From: Entomortierella parvispora E1425
Taxonomy: Eukaryota; Fungi; Mortierellomycota
Direction: 5' to 3'
Assembly: GCA_020891255.1 (NCBI GenBank)
Contig: BQFW01000005.1
Span: forward strand, 1,116,001 to 1,180,000
DNA length: 64,000 bases
Of the stretch, positions 1 to 64,000 are shown piece after piece. The notes beneath the pieces were generated by a model, which worked only from the letters and a program-made list of their open reading frames with translations, was not told the origin of the DNA and did not search any database. The translations under genes and the position numbers were made by a program. The stretch's first letter is position 1; every line of letters begins with the position of its first letter.

Positions 1-120
1 GTTTCCCAGCTTCTACAGGTTGACAATTGTGGTGTGGTGGGTGCTTCCAAAAAAAAAAAAAAAGGGGGAGAGAACAAAGGTGGATTGTCACGCAAAAACT
101 TTTGGCGTGACAACCAATTG

Positions 121-283
121 TGTCTAGCGTTGCCGAATGAAATGAAGGCTAAAGCAACATTTATTCGACACCGACAAGGGACTCTAGATGTGTGTATCTT
201 TCTTTATTGATCTCACGTGACTCCAAAGAAAAAATTGCTCTGCAATAAAGGGATCTCTCGATGCATCTCTCAGATCTCCATCT
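121..283. repeat. DIRS right ITR with terminal extension
   Basis: 121-191 (tgtctagcgttgccg...gactctagatgt) is the exact reverse complement of 319-389. About 190-283 is the reverse complement of 4247-4340. Confidence 0.95.
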
Positions 284-318
284 ACTCGCAAAGATATGCC
301 TAGGGCGGGCCGGGTGGG

Positions 319-422
319 ACATCTAGAGTCCCTTGTCGGTGTCGAATAAATGTTGCTTTAGCCTTCATTTCATTCGGCAACGCTAGACATTATTCTTCCC
401 CCTCCAAGGGACTCTATCTGTG
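319..422. repeat. DIRS internal complementary region (ICR)
   Basis: 319-389 is complementary to the right terminus. 389-422 (attattcttccccctccaagggactctatctgtg) is complementary to the left terminus at about 4339-4371. Together they spell the circle junction gaagaataa-t-gtctagc. Confidence 0.93.
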
Positions 423-2823
423 AATCCAGATGTCGGGGAAGAAGAGTGTTGGTGAAGTTGCTAACGAGGGTCCTTGAAATTCGATAGTAGTTCTCCACCA
501 TGGTAGGCGATGACCAGTTCCCTTGAACGGTCACTTCCTCCAACGGAACCCCTTTCTTGAGGGCGTTCGTAGCTCCCAGCGCCCTGACCTTTGGGCGGGG
601 TTGCCCCTTCTCTCTGGGCATCAGATCCAGGAGGACGGCAAGGTACTTGGAGATTCTCTCTGCTCCCAGAGGCGATTTGCCATAGCTGATCTCCCTGATT
701 AGGGGTATTATTTCAACCTCCAACAACTCCTTGTCCAGCTTGGGGTGTTGCTGCCTTGCATGTTCGTCGTGTTTCTCAGTACGCCTACGGTACTCCTGAT
801 ACACTTCTACCGGGCAAAAGATTGGATCTGTGTGCGGATGTATCAAGACGGTCTTGATAATGCGTTGTCCATCTCGACGTTCCTTGGGAGAGACGATGGT
901 CAATTCCAGCACTCCATCTCGAATTCGGCACTGCTTTGTGTCTATACAAGCCAAGTCGTCCGGTCGAAGGAGTCCTACCAGTCCCAGCAAGAAGCATGTC
1001 TTCGATGTCAAGTGCCTAATGTTTAGGCCCTTGTTCTCACCCTTCTTGAGGATCTCGATGAAGATAGGTGTCGTATCCGCGTCGTCGTGACGTAGCCGCT
1101 TGAGTGTGTGTGCACCAATGACCTTTAGAAAATCTGACAGATTTTCATCCGCTCGCCACTCTTCCTGACGGTCCCTCGGGAAGAGTTTGAGTACTGATGA
1201 CAAGTAGGCTCGGGCCGTTTGCGGCTTCCAAGCCCTAATCTCCACTCCATAGTTCAGGAAGTTCATCAAGTCCGTAGGTGAGGTATCCTCTAGTGGTCGA
1301 CCTCTCTCCTGCATCCATTGCGTGAATGTTCGTTGACTCGATGTGCTCTTGTTCCTTTCCTGAGCGGATTTGGAGTCAAACAATCGGCGAATGACTCCTG
1401 CGTCGGCCCCTGTGGTCACAGCTTGCTGCCGTCGACGCTCCACGCTGTTAACTGCCACATGGGGTTCCGCTCCAGTGGCTGTGGGCTGTTTCCTGGTGCG
1501 GGTTGTACCATTGTCCTCGGTACTGGGATTGGGCTGTGTGTTGACATGGCCTGGATTGTAGGGTACCAAATCATAGCAGGCCACTGTGGTGTGATCACTG
1601 TCGCCTGCACCTTGTCCGTTCTGATCTTCTCCAGGACTCGGTTGAGGAGTGACCACGGTGGGCAGATGTAGACTCGGCCCAGGTCCTTCCAACTGAAGCT
1701 GAACGCATCCTGTCTCCACGCTGTCTCCTCGTGCATCCAGGAGACGTAGCGTTGAGTCTTCGCGTTCTTTGCCGTGGCGAATAGATCGACTGAGTGATGC
1801 CCCCAGGTCGAGTCTAGCTGTCGATAGAACGAGTTGTTGATCGACCACTCCAACTGTGCTGTCATGCGTCTCGATGGTGAGTCGGCTGGATTGAACTGAG
1901 ACGGTACGTACGTTGTCATGAGTCGGGTTCCCGTCTTGATGCAATAGTCCCAAATTTGTGTTGCTAGGTCCAGCAATCGCTTTGATTTGGTCCCTCCAAA
2001 CTTGTTTATCTGCGCAATTGCCGTCGTATTGTCGCAGATTACCTGGATTGTCCTGCCGCGCATGTCCGGCAGGTGTATCAGATGCCATATCACCTTCAAT
2101 TCCTTGTAATTGATGTGATACGGTTGCTCCTCCTGTGTCCATGTCTTCGAGATCTCCTCGTCCTCGTAGACTATCCCCCATGCGTCCTGAGATGCATCCG
2201 TGAATACATCGATCTCTGACCTCTGGGGGAGGAATCCCTGACCATTCCATGTCGACAGGTTTTTGCACCACCATTGAAGATCCTCTTTCGATTGGTGGTC
2301 CAGTGTGACAGACTCCGTCCATGGGCAGTTCCTTGCTAATGCTGAGTTCTGAGCTTGGATGAGTCGGCGCGTCTTTAGTCGTGCTGGAAAGATGGCCACT
2401 GTCATGGACATCGCTCTCCCTATGAAGGACGCCAATCTCTTCAGCGGGACTGCTGCTGCCTGCAGCATCTTGTTGTCTTCTCTCCTCAGGTCTCGGATCT
2501 TGTTCCCCGGGACTGACAGTGACATTTGGACGGTGTCTATGTGAAATCCCAGGTGATTGATCTGTTGCAAAGGCGTAAGCATTGATTTCTCGTTCTGAAT
2601 GAGGAATCCCAGTCGTTCCAGCTTCTGACGTACCATGAGAGTGTGTCTTTCTGACTCTTCTCTGCTGGTTGCGGCAACTAATATGTCGTCTAAATATGCT
2701 GAAATGCGGATCCCCTGTTTGCGTGCCCACTGCAGGATGGGTCGTATGATCTTGGTGAAGACGTAAGGGGACAGTGAGAGACCGAATGGAAGGGTCCTGA
2801 ACTGATATGTCTTCCCGTGCCAT
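370..2823 (-). CDS. DIRS tyrosine recombinase ORF (catalytic part about 370-1420; long N-terminal part overlaps pol in another frame)
   Basis: LLRPDDL (catalytic R), HPHTDPIFCPV, PKVRALGA, QGNWSS and ENYY. The ATG at 2823 corresponds to the start of the 813-aa ORF in copy 2. Confidence 0.88.
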   Translation of the reverse strand: MAREDISVQDPSIRSLTVPLRLHQDHTTHPAVGTQTGDPHFSIFRRHISCRNQQRRVRKTHSHGTSEAGTTGIPHSEREINAYAFATDQSPGISHRHRPNVTVSPGEQDPRPEERRQQDAAGSSSPAEEIGVLHRESDVHDSGHLSSTTKDAPTHPSSELSISKELPMDGVCHTGPPIERGSSMVVQKPVDMEWSGIPPPEVRDRCIHGCISGRMGDSLRGRGDLEDMDTGGATVSHQLQGIEGDMASDTPAGHARQDNPGNLRQYDGNCADKQVWRDQIKAIAGPSNTNLGLLHQDGNPTHDNVRTVSVQSSRLTIETHDSTVGVVDQQLVLSTARLDLGASLSRSIRHGKEREDSTLRLLDARGDSVETGCVQLQLEGPGPSLHLPTVVTPQPSPGEDQNGQGAGDSDHTTVACYDLVPYNPGHVNTQPNPSTEDNGTTRTRKQPTATGAEPHVAVNSVERRRQQAVTTGADAGVIRRLFDSKSAQERNKSTSSQRTFTQWMQERGRPLEDTSPTDLMNFLNYGVEIRAWKPQTARAYLSSVLKLFPRDRQEEWRADENLSDFLKVIGAHTLKRLRHDDADTTPIFIEILKKGENKGLNIRHLTSKTCFLLGLVGLLRPDDLACIDTKQCRIRDGVLELTIVSPKERRDGQRIIKTVLIHPHTDPIFCPVEVYQEYRRRTEKHDEHARQQHPKLDKELLEVEIIPLIREISYGKSPLGAERISKYLAVLLDLMPREKGQPRPKVRALGATNALKKGVPLEEVTVQGNWSSPTMVENYYRISRTLVSNFTNTLLPRHLDSQIESLGGGRIMSSVAE

Positions 2824-3240
2824 CGGAAGCGTAGGTAGCGTCGACTTTTTCGGCTGTACGGCGACGTGGAGGAAGGCGTCGCTTAAGTCGATTGATGTCA
2901 ACCAATCCTTCGGCCGCAACATTTGGCAGATGTGAGTGAGCGTCTCCATCTTGAAATGTGGGGCCTTCAGGTGTTGGTTGAGAGGTCGAAGGTTGAGGAC
3001 AGGGCGGAGGCCCCCTGTCTTCTTGGGTATTGTGAATAGACGGCTGTAATATCCCCAGCCTGAGCATTCTTCTATGGCCCTTTTTTGTAATAAAGAAACG
3101 ATCTCTTTGTTTATTTCCTCCTTCTCCGCTGGTGTGGTGTAGGGATCGTGGATTGGTGGGAGGCGCATTGGCGGTGGTTTGCTGAAGACGATCGAGTACC
3201 CCTTGCTGACAATGTTGTTGACCCAAGTTGAATCTGTCAT
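1416..3240 (-). CDS. DIRS pol: reverse transcriptase, RNase H and DAM-like methyltransferase domain, with a +1 frameshift at T5 2846-2850
   Basis: YSRLFTIPKKTGGLRPVLNL, IDLSDAFLHV, LPFGLSLSP and YLDD (2685-2696); RNase H VFTDAS / HINYKEL / CDNTTA; MT DLFA and ICPPW. Removing one T at 2846-2850 (as in copy 2) joins the two frames. Confidence 0.92.
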
Positions 3241-3278
3241 CTCCTCCCATTCCCGTTTGAATTGGAGAAGGCGTGCTC

Positions 3279-4188
3279 CTACTGGCGCTCCTTCTCTGAT
3301 CCGTTTCCCTTGTCTCCTGCAGACTTGTTGTCGTCGTAGTTGCTCGACTTTCTGGCCTTGTAAGGGCGGTTGTTCCTGCCGCCACCGTCACGGCTATTTG
3401 TTGACTCCTTTGACTTCTCGTGGGTAGATTTCTTGTCTGAGTCCTCGGGTTGCTTCTTCTTGAACCCGGGTTTCTTATGCAAGGGTCTCTTGCTTTCCTT
3501 GACGCTTGGCTTGGTGTAAGTCTTGCTGACGAGGTCCACAGTCGTTCTACGTTTGGCGAGGTCTTCCAGAGTGAGGATAGCATTCTCCTGGGGCTCTGAA
3601 GTTGGGAGTTCCAGATGGCGGAGATAGATGTCCTTCCGCATGAGGCTGATCTTGGAGGCGTCGTTAGATACCAAGATGCGGGCAGTGTTGACAAATGAAA
3701 TGACGTGCTTGGCGAGCTCGTCTGCGTCCATTTCATATGTGAGAATTTCGTCGACGAGTGTGTCGAACAATCTCGTGGAGTTGGCCATGTGTCCCTGAAT
3801 CTTGGCCAGGTCCTGCTCATGTTTGCGAGCCAACTCTGGGAGGGTGACGCCCTGATGTTCCAAGACTGGTGGTGCTTTGTAGACCATACCATCGGTGTAG
3901 TGATAGTCGTTCCAGTCAAAAGAGGTTATGTCCTGCAGGGAGGACAGTGTTGAAGAAGTGTTTTTGTGTGATTGCTGGGTACTGATTCTGAAGTTCCGGG
4001 TATTGTAAGAGAGTGGTTGCTCGGTCACTCTTGTAGACCACTTGTCCAGGTCGAATGTCGCTCTCAGTGGCTTGGTCCTGTAGCTCCTTGAGGAGTCGAT
4101 CTTGGTCAGATAGTTTCTGGGTAAGAGATAGGACCGCAGCTGCCAAGGTGGCAATGTCGGGGGAAGATTGGGTGGTGGCATCGGACAT
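3279..4188 (-). CDS. DIRS gag-like ORF, apparently split by a +1 frameshift at A4 3918-3921
   Basis: ATG at 4188 (MSDATTQSSPDIATLAAAVLSLTQKL...YPELQNQYPAITQKHFFNTVLPAGHNLF) runs into FDWNDYHYTDGMVYKAPP of the 3279-4181 frame if one A is removed, giving 303 codons. Basic, low-complexity C-terminus overlapping the pol entry (PVGARLLQFKREW). Confidence 0.72.
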
Positions 4189-4463
4189 TAGATCAGGATC
4201 AGTCGAGTTTCGGGGGATGATTAATGTCCGGCCGCGTGAAAAAGAAAGATGGAGATCTGAGAGATGCATCGAGAGATCCCTTTATTGCAGAGCAATTTTT
4301 TCTTTGGAGTCACGTGAGATCAATAAAGAAAGATACACACAGATAGAGTCCCTTGGAGGGGGAAGAATAATAAAAAAAAAGGCGCCCCTCTCTTTGTTCC
4401 CATGATTGCTTTGCTTCTCTTTGGTACATTTCCACACATGCACTCTCATCGTCATTTCTCGCC

Positions 4464-5323
4464 ATGCCTACTCCTCCAACCTTGCCTGATGAGGTCATGT
4501 GGATTGTGGATGATCTGTCAAAATCGTCTTCTGGCATGCATCCAGGTCTCACGTTCCAGGTACCGAATCTTCCGAGTCTTTGGTAGGAGATTTCATCCTG
4601 ATTTCAATGACAGCGAGCTCGTGCCACGACAACAGCGCCATGAAGGAAATGGATCACCAAATCTGTGAGCATGCTGAGATGATCACATCTTCTGCATTCA
4701 CTTTGCAACCAACTATATTTGTGGTGTTGATCAATTCGACACTGCCCCTTTCGCTGGACACTTTATTCGGGTCATCTCAAATCTCTCGGTGTGAGTGCTT
4801 TATACGATGCTAATTATCGAGTTATCCCGCACCTTGTCAGAAAGCTCTTTGCCGGCTGTTGAGGTCTCGAAAACCAGCTGATCAGCCTTGACCTTTGTAC
4901 GGTGCATTTGTTTATAGATGAGATGGACGAGCAGTTAAGACTGGTGTTCTTAGGGCTCAAAGGTTTCAAGCTGTCGCATACCTGGAAGCAGACCACCTTG
5001 TTCAAGAGGAATAGTCTCCATAATGGTTCGAACGATTGGTCGGGTGCAGAATCCAGCATTTGGGCCAACTCTTGGAGGACTACCGAGAGATTCGGTTGCT
5101 CGGATTAAGTTGGCGATATCCTATATCTCTAAGAAAAGTTCCCTGGATGACAGAACAACTGCGAGCTGGCTTTGTATCTACTGAAGACATTGAATCGATT
5201 AGGAACGCTGGTTGTCCCTCGGGTATATCAGGGAGTGTATCTTCAGGAAGCAGACTGAATGGTTCGGCACTGGCCGAATCTTTGGACTATTTGCATGAGC
5301 AAGGAGTATCCAGGGCTGTATAA
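4464..5323 (+). pseudogene. Internally deleted, frameshifted F-box/LRR-like pseudogene
   Basis: Fragments MPTPPTLPDEVMWIV, LLACIQVSRS, LFIDEMDEQLRLVFLGLK, QLLEDYREIRLLGLSW and DYLHEQGV* lie in different frames and match successive parts of the intact neighbours. Confidence 0.75.
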
Positions 5324-5705
5324 CCTGCGGTGTGGTGCAGATCTTGGATATAGTAAGGACGTTTGCGTAGAAAGAGAAGGCCTTTCTAGACCACAATGAT
5401 AGGGGTGGAGGGGGGTTAAGCTAGGAGTGCCCGTCTTTGTTGCCGTCAACTGTTGTCTGTTGTAACTTTTGGTCGTTGGTCGCAATAAAGAAAACACAAA
5501 CACAGAAAGGGTACAGAGATCGATCTGTGTTCCTTGTGAGTCTTGATGTTCGATTGTGGTTCGGTTGTGACAACAAACCAAAAAAAAAAAAAAAAAAAGG
5601 GGGGTCCATGCGGCGAGGAGCGTAAGTACAGAAGTGAGTTCAGGTCCCGTTTACCTTCCCACGCGATTTCAACTACATCTCCTCATTCCTTTCCATCTCA
5701 ATCTA

Positions 5706-7298
5706 ATGCCTCTCAAGACGACTCATCCAATCGACATTCCAGAGATTGTCGCCATCATCAGCCCATATTGTCCCCAGAGAGACATCTACGCCTGTGTTCT
5801 GGTCTCCCGTAGATGGAAAAGAGCGTTTGAGCCGCACACCTGGAGAGAGATTCGCCTCAAAAAGACCGACACCGAGCCCGAGAATTGCAGCGCGACCCTT
5901 GATTCTCTCAAACTACATATCGATCAGATCCAAACCCTGCAGGTCCAAAACATCCTCCCCGACTCGGATGTCGCGTACCTCGATATTGACTTTCCTCAGC
6001 TAAGGCACTTGGGACTCAAGTTTTCAAGGTCGCAGGAAGAGGGGCGCTGGCGGGAGGAAATTTGGCATATTCTTCGTCAATTGGCTCCTCAGCTCCAGAC
6101 ACTGGCAGTGGACGGCATGCACGAATTCAATTTCGGAGGCGGCAATCCCCGCTGCTGTTCCACCTGGAGACTGCTGCAGGGCTGTCAACGAGACCCTGGG
6201 GACCACCGGAGACTCTCTGAATTGAGAATGAAGTCAAGCGAGCTTTTTATTGACGAGATGACTGAAGACGATACCAAGATTTTCTTACAACTCAAGTCTT
6301 TGGTGCTAGAAAATACAAGATTATCTGGATCAAATTTGGACATTGCTAAACTACGCCTGCCGAAGCTGACTCAAAGCAAAATCGAAACCCTGGTCATGAA
6401 GCAGTGTAAGCCTCTCAGTCCTCAGTACTATATTCTGGAGAGTTGTGGGGAGCTACGATCGCTCACCTGGGACTGCAGCGGGAGTACAGAAGATTCAGAC
6501 ATCACGAACATGCTGTTTCTACAGGGTTTACAGCAGGGCCGCTGGTCCCACATCGAGTCTCTGACATTCCAGATGGTCAATCTCTGGGACAGGGAGCTTG
6601 CCGAAATCCTCAAGGCGATTGGACCACTCAAGAGCCTCACGATGGACAGAACCAGTTTTGGAGCTATTTGTACAGACACCTTGGTGGATGTCAGTGGGAA
6701 ACACATCAGGACGCTAACGAGCCTATCACTGCTGGATTGTTCGAGGCTCTCGGGAACATTGGCTCATCGACTCTTATGTTCCCTTCCAAACCTTCAAGTT
6801 TTCCAGGCCCGGGTGCTTACGGCGCAGAGTGTAAGTTTAGTCCCTGAGCCTTGGATTTGTTCGGGGCTGAGAGAATTCCGAGTTGGTCTCGTGAATGGCG
6901 AGAGAGAGAGCCAGGTAGCGTTGCTACCGTCGTGCCCTTTGCCACCTTTACCTGCAACCACCTTTCTGAACCGAATAGCTGAACTGCGCCATCTCCAAGT
7001 CTTTGAGGTCCTGAGGACAATCACTGAAGTCGGAGTGGGACTCTCTCCGGTGTACAGCTACCAAAAGCTGACGATGGATTCGGGGCTAGAGACTCTGGCA
7101 AGTTTGCGATCCCTGAGGGAGTTGAGACTGAGGGACCCGACAGGCCAAGAGATTGGCTTGGATGAAGCACGGTGGATGGTGCAGAAATGGCCAAGATTAG
7201 AGATTGTTGATCTGCGCGGCGTGAACTCTCAGACGAATGTAGGTCAATCGGTGGCGGCATACTTTAAGGAGCACAAAGTGACCTGCCTTCTAAAATAA
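5706..7298 (+). CDS. F-box / RNI-like leucine-rich repeat protein (530 aa, intronless)
   Basis: N-terminal HPIDIPEIVAIISPY...ACVLVSRRWKRAF F-box-like motif; repeated LxxLxL units; PWICSGLREF and EARWMVQKWPRLE family motifs. ATG 5706 preferred over GTG 5634. Confidence 0.88.
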   Translation: MPLKTTHPIDIPEIVAIISPYCPQRDIYACVLVSRRWKRAFEPHTWREIRLKKTDTEPENCSATLDSLKLHIDQIQTLQVQNILPDSDVAYLDIDFPQLRHLGLKFSRSQEEGRWREEIWHILRQLAPQLQTLAVDGMHEFNFGGGNPRCCSTWRLLQGCQRDPGDHRRLSELRMKSSELFIDEMTEDDTKIFLQLKSLVLENTRLSGSNLDIAKLRLPKLTQSKIETLVMKQCKPLSPQYYILESCGELRSLTWDCSGSTEDSDITNMLFLQGLQQGRWSHIESLTFQMVNLWDRELAEILKAIGPLKSLTMDRTSFGAICTDTLVDVSGKHIRTLTSLSLLDCSRLSGTLAHRLLCSLPNLQVFQARVLTAQSVSLVPEPWICSGLREFRVGLVNGERESQVALLPSCPLPPLPATTFLNRIAELRHLQVFEVLRTITEVGVGLSPVYSYQKLTMDSGLETLASLRSLRELRLRDPTGQEIGLDEARWMVQKWPRLEIVDLRGVNSQTNVGQSVAAYFKEHKVTCLLK

Positions 7299-7331
7299 AG
7301 AGGCTTGAGTTCAGAAGGACACCGCAGGGGA

Positions 7332-7365
<34 letters not shown>

Positions 7366-7575
7366 GTGGTGTGTGTTCTCAGTAACTTGGGTACGTGCGG
7401 CCATCGCCGGGTTTATTATCGCTTTTTCTCATTCCAGGATATCGACCCTTCTGTTGCTCTGTCTTGATCTCTTTTTCTCCCCTGGGTGGAGTGCCTATGA
7501 GGTGGCGACCAAGATAAGTTAAAAAAACGATTAAGGCACACACTGAGAAAGGGGAGGGAACGAAGGGCAATACCC

Positions 7576-9010
7576 TTAACCGCAGCTCTGACAATCGGAG
7601 CAACCGCGAGAAAACTTAAAGTGGCTATGACGATCCAAAACTCCGATTGTGGTCTTCAGCGAGTTTAGGAGTGTTGAAAGTTCCTCATCCTTGTGGTTCA
7701 ATTCTGGCATCAAACAGAGCTGCATGGCCTCCTGGCGATCAGTAGTGGACAACACTTTTCTCGCCATAGGCGAGTACAAGTTGAACATTCCAGATAGGGC
7801 AACGAAGGCATCACGAAAGTGGAGACACGATTCCTTGTCGACGTTTTCCAGCCCCATCCATGGCATCTTTTGCATCACTGAGGTGTTGCCACGCCAGTGC
7901 ATACAGTTTCCTGCGCTCCGGGTCCTTCTCAGTCTCTTTGGTCGTAGTAGGGGGAACATCAACATCTTTGCCCCTGAACTAAGAAGCAGGGCAAGTGTCA
8001 GTATCAACTTAACAAAAAGCCACATAAGAACCCTTCAATGCATACAAAAAACTCTTACTAGATCGACTACAACCTCCGCCAAATCATGCCAAGGGTCTCT
8101 GAGTCTCATTTCTTTTTTTGGCCAAATCGCTTGTCGCTTGATACTGGGGTACTCGTCCTCTTGACCTGGTTCTTCTTCGCATTTGGGACAGGAGGCGGCG
8201 TGCTGCAGACTCTGTGCCTCAGAGGCCAGCAAGGTGTCAGATGACATACGATTTGAAGACATAGTGACATGATCTTGATCATTGTCGTTGCAAGAACGTG
8301 AGACGCACACAATGGAGGCATCTGAGCTATTTGCCACCCTTCTTTCTTGTGTGCCCAAGAGAATCACTTTTTGATTCTCTCTGGAAATCTGCTTTTTCTG
8401 CTTTCCAGCGAGAATCAAGTTACACAAAAACGAAAGAAGGGTCAATCAACTCGAAGAATCAAGAAAGTGATTTTCTTCGGCCTCGAAGAAAGGAGGTAGG
8501 CTATTGTTTTAGAGATGTAAAGTGGTTAGCGGCAACTAGAATTGCATTCATGATATTCTTTAGGCACATGTTTGGCATATGACGTTCATTTATTGCGGTT
8601 CGCCCTTACCTTCAACCAGCTCAGCCTGACTCTCATCCTCACCCTCGTCCTCAGAATCATCCAGCAAATCTTGATCGGTCGAACTACTTCCTGCCTCTGA
8701 AAAAAACTTCTCACACGCTGTCTTGGCCTGCGTAATCCCAGCATCTTGAATGACAACCCCAGCGCGCTTGACAGTCACCTCGGTATTGACCTGCAGAAGT
8801 CTTTCAGCCCAAAAGGTTTTGCGATGGTGGTTCTGAAAGTCCTGGAATGTTTTTTCCAGCTTGTCACGTCGACGAGTACGGATACTTGGACAGTCCAATA
8901 CTGCCATGAATCGTCGTAAAGATCGAAACGACGCACGAAATTGGCAAACTACAAACTACACGTGTTCCTTGCCTGGTACTTTATTTCGTACCCCAGGCAT
9001 CATGTCTCTG
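7576..9010 (-). pseudogene. Decayed member of a multicopy gene family of unknown function (possibly transposon-derived)
   Basis: Broken frames VRNKVPGKEHV, MAVLDCPSIRTRRRDKLEKTFQDFQNHHRKTFWAERL...TEVTVKRAGVVIQDAG and ESCLHFRDAFVALSGMFNLY. DNA homology to 19790-19860, 33930-33990 and 42995-43110. Confidence 0.55.
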
Positions 9011-9294
9011 AGTCGATTGGTGAGTAGCTTGGTGATTACCTTGGCAGCTGTGTTGATAAGACTTAAAGGGGTCGCCAGTTTTTCAACATAGCTGCATCCC
9101 CTTTCTTATATAGTAGTACCATTACTGTGTTCTTCCAGGAGGGAGGGAAAAAGGATTGAGTGACCGCCTCATTCAGCACCTGCTCAAAGAGCGAGCGCAT
9201 CTGAGGATAGGTCATCAATCTTCAACAGAGCTCATAGGGCAAACCGTCAATTCCGGTGACCGGCCTTTTGGGGCTTTTAGAAACAATAAGATCA

Positions 9295-9770
9295 GCAAGC
9301 ACACATGAGCCAAGCGATCAATTTCAACTTTGAGACGCTACTTCAATTGCACTAACTGAGTAGGCCAAGGAGGAAACGCGTCTAATGGCTGGAGTGGTTT
9401 TGACATGATACCACCATGATAGAACATCAAGGTGAGGCGAGGTGCTGTAGTGACAGCAAGCACACAAGAGCCTAGAGTTTGACTTCTACTTCAGTGACTA
9501 CCTCAGTTAGTAGACCAAGGAGGAAACGCGTCAAATGGCCGAGGTGGTTTAGACATGATGCCCCAATGATAAAACATCAAGGGGCATGAGGTGCCATCAC
9601 TGAACAAGACAGCGAGCGCACAAAAGCCAAGCGATCAATTTCAACTTTGAGCCGCTACTTTAGTTGCTCTGATTGAGAAGATCAAGGAGGAAACGCACCA
9701 AATGGCCAGCGTGGTTTTGACATGATGCCTCAAGGATAAAACATCGAAGTGGCATTAGGTGCTGCCTTAC
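9295..9770. repeat. Three imperfect tandem repeats of about 156-161 bp
   Basis: Units start at about 9295, 9456 and 9612. Each has gc(a/g)agc(a/g)caca, caaggaggaaacgc (9366, 9516, 9683), gtggttt(t/a)gacatgat and aacatc. Confidence 0.85.
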
Positions 9771-9774
9771 AAGA

Positions 9775-10242
9775 AATCGAATAAAAAAAATACAACAGCC
9801 AGCTACTGATACATGAACGATATGGTAACGATTATGCGTTGAAGATGAGGATGAGAGCCGATTGGTGCATCGAGTGTTATTCATTTGAATGTGCGAAGAT
9901 GATAAAGGATGTAGAGCGAGGATGGGACAATGGAAAGTGTGAACCACGTTGGCTGTGTGATTGTGAGTGAGCCTCTTCACGATTCCAAATCAGACAGGCT
10001 CGGATGATCCAATTCTACCTCAAGCAAATGGCACTTGCCGTTGATGCAAAGACAAGGAGTATGCTATTGTGCGATGTGGTGAGGGAATTGGAAATATGTA
10101 CGAATGATGCTGGGCGAAACGACGGAGCATAGTCGTAGATGCGGCACAAAGATGTGAGTGAAGGGAAGCAGGCGTGATGGATGGATGGATTGGAGAGAGA
10201 GGAAGGCGTGATGGCGAAATTGATTAATGGATTGGATCACCC
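9775..10242. repeat. Dispersed repeat of about 470 bp, copy 1 (copy 2 at 34034-34523)
   Basis: Collinear high identity from aatcgaataaaaaaa..acaacagcc to gaaattgattaatggat.ggatcaccct, same orientation. Confidence 0.9.
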
Positions 10243-10709
10243 TTTTTTTGTGCTCCGGGAAAGGCACCCACGACCAAATAAATGGCTCTCAATTCTCAAT
10301 TCACGCTTGCCTCCTCTCCCTCGCCCTCTCCCCGCATGGGCCTATCTCTCCATCTCTCCATCTTCCATCCAACTGACCCAACTCGCCCTCTCCTCATCCA
10401 CCACTGAAGTGCAAATGTCGCTGCCGAGGGGCCGCGCAAAATGTCCTCTCTACCAAGGAAGCACCCTTCGTGTTCGACGTCCAACGGGAAGTCGCACTCT
10501 GTCAACAAGGGCGCGATCATTGGAAGGTCTTTGGCGCACTGTTCAGTTTTTTCCCTTTTCCTTGAGTTTTGCACTGGCCTGAAAAGAAAAACTGGGTCAA
10601 TGGCCAGCACAGTTGGCTGTGCACTGCCATCAGTGCGCTGCCAGAGTCGTTCCCCTGCATGTAGTGCTGTCCACCAGAGTCGACCCTGAGTGCGCGGCGT
10701 ACACTGCCA

Positions 10710-10717
10710 CGTGGGAA
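10710..10717 (+). promoter_or_regulatory. CGTGGGAA motif (CSL/Cbf-type consensus) upstream of an F-box gene
   Basis: 150 bp upstream of ATG 10860. The same 8-mer occurs at 15122-15129 and 45022-45029, upstream of other F-box starts. Confidence 0.35.
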
Positions 10718-10859
10718 AGCCAAGAAATAATAAGCTCATGGCGTGCACTCCATCCAGTCGCTCATTCCCTCCTTCAGGCCCGCCCCCCTTCATTCAAGTT
10801 CTCATTCCCCCGCCTTTCCACATTCCCCTGGAGAAAAAGACAGACCGAAACACAGTGCA

Positions 10860-12671
10860 ATGACCCAGCATGCCCTCGACATTCCAGAGATCACCGAGCT
10901 TATTGTGGCCCACCTAACACGCAAGCATTTTTATGTTTGCATCCAAGTCTCGCGCCGTTGGCACGACGCCTTCGTGCCCTTTATCTGGAACTTTGCTCTC
11001 CTGAAGAAATTATACTTTTCCAATTATCCACCTCCCGAGGGTCTGCAACGCTACGCACATCTGATCGGTCAACTGTCTTATCGGGACATACCCACCTCAG
11101 AGGTGCCTCGCTATTTCCAAATCAATTTTCCAAACCTCGACAGCTTCCATGCCCACTACCTGCCCTGGAGTCAATGGACTAAAGATGAACGAAAATATTG
11201 GGGAGAAAAGAATCCTCTCCATGGGTTTCTGGAACGTCTTCCCCCTAGACCCCTCTCCTTGACCCTGGATTCGCACTTTGACGAGCTGAAGGATGAAACG
11301 GATGGGGAACTGGAACACTCTATCTGGAAGACTATCAGGGCAAGCTGCAAGACGATTCAAACGGACAGCAACATGAGTATCGGGTACGGCCCTCCTTCTG
11401 GTCTCACTCAATCTCTTCGTTCTTTAACTCTGCACCGAGTGACGTTCCATTGGCGAGAGATGGACGCCTGCGATGGTATATGGGATGTGCTAAAGGGCCT
11501 TGACAGACTGTCGATCCGAATTTGGTCTCACTCGCGATTAAAATCGGCGACACCAACAGGAAAGGCAATGACAGTCATGACGAAAACAGGCGACATGGCA
11601 ACGGCAACACAAACTTTGAACGACTTGCAACACCCGTTTGAAAAGATGGCAGGCGCAAAGATTCAACACTTAACGATTCAGTACTGCGAACATGGGGATC
11701 CAACTCTTCATAGCGAATTCGAACTTGTACGCCAGTGTCGGGATCTGCGGTCCCTTGCTTGGGTCAACCCTTCCGGTGATAATGACAGAGCAAGTCGAGC
11801 AACTGCTTTTACTCGGGAAGTTCAAGCTGGCCGCTGGCCATATTTGGAATCCCTGCGCCTCTCGATCTCCTACCTGAATGACAGGGAATTGGGAGAGATG
11901 ATATCCTCAATGATCAGGCCCATTCGAGAGTTGACAATCCATGGAAGTGCATTTCACATTTTGGCCAGTGAAGCGTTATTGAAGAGTGGTAAAGGGCGAC
12001 ATGTCAATAGTTTGGAGGTTCTCGTGATTCCGGAAGCCAAGCGTGTGCATGGCGGGTTTTTTCAGGAGATCCTGTGCTCCGCCCCCAAACTGGTCACTCT
12101 CCATGGGTGGAAGTTGACAGATTTGGATATCTGGAGGAACCCAAAGCCGTGGGTCTGTCACAAGTTGAAGGATTTTCAAATGTCGCTCTGCTTTGAGCTA
12201 TCAGAACCTGTCGCTGTGGGCACACTGTTCTCAAAGGCGAAAGATGCACGACAGACGTTACATCCGGTAGCGAGTACCCCACCGCGACCTTTGGAGATGG
12301 TCACGGATGAGGACACGACTGCCGTATTTTTGGATCGACTCGCGAAATGCAAAGAGTTGGAGACGTTGCTGCTTGGACAGCGTGAACATCTTCCCCAAAC
12401 GAACTGGAGAGGACAGCGGGAGCTCACACGTCTGTCCTATCAGACCTTGGAACTGGACCATGGTTTGGATCGATTGAAAACATTACGCCATTTGCAGCGC
12501 CTGGACATGCGGTTAACATACATGGCTATGACCGAGCTGGAGGCCATATGGATGATGGAACAGTGGCCCAGCCTTAAAGAGCTCCGTGCGAGCCAATTAT
12601 CGCCCGACATTGATTTGGCTCGAATGCTATGGTCGGGATTCAGGGAAAGAGGCATTCAGCGAGGATGGTAG
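10860..12671 (+). CDS. F-box / RNI-like LRR protein (603 aa, intronless)
   Basis: MTQHALDIPEITELIVAHL...VCIQVSRRWHDAFVPFIW; GRWPYLESL; PWVCHKLKDF; EAIWMMEQWPSLKEL. Confidence 0.88.
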   Translation: MTQHALDIPEITELIVAHLTRKHFYVCIQVSRRWHDAFVPFIWNFALLKKLYFSNYPPPEGLQRYAHLIGQLSYRDIPTSEVPRYFQINFPNLDSFHAHYLPWSQWTKDERKYWGEKNPLHGFLERLPPRPLSLTLDSHFDELKDETDGELEHSIWKTIRASCKTIQTDSNMSIGYGPPSGLTQSLRSLTLHRVTFHWREMDACDGIWDVLKGLDRLSIRIWSHSRLKSATPTGKAMTVMTKTGDMATATQTLNDLQHPFEKMAGAKIQHLTIQYCEHGDPTLHSEFELVRQCRDLRSLAWVNPSGDNDRASRATAFTREVQAGRWPYLESLRLSISYLNDRELGEMISSMIRPIRELTIHGSAFHILASEALLKSGKGRHVNSLEVLVIPEAKRVHGGFFQEILCSAPKLVTLHGWKLTDLDIWRNPKPWVCHKLKDFQMSLCFELSEPVAVGTLFSKAKDARQTLHPVASTPPRPLEMVTDEDTTAVFLDRLAKCKELETLLLGQREHLPQTNWRGQRELTRLSYQTLELDHGLDRLKTLRHLQRLDMRLTYMAMTELEAIWMMEQWPSLKELRASQLSPDIDLARMLWSGFRERGIQRGW

Positions 12672-12820
12672 TTTGAATAAAATATACTCTTTATTTTGCT
12701 TCCTTAGGCACCTGGGTTGAATGGCGACATGAGATGCTGCACTACCGTTCGTGAGGGCAAGAAGTCACATCAGATCTTAAAAAAAAAGGACCTCAGTCAA
12801 ATTGGAGACTCGAGACATGC

Positions 12821-14257
12821 TTAGTCGAAGGGGAAAAGGATCTCCTCTAATGTCTCCTCCAGAATCCCTCCATTGATCCGCCGAGTTCGTGTCTGGATAG
12901 GTTTGCCCTGTATGATCTTTGTAACATTGTCCGCGACATTTTCAATGAACATGTAGTCGAGTCCCGCAGGCGTCCTCTTGATGTTGATAACAACGTCAAA
13001 AATGGGGCGAGTGGTCCTCTGATGAACCACTTTTCTTCCGTCGACTGCAACACGGTCAGAGACCAGGGCTTCAGTTGTTCCTCCCAGGGCTTTGTTTAGC
13101 ATCGGATTGAAGACGAGATCCTGAATGTTGCCATGGACAGAGGCCACCATTTGGATAGACCGCAAGGCGATGGTCTGACAGACATCAACCTCGCCTTTCG
13201 TGTTGAGCTCATCGATGGCAATGACATCCGGCGAGTGGTTTCGGACACAATCCAGGAGTGTCATGTACTGACGATCTGGATTATACGGTCGGAAGACGCG
13301 CGCCGAGCCCACGATGTGGTCCTTGTTTTCCGAATCGCCGCATACCTCGCCCGAGGTATCGACCAAGCAGAGACACCTCTTACGAGCAAGGTGCTTGCAG
13401 ATTTCTCTCAAGGTCGTGGTCTTGCCCACATTTGGGGCTCCGCAGAGAAGGACATTCTTTTGCTCGATCAGGCCCTCGAACAAGGGGAGGAGGCCAGAGA
13501 CGCTTCGGCCCAGCCGAATGGTGACACCGTTGATGTTGCCATCGTATGCTACCGCCGCCAATCGGTGAAGGGTTTGCCCAAAGATCACTCGATTGGTCTT
13601 TTCAATGTCGGGCGCACCCCCTGGCAGGTTTTGGATGATGCTGTCAATGTCGTCTCGAGTGACCACACGATCCTGCTGGAGACATTCGCCGTTGGCCTTG
13701 ACAGCCATCTTTGATCCAACATCGACGAGGATATCGGTGATCCCAGAGTCGCCCAAATCAAGGTGCTCAATGGCCATGACCCCAAGAAGATCAATGATTG
13801 CTTCCGTGTCGCAATAGACGTCCAGTTCGGGGACCTGCTTTGTTGTCTTTACGAATTTCGGGCCAATTGTTGCAACAGCGGGTGGTGATGTTGCAACATT
13901 GGCGACGGAGGAGATTGCAGTTGAGGTTTGTGCCGTGGTTGTTGGAATAGGACTTTTAGGTTCGGTTGCCGAGGTTACCTTGGCCGAGAACGTTTTCCTT
14001 GTTAATACAACCTGACTGCCGCCTTTCGCCAGCGCCAAATAGTTGGTGAGTTTAGCGATCGTTCCGACCCTACCGCCAACGTTGCGTTTTTTGAGGGCTT
14101 TTTTGAACACGGCTATGTCCACAATCGTTTTGTCGGACCCAAAACATTCCTTTGCTGAGGCTTCGATAGCGGCGGCCTTGAAAGCTGCCTCGGCAGGAGT
14201 AACCTTGGCAGCAGCTGCGGCAGCTCTGGCCGCTTTTTCTGCTTTTGTAAGTGCCAT
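12821..14257 (-). CDS. Ycf45/SpoIIIAA-like AAA+ ATPase with an Ala/Lys-rich N-terminal extension (478 aa)
   Basis: ITDILVDVG, VTRDDID, NRVIFGQTLHRL, GVTIRLGRSV, Walker A GAPNVGKTT, VDTSGEVCGD, NHSPDVIAIDEL (Walker B), ASVHGN and NPMLNKALGG align with Ycf45-type motifs (TLHRIS, GLTCRVGR, GVGKTT, DTSNEIAGD, NHMPEVIVIDEI, TAHGN, NPTLSDLVGG). Confidence 0.88.
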   Translation of the reverse strand: MALTKAEKAARAAAAAAKVTPAEAAFKAAAIEASAKECFGSDKTIVDIAVFKKALKKRNVGGRVGTIAKLTNYLALAKGGSQVVLTRKTFSAKVTSATEPKSPIPTTTAQTSTAISSVANVATSPPAVATIGPKFVKTTKQVPELDVYCDTEAIIDLLGVMAIEHLDLGDSGITDILVDVGSKMAVKANGECLQQDRVVTRDDIDSIIQNLPGGAPDIEKTNRVIFGQTLHRLAAVAYDGNINGVTIRLGRSVSGLLPLFEGLIEQKNVLLCGAPNVGKTTTLREICKHLARKRCLCLVDTSGEVCGDSENKDHIVGSARVFRPYNPDRQYMTLLDCVRNHSPDVIAIDELNTKGEVDVCQTIALRSIQMVASVHGNIQDLVFNPMLNKALGGTTEALVSDRVAVDGRKVVHQRTTRPIFDVVINIKRTPAGLDYMFIENVADNVTKIIQGKPIQTRTRRINGGILEETLEEILFPFD

Positions 14258-15133
14258 TGGTATTTCGTTTCGTGAGAATACTGCTCGAACAAGTCAGGGA
14301 GGTGTCAAAGTGCGAGAAGAGGAGAGTGATGGCAGGAAGAAAGGATGGAAGGTGCAGCGAAGCAAAAAGTTTTTTTTTTTTTTTTTTACCTCTATTTCTT
14401 TTTTTTCTGGTGGAATCCGGATTTGAACAAAGAATGCATATGCTCAGTGCAGAGTGAGCAGGTGGATAAGAGGAAGAGGGGGGAAGAAGGGGGTATGGCG
14501 AAGTAAGGTATGGCGAAGTAAAGCCCCTTGTGGTGAGCTCGGAAGGGAGGTATCAACTGCGACGGTGTCGCACATGGATCAATCTCTTTGACAGGCGTGG
14601 TTTGGCCGAGGTCAATGCACCTTTGCAACACACATATCTCCTTTGCCATTTACAATGCAATAATCTCATGACCAATTGTCCACGTAGACCTCTTTTTGTG
14701 GAAAAGATCAACTCGTCAAAAATGAGGATTGCGACAAGAGCCTTGGGCGGACCAAAACATAGAGTGGATAAGTATCAAGCCAAGTGGCGGATGAACAGTG
14801 GGTTCATTTTAATCCATAGTAAAACAGAACGATTACAAAGATGCCCGATCTCTTCTTCAAGGACTGGCCCCCGTTTGTTTAGTCGGCCCCTTCTAATTTT
14901 GTTTTTATTTTGGTGCTGTTAGCAGAAGGGTTGCTTCGGAACGTCTCTTTCAAGAGCAGCACGATCATGAGCGGAAGTAAGAAGGTTGCGGAGCCCCTAT
15001 CTAGAAAGGCGGGTGAAAAAAGGCGAAGTATTGGCACAGCAAACTAGCAGCTTGGGAAAATTCTTTTGAGCAGAAGACAACAACCGCACCTGTGGATTTT
15101 GCAAACTGTCACCATGCACCACGTGGGAAAGCC

Positions 15134-15170
<37 letters not shown>

Positions 15171-15260
15171 ATGGGGCCATACATTCCATGCAGTTCATTC
15201 GTTCTCTTTCCATCCTTCATTTCACATTCCTACACAGTAAGACAGACCCTCTCACCGCCA

Positions 15261-15545
15261 ATGACTCAGCATGCCCTTGACGTTCCCGAGATCACCAAGT
15301 GCATTGTCGCCCGTCCAACCACGCAACACGCACGGTGGCACAATGCCTTCGTGCCCTTCTCGGACTTTGCTCCCCGGAAGGACTGGTACCTTTCCAATTA
15401 TACATCTCTCAAGGGTCTTCAACGTTACGCCTATCTGACCCTTCAGCCTTTTTATTGCGCTTTACCCGCAGAGAGCTGTCACCCTCGTTGATCCTTAGCT
15501 CCTATACTTATTTATTCACCTTGCTTGGGTTCAATGGACCATGAG
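15261..15545 (+). pseudogene. Truncated paralog of the 10860 F-box gene
   Basis: MTQHALDVPEITKCIV...RWHNAFVPF...YLSNY..KGLQRYAYL with the CIQVSR core deleted, an early TGA, and a last homologous piece near 15520-15545. Confidence 0.82.
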
Positions 15546-15588
15546 ACACAACCTCCAGATATAGTCGTATTAGAAACTTGAGGTAAGC

Positions 15589-17085
15589 TCAATAGAGAGG
15601 AAAGATGACCTCCTCCGTTGTTTCCTCTAGAGTCCCTCCATTAATTCGCCGGGTTCTTGTCTGGATTGGTTTGCCTTCTATAATCTTTGAAACATTATCC
15701 GCCACGTTCTCGACGAACATGTAGTCCAATCCCATGGGTGTCCTCTTGATGTTGATAACCACATCGAAAATGGGACGGGTGGACCTCTGATTAACCACTT
15801 TCCTTCCGTCGACTGCAACGCGATCAGAGACGGTGGCTTGAGTCGTTCCTCCCAAAGCTTTGTTCAACATTGGATTAAACACCAGGTCCTGAATATTGCC
15901 ATGGACACAGGCCACCATTTGGATAGATCGTAGGGCGATGGTCTGACAAACTTCCACCTCGCCTTTTGTGTTGAGCTCATCGATGGCAATGACATCCGCG
16001 GAATGGTTCCTGACACAGTCCAGCAGCGTCATGTACTGGCGATCTGGATCATGCGGTCGGAAGACACGTGCAGCGCCGACGATATGATCCTTGTTCTCAA
16101 AATCGCCACATATCTCGCCCGAACTATCAATCAAACAGAGACACCTCTTCTGGGCAAGGTGTTTGCAGATTTCTCTCAATGCTGTAGTCTTGCCGACATT
16201 CGGCGCTCCGCAGAGAAGGATATTCTTTTGTTCGATAAGGTCTTCAAAGAGGGGCAGGAGACCAGAGACTCTCCGACCCAGCCGAATTGTGACACCGTTG
16301 ATGTTGCCGTCGTATCCCACTGCTGCCAGTCGATGAAGGGTTTGTCCAAACATGACACGGTTGGTCTTTTTAATGTCGGGTCCACCCCCTGGAAGGTTTT
16401 GGATGATGTTGTCAATGTCGTCTCGGGTGATAATTCGATCATGTTGGAGGCATTCGCCGTTCACCTTGACAGTCATTTTTGATCCAACATCCATGAGAAT
16501 ATCAGTGGTCCCTGGATTGTTCAAGTCGAGGTGCTCACTTGCCATGGCGCCGAGAAGATCATCGATGGCCTTTGTGTCGCAATGGACATTCAGTTCGGGG
16601 ACCGGCTTAGTTGTCTTTACGAGTTTTGGACTGACTGTTCTGTCAACGGTTGAAGTTTCAGTCTTGGTTGCCGAGGACTTTGCGGTCGGAGCTTTTGTTG
16701 AATCCGCTGGAATAGGACTTTGAGGTTCAGACGTTGAGGTTTCCTTGGTCGAGAACTTGTTTTTTGTTAATAAAACCTGATGGCCACCTTTTGTCAGCTT
16801 CAAATAATCGGTGAGTCCAATGATTTTTCCGAGGGGTTTGCTGATGCCGATAGTGCGTTCGAGCGCTTTTTTGAACTCCAGGGTGTCCACAGTTGTTTTC
16901 TCGGATCCAAAACACTCCTTGACCGAGGCTTCAATACCAGCGACCTTGGCCGAGGCTTCAATACCAGCGACCTTGGCCGAGGCTTCAAGGGCTGCAGCCT
17001 TCGCGCCCACCTGGGTGGCAGCAGTCTTGGCGGCGGCGACAGCGGCAACAGCGACTCTTCCTACTTTTGTAAGAACGGGTGACAT
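15589..17085 (-). CDS. Ycf45/SpoIIIAA-like AAA+ ATPase, paralog 2 (498 aa)
   Basis: The ATPase core is highly similar to 12821-14257 (GAPNVGKTT, NHSADVIAIDEL). The N-terminus has a 27-bp tandem duplication (EASAKVAGI x2) at about 16923-16990. Confidence 0.88.
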   Translation of the reverse strand: MSPVLTKVGRVAVAAVAAAKTAATQVGAKAAALEASAKVAGIEASAKVAGIEASVKECFGSEKTTVDTLEFKKALERTIGISKPLGKIIGLTDYLKLTKGGHQVLLTKNKFSTKETSTSEPQSPIPADSTKAPTAKSSATKTETSTVDRTVSPKLVKTTKPVPELNVHCDTKAIDDLLGAMASEHLDLNNPGTTDILMDVGSKMTVKVNGECLQHDRIITRDDIDNIIQNLPGGGPDIKKTNRVMFGQTLHRLAAVGYDGNINGVTIRLGRRVSGLLPLFEDLIEQKNILLCGAPNVGKTTALREICKHLAQKRCLCLIDSSGEICGDFENKDHIVGAARVFRPHDPDRQYMTLLDCVRNHSADVIAIDELNTKGEVEVCQTIALRSIQMVACVHGNIQDLVFNPMLNKALGGTTQATVSDRVAVDGRKVVNQRSTRPIFDVVINIKRTPMGLDYMFVENVADNVSKIIEGKPIQTRTRRINGGTLEETTEEVIFPLY

Positions 17086-17535
17086 TTCGATAGGCGTGAA
17101 AATCGCTTAACAAGTCAAGGGAGAAGAGGAAGGCAGTGGAGGAAAGAAAGGAGATGGGGCTAGGGTGAAGAGGGGAAGATTTTTTTTCTTTCGTTTCTGG
17201 ACCTGAACAAAGAAATGCACATGCACAGCGAGGGAGCGTGTGGATAAGGGTGAGCGGGCGGGAAAGGGGGAATTTTTCTTCTTGGCAAAGCAATACCCCT
17301 TGTTGAGAGAAGAGCGGTATCGGTTGCGACGATATCGCTGATTGCACAGAAGCAAAATGTCAACATGCCTCTTTCTGTGTTCGCTCCTTCCCAACCACCA
17401 TGATGCAAGTACCAGCACTATTCCGTTCACTCGACACCCTAGTTATCTCTTTCAATGCCATTCCCTGCATCGTCCATCTCTTGTTGTCCTTATGTCTTTC
17501 ACACCCCTGCCCAATCTTCCAGAGAGCCGCAACCA

Positions 17536-17567
<32 letters not shown>

Positions 17568-17698
17568 TTCCTGAGAATGGTGTAGCTATGGATGGGTTTC
17601 CCCATCGTCTTGCAAAAGCCTCAGTGAAGGGATATACAAGGTGCATTTGTTGTTTATTTGAGAACTGCAGTTTTAAAAGTCGTTTTCAGGTCGTCTCC

Positions 17699-18709
17699 CT
17701 AGTTGACCCTAGATGACTGGATCAACTTGGCGGAGCCGGCAGTAGCTGGTGTGGCCCAGACAAGATACTCTGCAAGTATATTCCACAGGTTTTTTTGATT
17801 CGTTAAAATAACAATTTCTTGAAGCAGAATGTTATTGACCGATATCAATTTTTCATGCGCCTCGCTCCAAGCGTTTTCTGCGCGTCCCAAAGCATCATCC
17901 GCCTCTTTCATAGTGCGGCTCGCGCGTTCCAAAGCATCATTCGCCTCTTTCATAGTGCGGTTCGCGCGTTCCAAAACATCATTCGCCTTCATCTGAGTAG
18001 CATTCGCAGTTTTCCAAATGTTCTTTTCTTTTCTCAACGCTCGGTTCTTGACACGCAAAAAGCGGACTTCGCTAGAGGTCCGCCTGGCTTTCGTTCTGAC
18101 TGGGCAACTTGAGAATTGGTCAATATCGGGCCGGTCGCTTTTTGGACTTGAGGCCTGGTCGCTTTCTGGATTTGAGGCTTTGTCGCTTTCTTGATTTGAG
18201 GCCTGGTCGCTTTCTTGATTTGGGGCCTGGTCGATTTCTGGATTTGAGGCCTGGTCGATTTCTGGATTTGAGGCCTGATCACTCCCGGGATTGTCGTTGT
18301 TCCTGTTCAACCAGTTCAACAACCTCCGGGCATATTGCACCCCACCAAACGCTGCGAAGGCCCCCACCCCCACAGCGGCGATGGCGGTACAGATGATTTT
18401 TTTAATCAAAGGTCGAGAGGCTGGATTTCCGAGAACAGTGGCCACCCACGATACCATGCTTGAGAAGGGTACAGAGAATGCGCTTGGAAGTATGGCTGCA
18501 CCTCCAACCATTGCTGTAACGCCTACAAGGGCTAGGATGGCATAGAGAATGAATTTGGCGATCCTGCTATATGTTACTTCGGGTAGAAATTTTTTGAGGT
18601 CATCAGCACACAAAGTGACCTGATCAGCAATCGCGGCCAATAAGGCAGGCGAGAGAGATGTGAAGGCGGAGCAGTCAACTGGTCCAAGGGTTGCGACCTG
18701 AAAAGACAT
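17699..18709 (-). CDS. Hypothetical membrane-anchored protein with 8-aa repeats and a coiled coil (336 aa)
   Basis: ATG 18709 follows a pyrimidine-rich leader. Two or three hydrophobic segments, six 24-bp repeats at 18134-18277 (DQASNPEI-type), and 42-bp repeats at about 17882-17990 (MKEANDALERASRT). Confidence 0.6.
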   Translation of the reverse strand: MSFQVATLGPVDCSAFTSLSPALLAAIADQVTLCADDLKKFLPEVTYSRIAKFILYAILALVGVTAMVGGAAILPSAFSVPFSSMVSWVATVLGNPASRPLIKKIICTAIAAVGVGAFAAFGGVQYARRLLNWLNRNNDNPGSDQASNPEIDQASNPEIDQAPNQESDQASNQESDKASNPESDQASSPKSDRPDIDQFSSCPVRTKARRTSSEVRFLRVKNRALRKEKNIWKTANATQMKANDVLERANRTMKEANDALERASRTMKEADDALGRAENAWSEAHEKLISVNNILLQEIVILTNQKNLWNILAEYLVWATPATAGSAKLIQSSRVN

Positions 18710-19299
18710 TGTGAAAGATGACAGAGAACGAGATACAGCTGCGCTAGAGTGAAAGGAAAGATGCGAGGGATGGACAGAAAGAGAGGGGAAAAAGTGAAGG
18801 GAAAGAACTAGAGTGAGCGGTATAAAGAGGAAGGCAAAGCATCGAGTTGGAAGAGAGGGGAGGGAAGCAGCAAATTGATGGAGGGAGGGAGGGCGAAGCA
18901 GCAAATTGGGATGAAGGGCGGGAAGGCGAAGCAGCGAAGAAGGAAGCGGTGAGTGAAGAACAGAAAAACAGAACGGGCAACCATCGGCGAACAGCGACGT
19001 AAGGTCTAATTAGAGTGAGCAAAACCGATGCATGAGAAAGATATCAGCCGTTTGGAAACAACGGAGCCGCTCTGCTCTGAAGAATGAATCATCCTTCACG
19101 TCTTTTTCACCCTTGCCCAATCTTCTAGAGAGTCGCTACTTGAAATCACCTTGTGCTGGTACAATATTTGCCACCACTTTACTTGCAGAAAGGTTTATTC
19201 TTCAATGCAATCATTTCCATGGTTGCTTTCATTAGATTCACTTGCAATTCATGAAATTGTCGTGCATTCGTTGAATACAGATAACACAGATACAGGATC

Positions 19300-19900
19300 A
19301 TGCAACAGTGGGGTTGGTGACAAGACCGAGCCTACTTCTTGGTGAGAAAAGTCTTGAATTCTGGAGTTCCAATAGTTGGAATTCGTTCCTGCAAAAGAGG
19401 TCCTGGAGTGGCCACATGCTTTTTGCGAGAAGAGACCTGTTCGAAAACATTGTGGAGTCCGAGTGCAATCGTTGCTTCCAAATCAAGCCACGACTTGATA
19501 TCAGCACCTAATGTCTTCAAATCAGTCAGGCTGTCTGGAATGGTCCTTCACGTACACCATGAAATGGAGATTCCCACACCTAAACATGACGTAAATGGAT
19601 ATAACTTGAGCAACGATTTTGATTGTCGGGCTAACCAGAAATGAACTCCATCGTTGGCCTTCCAGAAGGTAAATTCACGTAGTAGGTCCGACTTGACATC
19701 CTCTTCCAAACTTCTGTCCTTGATCGCCCGCTGATATCGATGATGTCCATGCTGTTTAAGGTAGATTTTGAAGCCTCAAAGAATAGCCGCCCTCCTTTCT
19801 TGTGTGCCCAAGAGAATCACTTTTTTATTCTCTCTGGCAATCAGCTTTTTTCTGCCTTCCATGATAGTGTGCACAAAGAAGAGTACGAGGAGTTCGACCA
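19300..19900 (-). pseudogene. Second decayed member of the multicopy family seen at 7576-9010
   Basis: YQRAIKDRSLEEDVKSDLLREFTFWKANDGVHFWLARQ parallels RRDKLEKTFQDFQNHHRKTFWAERL. 19790-19860 is homologous to 8336-8406. Confidence 0.45.
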
Positions 19901-21456
19901 CCTAAACAGCGCCACTGCAGTCCTACGACTAATTCAAGTAGTCTGTATCAATCAGATCAGTCTACTTCAAGGGGAAGGAAGCCAATTTCATAAAAGCAAC
20001 TGGCAGCCTTCATGTGACAACAAGCACAGAGGACCAGAGGTTCATTTCTTCTTTAATTACCCAAATCAAACAACGACAAGGGCTCAAGGAAGAAATCTCA
20101 CCAATGACCACGAAAGGTTTTCACAAGATGCTTTCCGACAAAACATCGGAAAAGCAGGGAGCGTCGAACACATGGCGAAGTCTGCAAGACAAGTCAACGA
20201 GCCAAAGGACAAAAGAATCAATTTCATTCTTTGGTTACCCCACATCACACAATGACAGAGGCCAAGGAATAAATCTCTTCAGATGCCAACGAGTGGCTTC
20301 CACAAAAGCTGTTTTGATAAAACATGATGCTAGCGAGAGTGTTGCGCGAGTCTTTCACCACATATGACCAAAAGAGTCGAATGATGACAGATCATAGAGA
20401 ACTGGCTGGATAGTGCAATACCCTTACCTGACAAAAGACAATGCATTAAGAGTGACACGGTGAAAAGTAGCCAGCGATGACGATAGACAACAGCGATGGT
20501 TAATGACGCGGCAAAGAGAGTTCAGGAACGATTGAAGTCGAAAGACACAAGGAAATGAGACTAGGACAGCGAGGGGAGGAGTAAGGATGCAGAAGAGAGA
20601 ATGATGGAGATGTTCGAAGATGAACAGGGATGGAGAGACAAGGACAAAGAGCAGAGAGGAGAGGAGGGCATGACGCCGAAGAAGGGTGTTCTGGTCCGTT
20701 GCTGCGCGAGGGACGGAGAGGAGAGCGCTGCTTTGACAACAGGGACGGAGCGCAGCAAGGGACGGACGGACGACAACAACAAAAAAGGCAAAGGACGTGG
20801 TGTCCATATTCACATTCTTTATTCTTGCCACCCAATCTATATATACCCTGCGCTTGCCTTGCGTTGCTCTTGCGCCGTCCTTCTTGTCTCCATCTTTCCT
20901 GTCTCCATCTTTCTTGGCTCTTGCATCCTCTCCGTCGCACATGTCAATTTCCATTTCTCTTTTCTTGCATCTCTCTGTTGCTCCTTTCCCCTTTTTCAAT
21001 AGACTCCCCTCACCTCCACTTGAGCCCGACGAGGGTTTGAGAAAAGACATGACAAATAAACCCCAAGAACACTGGCCCTTCCATTTGGCAGATTGATTGA
21101 AAGATGCAACTTGAAACTCAAATCCTCACAGATAGGCCGAAGGAGCATCGCAACGGAAGCATCGCAACAGAAGCATCGCGGAGGAGATAAGGCAGAATCA
21201 GGTAGCATGATAGAAGGGCTGGAGTGCGCTCAACATGTCAGGACCTAATAGATTCAGTAGTATTTGAGTTTTTCTGAATCAGCGCCTGGTGTTCACAGTG
21301 AATGCTCGAATTCAATCGTCCATAGCCCGTGAACTTGGTATCAGAACCAAGGACGACTCCAGTAAATCCATCCATCTCCCAGAAAGACAACACTTGCGTC
21401 CTGTTATCAGATTTTCAGTCATACCCTTTTGAGATCCACGAGAGAAAAAGATCACG

Positions 21457-21865
21457 CAGCGTCCATGTGGATTTATTTGGATCCTGCAGAGTGATACGGT
21501 CCGATTCCGTCTTTTTGCCTGATGCCTATGACTCTTTCACCTCCTCCTGCCTCTCGACCGTGGTCCTAATATTGGATCCTTCTGCAGCAGTCATTAATGT
21601 CGTCCTTGCCAGCCACCTCGGCACAGAGCGCAAGCCCCCGGCCACCATTTCTTCATGCCCTGGCTCTCAAAGACATCTAGGATGGCCATCTTTGTCTTCT
21701 GATATGAAGTAGCACATCTCATTCGAACGGTATAAAGCCTAGTCCAGTTATCTACCATCCATTGTGCCTCCTTGACCCTATATCCTGTTCCGTTTCTTCG
21801 TCCAGGCTCAACTCTTCCTGTGGACTCAGTGCCTTGAGCCGAACCAAGCCATACCTGAGGTATAG
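21457..21865 (-). pseudogene. 3' fragment of an F-box/LRR gene plus downstream flank (unit A)
   Basis: Homologous to 43125-43535 (YGLVRLKALS..EELSLDEETEQDI / VKEAQWMVDNW), with a 1-bp deletion relative to the 43281 gene. Confidence 0.85.
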
Positions 21866-22139
21866 GCATTCCGCCATGAAAAAACACGGGCGTGGAAAAA
21901 GGGATGGGAAAGCCCTGCGCGAAAAGACGATGGATATTTCAATTGAGTTTGTTTCTTTGCCAGATCATGGCTACTCCCGCGACACCGCGTCGCTCCTATT
22001 CAGATTTGGGAAAACTTGTGGAATGAACGTTTTTCACCCTTGATCTCAACCCCTGGAGCGGATAAACCATTGCTCAATAAAAAGAAATCCTCTTGATGGA
22101 ACATCTTTCAACCTGGCATATCATATCCCAGCACCCTTC

Positions 22140-22175
<36 letters not shown>

Positions 22176-22223
22176 ACCGTCATTGTCGTTTTTGTTCACT
22201 GAAAGATCCCTAGAGGAACCAAC

Positions 22224-25200
22224 ATGAGGCTCCTCGCACCGCGTCTGACCGCCTATGTGGCCATTGCTGGTATCCTTTGCCTTTCGTCAACCCTCGCTAT
22301 CGATGTTGCGACTGAAAATGATATTGCCATGCCCAATGCGGACGTCAACGCCGCCATCCCCGATGACGATTTTAGCGACTTGAACCATGGAAAAAAACAC
22401 CACAAGCACCACGGCTCAAAGGAAAAGGAGACCAAACTCTGCAGTAAGTTTCCGATGTGAAAAGAGCCTACTCCCCTACATCTCAACGACAACCCCAATC
22501 CTCACCCCGATCCGCCTTTGTTAGCAAACCCCAAAGACTTTACTTTTCTAATGTGCCCTTTTCATCTTGGATGGTTCATCTTTCTTTGTCTAAAGAGAGG
22601 GAATTGAATCTTGTCTGCGACGATAAGGTTATCGACAAACTTATCTGCAAAATCAAAACGGCGCCAGCGGCCATGGCCTATGGCCTTTCTGACGTGGAGG
22701 GATCGCAAACTCCTCTTGAAACCCCCGAAGACGCTACTCTTGAAGCGCTCAACAACGGTGGGGGCAACATTACCAAGGTCTACATCTTTATGGACAAGCC
22801 ATGTTCGAAGGAACTTCCGCCCCTTTGTGCTGCCGCTCTTGAGGCGGCGGCCGAGGAAGCGACCGAGGCAGCGAAGGATGCAGATGAAGCTGATAAGTCC
22901 GAAGAACCGCAGGCCCCTGACGCTCCTGCCGAAGTTGATCCTCAAGGCCTGGCTGACGAAGATGCGGAGGCCGAAGCTGACGTTGATCTGTGGAAGAAGC
23001 ACCATCATAAGCATGGCAAGCATTACCGACACAGACACGGCAACCAGCCCCACAAAGGTCACCATCACCATGGCAAGCATCACAAGGACCACAAACATGA
23101 TCGTCATGGCCACAGCAAGAAGAAGCACCCTTGGGAAGACCTTTGTGTTGCCGTTGGTGCATTTTGTGGTGATAACCTTTACGGATGCGATTTCGATTTC
23201 AAGACACTCTACGCGTGCACGGCCGTTGGCGAAAAGCCCACGATTCTCCTGGCCAATGCAGTGAACTGTGGTGGAACGGACGACGGGGGTAAATGCAACT
23301 GCAAGTCTACGGCCCCTGTTTGCGGCTCTTCTCTTGATCCCTCGTGCAAGGCTGATCCAAATGCCCTCTATCACTGTCCCAATGGTAATGGCACAAAGTA
23401 CGAGATATTCCAGATGTGCAGTCCTGGCACACAATGCACCACAGATAAGGATGGTACCGCCAGTTGTAGTTCCGATACCTGCCACTGCATGGGAACTCAA
23501 CAACGCTGCTCCAGTCATTTCCCTGATAAGTGTGGTCTCCAAAAGAACTCCATCTATCAATGCAGTAGCACTGGACAGCCCGAGTTTGTTTCTTCCTGTG
23601 GCGATGACAAGATTTGTATCACCCATGAGGATGGAGCTATTTGCAGAAGTAAAGACTGCGAGTGTACCGTGGATGGTACCGTGTGCGGCGAAAGATTCCC
23701 CCCAGCGTGCAACATTGTATGTACCGGCCTCTATGACTGCAAGACGGGTCAGGCCCCAGTCTTGATCAAAAACTGCTATCCCAACCATTGCACATCCTCC
23801 GTTGGAAGCACTGAGGCCTCTGCTGTCTTTGAGGCTGCTGATGTCATGGACAGTTGCTCAGATCCTTGCAAATGCACCTCCAAGGGCAAGGTAATGTAAC
23901 TGGATGCGAAGACGTCTTTTTTTTTTTTTATTTTTTTTTGACCATTTGATAAAAGCAACCAACTGACTCAATTTCCTGGTTTCTCTTGATATCGTAACCG
24001 CAGTTCTGCGGCTCTACTTTCCCAATTTCATGTGGTTTCGACACAACAGCTCTCTATAGCTGCGATGGAAGCGGTTCTACGCCAATCAAGGGTGAAGTAT
24101 GCAAAAAAGCATGCCTTGTACATGCTGGGGACAACTCCTGTGCCAGCACATGCCAGTGCCCGATCACCGACAGCGGGAAACCAGTATGCGGTGGAATCCT
24201 CGACCCTTCGTGCAAGTTCGACCCTACAGCCATTTATTTCTGCCCCGGCGGTGCCGGATCCGATCCTCATATCCAAAGGAAATGTCTCCCTGGAACCCAA
24301 TGCAACACTGACAACAGGGGTAATGCCAACTGTGGTTACGGGTCTTGCACCTGCCATGGTGATGTCGTGGCCTGCTCCGGACAATACCCAGCCGACTGCA
24401 ATCTCGCCCCCAACAGTGTCTACAAATGCGGTTTCAACGGCAAGCCTGAGCTTGTCAAGACTTGCGATCCTGCTGAGGATTGTGTGTCTACTGCCGACGG
24501 AGCGTTCTGTGGCCATAAGGACTGCAAGTGTCCCGATGATGGTACTGTCTGTGGTGACATCTTCCCAATCTCGTGTGGAATTGTCGCGCCAGCACTTTAT
24601 ACTTGCAAGAAGGGAGAAGACCCCGTGTTCCAAAAGACTTGTGAGCCTGGAACCTGTTCTTCCACCACTTCAGGCAATTCCTCCAACACGGGAGATACTG
24701 GCAATTCTTCCAACTCAGTCTTTACTTCTGCGGCAATTGACGACCAGTGTATTGATAACTGCAAGTGTGTAACCAAAGGACAGGTATGTTATCCACCACC
24801 TCCATTCAGCTTATTAGTAGATCATTGACCGGGGGCCTGGGTTTTTCTAAACTGCCCTTTGTTTTCAGGTCTGTGGATCTACCTTCTCTCCTAGATGCAA
24901 ACTGGAACCTGAGAGAATATACAAGTGCAGTGGCCCTGGTGCCGAACCCATACCTGATGAGCTATGCAAAGATAAATGCATTGTCCAAGCTGGAGGTTCC
25001 ACTTGCTCAGGCAATCCCGGCAAATGCAAGTGTCCAATCGAATGCAACGGAAAGCCAGCATGCGGCGGAACCCTCGATCCTTCGTGCAAGTTTGATCCTA
25101 CAGCCATTTATTTCTGCCCCGGCGGTGCCGGATCCGATCCCCAGATCCTCAAGAAGTGTCTCCCTGGAACACAATGCAACACTGACAACAGCGGTAATGC

Positions 25201-28200
25201 CAACTGTGGTTACGGGTCTTGCACCTGCCATGGTGATGTCGTGGCCTGCTCCGGACAATATCCAGCCGACTGCAATCTTGCCCCCAACAGTGTCTACAAA
25301 TGCGGTTTCAACGGCAAGCCTGAACTTGTCAAGACGTGCGATCCTGCTGAGGAGTGTGTTTCTACTGCTGATGGAGCTCATTGTACCAATAAGGACTGCA
25401 AATGTCCAGCAGATGGTACTCTCTGTGGTGACATCTTCCCAAATTCGTGCGGAATTGTCGCGCCAGCACTTTATTCTTGCAAGAAGGGAGAAGACCCCGT
25501 GTTCCGAAAGATTTGTGAGCCTGGAACCTGTTCTTCCAACACGGCAGGCAATTCTTCCAACTCCAATCCCTCCAACTCAGTCTTTACTTCTGCAGCAATT
25601 AACGACCAGTGTATTGATGGCTGCAAGTGTGTAGCAAAGGGAGAGGTATGTTACCCACCGCCTTCAGTCAGCTTATCAGTGAATCGCTGATCGGGGGCCT
25701 GGATTTTTCTAAAAACAAACACCCTTTTCTTCTACTGGCCCTTCTTTTTAGGTCTGTGGATCCACCTTCTCTCCCAGCTGCAAACTGGAACCTGAGAAAA
25801 TATACAAGTGCAGTGGCCCTGGCGCCGAACCCACACCTGATGAGCTATGCAAAGGTAAATGCATTGTCCAAGCCGGAGGCGCCATTTGCTCAGGCGATCC
25901 TAGCAACTGCAAGTGCCCGATTACCGACAGCGGAAAGCCAGCATGCGGCAGAACCCTCGATCCTTCATGCAAGTTCGACCCTACAGCAATTTACTACTGC
26001 CCCGGCGGTGCTGGATCCGATCCCCAGATCCTCAAGAAGTGTCTTCCTGGAACCCAATGCAACACTGACAACGACGGAAACGCCGACTGTGGTTACGGGT
26101 CTTGCACCTGCCATGGTGATGTCGTGGCCTGCTCCGGACAATATCCAGCCGACTGCAATCTCGCCCCCAACAGTGTCTACAAATGCGGTTTCAACGGCAA
26201 GCCTGAACTTGTCAAGACTTGCGATCCTGCTGAGGATTGTGTGTCTACTGCCGACAGAGCGTTCTGTGGCAATAAGGACTGCAAGTGTCCCGATGATGGT
26301 ACTGTCTGTGGTGACATCTTCCCAATCTCGTGTGGAATTGTCGCGCCAGCACTTTATACTTGCAAGAAGGGAGAAGACCCCGTGTTCCAAAAGACTTGTG
26401 AGCCTGGAACCTGTTCTTCCACCACTTCAGGCAATTCCTCCAACACGGGAGATACTGGCAATTCTTCCAACTCAGTCTTTACTTCTGCGGCAATTGACGA
26501 CCAGTGTATTGATAACTGCAAGTGTGTAACCAAAGGACAGGTATGTTATCCACCACCTCCATTCAGCTTATTAGTAGATCATTGACCGGGGGCCTGGGTT
26601 TTTCTAAACTGCCCTTTGTTTTCAGGTCTGTGGATCTACCTTCTCTCCTAGATGCAAACTGGAACCTGAGAGAATATACAAGTGCAGTGGCCCTGGTGCC
26701 GAACCCACACCTGATGAGCTATGCAAAGATAAATGCATTGTCCAAGCTGGAGGTGCCACTTGCTCAGGCAATCCCGGCAAATGCAAGTGTCCAATCGAAT
26801 GCAACGGAAAGCCAGCATGCGGCGGAACCCTCGATCCTTCGTGCAAGTTTGATCCTACAGCCATTTATTTCTGCCCCGGCGGTGCCGGATCCGATCCCCA
26901 GATCCTCAAGAAGTGTCTTCCTGGAACCCAATGCAACACTGACAACGACGGAAACGCCGACTGTGGTTACGGGTCTTGCACCTGCCATGGTGATGTCGTG
27001 GCCTGCTCCGGACAATATCCAGCCGACTGCAATCTTGCCCCCAACAGTGTCTACAAATGCGGTTTCAACGGCAAGCCTGAACTTGTCAAGACTTGCGATC
27101 CTGCTGAGGATTGTGTGTCTACTGCCGACGGAGCGTTCTGTGGCAATAAGGACTGCAAGTGTCCCGATGATGGTACTGTCTGTGGTGACATCTTCCCAAT
27201 CTTGTGTGGAATTGTTGGGCCAACACTTTATACTTGCAATAAGGGAGAAGACCCCATCTTCCAAAGGACTTGTGAGCCTGGAACCTGTTCCTACATGGCA
27301 GCCAATTCTTCTGGCGGGGGAGGAGGCGGTTCCTCCAACTCAGTCTCAGTCTTTACTTCCGCAGAAATTGAGGACCAGTGTGTTGATGACTGCAAATGTG
27401 TAACCAAGGGAGAGGTATGTTACCCACCGCCTTCAGTCAGCTTATCAGTGAATCGCTGATCGGGGGCCTGGATTTTTCTAAAAACAAACACCCTTTTCTT
27501 CTACTGGCCCTTCTTTTTAGGTCTGTGGATCCACCTTCTCTCCCAGGTGCAAACATGAACCTGAGAGAATATACAAGTGCAGTGGCCCTGGTGCCGAACC
27601 CACACCTGATGAGCTATGCAAAGATAAATGCATTGTCCAAGCTGGAGGTTCCACTTGCTCAGGCAATCCCGGCAAATGCAAGTGTCCAATCGAATGCAAC
27701 GGAAAGCCAGCATGCGGCGGAACCCTCGATCCTTCGTGCAAGTTTGATCCTACAGCCATTTATTTCTGCCCCGGCGGTGCCGGATCCGATCCCCAGATCC
27801 TCAAGAAGTGTCTTCCTGGAACCCAATGCAACACTGACAACGACGGAAACGCCGACTGTGGTTACGGGTCTTGCACCTGCCATGGTGATGTCGTGGCCTG
27901 CTCCGGACAATATCCAGCCGACTGCAATCTTGCCCCCAACAGTGTCTACAAATGCGGTTTCAACGGCAAGCCTGAACTTGTCAAGACGTGCGATCCTGCT
28001 GAGGAGTGTGTGTCTACTGCCGACGGAGCGTTCTGTGGCCATAAGGACTGCAAGTGTCCAGATGATGGTACTGTCTGTGGTGACATCTTCCCATTTTCGT
28101 GCGGAATTGTTGGGCCAGCACTTTATACTTGCAAGAAGGGAGAAGAACCCATCTTCCAAAAGACTTGTGAGCCTGGAACCTGTTCTTCCAACACGATAGG

Positions 28201-31200
28201 CAATTCTTCCAACACAGGCAATTCTTCCACCTCTTCCCAGTCAGTCTTTACATCTGCAGCACTTGACAACTATTGTACTGATGACTGCAAGTGTGTAACC
28301 AACGGAGAGGTATGGTATCCACCGCCTTGAGTCAGCTTATCAGTAGATCATTGATCGCGGGCATGAGTTTTTCTAAAAAAACACACTCTTCTACTCTCCT
28401 TCTTTTCAGGTCTGTGGATCCACCTTCTCTCCCAGCTGCAAACTGGAACCTGAGAGAATATACAAGTGCAGTGGTCCTGGAACCGAACCTACACCTGATG
28501 ATCTCTGCAAAGGTAAATGCATTGTCCAAGCCGGAGGTGCCATTTGCTCAGGCGATCCTAGCAACTGCAAGTGCCCGATTACCGACAGCGGAAAACCAGC
28601 ATGCGGCAGAACCCTCGATCCTTCATGCAAGTTCAATCCTACAGCCATTTACTTCTGCCCCGGCGGTGCTGGATCCGATCCCCAGATCCTCAAGAAGTGT
28701 CTTCCTGGAACCCAATGCAACACTGACAACGACGGAAACGCCGACTGTGGTTACGGGTCTTGCACCTGCCATGGTGATGTCGTGGCCTGCTCCGGACAAT
28801 ACCCAGCGGACTGCAATCTCGTCCCCAACAGTGTCTACGAATGCGGTTTCAACGGCAAGCCTGAACTTGTCAAGACGTGCGATCCTGCTGAGGATTGTGT
28901 GTCTACTTCCGATGGAGCATTCTGTGGCCATAAGGACTGCAAGTGTCCAGATGATGGTACTGTCTGTGGTGACATCTTCCCATTTTCGTGCGGAATTGTC
29001 GCGCCAGCACTTTATTCTTGCAAGAAGGGAGAAGACCCTGTGTTTGAAAAGACCTGTGAGCCTGGAACCTGTTCTTCCACCACGTCAGGCTCTTCTTCCA
29101 ACGCGGGAGACACTGGCAATTCTTCCAACTCAGTCTTTACTTCTGCAGCACTTAACGACCATTGCATTGATGACTGCAAGTGTGTAACCAAAGGACAGGT
29201 ATGTTATCCACCGTCTTCAGTCAGCTTATTGGTAGATCATTGATCGGGGGCTTGGGTTTTTCTTAAAAAAAACCCCCTATTCTTCTACTGTCCTTTGTCT
29301 TTAGGTCTGTGGATCCACCTTCTCTCCCAGATGCAAACTGGAACCTGAGAGAATATACAAGTGCAGTGGCCCTGGCGCCGAACCCACACCTGATGAGCTA
29401 TGCAAAGGTAAATGCATTGTCCAAGCCGGAGGTGCGACTTGCTCAGGCGACACCAGCAACTGCAAGTGCCCGATTACCGACAGCGGAAAACCAGCATGCG
29501 GTGGGACCCTTGATCCTTTGTGCAAGTTTGATCCTACCGCCATTTACTACTGCCCCGGCGGTGCTGGATCCGATCCCCAGATCCTCAAGAAGTGTCTTCC
29601 TGGAACCCAATGCAACACTGACAACGACGGAAACGCCGACTGTGGTTACGGGTCTTGCACCTGCCATGGTGATGTCGTGGCCTGCTCCGGACAATACCCA
29701 GCCGACTGCTATCTCGTCCCCAACAGTGTCTACGAATGCGGTTTCAACGGCAAGCCTGAACTTGCCAAGACGTGCGATCCTGCTGAGGAGTGTGTTTCTA
29801 CTGCCGACGGAGCGTTCTGTAGCAATAAGGACTGCAAGTGTCCAGATGATGGTACTGTCTGTGGTGACATCTTCCCAATTTCGTGCGGAATTGTCGCGCC
29901 AGCACTTTATACTTGCAAGAAGGGAGAAGACCCCGTGTTTGAAGAGACCTGTGAGCCTGGCACCTGCTCTTTCACCACGGGAGGCACTTCTTCCAACACG
30001 ACAGGCAATTCTTCCAACTCAGTCTTTACATCTGCATCAATTGACGACCAATGTATTGATGACTGCAAGTGTGTAGCAAAAGGAGAGGTATGCTATATAC
30101 TGCGTCTATTCAGCTTATTAGTAGATCATTGATCGGGGGCCTAGGTTTTTCTAAAAAAACGCTCTTCTCTTCTACTGCCCTTCCTTTTTAGGTCTGTGGA
30201 TCCACCTTCTCTCCCAAGTGCAAGTTTGCTCCCGAGACAATCTACCACTGCGACGGTCCTGGATCTGACCCCAAAGCAGGCGAGGCTTGCAAAGGTCCAT
30301 GCATTGTCCAAGCCGGAGGTGCCATTTGCTCAGGCAATCCCAACGATGAATGCAAATGCAAGAAGGTTGGCGACACCTGTGGTTCAGCTTTTGACCCGTG
30401 TTGTGGCGAGGACAAGAACACCCTGTACAGTTGCTCGGCTGTTGATGCTATGCCAGTCTTGAAGCAAGTTTGCAATGGCGTGTGTCTCGTTGAGGGCGGC
30501 GTCGCTGCCTGTCACTGCGTGTGCACGGATGACGGACCAGTGTGTGGATCGGCCTTTGATCCCAGCTGTGGTCTGGCAAACAACACGTTGTATGGCTGCA
30601 ACAATGGAAGCGTGCCTGTTGTTATCAAGAATTGTGACCTTGGTACTTGCTCTGCCAATGTTGCCAGTAATTCTAGTAATAGTAATCCTGGTAATTCTGT
30701 TTCTTTTGGGGACGACGACGGCATTTTCGAGGCCTTTGCGACCTCCGATTTCTGTATTGATCAGTGCTCGTGCACGCAGGCGAACGCCTTGGTAAGTGAT
30801 CGCAAAGTTTTCTCCCTCCAGAGAGAATGCCTCGCTCCTGTAATTTTGAAATTCTTTGGCCAACTTTTGCTCAACTGTTCCTCTGTTCATTCATCTATCC
30901 TTAGGTCTGCTCGGATACATTCCCAGCCGTCTGCCACTACAAGAAAGGAACTCTTATGAGCTGCACCGCCCTCAACGCTATCCCAACCATCGCACAGAAC
31001 TGCACCGACGGCTGCCTTGTGGAGCCTGGAAATGACATGTGCAAACCTAATCTCTGTGTTTGTCAAAAGGCTGGCGATTCCTGCAGTAGCAACTTCCCCG
31101 CCAACTGTCCTTTCGAACCCAACACCCTATACAATTGTTCTAGCGTGGGTGCTCTTCCCGTCAAGAACGTGACCTGCACGAGAACTGAGATCTGCACTGT

Positions 31201-33307
31201 CGTATTTGGTGGTAACGATTTCTGCGGAGAGGACTCGACTTGCACATGTGTTGGTAACGGCACTGTCTGTGGCAGCGCCTTCCCACCCAACTGTAACAAG
31301 ACTGCTACTTCTGTCTACACTTGCCCTGCTGGAACTGAAACCCCTTGCCCGGCAGGATGCGCTGATGGAGTGTGCCCACTACCTGGATGTATGTGTAGCG
31401 GGGAAGGAAATTTCTGTGGCTCTACGTTTTCACCTTTCTGCAACCTTCTGCCCAATGGGGTCTATGAGTGTACCACTGGTGCGCCTCCTGTCTTGCATGG
31501 CAATTGCGGTGAAGGGCCTTGTATTGATTCATATTGCCAAGACGTGTGCTCGTGCAAGGGCACCAACCAAGTACGGACTTTGATGCACGGATGTTAAGAC
31601 GTTTGATTCTGAGATTAACCGAGAACGGATTTTTTTTCTATGACCATTTAGGCCTGTGGTTCCACGTTCCCACCAAACTGCGGTTTGTCGGCTACTTCGT
31701 TGTACACCTGTGTCCAAGTAGGCTCCCCACCCATGCCCCTGCCACCCATGGTCCCAACGAACTGCACCGCTGGCTGTGAGCTCTCTATCCCCGACAACCA
31801 ATGTGTTGATCCTCCCGACCCTCCCTGCAATCAACAAGAGGCCACGAATGCTCTTACCGCTCTCCAGGCGGTTATTACGTCATTGACAAGCACCATGGCC
31901 GCGACCACGGCAGACAATGTATCTGTTGTGGACCTGCCAGTGTTGTTGCAGTTCTTCTCAATCCTCGAATCCAACTTGACCAGTACAGCTCCCGGTATTG
32001 GCGCGCTCACTCAACTTGCTGGCTCGGCGTTGAACTCTGTCAATTCCGTATTTTTGCTTCTGGCTGGTGCACTGAATGAAACTCTGTTCCAGAATGCCAC
32101 CATCTATCTGTTGGCCCCAGTGATCCCGACTCTACAAACCGGGCTGCTGAGCGCGCTGCAAGCGCTCGTCAGTTGCTCAGGAAGCACCACCAAAGATTGT
32201 ACTGCATTGGACCAACTCTTCAACGCCTTTACCGCTGCTGCCCTGACATACGTCTCTCAATTCACCACCCCTGTGGCCGATCAAAGGGCGAGCAATACAA
32301 CTGCAGGAACTGCAACGTTTAGCGCCCAGCTTACCACCGCGGCGGCTGACATCACAGCCTCCATTGCCACTGTCAACCAGACAGCGCTTGATGCCTCTGG
32401 GTTACTCCTCAACCGGATCATTGGTCTTGCCAGTAACACACAGTACGGATCTGCCTCACAGGTGATGATCTTTGCCTACGATGCTGCTGGTTACGCAGCC
32501 GCATGTGCAGGTAAGATCATGAACAAACCAACAAGCAACAACTTCAGAAAAAATAATGATTGTATCCATTCATTTCTTGCATGTCTCTTTATACTTTAAT
32601 TAACCGTCTTGCCTACTTTTTTGGTTTTTCTTTTAGGTCTCAATGTCACGAATTGGCAAGATGCTTGCAATTCATTTGGACAGCGTACCCAGGGATTCCT
32701 TGCCGGGCTCATCGGTGTGATTCAAAACTTCTTGGGTCAGCTTCCAATCGTGGGTCCTTACATTGTCGATCCTGTCCTGACTCAGCTAAGACAATTGCTT
32801 GTGGATGCGCAGACGGGTATCGCTACAGCGATTGGTGGTATTTTGTCGGCCGTCGAGATGATTCTGTCTATCCTCAACATCGTTGGCGGCAATGACAGCA
32901 CAGACCAAATCCGAAATTTCATCTTGGGCATGGTCGGCATCGCAACCCCCCCTTCCCAGTGCCGTCAGCCAAGTGGATGCGAAGGCGTCATCATGGCCGT
33001 CAAGATGCTTATCAACGCTATCTATGCCATTCTGGACGCAATCCCTATCCCTATGGTAGGACCTGCGGTAGTCGCTATTCTCCAGCCTATTACGAATGCG
33101 TTCTTGTCTGGACTGAACTCGGCCACAGGGGCGGTTATCAGTTTAGCCGCAAATACGTTGATCACGGCTATCGGAACCGTCAGCGATATGGTGAAGAATA
33201 TTCCTTTTATTGGTAGTGCTCTTTCGACGGTTACGGACGCGATGGACGTTCTTGTCAACGGTGCCAAGGCCATCCTTAATTGCTACATCAACAACCCCGC
33301 CCTCTAG
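22224..33307 (+). CDS. Giant secreted cysteine-rich repeat protein, 13 exons, about 3268 aa
   Basis: Manually spliced exons: 22224-22443, 22596-23890, 24004-24783, 24869-25645, 25752-26540, 26626-27414, 27521-28309, 28410-29198, 29305-30087, 30192-30791, 30905-31570, 31652-32510, 32637-33307. All introns are GT-AG, phases are consistent, and the total is 9807 nt. Signal peptide MRLLAPRLTAYVAIAGILCLSSTLA, His-rich segment, roughly 40 modules of type CxC...CG..F/Y/L...C.....Y.C....P....C...C, and an amphipathic helical C-terminus. Confidence 0.87.
24004..30191 (+). repeat. Seven tandem exon+intron units of about 860-895 bp
   Basis: Each unit begins ag|GTCTGTGGATC(C/T)ACCTTCTCTCC (unit 1 begins ag|TTCTGCGGC) and ends TGCAA(G/A)TGTGTA...(C/G)AG|gtatg. 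Exons are 777-789 bp, all multiples of 3. Confidence 0.95.
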
Positions 33308-34033
33308 TTTTTTTGTTTCTTTCTTTCTGAAAGTTACGGCATTGTACAATCAACATCGGGAACGACGACGGGCTTGTAAATAGTAGAGCCAAAAGGCAGC
33401 ACTGAGTAGTATTGTGCCCTTGAAGGGGAAGGGAGTTTTTTTTTGGCAAAAAAATCTTCAGGAACCACTATACCCATTGGCACGAACAAAGTTGTACAAA
33501 GTGAATAAAAAAAGGTCTTTTTGATCCCATTGGCAAGGTCAACACGGTTCTTCATGACAACGTCGTCAGTGGCGTCATGTGGCCCTTCTGTTTGATTCAA
33601 TGCGAGGAAATGGCAGCAACACCTTGTCAAAGGTGGCCCCGCTTCTTTAGCCCCAGCAGATACACTTCGGGCTCTGCCAGGCGGGAAGTGGCCACGACAA
33701 TGGTGGTCTTCGGAATGATTCTTCATGACAATGCCTTCGGAGGCGTCATGTGGCCATCTGTTAGATTCATGCCTACAGTTCGGAGACTCAGACAGCAATC
33801 TCCCCATCCATGGTTCTAATTCCTTTTATGGTGCATGGACAGCAATAGGATCAATTCAAACCGTACGAGGCAACTATATTTCTTCATCATCGTTCATCCG
33901 AGCTTGCCGTATCAGCGCCATCGGGCACGTAACTTGGGTACGAAATAAGGTACCAGGCAAGGAACACGTGTACTTTGCCCTCTTTCGTATGCTTTATACA
34001 TGGGGAGGCTTCTTGCTCTTCGCCCAGTCCATG

Positions 34034-34523
34034 AATCGAATAAAAAAATTACAACAGCCACCTACTGATACATGAAAAGGTAACGATTGTGCGTTGAAGA
34101 TGAGGATGAGAGCCGATTGGTGCATCGAGTGTTATTCATTTGAAAGTGCGAAGATGACAAAGGATGTAGAGCGAGGATGGGACAATAGAGAAGAACGAAC
34201 GGGCGCGAGGAGAGTGAAGCCACGTTGGCCGTGTGATTGTGAGTGAGTGAGCCTCTTCACGATTCCAAATCAGACAGGCTCGGATGATCCAATTCCACCT
34301 CGAGCAAATGGCACTTGCCGTTGATGCAAAGACAAGGAGTATGCTATTGTGTGATGTGGCGAGGGAATTGGGAAATATGTATGAATGATGCTGGGCGAAA
34401 CGACGGAGCAAAGTCATAGAAGCGGCAAAAAGATGTGAGTGAGGTGAAGCAGGCGTGATGGATGGATGGATTGGAGAGAGAGGAAGGCGTGATGGCGAAA
34501 TTGATTAATGGATGGGATCACCC
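34034..34523. repeat. Dispersed repeat of about 470 bp, copy 2
   Basis: Matches 9775-10242. Confidence 0.9.
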
Positions 34524-35269
34524 TTCAAAAAAATCGGAGGGGGGACATGGCCCTGTGTTCTCTATCCCTGCGCTCTTGCGCCGTCCTTCCTGTCTCCATC
34601 TTTCTTGTCTCCATCTTCTAATTCCTTCATCTCGTACCTGAAGCCAATTGCATTTCAATCATCATTTTTTACAATAAAAAACATAGAATCACAAGTCATT
34701 GCCAGAGAGGAAGAGAATTTCTTGGATCTTGCATCCTCTCCGTCGCCTATGTCAATTCCATTTCTCTTTTCTTCCATCTCTATGTTGCTCTTTTCCCCTT
34801 TTTCAATAGACTCCCTCCTCCCTCACCTCCACTTGAGCCCGACGAGGGTTTGAGAAAAGACATGACAAATAAACCCCAAGAACACTGGCCCTTCCATTTG
34901 GCAGATTGATTGAAAGATGCAACTTGAAACTCAAATCCTCACAGATAGGCCGAAGGAGCATCGCAACGGAAGCATCGCAACAGAAGCATCGCGGAGGAGA
35001 TAAGGCAGAATCAGGTAGCATGATAGAAGGGCTGGAGTGCGCTCAACATGTCAGGACCTAATAGATTCAGTAGTATTTGAGTTTTTCTGAATCAGCGCCT
35101 GGTGTTCACAGTGAATGCTCGAATTCAATCGTCCATAGCCCGTGAACTTGGTATCAGAACCAAGGACGACTCCAGTAAATCCATCCATCTCCCAGAAAGA
35201 CAACACTTGCGTCCTGTTATCAGATTTTCAGTCATACCCTTTTGAGATCCACGAGAGAAAAAGATCACG

Positions 35270-35678
35270 CAGCGTCCATGTGGATTTATTTGGATCCTGC
35301 AGAGTGATACGGTCCGATTCCGTCTTTTTGCCTGATGCCTATGACTCTTTCACCTCCTCCTGCCTCTCGACCGTGGTCCTAATATTGGATCCTTCTGCAG
35401 CAGTCATTAATGTCGTCCTTGCCAGCCACCTCGGCACAGAGCGCAAGCCCCCGGCCACCATTTCTTCATGCCCTGGCTCTCAAAGACATCTAGGATGGCC
35501 ATCTTTGTCTTCTGATATGAAGTAGCACATCTCATTCGAACGGTATAAAGCCTAGGCCAGTTATCCACCATCCATTGTGCCTCCTTGACCCTATATCCTG
35601 TTCCGTTTCTTCGTCCAGGCTCAACTCTTCCAGTCGACTCAGTGTCTTGAGCCGATCCAAGCCATACGTTAGGTATAG
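35270..35678 (-). pseudogene. 3' fragment of an F-box/LRR gene (unit B)
   Basis: Counterpart of 21457-21865, homologous to 43125-43535. Confidence 0.85.
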
Positions 35679-35956
35679 GCATTCAGCCATGGAAAAACTG
35701 GGGCGTGGAAAAAGGGATGGGAAAGCCCTGCGCGAAAAGACGATGGATATTTCAATTGAGTTTGTTTCTTTGCCAGATCATGGCTACTCCCACGACACCG
35801 CGTCGCTCCTATTCAGATTTGGGAAAACTTGTGGAATGAACGTTTTTCACCCTTGATCTCAACCCCTGGAGCGGATAAACCATTGCTCAATAAAAAGAAA
35901 TCCTCTTGATGGAACATCTTTCAACCTGGCATATCATATCCCAGCACCCTTCCCTC

Positions 35957-35987
<31 letters not shown>

Positions 35988-36035
35988 ACCGTCATTGTCG
36001 TTTTTGTTCACTGAAAGATCCCTAGAGGAACCAAC

Positions 36036-39000
36036 ATGAGGCTCCTCGCACCGCGTCTGACCGCCTATGTGGCCATTGCTGGTATCCTTTGCCTTTCGTC
36101 AACCCTCGCTATCGATGTTGCGACTGAAAATGATATTGCCATGCCCAATGCGGACGTCAACGCCGCCATCCCCGATGACGATTTTAGCGACTTGAACCAT
36201 GGAAAAAAACACCACAAGCACCACGGCTCAAAGGAAAAGGAGACCAAACTCTGCAGTAAGTTTCCGATGTGAAAAGAGCCTACTCCCCTACATCTCAACG
36301 ACAACCCCAATCCTCACCCCGATCCGCCTTTGTTAGCAAACCCCAAAGACTTTACTTTTCTAATGTGCCCTTTTCATCTTGGATGGTTCATCTTTCTTTG
36401 TCTAAAGAGAGGGAATTGAATCTTGTCTGCGACGATAAGGTTATCGACAAACTTATCTGCAAAATCAAAACGGCGCCAGCGGCCATGGCCTATGGCCTTT
36501 CTGACGTGGAGGGATCGCAAACTCCTCTTGAAACCCCCCGAAGACGCTACTCTTGAAGCGCTCAACAACGGTGGGGGCAACATTACCAAGGTCTACATCT
36601 TTATGGACAAGCCATGTTCGAAGGAACTTCCGCCCCTTTGTGCTGCCGCTCTTGAGGCGGCGGCCGAGGAAGCGACCGAGGCAGCGAAGGATGCAGATGA
36701 AGCTGATAAGTCCGAAGAACCGCAGGCCCCTGACGCTCCTGCCGAAGTTGATCCTCAAGGCCTGGCTGACGAAGATGCGGAGGCCGAAGCTGACGTTGAT
36801 CTGTGGAAGAAGCACCATCATAAGCATGGCAAGCATTACCGACACAGACACGGCAACCAGCCCCACAAAGGTCACCATCACCATGGCAAGCATCACAAGG
36901 ACCACAAACATGATCGTCATGGCCACAGCAAGAAGAAGCACCCTTGGGAAGACCTTTGTGTTGCCGTTGGTGCATTTTGTGGTGATAACCTTTACGGATG
37001 CGATTTCGATTTCAAGACACTCTACGCGTGCACGGCCGTTGGCGAAAAGCCCACGATTCTCCTGGCCAATGCAGTGAACTGTGGTGGAACGGACGACGGG
37101 GGTAAATGCAACTGCAAGTCTACGGCCCCTGTTTGCGGCTCTTCTCTTGATCCCTCGTGCAAGGCTGATCCAAATGCCATCTATCACTGTACCAATGGTA
37201 ATGGCACAAAGTACGAGATATTCCAGATGTGCAGTCCTGGCACACAATGCACCACAGATAAGGATGGTACCGCCAGTTGTGGCTCTGACACCTGCCACTG
37301 CATGGGAACTCAACAACGCTGCTCCAGTCATTTCCCTGATAAGTGTGGTCTCCAAAAGAACTCCATCTATCAATGCAGCAGCACTGGACAGCCCGAGTTT
37401 GTTTCTTCCTGTGGCGATGACAAGATTTGTATCACTCATGAGGATGGAGCTATTTGCAGAAGTAAAGACTGCGAGTGTACCGTGGATGGTACCGTGTGCG
37501 GCGAAAGATTCCCCCCAGCGTGCAACATTGTATGTACCGGCCTCTATGACTGCAAGACGGGTCAGGCCCCAGTCTTGATCAAAAACTGCTATCCCAACCA
37601 TTGCACATCCTCCGTTGGAAGCACTGAGGCCTCTGCTGTCTTTGAGGCTGCTGATGTCATGGACAGTTGCTCAGATCCTTGCAAATGCACCTCCAAGGGC
37701 AAGGTAATGTAACTGGATGCGAAGACGTCTTTTTTTTTTTTTTGACCATTTGATAAAAGCAACCAACTGACTCAATTTCCTGGTTTCTCTTGATATCGTA
37801 ACCGCAGTTCTGCGGCTCTACTTTCCCAATTTCGTGTGGTTTCGACACAACAGCTCTCTATAGCTGCGATGGAAGCGATTCTACACCAATCAAGGGTGAA
37901 GTATGCAAAAAATCATGCCTTGTACATGCTGGGGACAACTCCTGTGCCAGCACATGCCAGTGCCCGATCACCGACAGCGGGAAACCAGTATGCGGTGGAA
38001 CCCTCGACCCTTCGTGCAAGTTCGATCCTACAGCCATTTATTTCTGCCCCGGCGGTGCTGGATCCGATCCTCATATCCAAAGGAAATGTCTCCCTGGAAC
38101 CCAATGCAACACTGACAACAGGGGTAATGCCAACTGTGGTTACGGGTCTTGCACCTGCCATGGTGATGTCGTGGCCTGCTCCGGACAATATCCAGCCGAC
38201 TGCTATCTCGCCCCCAACAGTGTCTACAAATGCGGTTTCAACGGCAAGCCTGAACTTGTCAAGACGTGCGATCCTGCTGAGGAGTGTGTTTCTACTGCTG
38301 ATGGAGCTCATTGTACCAATAAGGACTGCAAGTGTCCAGCAGATGGTACTCTCTGTGGTGACATCTTCCCAAATTCGTGCGGAATTGTCGCGCCAGCACT
38401 TTATTCTTGCAAGAAGGGAGAAGACCCCGTGTTTGAAGAGACCTGTGAGCCTGGCACCTGCTCTTTCACCACGGGAGGCACTTCTTCCAACACGACAGGC
38501 AATTCTTCCAACTCAGTCTTTACATCTGCATCAATTAACGACCAATGTATTGATGACTGCAAGTGTGTAGCAAAAGGAGAGGTATGTTATATACTGCGTC
38601 TATTCAGCTTATTAGTAGATCACTGATCGGGGGCCTGGCTTTTTCTAAAAAAAAAAAGCACTTTTCTTCTACTGTCCTTTCTTTTTAGGTCTGTGGATCC
38701 ACCTTCTCTCCCAAGTGCAGGCTTGCTCCCGAGACAATCTACCACTGCGACGGTGCTGGATCTGACCCCAAAGCAGGCGAGGCTTGCAAAGGTCCATGCA
38801 TTGTCCAAGCCGGAGGTGCCATTTGCTCAGGCAATCCCAACGATGAATGCAAATGCAAGAAGGTTGGCGACACCTGTGGTTCAGCTTTTGACCCGTGTTG
38901 TGGCGAGGACAAGAACACCCTGTACAGTTGCTCGGCTGTTGATGCTATGCCAGTCTTGAAGCAAGTTTGCAATGGCGTGTGTCTCGTTGAGGGCGGCGTC

Positions 39001-41773
39001 GCTGCCTGTCACTGCGTGTGCACGGATGACGGACCAGTGTGTGGATCGGCCTTTGATCCCAGCTGTGGTCTGGCAAACAACACGTTGTATGGCTGCACCA
39101 ATTGAAGCGTGCCTGTTGTTATCAAGAATTGTGATCCTGGCACTTGCTCTGCCAATGTTGCCAGTAATTCTAGTAATAGTAATCCTGGTAATTCTGTTTC
39201 TTTTGGGGACGACGACGGCATCTTCGAGGCCTTCGCGACCTCCGATTTCTGTATTGATCAGTGCTCGTGCACGCAGGTGAACGCCTTGGTAAGTGATCGC
39301 AAGGTTTTCTCCCTCCAGAGTGAATGCCTCGCTCCTGTAATTTTGAAATTCTTTGGCCAACTTTTGCTCAACTGTTCCTCTGTTCATTCATCTATCCTTA
39401 GGTCTGCTCGGATACATTCCCAGCCGTCTGCCACTACAAGAAAGGAACTCTTATGAGCTGCACCGCCCTCAACGCTATCCCAACCATCGCACAGAACTGC
39501 ACCGACGGCTGCCTTGTGGAGCCTGGAAATGACATGTGCAAACCTATTCAGTGTGTTTGTCAAAAGGCTGGCGATTCCTGCAGTAGCAGCTTCCCCGCCA
39601 ACTGCGGTTACGACCATAACACCCTATACAAATGTTCTGGCGCGGGTGCCCTTCCCGTCAAGAAGGCGACCTGCACGAGCACTGAGATCTGCACTGTCGT
39701 TGGTGGTGGTAACGATTTCTGCGGAGAGTCGACTTGCTCATGTGTTGGTAGCGGCGCTGTCTGTGGCAGCGCATTCCCACCCAACTGTAACAAGACTGCT
39801 ACTTCTGTCTACACTTGCCCTGCTGGAACTGAAACCCCTTGCCCGGCAGGATGCGCCGATGGAATGTGCCCACTACTTGGATGTATGTGTAGCGGGGAAG
39901 GAAACTTCTGTGGCTCTACGTTTTCACCTTTCTGCAACCTTCTGCCCAATGCGCTCTACGGGTGTACCACTGGAGCGCCTCCTGTCTTGCAATTTGATTG
40001 TGGTGTAGACTCTTGTGCTGGTTCACAGTGTCAAGACCCGTGCTTGTGCAAGGGCGCCAACAACGTACGTACTTTGATGCACGGACGTTAAGACGTTTGA
40101 TTCTGAGATTAACCGAGAACGGATTTTTTTTCTATGACCATTTAGGCCTGTGGTTCCACGTTCCCACCAATTTGCGGGTTTTCGGCTACTACGTTGTACT
40201 CTTGTTTCGCGGTAAACAACCCACCCTATATATTCACCGACCTACCGAACTGCACCGCTGGCTGTGAGCTCTCTAGCCCCGACAACCAGTGTGTTAATCC
40301 CTGCACACAAGAGGCCGCGAATGCTCTTACCGATCTCCAGGCGGTTATTACGTCATTGACAAGCACCATTGCCGCGACCACGGAAGACAATGTATCTGTT
40401 GTGGACTTGCCAGTGTTGTTGCAGTTCTTCACAACCCTCGAATCGAACTTGACGAGTACAGCTCCCGGTATTGGCACGCTCACTCAACTTGCTGGCTCGG
40501 CGTTGAACTCTGTCAATTCCGTATTTTTGCTTCTGGCTGGTGCACTGAATGAAACTCTGTTCCAGAATGCCACCATCAATCTTTTGGCACCAGTGAACTC
40601 GACTCTACAAACCGGGCTGCTGAGCGCGCTGCAAGCGCTCGTCACTTGCACAGGAAGCACCACCAAAGATTGTACTGCATTGAACCAACTCTTCAACGCC
40701 TTTACCGATGCTGCCCTGACGTACGTCTCTCAATTCACCACCCCTGTGGCCGATCAAAGGGCGAGCAATACAACTGCAGGAACTGCAACGTTTAGCGCCC
40801 AGCTTACCACCGCAGCGGCTGACATCACAGCCTCCATTGCCACTGTCAACCAGACAGCACTTGATGCCTCTGGGTTACTCCTCAACCTGATCATTGGTCT
40901 TGCCAGTAATACACAGTACGGATCCGCCTCACAGGTGATGATCTTTGTCTACGACGCTGCTGGTTACGCAGCCGCATGTGCAGGTAAGATCATTAACAAA
41001 CCAACAAGCAACAACTTCAGAAAAAATAATGATTGTATCCATTCATTTCTTGCATGTCTCTTTATACTTTAATTAACCGTCTTGCCTACTTTTTGGTTTT
41101 TCTTTTAGGTCTCAATGTCACGAATTGGCAAGATGCTTGCAATTCATTTGGACAGCGTACCCAGGGATTCCTTGCCGGGCTCATCGGTGTGATTCAAAAC
41201 TTCTTGGGCCAGATTCCAATCGTGGGTCCTTATATTGTCGATCCTGTCCTGACTCAGCTAAGAAATTTGCTCGCGGATGCGCAGACAGGTGTCGCTGACG
41301 CGATTGGTGGTATTTTGTCGGCCGTACAGATGATTCTGTCTATCCTCAACATCGTTGGCAGCAATGACAGCACAGAACAAATCCAAAATTTCATCTTGGG
41401 CACGGTCGACATCGCAACCCCTCCTTCCCAGTGCCCTCAGCCAAGTGGATGCGGAGGCGTCATCATGGCCTTCAACATGCTTCTTACTGCTGTCTATGCC
41501 CTTCTGGACGCAAACCCTATGACCACAATTGTAGTCGGTCTTGTCCAGCCTCTCGCGAATGAGTTCTTGTCTGCACTGAACTCGGCCACAGGGTCGGTTA
41601 TCATTTCAGCCGCAACTATGTTTATCTCAGATATGGTAGAACTCAACGACGATTTGGTGATGAACTTTCCTTCTATTGATGGAGCTCTTTCGACGGTTAC
41701 GAGCGCGCTGGACGTTCTTGCCAACGGTGCCCAGGCGATCATTAATTGCTACATCAACAACCCCGCCCTCTAG
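36036..41773 (+). pseudogene. Shorter, damaged paralog of the Cys-rich gene (one repeat exon instead of seven)
   Basis: Same exon structure. C6 at 36534-36539 (C5 in unit A) shifts exon 2. In-frame TGA at 39103-39105 (GGA in unit A). Single repeat exon at 37808-38581. Confidence 0.8.
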
Positions 41774-42049
41774 TTTTTTTGTTTCTTTCTTTCTAAAAGT
41801 TGCGGCATTGTACAATCAACATCGGGAACGATGACGGGGCTTGTAAATAGTAGAGCCAAAAAGCAGCATTGGGAAGGGGGGTTTTTTCAACAAAAAAATC
41901 TTCAAGAACCACTATACCCATTGGCACGAACAAAGTTGTACAAAGCGAATAAAAAAAAGTCTTTTCGATCCCCATTGGCAAGGTCAACACACTTTACGAA
42001 CTCTCGATTTTTTTTTTTTTAAAATAACATTTCGACGTTCAATTTTTTC

Positions 42050-42980
42050 GGTTTGTTGGCCTCTTCATCGCTGCTGACGATGATGATGCGAGTGTGAACC
42101 TCCATACGGATGCTGCTGCTGCTGCTGTTGTTATTTTTGACCAGGGGCCATCGAGGGGGATATGATAGAGGACGAAGTAGGAGAGGGAGTCGTTGGGCCC
42201 GCGGCTGAAGAACCTTGTGGGTTGTTGGGGTTTGCATTAGCATTCCTGGCCATCATCAGCAAGGTCGATGTCGAAATAAAGCCCGAGGGCGAGTTTGCGA
42301 TCGGGGGAGACAGCAGTGGTGGTGCTGGAGGCGGCGCAGAATACGATGCGCTCTTTAATGTAGTTAGTGACTGGAACCGACCCCAAAAGACGAGCCGGTG
42401 CACCGTGGCACGCACAAAAAAAGAACCGGTGCACCGAGTCGGTTCTCTTTTGAGTCCTTTGAATCTCTCCTTGGTGGCTTATGTGTTTTTGAGTGTTTTT
42501 GAGTGTTTTTTACTAACGGAAAGCTGCTATGGGGAGTGGTAAGGGCTCAAAAACTTAAGAGCGTAGTGCGAGAAAACAATATCGCTGACATCATTGACCG
42601 CCAAACGATTGCGTTTTTCAGTGGCCACCCCTCCCGAGAAACTGAACAATCTTTCTGATGCTACCGACGTGGAGGGGATAGAAAAAAAAAAGAGTCCGCC
42701 AGAGCGAGAACCGTTGGTTCCCAAATTTTGACTTCGGTGCACCGGTTTCAGAAAAAAAAAGACTAGCCACGGTGCACCGCGGACCGGTTCCAATCCCTAA
42801 ATGTAGTGACAACGATGTGGCCGTTATTCGATCCATGACCTGCTGAGGTGAGCCACTGTTGCTGCTGCTGCTGCGAGATCCAGCCATGGGGGACGCAAAG
42901 GGCTTGGTCGGTCCCGGATGAGACACTGGTTGATGACAATGGCATTGTTGGAGAAGCTGTACGAGTAATATTCATTGACT
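42050..42980 (-). pseudogene. Low-complexity polyQ/Ser/Pro-rich coding remnant interrupted by a MITE
   Basis: Removing 42365-42799 and one TSD joins ...SQQQQQQWLTSAGHGSNNGHIVVTT to LKSASYSAPPPAPPLLSPP...SMAPGQK*QQQQQQHPYGGSHSHHHRQQR* in frame. Confidence 0.6.
42365..42799. mobile_element. Non-autonomous hAT-type DNA transposon (MITE), 435 bp
   Basis: Perfect 8-bp TSD AATGTAGT at 42357-42364 and 42800-42807. TIRs TAGTGACTGGAACCG / TAGGGATTGGAACCG (13/15). Subterminal palindrome CGGTGCACCG at 42396, 42427, 42735 and 42770. Confidence 0.9.
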
Positions 42981-43280
42981 GCGATTACGAGTACGGATAC
43001 TTGGACAGTCCAATACTGCCATGAAATCACGCGTAGCCGCGAAACGACGCACGAAATTGGCAAAGTACACGTGTTTCTTGCCTGGTACCTTATTTCGTAC
43101 CCAAGTTAAGTGTACCGATGGCGCTGTAGCGTCCGGTGGATTTATTGGGATCCTGCCGAGTGATGCGGTCCGATTCGGTCGGTCTTTTGCCTAATGCATA
43201 TGACTCTTTCACCTCCTCCTGCCTCTCGACCGTAGTCCTAATATTGGATCCTTCTGTAGCAGTCATTAATGTCGTCCTTG

Positions 43281-44900
43281 TCACCCATCACGGCTCAGAT
43301 TGCAAGACCCCGACCACCATTTCTTCATGCCCTGGCTCTCAAAGACATCTAGGATGGCCATCTTTGTCTTCTGACATGAACTAGCGAATCTCATTCGAAC
43401 GGTATAAAGCCTAGGCCAGTTATCCACCATCCATTGTGCCTCCTTGACTCCTATATCCTGTTCCGTTTCTTCGTCCAGGCTCAACTCTTCCAGTCGACTC
43501 AGTGCCTTGAGCCGGTCCAAGCCATACCTGAGGTGAAGCCCCATGTACACACAATTAGATGTCTTCGAGACGATGGAGCCTGTCCTCCTAAGTTTCCCAA
43601 ATTCCAGAATTCTGAGTTGACTCAAGCCCTCCAGTCGATCCAGAATAACGTTCGTCATCAGTCTTACATCTAGAGTGGACAAGACCTCTAACAGAAACGC
43701 GATCCGAAGCTCTTCCAATTGACTGCAAACCCAGGGCCGTGGATCCTGTTCAATATTCTGCTGTGTCAGAAAATTGGCTCGAAGAACCTTCAGATGAGGC
43801 ATCTCGCACAAGAACCGTTGTACCATCACTCCGTTCAGTGCTGAACATCGGGAGAGTGAGAGTGTCTCCATTCTCTTGCTGTGCTTCCCACTTCCTGCCT
43901 CCAGCAAAGCAATTGAAGACAGGTCTCCAAAAGCCGAAATGTCCAATGTCAAATGCTTCAGCGGGCTCACAGCTTCTAGTAGTTGGGCTAACCTGAAATC
44001 CGTCAAATGGTTGATATTCAGGTTGAGGCTTTCCAGAAAGGGCCACAGTCCTGCCTGAAGGTTTTGTATTAGAGGCGGGGCGAGGTCGACGCTTTCGGGT
44101 TCTTCAGTGTATATCCATGTGAGTGATCGCAGCTCTTGACAGTCCTGTATGAGCCGATATGCAACCAGGACCGGGGCACACTCGACCACGTCCAATTTCT
44201 TAACTTTACAGCCCGTGAGTCGTTGCGGCCATTGGGGCAGGCGTGGCCATTCGGTCTCGGGACCAGAGAAATGCGGCAAAAAATGAACCGACTTTAGTCG
44301 AAGAGTGTCCAGTCGCATGAGCATCTGTCTTGACGCCTCATCCAGCTCGTCTATCACCATGCGAACGCCCTCAAGGCGTAATTTGGACAGCCGGTTGTCA
44401 GGCGCCTTGCAGCCACCAAAGAGACCCCAGAAAGAAAGCGATGACATGTCCAGTCGTCCTTCGTGCATTACTGATACTTCCAGGGAGCTGAGATGATGGC
44501 CATTTTTTAGAAGAAAGTTCCTGGCACCTCTGAAATCGTCCATGAGTCTCGATGACTTTGCAAAGGAGAGAATAAGCTCCTGGAGGCGAGGGAGAATGAG
44601 AATGTCCGAGACCACAGGCGAATAGAAGTCTGAGGCTGGATTCGTATAGAAGAGGCCACAGGCAAGCGGCATTCGTAGAGATTGAATCATGTCGGAATGC
44701 TGATGAAGTTGAATCACAGTGTCAGTTGCAGTCGTCGTTGGAATGGTGTCGCCATCCCTTAAAACGATCCGTTGCCAGAGACTCGGGAGAAAGACATGGT
44801 GCCATTGACGAGAGACCTGGATGCATGCTAGTAGGTTCTCCTTTGGCAGGAACTGGGCAATGAGAGTGGTGAGCTCGGGCAAATCGAATGCACGAGTCAT
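43281..44900 (-). CDS. F-box / RNI-like LRR protein (539 aa, intronless)
   Basis: MTRAFDLPELTTLIAQFL...ACIQVSRQWHHVFLPSLW; GLWPFLESL; DPRPWVCSQLEEL. Confidence 0.88.
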   Translation of the reverse strand: MTRAFDLPELTTLIAQFLPKENLLACIQVSRQWHHVFLPSLWQRIVLRDGDTIPTTTATDTVIQLHQHSDMIQSLRMPLACGLFYTNPASDFYSPVVSDILILPRLQELILSFAKSSRLMDDFRGARNFLLKNGHHLSSLEVSVMHEGRLDMSSLSFWGLFGGCKAPDNRLSKLRLEGVRMVIDELDEASRQMLMRLDTLRLKSVHFLPHFSGPETEWPRLPQWPQRLTGCKVKKLDVVECAPVLVAYRLIQDCQELRSLTWIYTEEPESVDLAPPLIQNLQAGLWPFLESLNLNINHLTDFRLAQLLEAVSPLKHLTLDISAFGDLSSIALLEAGSGKHSKRMETLSLSRCSALNGVMVQRFLCEMPHLKVLRANFLTQQNIEQDPRPWVCSQLEELRIAFLLEVLSTLDVRLMTNVILDRLEGLSQLRILEFGKLRRTGSIVSKTSNCVYMGLHLRYGLDRLKALSRLEELSLDEETEQDIGVKEAQWMVDNWPRLYTVRMRFASSCQKTKMAILDVFESQGMKKWWSGSCNLSRDG

Positions 44901-45334
44901 GATTCTGGGGGCATGAGGATGGCGCATGAGAGAGACAATTGGCGTGGAGGCATGCGCCTTTTTTCTTTTTTTTTTTTTTTTTTTTTTGCGGCGCGCTGCA
45001 GTGCCACACGCGCAGTTTCAGCGTGGGAAACGCGTCTACCCGGGAATGTCTTGGGGAGTGCTCTCGGCAATCTTGGGTTGATCGCCCTCGGTGATCCTTC
45101 CGCGTTTTAGGGTGGTGGCAGCAGGAGGTTTGCCCTCTTTCTTGGAGCGGACGGTAGGTGGTTGACCTTTTCTGTCAGCACTCTCGAGTAGTGGAATGAA
45201 ACATGTGCAGCTGTTTTTGCGATCTACTTTCCTGTTGGCAATAAAAAGGGAATGAGAACTGAAGAAAAGACGGACGTCATGCTGTGTCCAGATTTATTGG
45301 AGGGCAGCACGCATGCTTAAACACATATGGGAAT

Positions 45335-46930
45335 TCACTTCTTCTCATATAGCCTATCTTCAAAGGTCCACACATACGACCCCGGCCACTTTGCTTTCAC
45401 GCCACGATCACGGAAGAACTGCATGACATCCAACTTTGTGTTGTAATGTAAACTGCCAGAGCTCAGATGAATCATTTTTAGCCTTGGCCAGTGATCCATT
45501 ATCCACTGTGCCTCCTTCACTCTAAAATCCTGTTCCGTGTTTTGTTCCAAACAAAGCTCTTCCATGCCACTCAGTATTTTCAGTCGATCCAAACCATAGT
45601 CAAGTCGAAGTGCCATGTACCTACAATCCTCTGACATGGACTCCTTATTGCTGGTCTTCAGAAATTCCAAGATCCTGAGCTGACTCAGTCCCGAAAGTCG
45701 ATCCAGAATGATATTGGTCAACGGTATAACAGAGCGAATCGAAACACCCTCTAGTAGAAACGCGATCCGAAGCTCTTCCAATTGACTGCAAACCCAGGGC
45801 CGTGGATCCTGTTCAATATTCTGCTGTGTCAGAAAATTGGCTCGAAGAACCTTCAGATGAGGCATCTCGCACAAGAACCGTTGTACCATCACTCCGTCCA
45901 GTGCTGAACATCGGGAGAGTGAGAGCGTCTCCATTCTCTTGCTGTGCTTCCCACTTCCTGCCTCCAGCAAAGCAACTGAAGAAAGGTCTCCAAAAGCCGA
46001 AAAGTCCAATGTCAAATCCTTCAGCGGACCTACAACCTCGAAGAGGTGTGCCAGCTCAACATCTGTGAAATAGTCATTGTTCAAATCGAGACTTTCCAGA
46101 AATGGCCATAGTCCCGCCTGAAGGTCTCGTATCATTAGTGAAGGTAATTCCGAAGACTGTGGATAGCCATTAGAGTGCCAAGTAAGCGATCGAAGCTCTT
46201 GACAGTCCTGCATGAGCTGGTAAACATTCAGGACAGAGGAACAATTGTTCACCTCCAACGTTTTAACTTTGCAGCCCGTCAGCCGTCGATACACTTGAGG
46301 TGGGCGCATCCAGCTAGGCCCTGTGCTGCTGAAGGGGTAGGGTGAAAAATAAACCGCCTTCAATCGGAGGGTATCCAGTCGCATGAGAATCTGTCTCGAC
46401 GCCTCGTCCATTTCATCCAAGTCAAGACGCACTCGCGCAAGCAATAGCCTAGACAATCGACTTTCAGGGACCTTGCAGCCCTCCAGGAGACTCCAAACGG
46501 ACAGGCTATCCAGTCGCCCTATATGCGTAGTGGGTGATACCTCCAGTGAGCTGAGACGATAGCCATTCTGCGATATAAAGTCGCAGACGCCTTCGAAATC
46601 CTCACGGTTCGTCAGGTGCTCTGAAAAGGTGAGGACGAGTTCCTGAAGGTGAGGGAGGGTGAGAACGATATCGTGTAGAGTTGTATAGAAGAAGACAAGC
46701 GGCATCTGGAGGGACTGAATCATCTCGGAATGTTGATGGAGTGGAATTTCAATGTCCATTTTGTCCATGAGCTCAATGTCTCTCTCCCTCAAGACGACAC
46801 TCTGCCAGAGCATAGGTAGATAGATTTGGTGCCAGCGACGAGAGACCTGGATGCATGCTAGTAGGCTCCGTCTGGATAGTAACCGAGCAATGAGAGTGGT
46901 AAGTTCAGGCAAGTCGAATGTATGAGTCAT
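45335..46930 (-). CDS. F-box / RNI-like LRR protein (531 aa, intronless)
   Basis: MTHTFDLPELTTLIARLL...ACIQVSRRWHQIYLPMLW; close paralog of the 43281 gene. Confidence 0.88.
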   Translation of the reverse strand: MTHTFDLPELTTLIARLLSRRSLLACIQVSRRWHQIYLPMLWQSVVLRERDIELMDKMDIEIPLHQHSEMIQSLQMPLVFFYTTLHDIVLTLPHLQELVLTFSEHLTNREDFEGVCDFISQNGYRLSSLEVSPTTHIGRLDSLSVWSLLEGCKVPESRLSRLLLARVRLDLDEMDEASRQILMRLDTLRLKAVYFSPYPFSSTGPSWMRPPQVYRRLTGCKVKTLEVNNCSSVLNVYQLMQDCQELRSLTWHSNGYPQSSELPSLMIRDLQAGLWPFLESLDLNNDYFTDVELAHLFEVVGPLKDLTLDFSAFGDLSSVALLEAGSGKHSKRMETLSLSRCSALDGVMVQRFLCEMPHLKVLRANFLTQQNIEQDPRPWVCSQLEELRIAFLLEGVSIRSVIPLTNIILDRLSGLSQLRILEFLKTSNKESMSEDCRYMALRLDYGLDRLKILSGMEELCLEQNTEQDFRVKEAQWIMDHWPRLKMIHLSSGSLHYNTKLDVMQFFRDRGVKAKWPGSYVWTFEDRLYEKK

Positions 46931-47099
46931 GGTAACAACAGCCTACGGATGGCAAAGATGGCAGATGTCGAGAGAACAAATCATTCACGCATGCCCGCGA
47001 CGAGTCTCGCACAAGCAGGCACTTGCTCCCACGCCCTTAATCGATGAGCGAGCGAGATTTTATTGTCTTGTGGTCAGGAAGGTGCGTTGTCGCACTGCA

Positions 47100-48698
47100 T
47101 CAGAAGGTCCACGCGTTGTATTGACTTGGGAAAACTCCTTTCCAGTAGCACTTCACTCCATGATCCGTGAAGTAACTTCCAACGGGATCCGACGAATCTG
47201 TGGAAGGTGTGCGCCACAAGTAAACGGTCTTTAACCTTGGCCAGTTCTCTGTCATCCATTGAGCCTCCTCTATTCCCAATCTTCTACCAGTCTGCTCGAT
47301 CATCCTCAGTTCTCGCATATTCTGCAAGCCCCAAAGTCTGTGCAGCCCTTTGTCCAGATGCAAATCTTGGTAGTATAGGTTAAAGCCTGTCAGCGAAAAC
47401 GTTCGTCGCAATTCTAGAACTTCCAGACTACGCAACATCGCCAAGCGATCCAAGAATGCTGTTTGCTGAGACGACGCTTGTTCCTGTGAAGTGAGGTCGC
47501 CCGAATGAATGACAAGAGCTAATCGAAAGTCTTTGAGCCCCAGACAGACCCAAGGTCGAGGGTCCTCCTGAATGCTCTGAAGGGTCAACTCCCTTGCACG
47601 GATCCTTTGAAGTCGGGGAAGTGAGCAGAGCATCTCTTGAACCATAGATCCTTCAAGATTGGAGCATGATGACAGAGACAGACTCTCCAGCGTTGCCCTG
47701 TGCTTCCCTCCATCTGAGTCCAACAATGCCCGAGTGCAAGATGGTCCAAAGGCAGTTTCGCCCATGACCAGATCTTTCAGGGGTCCGACGGCTCCGAGAA
47801 TCTCTGCAAGGACTTCATCGCCCAGGGAATTCATCCTGAGAGAGAGACTTTCCAAGTTTTTCCAATGGCCTGCTTTTAAATCCCGTGCTAGAGGTGGGTT
47901 GAACTTGGCCAAGGAGGAATAGACAAGGCACTTCCACTCAAGCGATCGCAACTCTTGAGAGCAGTCCAGCAGCAATTGGTATTGATCGGGAACGGGCACA
48001 CAATCTATCATGGCCAAATGACGAATCTTGCAACCGGTCAGTCGATGCGGCCACTGAGGCACACGATGAAAATCTGGAATAATCCTTGACCGGGAACTGG
48101 TAAAGGCCACGCTGACCAGTATCAGTGTATCCAATCCCATGAGCATTTGCCTGGAACCGTCGTCCATGTCGTCAAACACCAGATCGACCTTCTTGAGGCA
48201 GAGTCTCGAGAGTGCTCCGCTTTTGCATCCATCCAGGACCTCCCAGTTGGAGTGCTCGTCTAGTGCATCATCTTCGTACCCAATAGTGCTCCTTGTCTCG
48301 AGCATGTTCCTCACCGTCAAGGACTGGAGATGAGAACCATGTAAAAAAAGAAAGCTTCGAGCAAACTTGCGTGGCAAGTCGTTGCAGTTCGACTGCACAA
48401 AGCCAAGGTCTAGCTGCTTTAGGAGGGGGAAATAAAGCTCGAGATAGTGCAGGTCAGACTTTGGGTAGATGCTGTCCACGGCCAAGGTATGGATCAAGTC
48501 GGCCCGTCGCTGCAGAGACTGGAATAGGGCATCGTTGTTCTCAGAGTCGGTGTCTGACTTTTTGAGGTGAATGTGTCGCCAAAGAGTTGCGAGGAATGCA
48601 TTGTGCCAGCTATGCGAGACTTGAATGCAGGCAAAGAGATCTCCCTTGGTGAGCGTAATGTTGGCGACAATCTCTGGAATGTCGATTGGATGAGTCAT
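47100..48698 (-). CDS. F-box / RNI-like LRR protein (532 aa, intronless)
   Basis: MTHPIDIPEIVANI...ACIQVSHSWHNAFLATLW; DPRPWVCLGLKDF; EAQWMTENWPRLK. Confidence 0.88.
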   Translation of the reverse strand: MTHPIDIPEIVANITLTKGDLFACIQVSHSWHNAFLATLWRHIHLKKSDTDSENNDALFQSLQRRADLIHTLAVDSIYPKSDLHYLELYFPLLKQLDLGFVQSNCNDLPRKFARSFLFLHGSHLQSLTVRNMLETRSTIGYEDDALDEHSNWEVLDGCKSGALSRLCLKKVDLVFDDMDDGSRQMLMGLDTLILVSVAFTSSRSRIIPDFHRVPQWPHRLTGCKIRHLAMIDCVPVPDQYQLLLDCSQELRSLEWKCLVYSSLAKFNPPLARDLKAGHWKNLESLSLRMNSLGDEVLAEILGAVGPLKDLVMGETAFGPSCTRALLDSDGGKHRATLESLSLSSCSNLEGSMVQEMLCSLPRLQRIRARELTLQSIQEDPRPWVCLGLKDFRLALVIHSGDLTSQEQASSQQTAFLDRLAMLRSLEVLELRRTFSLTGFNLYYQDLHLDKGLHRLWGLQNMRELRMIEQTGRRLGIEEAQWMTENWPRLKTVYLWRTPSTDSSDPVGSYFTDHGVKCYWKGVFPSQYNAWTF

Positions 48699-49299
48699 GG
48701 ATGCAAAAGAGCAAAGAGAATGGAGAAGGGGATGGATGGATGGATGGAGCTGAACACGACAGAATGGCAGAGTGGGGGGTTGGGAGCACAAGAAAGGAAC
48801 AAAAAAGTCTACAAACGTTCAAAAGAGCACGGATCACGTCGCATGGCCCCTCTGGTTTCTCCGCTCTTTCCTGCTGCGGTCTTTGCACCTTGCATTGGCC
48901 TCTCTTCTCCCGCGCTCAGGCCAGACTCCGAGGAGTCTGACATCCACTGCGCCTCTTCTTCAAAACGTCGCAACGACACCACTCGATCCAAAGAGACAAC
49001 CTCATCAAGAGGCGCCTAACTCACCGCGTATCTGCACCCTGTCGATCCCGTGCCCAAGGGGAGGCTCTGCCCGTTTCTTTTTTTTTTTTTTTTCGTGTTC
49101 ATTTTATTGAGTTTGTCGGCCTCTGATCAACACTACCTTGGGTCGTACATAAGTTGAAATATAGGTCATTGCTACTCGTTGCGCCAGGCAAAGGGCAAGC
49201 TTTGTTTTTTTCGATAAAATCATCATCTGTGGTCAACACAGTGAACAACTGGGTAAATTCGGGGGCAGAGTGAAAGAGACAGTCAGGGCTGCAGTCTCT

Positions 49300-50481
49300 T
49301 TAAACAACATTGTTGTATACCAAGCGGTTAGGAGAGCCATTCAAGCTGCCTCTGATGATGTTGTTGGTGGCAGTCTGGATCAACCTGTTGTACACAGCCT
49401 GGACTGAGGTCATGCTGGAGTCAGAGCTCAACAATAAGGCAACAATACCAACAACGTGAGGAGTGGCCATGGAGGTGCCCGAGATGGTGTTGGTGGCAGT
49501 GGAAGAGCCCTTCCAGGCAGATACAATGTTCACACCAGGGGCAAAGATATCGACGCACTGGCCCCAGGAAGAGAAGTAAGCGATCGAATCATTGATGTCT
49601 GAGGCTCCAACGGTGAACGTTCCCTGAGCACCCGAGGGGGATCCATTGCAGGCATCCGCGTTGGCATCGTTACCGGCTGCGACGATCAAGGGGATTCCGG
49701 CATTGTACAGACGCGCGGCAGCAGAGTCGACAGCTTGCGACTTGCCACCTCCCAAGGACATGTTGACGACCGCCCTGGTACCACGAGCGCGCTGGGCAAC
49801 CCAGTCCATACCGGCAATGATGCCCGAGAAGGCACCCTGACCCTGAGCATTCAAGACCTTGACACCGACCAAGTTGACCTTCTTGGCCACACCAAAGGTG
49901 GCACCTCCGATTGTGCCCGAGACGTGGGAGCCGTGTCCATTCTCGTCCGTGTTGGGCGAGCCAGAGATAAAGTTGGCGCCCATGACAGCGCGGCCTTGGA
50001 ACTCGACGTGAGCAGTGTTGATACCGGTATCAATCACATAGGCGGTAACACCAGCACCGGCTTGGGCCTGGTAGTAGTAAGCAGCATTGACGTTGGACTG
50101 ACGCTGCGAGATGCGGGGCAGACCCCACGAGGGAGGATTATTCTGCTGGGCAGCGTTCAAGGTCACGATCTGATCCTGCTCAACGTACTCGACTTCAGGG
50201 GAGGCCAAGAGATCCTTCAAGGCAGCCTTGCTGACTGTTGCAGAGAAGCCCTGAATGGCGTGGAACTGGCGGTCCATGGTAGGGATACGGCCGCGACCGT
50301 TCTGCTTCTTGGCAATGGCGCTGAACTTGGGGAGGAACTCGTCCAACTTGTGACCTTCCTTGAGGACAACAATGTAAGAGTCGGGGATGGGTTTGCCAGC
50401 GGATCCCTTGATTAAAGGAGCAGCATCAGAGGAGCTGAAGAGGGCGACAACCGCGACAAGGAGGAGACCAGTGTACTTCAT
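49300..50481 (-). CDS. Secreted subtilisin-like serine protease (S8, proteinase K-like) with an I9 propeptide (393 aa)
   Basis: Signal peptide; IPDSYIVVLK and VEYVEQD propeptide motifs; catalytic VIDTG, HGSHVSG and GTSMATPHV; oxyanion AAGN. Confidence 0.97.
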   Translation of the reverse strand: MKYTGLLLVAVVALFSSSDAAPLIKGSAGKPIPDSYIVVLKEGHKLDEFLPKFSAIAKKQNGRGRIPTMDRQFHAIQGFSATVSKAALKDLLASPEVEYVEQDQIVTLNAAQQNNPPSWGLPRISQRQSNVNAAYYYQAQAGAGVTAYVIDTGINTAHVEFQGRAVMGANFISGSPNTDENGHGSHVSGTIGGATFGVAKKVNLVGVKVLNAQGQGAFSGIIAGMDWVAQRARGTRAVVNMSLGGGKSQAVDSAAARLYNAGIPLIVAAGNDANADACNGSPSGAQGTFTVGASDINDSIAYFSSWGQCVDIFAPGVNIVSAWKGSSTATNTISGTSMATPHVVGIVALLLSSDSSMTSVQAVYNRLIQTATNNIIRGSLNGSPNRLVYNNVV

Positions 50482-50610
50482 GCTTGATTTTGTTTTCTCG
50501 AGAAGGTGGATTTGAAGAGTGGAAAGGGCGTTTGTTGGGATGAGTTGCTGAAGAGGAAAGGAGAGGGCTTGAGGGTTGATGAGAATTGGAGAGGGGTGAC
50601 ACTTGTTCTC

Positions 50611-50618
50611 TTTTTATA
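50611..50618 (-). promoter_or_regulatory. Probable TATA box of the protease gene
   Basis: TATAAAAA on the minus strand about 130 bp upstream of the ATG, followed by a CT-rich leader. Confidence 0.5.
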
Positions 50619-53170
50619 CTCGAGAAACGCGTTTATTGAGATGGGTCAAAGGAATGCACTTTTGGGCTGGATGGGGTAGCAATGGGGTATGTTACCGAGG
50701 AAAGAGTATGTACCAAGTAAGAGAAGAGAATTCAATGTACCCACAATTTGATATGTATTGAATGAGGAGGGATTCGCGCCCGGACGCGTCCTTGCTAGCG
50801 CGCAAGAGAGAGAGAGACGAGAGCTACAATGCTCCCTGTTCTGTACTCACTGTTACCTGGATTAAAAGAACTGAAGTGACTATTTGTTTTTCTCTCTCGG
50901 GCACGATACTCGTGTGCGCCGTTCCTAAAAGGGATGACCCTGGCGGCAAGCTGTTCCACCTTCAATTCCTGTCCATGGACAAAGAAGAGGGACCCCCATG
51001 CAGGTACAAAACGCTATGTCAACAGCTGACCCCCCTCCTGTTTCCCATGATCGCGATTTCTCATCTCCTCCATCTCATTGGATGCAGGTACCCCCCTTGC
51101 ATCAGTTCGCGACATTGTCAAACAAACAAAAAGACGGCTGACTTTGCCAACACTTCGGTCAAAACATATCCCATCCTAAAGTGGGTCAGGCTCTCAATCC
51201 GACCTAACGGAATCCGAGATTATCAACCCCTTCATTTTTTTTTGGTTGTTGTGCCCTCTCTTGAACCGATATTCTGTTTGTTTTTCTCGGTCAACGGTTA
51301 TTCCCTGGGATAAGTGATCACCACCGAACCCAAAAATACGAAAAAAAGTAAAATAAACACACTGGCAACCCGAAGCGGCGAAAGGGCGAGGGAGGAATGG
51401 AGGGAGGCAATTGCGGCTTGGGTTGATTTTAACCCCAGGCTCTCTTTCATCTCATATCCAATATCCGGCAAATTTACTCTCCAATTCGGATGGCTGCAGT
51501 TCCTCAATTGGTGCGCATGGACTGGTGTAGGTCTTGAGTGCATTCGTCATCTGGCGCGATAGTAAGGTATCCGTACGGGTGTCACTATAAGTGATCTTCG
51601 CCGAGAGGGCATGTCCTCGTCTACTAACATCGATGGCCGACCCACGCCAACAACCCTGGTAAAATGAGACAAATCGGCAAATCGAATAGTTGAGAGCAGC
51701 TTGGGGCTCGGAAAAGGGTCCAAGCGACATGACGGTGGGGAGCGGCACCCACCACGCATTTACTACAGTACAAACAACTTGGAGTCCAACAGCAAAGACT
51801 CTCCAGCGATGTGTTTAACCCCTTTTCCTGATCACAATCGTGAATAGACCCTTCTTCGCCCCCATTAACATTCAGGATCGTTTTGGGTGGGACTGGGTAA
51901 TGACACACAAGAGGACTGTTTATATAACTGTCAACCGCGTTTCCCACGATCAGATCTTTTCCCAACAGCTGTTTAGCTGTCTGTTTGCTTTCACATCACT
52001 ATTGGTCCATAGGATTGTTTGTTTGCAACCTGTCTATATTCTTTTTTTTTAACACCCAAAGAAAGGCCTAGATACAGCCTCATCTTCCCAGGGATAGGGC
52101 GGTAAAAAAGGCGTCATAAAGAGTCAGAAAAACAGAGATGGGGCGTGCAAAGACCTTTGCGCGCGCCATTGTTTTCCTTTGGGCCTTGTTGCACAAAAGC
52201 AGGTTCAAAAGGTCACACGCCCGTTTGGATGACAGACATCCGCGCGTTTGGTCTGTCGTTCTGATAATCTCTCAAACAACCCTGCATGACACTGGTCCAT
52301 GTCCCTGCAGCATCTAGCCAAACTCTCCAACAAACGCTAGTCCAACGGCATTCTTTGTTGATCACCAAAAATAACGGTGTCGTCTATTGCATCGGTGTTG
52401 CAGCGTTCTTCCCTCTTGTTTCCCAGATTCTATTCAGAAAAAAAAGAGGCGAGCCCACAGGATGCAAGTGCAGTGATGTTGTTAACCCTGTCGAAGAAGT
52501 TCGCCGTATTTGGTCACCATCTGCTATTTTTTTTCCTATGCGGATGCACAATCTTTCTCATATCAAGAATTGCGCGTCGTAGAAGAGCTTAGATGGGTGT
52601 AGGAGTATCAGGGCCTATGATAAACGGGTGTAATGGATGTTTCCTATAGAATACCATTCTCTTGATACTTCACTCGGGCTTGAGTGAAAGGAGAGAGTCC
52701 AAGAGGTGATTAGCATCATGAAGCGGCAAAACTTGGTACGATGGCTTTGATGGTTCTGGACCAAGCCCCTACGTAAATCGCTCTCGCTCCTTTTTCTTGG
52801 ATGAAAACCTCTACTGGATCAGGAAGAATAGCACTTGGGCGTGGACCACAGGGTAAGAGACCAATGGCAAGGAACAGAGTGATGCGTGGCATGGGGAAAA
52901 ACACACCCTTTCTTCACTTTATTGAGTCGTCTTTTTTGAGACCTGTGTGTAACTTTCGAATGATCCAGCTCGCCAATCCCGCCTTCAGTTTGTCCCTAGG
53001 GTCTTGGAGTCAACTTGTTCTCGCTCATCGTTTCTGTGGCTTCGTCCGTAACCAGATAGCAGAAGTCGGACCTCCAGGAGAAGTTAAAAGAATCGACCTT
53101 CAAACTCCGATCAGATCCAGAGTTGCGAGAAGCATTAACCAGATCGAGACCTGGGGCCGACAGCACTCCT

Positions 53171-53699
53171 TTATGGGGCGAATGCAGAAAGGAGGGATTG
53201 GACCTGGGGCATCAGCTTGTTGACAACCACCTGGAGCCCATCGATCTGTCTGCCATTCATTGTATTGACTGCATCCATGGCTGCATCCTGGTTCCCAAAA
53301 GTCACTGTCGCTTGTGCATTGTCGTCGCTGCTGTCGTCTACGATAGCGAAGAGGATGAATGATCGGTTTCTGTGGTCAGAGTTACGATGAATAGCCTCTT
53401 TCATACTATGCGCTACTCTCTTTGCATTCAGGAGAGCAGAGTTCTAGTTCTAATACCTTGGCTCGATGGGGCGATGGAGATGCTAACTATCTCTCCGCAG
53501 GACTCAAACGCTGCTCGGACGGTGGCAACAGTGGTGTGGGAGCTTAAGCCACGGACAGTGACTGACTCCATGCCTTTTTCTCCAGTAGGGGCTACAACAA
53601 GTCGGGGTAAAAAGGCGAGTCGGTCAGTTGCTGGTGACCCTGAGTATTGTGGTTCCGTTAGTGAAGGAACTCACCGCTGTTGAAAAAGCTTACATTCAT
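53171..53699 (-). CDS. Small single-RRM RNA-binding protein (108 aa, 3 exons)
   Basis: Exons 53699-53675, 53591-53457 and 53337-53171; introns gtgagt..tag and gtatta..tag, both phase 1. Product ...SVTVRGLSSHTTVATVRAAFESCGEIVSISI...QATVTFGNQDAAMDAVNTMNGRQIDGLQVVVN shows the RRM beta-alpha-beta-beta-alpha-beta pattern. Confidence 0.72.
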
Positions 53700-56489
53700 G
53701 ATGGGCAGATGGGCGGAGGGGAAAGAGAGGGTGAGGATGAAAGAACAAAAGTCAGCGGGGAAGGGGATATAAAGACAAACGGCTGTGTGGGAACAAACAA
53801 ACAAACAAACAAAAAAAAAAAAAAAAAAGGCGCCACACGCCTACAAGAGAATGGTTTGCATGTTACAAACAACGTCTAAACTATGGGAGACTATGTACAT
53901 GTACATGTACAGTGATGCAGAATGCCATTAATGACCTTTCCAACTCCAAAGGCGTGCTCTTGGATCAACGTCTTGGCGCCATCAGACCGCTGGACCGAGC
54001 GCTGGTCTTCCTTATCCCGTCCGAATCCGCTATTCGCCTTGAGCGAGCAAACTGTGCTGTACCTGCTATCTTTGTCAGGGTGCGTCTGAGAGAGCATTCT
54101 GAGAACAGCTCCGTCAAAGTCGTGTTCTGGAAAATGGATGAGCCCACTGATAGGCCTCTCCGATGATCTCAAGTGGTATTGGCGGAACACGGTCCTCGAT
54201 GGCATCACAAAGTGGTTCCCAAGTCTTATCCACTATCTTTCATGCAGGCCACCAGTGTGTGGTACTGTGCCTCCACTAGAAGTACAAAGTTTGACAGACA
54301 GCCCTAGTACAAGTGTCATATGTTAAACGGGTGGTTGCCTCGATAGGGCCGTCCAGTTGACCGGACCAATTGTGGTAACGTAATGCGTTCACGCCAGCCA
54401 GAGAGACTGTACTTCAGTCATGGAACCTGAAGAACTCTCTGCCCCTAGGTGAAAATCGAAGGAAGTGGGGCAGAAGCTGCGATATCCGGAGGTTGTCAGC
54501 ATGCGGCCATGCTGCATCCCTGCACTGCTGACAAGGTATCTGGTCAAACAGCAGTGTCACTTGGACCGTTCTTCTGCGAAATTGAAAGAGGCAATACGGC
54601 TCGGATGAACCAGGATCAATTCACGGAAGAGGTAGTCCTCGAAGTAATATCGGAATCCTCTAGAGAACAGCATCGTCAAACGTCCGCGTTTTTGGTTGTT
54701 GGCGTGGTTCTAGTATTGATGGAATAGACTGATATTTTGGCAACATGACAGCTGGCAGGTGAAGCTAAGGCGGTTCCTTCTTGTTGTCCTTCAAATGTTT
54801 ACGGCAACCTGTTTTGGTGGTCAGAGGTGTCCGCAAATTGGGCACTTGAAAACGCCATCCACCAGACAATTTTTTTTCGATAAACCAGACTTTTCAGCAA
54901 CCGCCACAGTGAAAGAGTCTGCATGATACTCCAGCTGATGTCTGCACTTCTGTTCCACTGACTACTGACTGGAATGTTCGAGCAGGATAGCATGTGGTAC
55001 AATTTAGGCTGGCTTCAGACCTTCTACTTCGTTCAAAATCGCCCACGACGTGAAGGAAACAGCAGACACTCAGAAAAAATCCGCAGACGGCCTACAGTGG
55101 AATAAAAGAGATAAATGATAGAAAAAGAGATGAGGAACAGCCAGCTGTGGTAGCAATCAGAGGAAGGAGGACAAAAGAAAGGAGCTTACACACAAGGTGA
55201 TGGAATCAGCGAGGTGATGGAACTGATGGCAATGGTGATGGTACTGGTGGCAAGGGCGGTGGAGCTGAGCGGCGAGGTAATGGAAGTAGTCCTGGTCATT
55301 TGTTGCGGTGCTAGGTGCAATAACGTGTAGCAGACGGATGTCTGTATTAGCATGGAACCATGGAGGTGACCGAACTTGAAAAGGTACCTCAGGGGTATAT
55401 ATCCATGGTGGGGGTTCTCTGCTGGCGTATTGCCTTGATTAAAATCAACAGAGTCATCCCAGGGAAGATCGTCGAACTCGGGAACAAAGTCCACTCCTCT
55501 TGGTCGTATCGGGATGATGGGATCAATACGAGGGGATAATTGTCACCCGGGGGCGGCGTCGGGGAGCACCGGGTGGTGGCGGCGTCGGGGAGCGGCGAGG
55601 TGACAGAACTGCGCACGAGGGGCAAGGTGACTAGGGGCCCATGGCTGCTGTCGGGGTGAATGTCGAAGTTTTGAGGGTGCAAACCAAGTCTGGTAGTCCA
55701 AGGTAAGTGGGATGCGATGGCCTGCCGCCTGCTCATTGGCGCACCCTGCACAACTTTACCTCTCCAACTTTTTGGATAACAATATTTCCTCTCACTGATC
55801 TGCCGTTTCCATTTAGAAAACGACCAGCCCTACATGAATCTTGCATACCCCTATTCCTTAACTGTGGGTGTAGCGTGCCGTTGAGCTCGCTGTGCGTGCT
55901 CCTCCTTTTTACTCCACAAGTGGCTCAGACAACCAGACAAGAGCTGGGATAAATATCCAAGCTCTGTCAGAACAAAGAAACCAATTCCTCCACTCACTTC
56001 TATTTTCCCTCTAAGACTGTCCAGGCCCAGGAATACCTGCTCGACGGTTCAGTGGGTCTACTAGCAACGATAAAGACACAACTGGTAGATATTGGGACGC
56101 CGACTCGACCCGGGGTACACATGGCCGGCACACGTGAGATGTGCAGGAGACTCAACCACTGATGCGGTTCTGAATTCACGATGGAGTGCGAAGGACAGTG
56201 AAAATGGTGAGGACACACGGTCAGTCAGTAATCGCTTTTCATCTATATAAAGATATATTATATAACCGGTGCTATTTCATACTTGGGACCTGTAAACGAT
56301 CCAATAGTGTCCACAGGTAATGAAAGGGACATCAAACAGGCTGTTCCTGCTCAATGTTTTTTTTGCATGTAAATAGCGCTATCTTCCTCTTTTTTTTTGG
56401 GCGGGAAGAGAAGCAAACGCGCCTAGTGATCACAAGAGGAAAGAGAAAGACTGAGGCAAAAATGACAATAAAGCACCCCTCTGGTTTGT

Positions 56490-56820
56490 TTTCACATCCC
56501 TGGCTTTGAAGCCATTGTGGTTGAGAGAAACGTGGACATGTTTGTGGTGGGCCTCATCAACACGGACATGGTCTGGTTCGTTGATGCACCATTGACCCTC
56601 ACGGACTTGGTCCGAAATTCCATTGCTAAGAACTGGCCAAAAGGGTATGGCAAGAGAAACAATCGACCATGGAAATAGAATTCAGAATGAAGGCGACCAC
56701 GATGGACCATACCAATTCAAAACCAGTTCAACTAAGGAACACGCAGTTCATACGCGAGTTTTATTGTTTCGACTCTTGGCAGCTCTCCGATCTCAAGATA
56801 CAAACTGTACGCCTCAATTC
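56490..56820 (+). pseudogene. Frameshifted remnant of a conserved uncharacterised gene
   Basis: Pieces DMVWFVDAPLTLTDLVRNSIAKNWPKG, EIEFRMKA and HAVHTRVLLFRLLAALRSQ lie in three frames and together resemble a repeat domain recalled from uncharacterised fungal proteins. Identity not verified. Confidence 0.35.
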
Positions 56821-59386
56821 ACATCAAGGACAGGGTTTTTTAGGCGTGTGGGTCCATCATGGTCATACTGTGGAGTGTGGATCAGCAAGACGAACGAAGA
56901 GGTTGAAGTTTCGATATGTCTTCAAAATAAAAACAACTTTATTGAACAAAATTTGCGTGGTAGAGACGCGGAGAAATGAGAGCCCCTGCATGGACCAAGT
57001 GTGACCATGTCGACTGGTAAATCTACTTCGAGCCTGCTGTTCTGTAGTCGCTTCTCTGCATGGACTTCTCCCATCTCTATTAAAGAGCTGGAAGGCTGAA
57101 AGAGAAAAAAAAATGTAACGGTCAGTGTATGATGTTGACAAAATCCGCACTAGCTCCTTAGATCCGCTATTAACCCTCTCCGATACACCTTACTGATCAC
57201 CATGAGCAGTCGGCCCCTCCCACACAAAAGGTGGGAACAGCTGCGGGCCTTCAGCCGCTTTATATCTTGCCCACAAGATAACCAGGGGAGACCGAGAGAA
57301 GTGGCTACTACTGCCGCGCTCAGAACTGCCTCGAGTCCTGATAAGGAGTTGGACAAGGAGGGATGTAGGACATATGGATATGAACCCACGAGCAAGATGG
57401 TAGTCCGCAGGTACTGACACCGAAGTGGAAGGGGAGGACCATTCCGAGAATGCACAAAAGGGAGAAAAACTTCAAAGGGAGTGCCTGCCGACGATTCGCA
57501 AGAGTCTGGGCGGTCCGGAAAACTTGGAAAAGGGGACCTCTGGCGGGAAGGGTCAACACGGCCAGGGGCAAGTCCACACAATGCCGGGGTAGAGGGGGGA
57601 GAGAAAGCACTTCAAGGAAAGCAATAATAACAAACAAAAACCATAATAAAAACAAAAGAGAGAGGAAGGTACTGAAAACGCACCGCAGTCCATGCCATGG
57701 ACGGACTAGGGGTGGTAAAGGTGAAAAGGACCAAACAGCACTCGGACATCAACCAAAACTCATCCGCAACCAGGTTGGAGAGCCCCGCTCACGTCGCCTC
57801 CAAGCCGTGCCTCTCGATTCAATCACACAAGCACACACTGCCGTACCTTGGCTGACTCTACACATGAGAGCGGTCGAGACTTCAAATGACTCTGGCTTCA
57901 TAACGAAGCATCGGCTGTTTTGTTGGAACCTGTTGACAACCGAGAAAGCAGACAGTTTGGGTCAGTAACGCGTCAAAAAAGCAAAAGTAAACAAACCAGA
58001 AGCGTGCCTTTTTCAGACTTGCCTTGATGTTTTGAGTGCGGAAAGTGTTGTGGACACAGCCAAGAGCGCTGTCAGACGGGCCCCACAGGTTTTCGTTTGA
58101 GGTACTTGCGGCGGGAAGTTGCTACTGAAGGTCTGGGTTGTGGAAGGGTATATAACTGGACTGTGGACGAGTGTATGAGAATCAAGGAAGGCGCAGCCAA
58201 AAAGCTGAACAAGAGAACGTTGCTGGGGAGAGGTGGAGGTGCGCAGGGGTGGAAGGAGTGGAAGGAGAGAAGGGCTGGAGGAGAAGGGCTGGAAGAGAAG
58301 ACTTACCTTGCTGTTCCGGCCAGACTGCAGTGAAGAGAAAGAGTGCTTGGAGGGAGAATGGTGAGGAAGAGAAGAAAGAAGAAGAAAAAAGAAAAGCAAA
58401 AAAAGGCGAGTTTAAATAGCAAAAGCAAAAAAAAAAAAAAAAAAAAAAAACGGCTTGCAGTCTGCCATCACCCATGAAGTTCTGGCCAGTGATTTATGAA
58501 TGGCATGGCTATGAAGCAGTAGAATGAAGCAACGATGTGCATCCGTGTTTTTCAAACAAAAGAAACCAGGATGAACGCTTCTATCCTTGCGTCGTCAGAG
58601 CCAACGATGACCGTGTACCCGCATGTCCCCTTGCATCTGTTTACCCCAGTCTTGCTGGGATCGCTTTCTTTTCATCCAAAACCATCAACCCAACGGCCAG
58701 GATTGCCTTCTCCTGATCTCTTATCTCTTTTCTCGCCGAGAAGACATAGTCAAATATTGGACCCCGGAAGGTGGATGGATGATCGACAGATGAAATAAAG
58801 ACAAGGCAAAATGGAAAGTTCTTACAAGCAGACCAACTCTCTGTGTGGTGAGCGAGCCCAGCGTGCCGGTGGATGTGTGACAACTTGTGCCAAGGATCTT
58901 TACAACATTTCTGCTCCTCACATATGCCCGCTGCGTTGTAGCCACACAGATGGGCCATTGCAAATTGATCAACTCTTGCTACTTCAGAAGGCTGGCGCTG
59001 GTTCGAACCATGACCTCTGTCACTAACGCCGAAGAGTATGTGGCCGCCTGTAACGCAACGGTCATCCTGCCCATAATCAGACAGTTTTTTTCTCAGGAGT
59101 GATACAGGGCAACAGGTATCATCGGAACAATAGCTTCTTCTTTGAATCGTTCAATGGCGTGGGACCCCAGTCTGGCGGCTTCCACATGCATTTGCACAAG
59201 TGACAAGGCCTTGTTACCTCTTGATGAGTTTGATCAGTTTGGTCCGCAGCGGTTTTTGCCCCTCACACCCCGCCAGAACCCACTGCATCTGGCCACAACT
59301 CCAAAAATCGAGCACTGTATGCCAAGAAGACCCCCCCCCCCTGTTTTTTCTAGGTGGGTTGAAGGGACATCGAACGTGGAGTTTAT

Positions 59387-61108
59387 TCAAAAATTATGGA
59401 CGCCAAGAATGGCATCGAAAATACTGCTCATGGCATCGTGTGGGTCCAAGAGTTCCTCCCTGTCTGGCTTTTCAGTATTTATACCGTGTTCACAGAGGTA
59501 GTCGTCCGCTTCGTCGCTTATGTTCCGTGTAATGACAGTGTCCAGGCAAGGCCACATTTCCTCGATATATTGTGCATCCTCATATTCCACATCTCTCCAG
59601 TAGACTTGCATCAATCGAGTCAATGACTGAAGTGCATCCACTGCTGGATCGGTTAACTGCAGCTCCAGCGTGTGGAAATCGTCATTTTGAAACCTCTTTT
59701 GACTCAAGAGCAGTTCCTCCAGACGTGTCAATGTTGCAATACGATCAAAAAAGAACGAAGGCGGATGGACAAAGAGTGTTTCGTCTTCGTCCTCGTCTAG
59801 GAGCTCTGGCTCAAGTCCGTCATAAACCTCACGTCGAAGGTCCAGATTCAAATGAATCAGATGGAGACAGGTCCAGGGCCGGGGATCCTCTGTCACATCT
59901 CGGTCCGTGATAAACGTACCAGCAAAGCGCCTCAAGTTTGGATACAGGCAGAGAAATCGATGCATCCATACACCACCACACTTTGTGTTCCTCACATACA
60001 GCTCTTTCAAGCTTGGTCGAGGTATTTCGGCTGGCATTGGTTTGGAGGTATCCCCGCCTTCAATGATCTTTCCGTATACCCAGGCGCTGGCGGCCAAAGG
60101 TCCAAAGGATGTGTTGTTCAATTCCAGTAGTACCATAGGCCGGTCTCCAAGTGCCAAGATGATGTCGGCAAGATCTCTGTCCGAAAGACGTTTCATCCCC
60201 AGACAGAGAGCATTGAGGAAGGGCCAATGACCCTTGAGAAGGTCATCAGCCAATGGAAGTGATTCCCGACTTGGAAAACGTCTATCCACCCACGTCATTG
60301 ACCTCAACTCCTGACAGGCAAGAAAGTGCGAATAGTCCGCTTGCATACCACTTTGAGAGGAGACGACAGTCAAGTCTCTGACCTTGCTCGGTACACTCTC
60401 AGCATCCTTGCCCTCCTGAACTGGTGCTAATGCTGACGGGTGTGAGTCTGCGGCGAGTTTGATTGCTGGGGTTGTCGAAGATCCAAGGGCCTCCAATTGG
60501 TCCCAATAAGCACGATTACGACGCACAACTTCCACTTCATCCATCTCCAGCTCGTCCAGACTCCACAAAAGTTGTCTTGAGCGAAGATCCATGGCACTAA
60601 TGTCGACGATTACGAGTCCCAGGAAGAGAGAGCGGAGTTGACCGTGGTCTTTGCAGCCCTCCAGAAGGTCAAAAACTTGAAAGACAGATGGATCTACGAC
60701 ACTGTATCTCAGGTTGAGCCAGACAAGGCGAGGGCCATGACGGATGATCATATCCTTAATTGCAGGGAGGATGTCCTGACCATTGACAAACTTCAAACTG
60801 AGAGCTGTCAGTTTAGGATAGTCGAGCTTGAGAAGTTCGTTTGTGCATTCCGTTTTGAGGTTGAAGAGTGAGAGAGAATGTATCCTTCCGGCATTCCTCT
60901 TGATATGCGATAGCGTCTCTGCTGTGGCCTCCTTTGACGCCGAGTCTACACTGTCGAGAGAGACAGATTCCCAGATGCGTGGGAGGAATGCCTGATGCCA
61001 CAGTTTTGAGACTTGGATGCAATTGACGAGCACCTCTTTGTTAAAGTAGAATGAGATCTCCTGGAGAATCTCGAGCAGCTGCAGAGGATGTGTCTTTTCG
61101 CGGTCCAT
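59387..61108 (-). CDS. F-box / RNI-like LRR protein (573 aa, intronless)
   Basis: MDREKTHPLQLLEILQEISFYF...NCIQVSKLWHQAFLPRIW; GHWPFLNAL; DPRPWTCLHL. An alternative ATG exists at 61159. Confidence 0.87.
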   Translation of the reverse strand: MDREKTHPLQLLEILQEISFYFNKEVLVNCIQVSKLWHQAFLPRIWESVSLDSVDSASKEATAETLSHIKRNAGRIHSLSLFNLKTECTNELLKLDYPKLTALSLKFVNGQDILPAIKDMIIRHGPRLVWLNLRYSVVDPSVFQVFDLLEGCKDHGQLRSLFLGLVIVDISAMDLRSRQLLWSLDELEMDEVEVVRRNRAYWDQLEALGSSTTPAIKLAADSHPSALAPVQEGKDAESVPSKVRDLTVVSSQSGMQADYSHFLACQELRSMTWVDRRFPSRESLPLADDLLKGHWPFLNALCLGMKRLSDRDLADIILALGDRPMVLLELNNTSFGPLAASAWVYGKIIEGGDTSKPMPAEIPRPSLKELYVRNTKCGGVWMHRFLCLYPNLRRFAGTFITDRDVTEDPRPWTCLHLIHLNLDLRREVYDGLEPELLDEDEDETLFVHPPSFFFDRIATLTRLEELLLSQKRFQNDDFHTLELQLTDPAVDALQSLTRLMQVYWRDVEYEDAQYIEEMWPCLDTVITRNISDEADDYLCEHGINTEKPDREELLDPHDAMSSIFDAILGVHNF

Positions 61109-61504
61109 GATGTAGAGTGAATGAGATGATCCCGATCCTGATGAAAAATGCCAGTTCATGGAATCGAGACAGGGAAGGAGAAAGTCGGTGAAGAATCGGT
61201 GGCTTGGCCCCGTCCAAGAGATCCAGTCCAGATTTTGGTTCCTGTCTAGCGTTGCCGAATGAAATGAAGGCTAAAGCAACATTTATTCGACACCGACAAG
61301 GGACTCTAGATGTGTGTATCTTTCTTTATTGATCTCACGTGACTCCAAAGAAAAAATTGCTCTGCAATAAAGGGATCTCTCGATGCATCTCTCAGATCTC
61401 CATCTACTCGCAAAGATATGCCTAGGGCGGGCCGGGTGGGACATCTAGAGTCCCTTGTCGGTGTCGAATAAATGTTGCTTTAGCCTTCATTTCATTCGGC
61501 AACG

Positions 61505-63946
61505 CTAGACATTATTCTTCCCCCCTCCAAGGGACTCTATCTGTGAATCCAGATGCCGGGGAAGAAGAGTGTTGGTGAAGTTGCTAACGAGGGTCCTTGA
61601 AATTCGATAGTAGTTCTCCACCATGGTAGGCGATGACCAGTTCCCTTGAACGGTCACTTCCTCCAACGGAACCCCTTTCTTGAGGGCGTTCGTAGCTCCC
61701 AGCGCCCTGACCTTTGGGCGGGGTTGCCCCTTCTCTCTGGGCATCAGATCCAGGAGGACGGCAAGGTACTTGGAGATTCTCTCTGCTCCCAGAGGCGATT
61801 TGCCATAACTGATCTCCCTGATTAGGGGTATTATTTCAACCTCCAACAACTCCTTGTCCAGCTTGGGGTGTTGCTGCCTTGCATGTTCGTCGTGTTTCTC
61901 AGTACGCCTACGGTACTCCTGATACACTTCTACCGGGCAAAAGATTGGATCTGTGTGCGGATGTATCAAGACGGTCTTGATAATGCGTTGTCCATCTCGA
62001 CGTTCCTTGGGAGAGACGATGGTCAATTCCAGCACTCCATCTCGAATTCGGCACTGCTTTGTGTCTATACAAGCCAAGTCGTCCGGTCGAAGGAGTCCTA
62101 CCAGTCCCAGCAAGAAGCATGTCTTCGATGTCAAGTGCCTAATGTTTAGGCCCTTGTTCTCACCCTTCTTGAGGATCTCGATGAAGATAGGTGTCGTATC
62201 CGCGTCGTCGTGACGTAGCCGCTTGAGTGTGTGTGCACCAATGACCTTTAGAAAATCTGACAGATTTTCATCCGCTCGCCACTCTTCCTGACGGTCCCTC
62301 GGGAAGAGTTTGAGTACTGATGACAAGTAGGCTCGGGCCGTTTGCGGCTTCCAAGCCCTAATCTCCACTCCATAGTTCAGGAAGTTCATCAAGTCCGTAG
62401 GTGAGGTATCCTCTAGTGGTCGACCTCTCTCCTGCATCCATTGCGTGAATGTTCGTTGACTCGATGTGCTCTTGTTCCTTTCCTGAGCGGATTTGGAGTC
62501 AAACAATCGGCGAATGACTCCTGCGTCGGCCCCTGTGGTCACAGCTTGCTGCCGTCGACGCTCCACGCTGTTAACTGCCACATGGGGTTCCGCTCCAGTG
62601 GCTGTGGGCTGTTTCCTGGTGCGGGTTGTACCATTGTCCTCGGTACTGGGATTGGGCTGTGTGTTGACATGGCCTGGATTGTAGGGTACCAAATCATAGC
62701 AGGCCACTGTGGTGTGATCACTGTCGCCTGCACCTTGTCCGTTCTGATCTTCTCCAGGACTCGGTTGAGGAGTGACCACGGTGGGCAGATGTAGACTCGG
62801 CCCAGGTCCTTCCAACTGAAGCTGAACGCATCCTGTCTCCACGCTGTCTCCTCGTGCATCCAGGAGACGTAGCGTTGAGTCTTCGCGTTCTTTGCCGTGG
62901 CGAATAGATCGACTGAGTGATGTCCCCAGGTCGAGTCTAGCTGTCGATAGAACGAGTTGTTGATCGACCACTCCAACTGTGCTGTCATGCGTCTCGATGG
63001 TGAGTCGGCTGGATTGAACTGAGACGGTACGTACGTTGTCATGAGTCGGGTTCCCGTCTTGATGCAATAGTCCCAAATTTGTGTTGCTAGGTCCAGCAAT
63101 CGCTTTGATTTGGTCCCTCCAAACTTGTTTATCTGCGCAATTGCCGTCGTATTGTCGCAGATTACCTGGATTGTCCTGCCTCGCATGTCCGGCAGGTGTA
63201 TCAGATGCCATATCACCTTCAATTCCTTGTAATTGATGTGATACGGTTGCTCCTCCTGTGTCCATGTCTTCGAGATCTCCTCGTCCTCGTAGACTATCCC
63301 CCATGCGTCCTGAGATGCATCCGTGAATACATCGATCTCTGACCTCTGGGGGAGGAATCCCTGACCATTCCATGTCGACAGGTTTTTGCACCACCATTGA
63401 AGATCCTCTTTCGATTGGTGGTCCAGTGTGACAGACTCCGTCCATGGGCAGTTCCTTGCTAATGCTGAGTTCTGAGCTTGGATGAGTCGGCGCGTCTTTA
63501 GTCGTGCTGGAAAGATGGCCACTGTCATGGACATCGCTCTCCCTATGAAGGACGCCAATCTCTTCAGCGGGACTGCTGCTGCCTGCAGCATCTTGTTGGC
63601 TTCTCTCCTCAGGTCTCGGATCTTGTTCCCCGGGACTGACAGTGACATTTGGACGGTGTCTATGTGAAATCCCAGGTGATTGATCTGTTGCAAAGGCGTA
63701 AGCATTGATTTCTCGTTCTGAATGAGGAATCCCAGTCGTTCCAGCTTCTGACGTACCATGAGAGTGTGTCTTTCTGACTCTTCTCTGCTGGTTGCGGCAA
63801 CTAATATGTCGTCTAAATATGCTGAAATGCGGATCCCCTGTTTGCGTGCCCACTGCAGGATGGGTCGTATGATCTTGGTGAAGACGTAAGGGGACAGTGA
63901 GAGACCGAATGGAAGGGTCCTGAACTGATATGTCTTCCCGTGCCAT
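61505..63946 (-). CDS. DIRS tyrosine recombinase ORF, copy 2 (813 aa)
   Basis: Same motifs as copy 1. The C-terminus is altered (GGGKNNV) by an extra C at 61520-61525. Confidence 0.88.
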   Translation of the reverse strand: MAREDISVQDPSIRSLTVPLRLHQDHTTHPAVGTQTGDPHFSIFRRHISCRNQQRRVRKTHSHGTSEAGTTGIPHSEREINAYAFATDQSPGISHRHRPNVTVSPGEQDPRPEERSQQDAAGSSSPAEEIGVLHRESDVHDSGHLSSTTKDAPTHPSSELSISKELPMDGVCHTGPPIERGSSMVVQKPVDMEWSGIPPPEVRDRCIHGCISGRMGDSLRGRGDLEDMDTGGATVSHQLQGIEGDMASDTPAGHARQDNPGNLRQYDGNCADKQVWRDQIKAIAGPSNTNLGLLHQDGNPTHDNVRTVSVQSSRLTIETHDSTVGVVDQQLVLSTARLDLGTSLSRSIRHGKEREDSTLRLLDARGDSVETGCVQLQLEGPGPSLHLPTVVTPQPSPGEDQNGQGAGDSDHTTVACYDLVPYNPGHVNTQPNPSTEDNGTTRTRKQPTATGAEPHVAVNSVERRRQQAVTTGADAGVIRRLFDSKSAQERNKSTSSQRTFTQWMQERGRPLEDTSPTDLMNFLNYGVEIRAWKPQTARAYLSSVLKLFPRDRQEEWRADENLSDFLKVIGAHTLKRLRHDDADTTPIFIEILKKGENKGLNIRHLTSKTCFLLGLVGLLRPDDLACIDTKQCRIRDGVLELTIVSPKERRDGQRIIKTVLIHPHTDPIFCPVEVYQEYRRRTEKHDEHARQQHPKLDKELLEVEIIPLIREISYGKSPLGAERISKYLAVLLDLMPREKGQPRPKVRALGATNALKKGVPLEEVTVQGNWSSPTMVENYYRISRTLVSNFTNTLLPRHLDSQIESLGGGKNNV

Positions 63947-64000
63947 CGGAAGCGTAGGTAGCGTCGACTTTTCGGCTGTACGGCGACGTGGAGGAAGGCG
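62539..64000 (-). CDS. DIRS pol, copy 2 (partial; RT-RNaseH-MT in one frame)
   Basis: T4 at 63969-63972 keeps AVQPKSRRYLRFRWHGKTYQFRTLPFG...YLDD in frame with the 62539-63759 ORF. Confidence 0.92.
   Translation of the reverse strand, partial: AFLHVAVQPKSRRYLRFRWHGKTYQFRTLPFGLSLSPYVFTKIIRPILQWARKQGIRISAYLDDILVAATSREESERHTLMVRQKLERLGFLIQNEKSMLTPLQQINHLGFHIDTVQMSLSVPGNKIRDLRREANKMLQAAAVPLKRLASFIGRAMSMTVAIFPARLKTRRLIQAQNSALARNCPWTESVTLDHQSKEDLQWWCKNLSTWNGQGFLPQRSEIDVFTDASQDAWGIVYEDEEISKTWTQEEQPYHINYKELKVIWHLIHLPDMRGRTIQVICDNTTAIAQINKFGGTKSKRLLDLATQIWDYCIKTGTRLMTTYVPSQFNPADSPSRRMTAQLEWSINNSFYRQLDSTWGHHSVDLFATAKNAKTQRYVSWMHEETAWRQDAFSFSWKDLGRVYICPPWSLLNRVLEKIRTDKVQATVITPQWPAMIWYPTIQAMSTHSPIPVPRTMVQPAPGNSPQPLERNPMWQLTAWSVDGSKL

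Follow-up and report, generated by a model that had tools for sequence, protein, structure and literature searches.

A recombining array of four-module exons encoding a giant, putatively glycan-binding secreted protein in Entomortierella parvispora

Several families of small disulfide-rich modules and several repetitive surface proteins resemble the product of the gene described here (gene A). CBM14/peritrophin-A modules (tachycitin, Avr4, Der p 23 and the CBM of chitotriosidase) are, like the gene A module, small (50-65 aa), beta-rich, disulfide-locked and secreted, and both are often arranged in long tandem arrays, as in insect peritrophins. The CBM14 module has six cysteines, whereas that of gene A has eight (CxC, CG, C, YxC, C, C, C) with a different spacing. 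EGF-like, TNFR-type and follistatin repeats and the Cys-rich region of the Entamoeba Gal/GalNAc lectin are also small disulfide-rich modules and share the CxC motif. Yeast adhesins of the FLO/ALS type have Ser/Thr-rich, intron-free repeats and are GPI-anchored. Like the predicted gene A protein, they are secreted wall proteins, the length of which changes by tandem-repeat recombination. The gene A repeat, in contrast, is a folded four-module unit with its own intron, its modules are rich in Cys rather than Ser/Thr, and a GPI signal is absent, which places the protein outside the class of GPI-anchored wall adhesins. Plant pectin methylesterase-type (PMEI)/invertase inhibitors, the talin rod and apolipophorin-III consist of up-down four-helix bundles of about 120 aa, as is predicted for the C-terminal tail of gene A (Z 9.8-12.8), and plant PMEI has disulfides, as does the predicted tail. 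The gene A tail, however, has neither a sequence nor a Pfam match to them, and these scores lie within the noise for helical bundles.

The window analysed is a stretch of 64,000 nucleotides of the E. parvispora E1425 contig BQFW01000005.1, in which gene A is arranged as follows.

22224-33307, + strand: gene A, 13 exons in a GT-AG exon model
22224-22443, + strand: exon 1, GT-AG, open
22224-22298, + strand: signal peptide, about aa 1-25 (MRLLAPR, hydrophobic core, TLA), from hydropathy and sequence, with a putative cleavage site
22596-23890, + strand: exon 2, GT-AG, open; 4 modules
22823-22993, + strand: acidic Ala/Asp/Glu-rich stretch, 35% D+E
22994-23128, + strand: His-rich stretch, 45 aa, 42% His, with Lys/Arg
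23144-31807, + strand: array of 40 eight-Cys modules in exons 2-12, by family HMM
24004-30191, + strand: seven tandem cassette units, each an exon of 777-789 nt plus an intron of 85-106 nt, all phase 0
24004-24783, + strand: exon 3, cassette, 780 nt, phase 0; 4 modules
24869-25645, + strand: exon 4, cassette, 777 nt, phase 0; 4 modules
25752-26540, + strand: exon 5, cassette, 789 nt, phase 0; 4 modules
26626-27414, + strand: exon 6, cassette, 789 nt, phase 0; 4 modules
27521-28309, + strand: exon 7, cassette, 789 nt, phase 0; 4 modules
28410-29198, + strand: exon 8, cassette, 789 nt, phase 0; 4 modules
29305-30087, + strand: exon 9, cassette, 783 nt, phase 0; 4 modules
30192-31570, + strand: exons 10 and 11 together, diverged modules (3 and 4) outside the young array
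30192-30791, + strand: exon 10, GT-AG, open; 3 modules
30905-31570, + strand: exon 11, GT-AG, open; 4 modules
31652-32510, + strand: exon 12, GT-AG, open; 1 module
31832-33304, + strand: low-charge helical C-terminal domain, the rest of exon 12 and exon 13
32637-33307, + strand: exon 13, GT-AG, open

All 13 exons are open, each in its own phase, the predicted introns are GT-AG throughout, and the separate exon lengths sum to a coding sequence of 9,807 nt, that is, 3,268 aa and a stop. On this predicted structure gene A is confirmed as real and intact, as had been proposed in a preliminary description that recognised a 13-exon frame of about 3268 aa. Single-exon translations or database proteins served as queries in all searches and fold predictions for this gene. 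At the N-terminus, a charged n-region is followed by a hydrophobic core of 15 residues (Kyte-Doolittle 1.99 over aa 8-30) and by TLA ahead of the likely cleavage site, which bears out the proposed signal peptide. With 336 Cys, N-glycosylation sequons and Cys pairs in the tail loops, the protein is supported, as earlier suggested, as secreted and extracellular, judging from these sequence features. The His-rich head is also present in the consensus of the module family.

An HMM of 59 positions, built from 1,267 modules of the fungal family, finds exactly 40 modules in gene A (22-57 bits each), where roughly 40 had been estimated. The module core is about 59 aa, with the consensus CxC-x5-6-CGxxFPxxC-x6-7-LYxC-x3-Gx2P-x5-C-x3-5-C-x7-9-C. 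The AlphaFold model of one exon unit, a check proposed in the preliminary description, has four beta-rich modules (pLDDT 73). No Pfam family matched at E<=1 in eight gene A exon translations or in 20 family proteins, EGF and TNFR families included, nor was anything found in Pfam with ten matches from the weak tail of the search; a PDB sequence-profile search with the module alignment gave nothing meaningful, and Foldseek of the module model against PDB nothing at E<0.05. Its top rows were EGF-like, TNFR-type, follistatin and Entamoeba lectin structures (E 0.06-0.7, TM-scores 0.09-0.15, none significant), with Notch EGF and 4-1BB at E 0.25-0.6 and TM about 0.1. Among 48,161 PDB chains, one module gave 13 fold matches with Z>=2, all below Z 5, and eight of these are CBM14/peritrophin-A-type chitin binders or contain such domains (Der p 23, Der f 23, two Avr4, the chitotriosidase CBM14, Blo t 12, tachycitin and EHEP). 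They align to one whole module over 31-57 residues, with weak Z of 2.2-4.2. Membership of CBM14 by sequence was rejected: in a six-frame scan of the whole genome, PF01607 (CBM_14) matched none of several hundred modules while finding one unrelated true CBM14, the module profile against this true CBM14 gave an hhalign probability of 0.6%, and Cys number and spacing differ. The earlier statement that the module is not a recognised named domain holds for Pfam, although the weak CBM14-like fold signal and a bacterial homologue qualify it.

Among 1.84 billion proteins, 177 representatives of the family were found at E<=1e-3; 25 of the 30 looked up are named Mortierellaceae proteins, and by these searches the family is almost confined to Mortierellaceae, the one addition being a bacterium of candidate division WS6 (GW2011_GWF2_39_15, 'Ig family protein' KKR06129.1; P0160/P0141). 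The fungal-only HMM matches seven tandem repeats in this protein at HMM positions 3-57 with about 20 bits per repeat (totals of 106 and 95 bits, versus <=5 bits for shuffles), and hhalign pairs repeat and module over 50 columns with a probability of 96.6% (E 5.7e-10). By this profile evidence, the WS6 repeats and the fungal modules are homologous. They share CG...LYxC..G..P.....C...C........C, although the WS6 repeat has six Cys and lacks two of the fungal eight. The WS6 repeats, unlike those of gene A, adjoin Big_9 and He_PIG domains and precede an M23-like peptidase segment with HxxxD and HxH motifs, the M23 match of which (15.6-16.8 bits) is below the Pfam cut-off of 28.7. A search of GTDB species genomes for further bacterial relatives of P0141 returned the WS6 genome itself only. 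Mortierellaceae count among the most common fungi living in soil or in association with roots, yet this family of giant secreted proteins bears no annotation other than 'hypothetical'.

At least nine loci of the family are present in the E. parvispora genome. The same-genome paralogues have the eight-Cys module, the His-rich head, the giant size and the phase-0 intron position in common with gene A, the last conserved even in paralogues of 62% and about 43% identity, where it follows every 4, 8, 10-11 or 17 modules. What distinguishes gene A is a young, still-recombining array of seven cassettes and a one-cassette tandem duplicate. In the paralogue C9, with 8-17 modules per exon, a Ricin_B lectin domain (E 1e-12) at the C-terminus replaces the helical tail. 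The suggestion of an undescribed system does not survive this comparison, gene A being one member of a multigene family, and the locus is neither a new genetic mechanism nor a shown new 'system'.

The gene A protein is best explained, tentatively, as a putative multivalent extracellular glycan-binding scaffold, because of the CBM14-type fold matches, the WS6 repeats beside an M23-like peptidase, the Ricin_B paralogue and the ecology of Mortierellomycotina, which are described as chitinolytic saprotrophs, the secretomes of which are enriched in chitin-binding modules (PMC9391592). A lectin-like role, as first proposed, is plausible on fold models and sequence. The predicted protein consists of a signal peptide, acidic and His-rich stretches, a rod of 40 modules and a low-charge four-helix-bundle tail. 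The modules might be glycan-binding units with a CBM14/tachycitin-like fold, presumably for chitin, chitosan or another GlcNAc-containing wall polymer, and 40 of them in a row would provide high-avidity, length-tunable binding to a cell wall, either the fungus's own or that of other fungi, arthropods or bacteria. The tail may stay outside the cell and, as a guess, let the proteins associate with one another or attach to lipids or hydrophobic surfaces. Should wall glycans be what the module binds, it would represent a new carbohydrate-binding family, which would suggest how chitinolytic Mortierellaceae, some of which host bacteria, grip substrates or partners.

The tail is the ground for a different reading, which we consider unlikely: gene A would encode a fibril or adhesin of the hyphal surface that has no specificity for sugars. 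The modules would then be a stiff spacer, and the hydrophobic C-terminal bundles would do the work, either as an anchor in or on the wall or membrane or as a coat on hydrophobic surfaces, much as in HsbA-like or apolipophorin-like proteins, in a fungal group without classical hydrophobins. The helical C-terminal domain noted earlier is substantiated by the AlphaFold model of a relative with 47-49% identity, in which about 490 C-terminal aa are all-helical. It is predicted to form tandem four-helix bundles, with Cys pairs in loops and N-glycosylation sequons, and its coding sequence is split by a phase-1 intron (32511-32636). Only 6-8% of its residues are charged, three exon 13 segments reach Kyte-Doolittle >=1.6, bundles 2 and 4 are homologous repeats, the best fold matches are four-helix bundles, including apolipophorin-III, the talin rod and membrane four-helix bundles (Z up to 12.8), and at least 16 family proteins have the domain conserved at their C-terminal end (phmmer with exon 12 and exon 13 translations), all of which accords with bundles that do the work. 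However, conserved Cys pairs in successive loops and sequons spread along the tail suggest that no part of it spans a membrane and that all of it is extracellular, so that membrane anchoring via its helices was judged less likely. A GPI anchor was rejected, since the protein ends ...AILNCYINNPAL without a hydrophobic C-terminal signal. Exon 12 and exon 13 translations matched no Pfam family at E<=1, including HsbA (PF12296) and PMEI (PF04043). PDB profile search with the tail alignment gave nothing below E 0.15, Foldseek of the tail model against PDB no match at E<=0.001, and the ESM Atlas no usable match for exon 13 or the P0146 tail. Neither module nor tail is a domain named in Pfam. The tail is missing from some family members, such as P0016 and C9, where the ricin lectin in its place also speaks against bundles as the working part; a search for it beyond the module family returned only Podila and Gryganskiella, and it was found in Mortierellaceae only. 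Purifying selection on non-Cys module residues suggests that the modules are more than a spacer.

The glycan-binding scaffold can be extended to a bolder proposal, which we hold as doubtful. The module would be an unnamed carbohydrate-binding family common to Mortierellaceae and a candidate-phylum bacterium, and giant arrays with exchangeable tips (C-terminal helical bundles in gene A, a ricin lectin in C9) would serve as a fast-evolving apparatus for surface recognition, tunable in length, that holds chitin-containing or bacterial partners, including endohyphal bacteria.

Length change itself is directly visible. A repeat search finds seven units spaced 874-895 bp, and each cassette intron follows module position 8 (CxCxxxGx | xCGSTF), the same position each time. 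The seven exons had been called near-identical; their number, length (777-789 bp), four modules and phase 0 are as described, whereas they are 80-94% identical in nucleotides over the whole length, with blocks of 95-99%. They are mosaic, blocks of 99% identity lying among units otherwise 84-90% identical. Omega between cassettes is 0.20-0.67 (median 0.36), all 32-33 Cys are kept in every cassette, and the cassette modules are shown to be under purifying selection. A tandem segmental duplication, detected by blastn, adds a second copy of the gene.

21007-33545, + strand: first copy of the duplication, gene A and 1.2 kb upstream
34820-41990, + strand: second copy of the duplication, containing gene B
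36036-41773, + strand: gene B, single-cassette paralogue, 2.7 kb downstream
36534-36539, + strand: gene B lesion 1, a C6 run versus C5 in gene A, +1 frameshift in exon 2
39103-39105, + strand: gene B lesion 2, TGA versus GGA in gene A, in the exon-10 equivalent

The two copies are 97.4% identical in the 5' part and 92% in the 3' part. The chimeric gene B cassette (37808-38581) joins the 5' portion of gene A exon 3 to the 3' portion of gene A exon 9. Gene B is probably a pseudogene by its two lesions, although lesion 1 might reflect a homopolymer error left in the assembly, which was made with Nanopore reads (PMC8759367). The paralogues have seven (gene A), one (gene B), five (gene C) and four (another paralogue) cassettes, which establishes the length variation at the DNA level claimed before. 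The array lengthens and shortens as its units of about 880 bp undergo unequal recombination in register, or gene conversion. The locus is a clean example of the expansion of a folded-domain array, in which a four-module exon travels with its intron, and with three young paralogues (7, 5 and 1 copies) and visible mosaic conversion tracts the process is easy to follow across isolates.

Comparison of the intact paralogues A and C gives an omega of about 0.98 in exons 11-13 versus 0.48 in exons 2-3, with 44 of 46 Cys kept; the omega contrast is marginal (Fisher p=0.057); exon-10 omega values involving gene B were left out, because its stop codon upset the codon mapping. In an improbable reading of gene A as an antagonism or defence protein, the array would target the surface of a competitor or grazer, the hydrophobic bundles would insert into its membrane like alpha-helical pore formers, and an arms race would make the C-terminal third evolve fast. 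The omega values, the hydrophobic tail helices and weak fold matches of the module to PAFC, an antifungal protein, and to SIX effectors of Fusarium are in keeping with such a role. On the other hand, no pore-former family stands out (SmhB has Foldseek rank 48, E 0.65), Pfam gives no toxin domain in eight exon translations and 20 family proteins, and a rod of 3,268 aa is an odd delivery vehicle.

That cassettes are skipped in varied combinations to give many isoform lengths from one gene is very improbable. Any subset of exons 3-9 is removable in frame, and the GenBank model of gene B (EMPS_03839, 1,212 aa), which passes over the damaged parts, lacks the cassette and exon 10 and still keeps the frame. 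That model, however, comes from a gene finder working around two lesions. The splice signals of all cassette introns (GTATGT ... YAG) are strong and almost the same, each intron has an in-frame stop about 14 codons in, and fungi rarely skip exons, intron retention being the dominant mode. The phase-0 symmetry, from which possible skipping had been argued, is no sign of a design for it and is inherited automatically, because a unit containing one intron was duplicated in tandem. The frame is kept under in-register unequal recombination whatever the phase, and the junction of the gene B chimera lies inside an exon.

Long open reading frames in the +1 frame of the cassettes (e.g. 24765-25634) are regarded as compositional decoys, because this frame has one stop per cassette, whereas codon shuffling leads one to expect 3.0, and distant paralogues show the same bias.

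The product of gene A, the 13-exon gene at 22224-33307 of the window (forward strand), is a familiar kind of object, a secreted modular Cys-rich repeat protein that grows via tandem exon duplication. Neither its module nor its tail domain belongs to a named or studied family, and the protein family is nearly confined to one lineage; what is new at this locus is a young cassette array, a series of paralogues with 7, 5 and 1 cassettes and an explicit test of a bacterial link. The genome of E. parvispora E1425 is a Nanopore assembly with Illumina polishing and AUGUSTUS annotation (PMC8759367). The assembly holding the window (C5:1116001-1180000) comprises 38.9 Mb in 20 contigs. On the forward strand between 22.2 and 33.3 kb, open stretches switch frame across short gaps, and every gap between exons of gene A is bordered by GT (mostly GTATGT or GTAAGT) and YAG splice sites and includes a branch region resembling CTGAC/TGATC. 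The 13 exons are each stop-free in their own phase and total 9,807 nt, corresponding to 3,268 codons and a stop, a figure obtained by adding exon lengths for a gene analysed exon by exon and via its database relatives. With these open exons and borders, the predicted intact frame of about 3268 aa in the preliminary description is upheld, as is its signal peptide, a typical one opening exon 1. Exon 2 contains a 57-aa acidic stretch and a 45-aa stretch with 42% His.

The repeated module (consensus CKCKGDGDVCGSTFPASCGLDPNTLYTCGAGGKPPVVKKCKPGGGCVVKAGGAACKSED) has eight Cys. A 59-position HMM derived from 1,267 fungal family modules detects 40 copies in gene A (four in exon 2, four in each of exons 3-9, then three, four and one), in agreement with the roughly 40 disulfide-rich modules counted earlier. 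Structure alignments set the limits of one module from CxC to the sixth following Cys, and hence each cassette intron interrupts a module eight codons in rather than separating two domains. A 33rd, unpaired Cys is found in three of the seven cassettes (exons 4, 6 and 7, e.g. 25025-25219), where PIECNG stands against PITDSG in the others; this residue could form an intermolecular disulfide.

Exons 3-9 form seven consecutive units of 874-895 bp, each made of a cassette exon of 777-789 nt and an intron of 85-106 nt. The cassettes had been described as near-identical, which does not hold over their whole length, where nucleotide identity is 80-94%; only some 300-nt blocks reach 95-99% (e.g. 24842-25158 versus 26599-26915). 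The array also has a super-period of 1,769-1,784 bp, and the mosaic pattern of the sequences points to gene conversion or to recent duplications of two units. All seven cassettes are open and retain 32-33 Cys, and the differences among cassettes are mainly synonymous (omega 0.20-0.67, median 0.36, in 77 pairs including paralogues). Read in the +1 frame, the cassettes (24765-30076, forward strand) also show seven ORFs of 255-300 codons that continue through the introns. They are rejected as genes, since codon composition alone accounts for them: one stop per cassette is found versus 3.0 expected under codon shuffling, and distant paralogues share the bias.

Change in array length is evident among the paralogues, of which the following bear on the argument.

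36036-41773, forward strand: gene B, one cassette, second copy of a tandem duplication
C5:1777400-1786500 (L006/L007): gene C, five cassettes, 630 kb from gene A on the same contig
C14:793000-802900 (L009): contig-14 paralogue, 62% identical, four cassettes of ~740 nt
C9:63000-80900 (L010 and L011): contig-9 paralogue, ~43% identical, exons of 8-17 modules

Other paralogues lie on contigs 13, 4, 2 and 11. The claim that cassettes are gained and lost at the DNA level is thus supported by seven cassettes in gene A, five in gene C and one in gene B. Gene C is stop-free in the exons examined, and its tail, the low-charge helical C-terminal domain, shares 85-87% identity with the gene A tail. Gene B arose when 21007-33545 was copied at 34820-41990. 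The 5' part of its single cassette resembles exon 3 of gene A and the 3' part resembles exon 9, which places the junction within an exon. Gene B has a frameshift (a C6 run at 36534-36539 versus C5 in gene A) and a stop at 39103-39105 (TGA versus GGA), and on these lesions it is probably a pseudogene, although an assembly error could explain the C6/C5 homopolymer difference. The GenBank model of gene B (GJJ71489.1, EMPS_03839; 1,212 aa), 99-100% identical to the window, omits the start of exon 2, the cassette and exon 10. The promoter regions of the gene A and gene B copies are 97% identical, and a run of 27 T (22144-22170) lies ~55 bp upstream of the start codon of gene A, with a matching site before gene B.

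The symmetric phase-0 flanks of the cassettes, which had been said to let any cassette be gained, lost or skipped in frame, are present as described, but symmetry is an automatic outcome of duplicating one exon-intron unit, and in-register unequal recombination preserves the frame in any phase. Regulated exon skipping thus gains no support from the symmetry. In the contig-9 paralogue introns are placed after 8, 10-11 or 17 modules. Exons of both this and the contig-14 paralogue start with xC[GAT]STF and end with CxCxxxGx at the same phase-0 intron position, which is therefore old and moves with the unit.

An exon-sized profile (alignment A1) run against 1.84 billion representatives matches 177 proteins at E<=1e-3. 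Among 30 family proteins looked up, 25 are Mortierellaceae 'hypothetical proteins', from the genera Lunasporangiospora, Podila, Gryganskiella, Linnemannia, Mortierella, Actinomortierella and Entomortierella; the other five comprise one bacterial protein and four unnamed sequences from metagenome or run assemblies. Lengths of 1,500-3,300 aa are common among relatives, the same helical tail occurs in at least 16, and a search with the tail only finds matches just in Podila and Gryganskiella. No Pfam family is matched by gene A or 20 relatives, in keeping with the earlier view that the module is no named domain, and a PDB sequence search finds no match for the family.

The bacterial relative is encoded at one locus of candidate division WS6.

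LBWK01000001.1:168216-174228 (L012): repeat protein locus of a candidate division WS6 (CPR) bacterium

The WS6 protein P0141 and its cluster mate P0160 (KKR06129.1) contain seven six-Cys repeats in tandem. A fungal-only HMM scores ~20 bits for each repeat over positions 3-57, with totals of 106 and 95 bits, versus <=5 bits in shuffled controls (n=200), and hhalign of the fungal module with the WS6 repeats gives 96.6% probability (E 5.7e-10). By these profile comparisons the bacterial repeats are homologous to the fungal module. The repeats are followed by a match to M23 peptidase that is sub-threshold, but HxxxD and HxH motifs are present, and the longer WS6 protein has Big_9 and He_PIG domains after the M23-like segment; the bacterial homologue adjoins a probable wall hydrolase. 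No further bacterium with a relative came up in a scan of GTDB species genomes.

The best reading of the gene A product, held with slightly less than even confidence, is a multivalent glycan-binding scaffold, because a lead from the fold of chitin binders, the bacterial homologue, a paralogue ending in a ricin domain and a chitin-centred ecology point the same way. Mortierellomycotina are described as having an ecology centred on chitin (PMC9391592). The contig-9 paralogue has a Ricin_B lectin domain at its C-terminus (L011:4880-5221, E 1e-12). The model of exon 6 (pLDDT 73) gives nothing better than E 0.057 with Foldseek, the top rows being Entamoeba lectin, follistatin, TNFR and EGF. With an all-against-all structure aligner only 13 chains reach Z>=2. 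Eight are chitin-binding proteins of the CBM14 type or include domains of that type (Der p 23, Der f 23, two Avr4 structures, the CBM14 of chitotriosidase, Blo t 12, tachycitin and EHEP), each aligned to one entire module at Z 2.2-4.2; the remaining chains are Fsx1 (Z 4.7), PAFC, SIX4, SIX1 and EPC3. The scores are low, yet the enrichment of CBM14-type chains among matches to this predicted fold is striking. By sequence the module is not assigned to CBM14: a PF01607 scan of the genome finds one true CBM14 and none of the modules, and a profile comparison between the module and that CBM14 is null. This sole true CBM_14 match (L013, C14:944854-945009, reverse strand; 24.6 bits) is unrelated to the module family.

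The tail of gene A consists of ~490 aa from most of exon 12 and exon 13, with 6-8% charged residues, and is rich in Ala, Leu, Thr, Ser and Ile. The helical C-terminal domain suggested earlier is borne out by the AlphaFold model of P0146, a relative 47-49% identical to gene A and used as its proxy, in which ~20 long helices are predicted as consecutive four-helix bundles (pLDDT 74 overall, with ~90 and 50-60 in the first and second halves of the tail). The tail is internally repetitive: bundles 2 and 4 are mutually homologous (hhalign 95%, E 5e-8), bundles 3 and 4 align at 74% by hhalign, and the repeat bundles (P0146 residues 313-452 and 529-642) are equivalent to the end of exon 12 and exon 13 of gene A. 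Its Cys pairs, situated in loops that disulfides would staple, and its nine N-glycosylation sequons make an extracellular location most likely for the tail. A role in self-association or in attachment to hydrophobic material may follow, but the fold matches of the tail are generic. The C-terminal part of gene A may also evolve fast: compared with gene C, exons 11-13 (30905-33304) show omega ~0.98 (157 nonsynonymous and 53 synonymous changes) versus 0.48 for exons 2-3 (76 and 42), a marginal contrast (Fisher p=0.057), with the Cys conserved.
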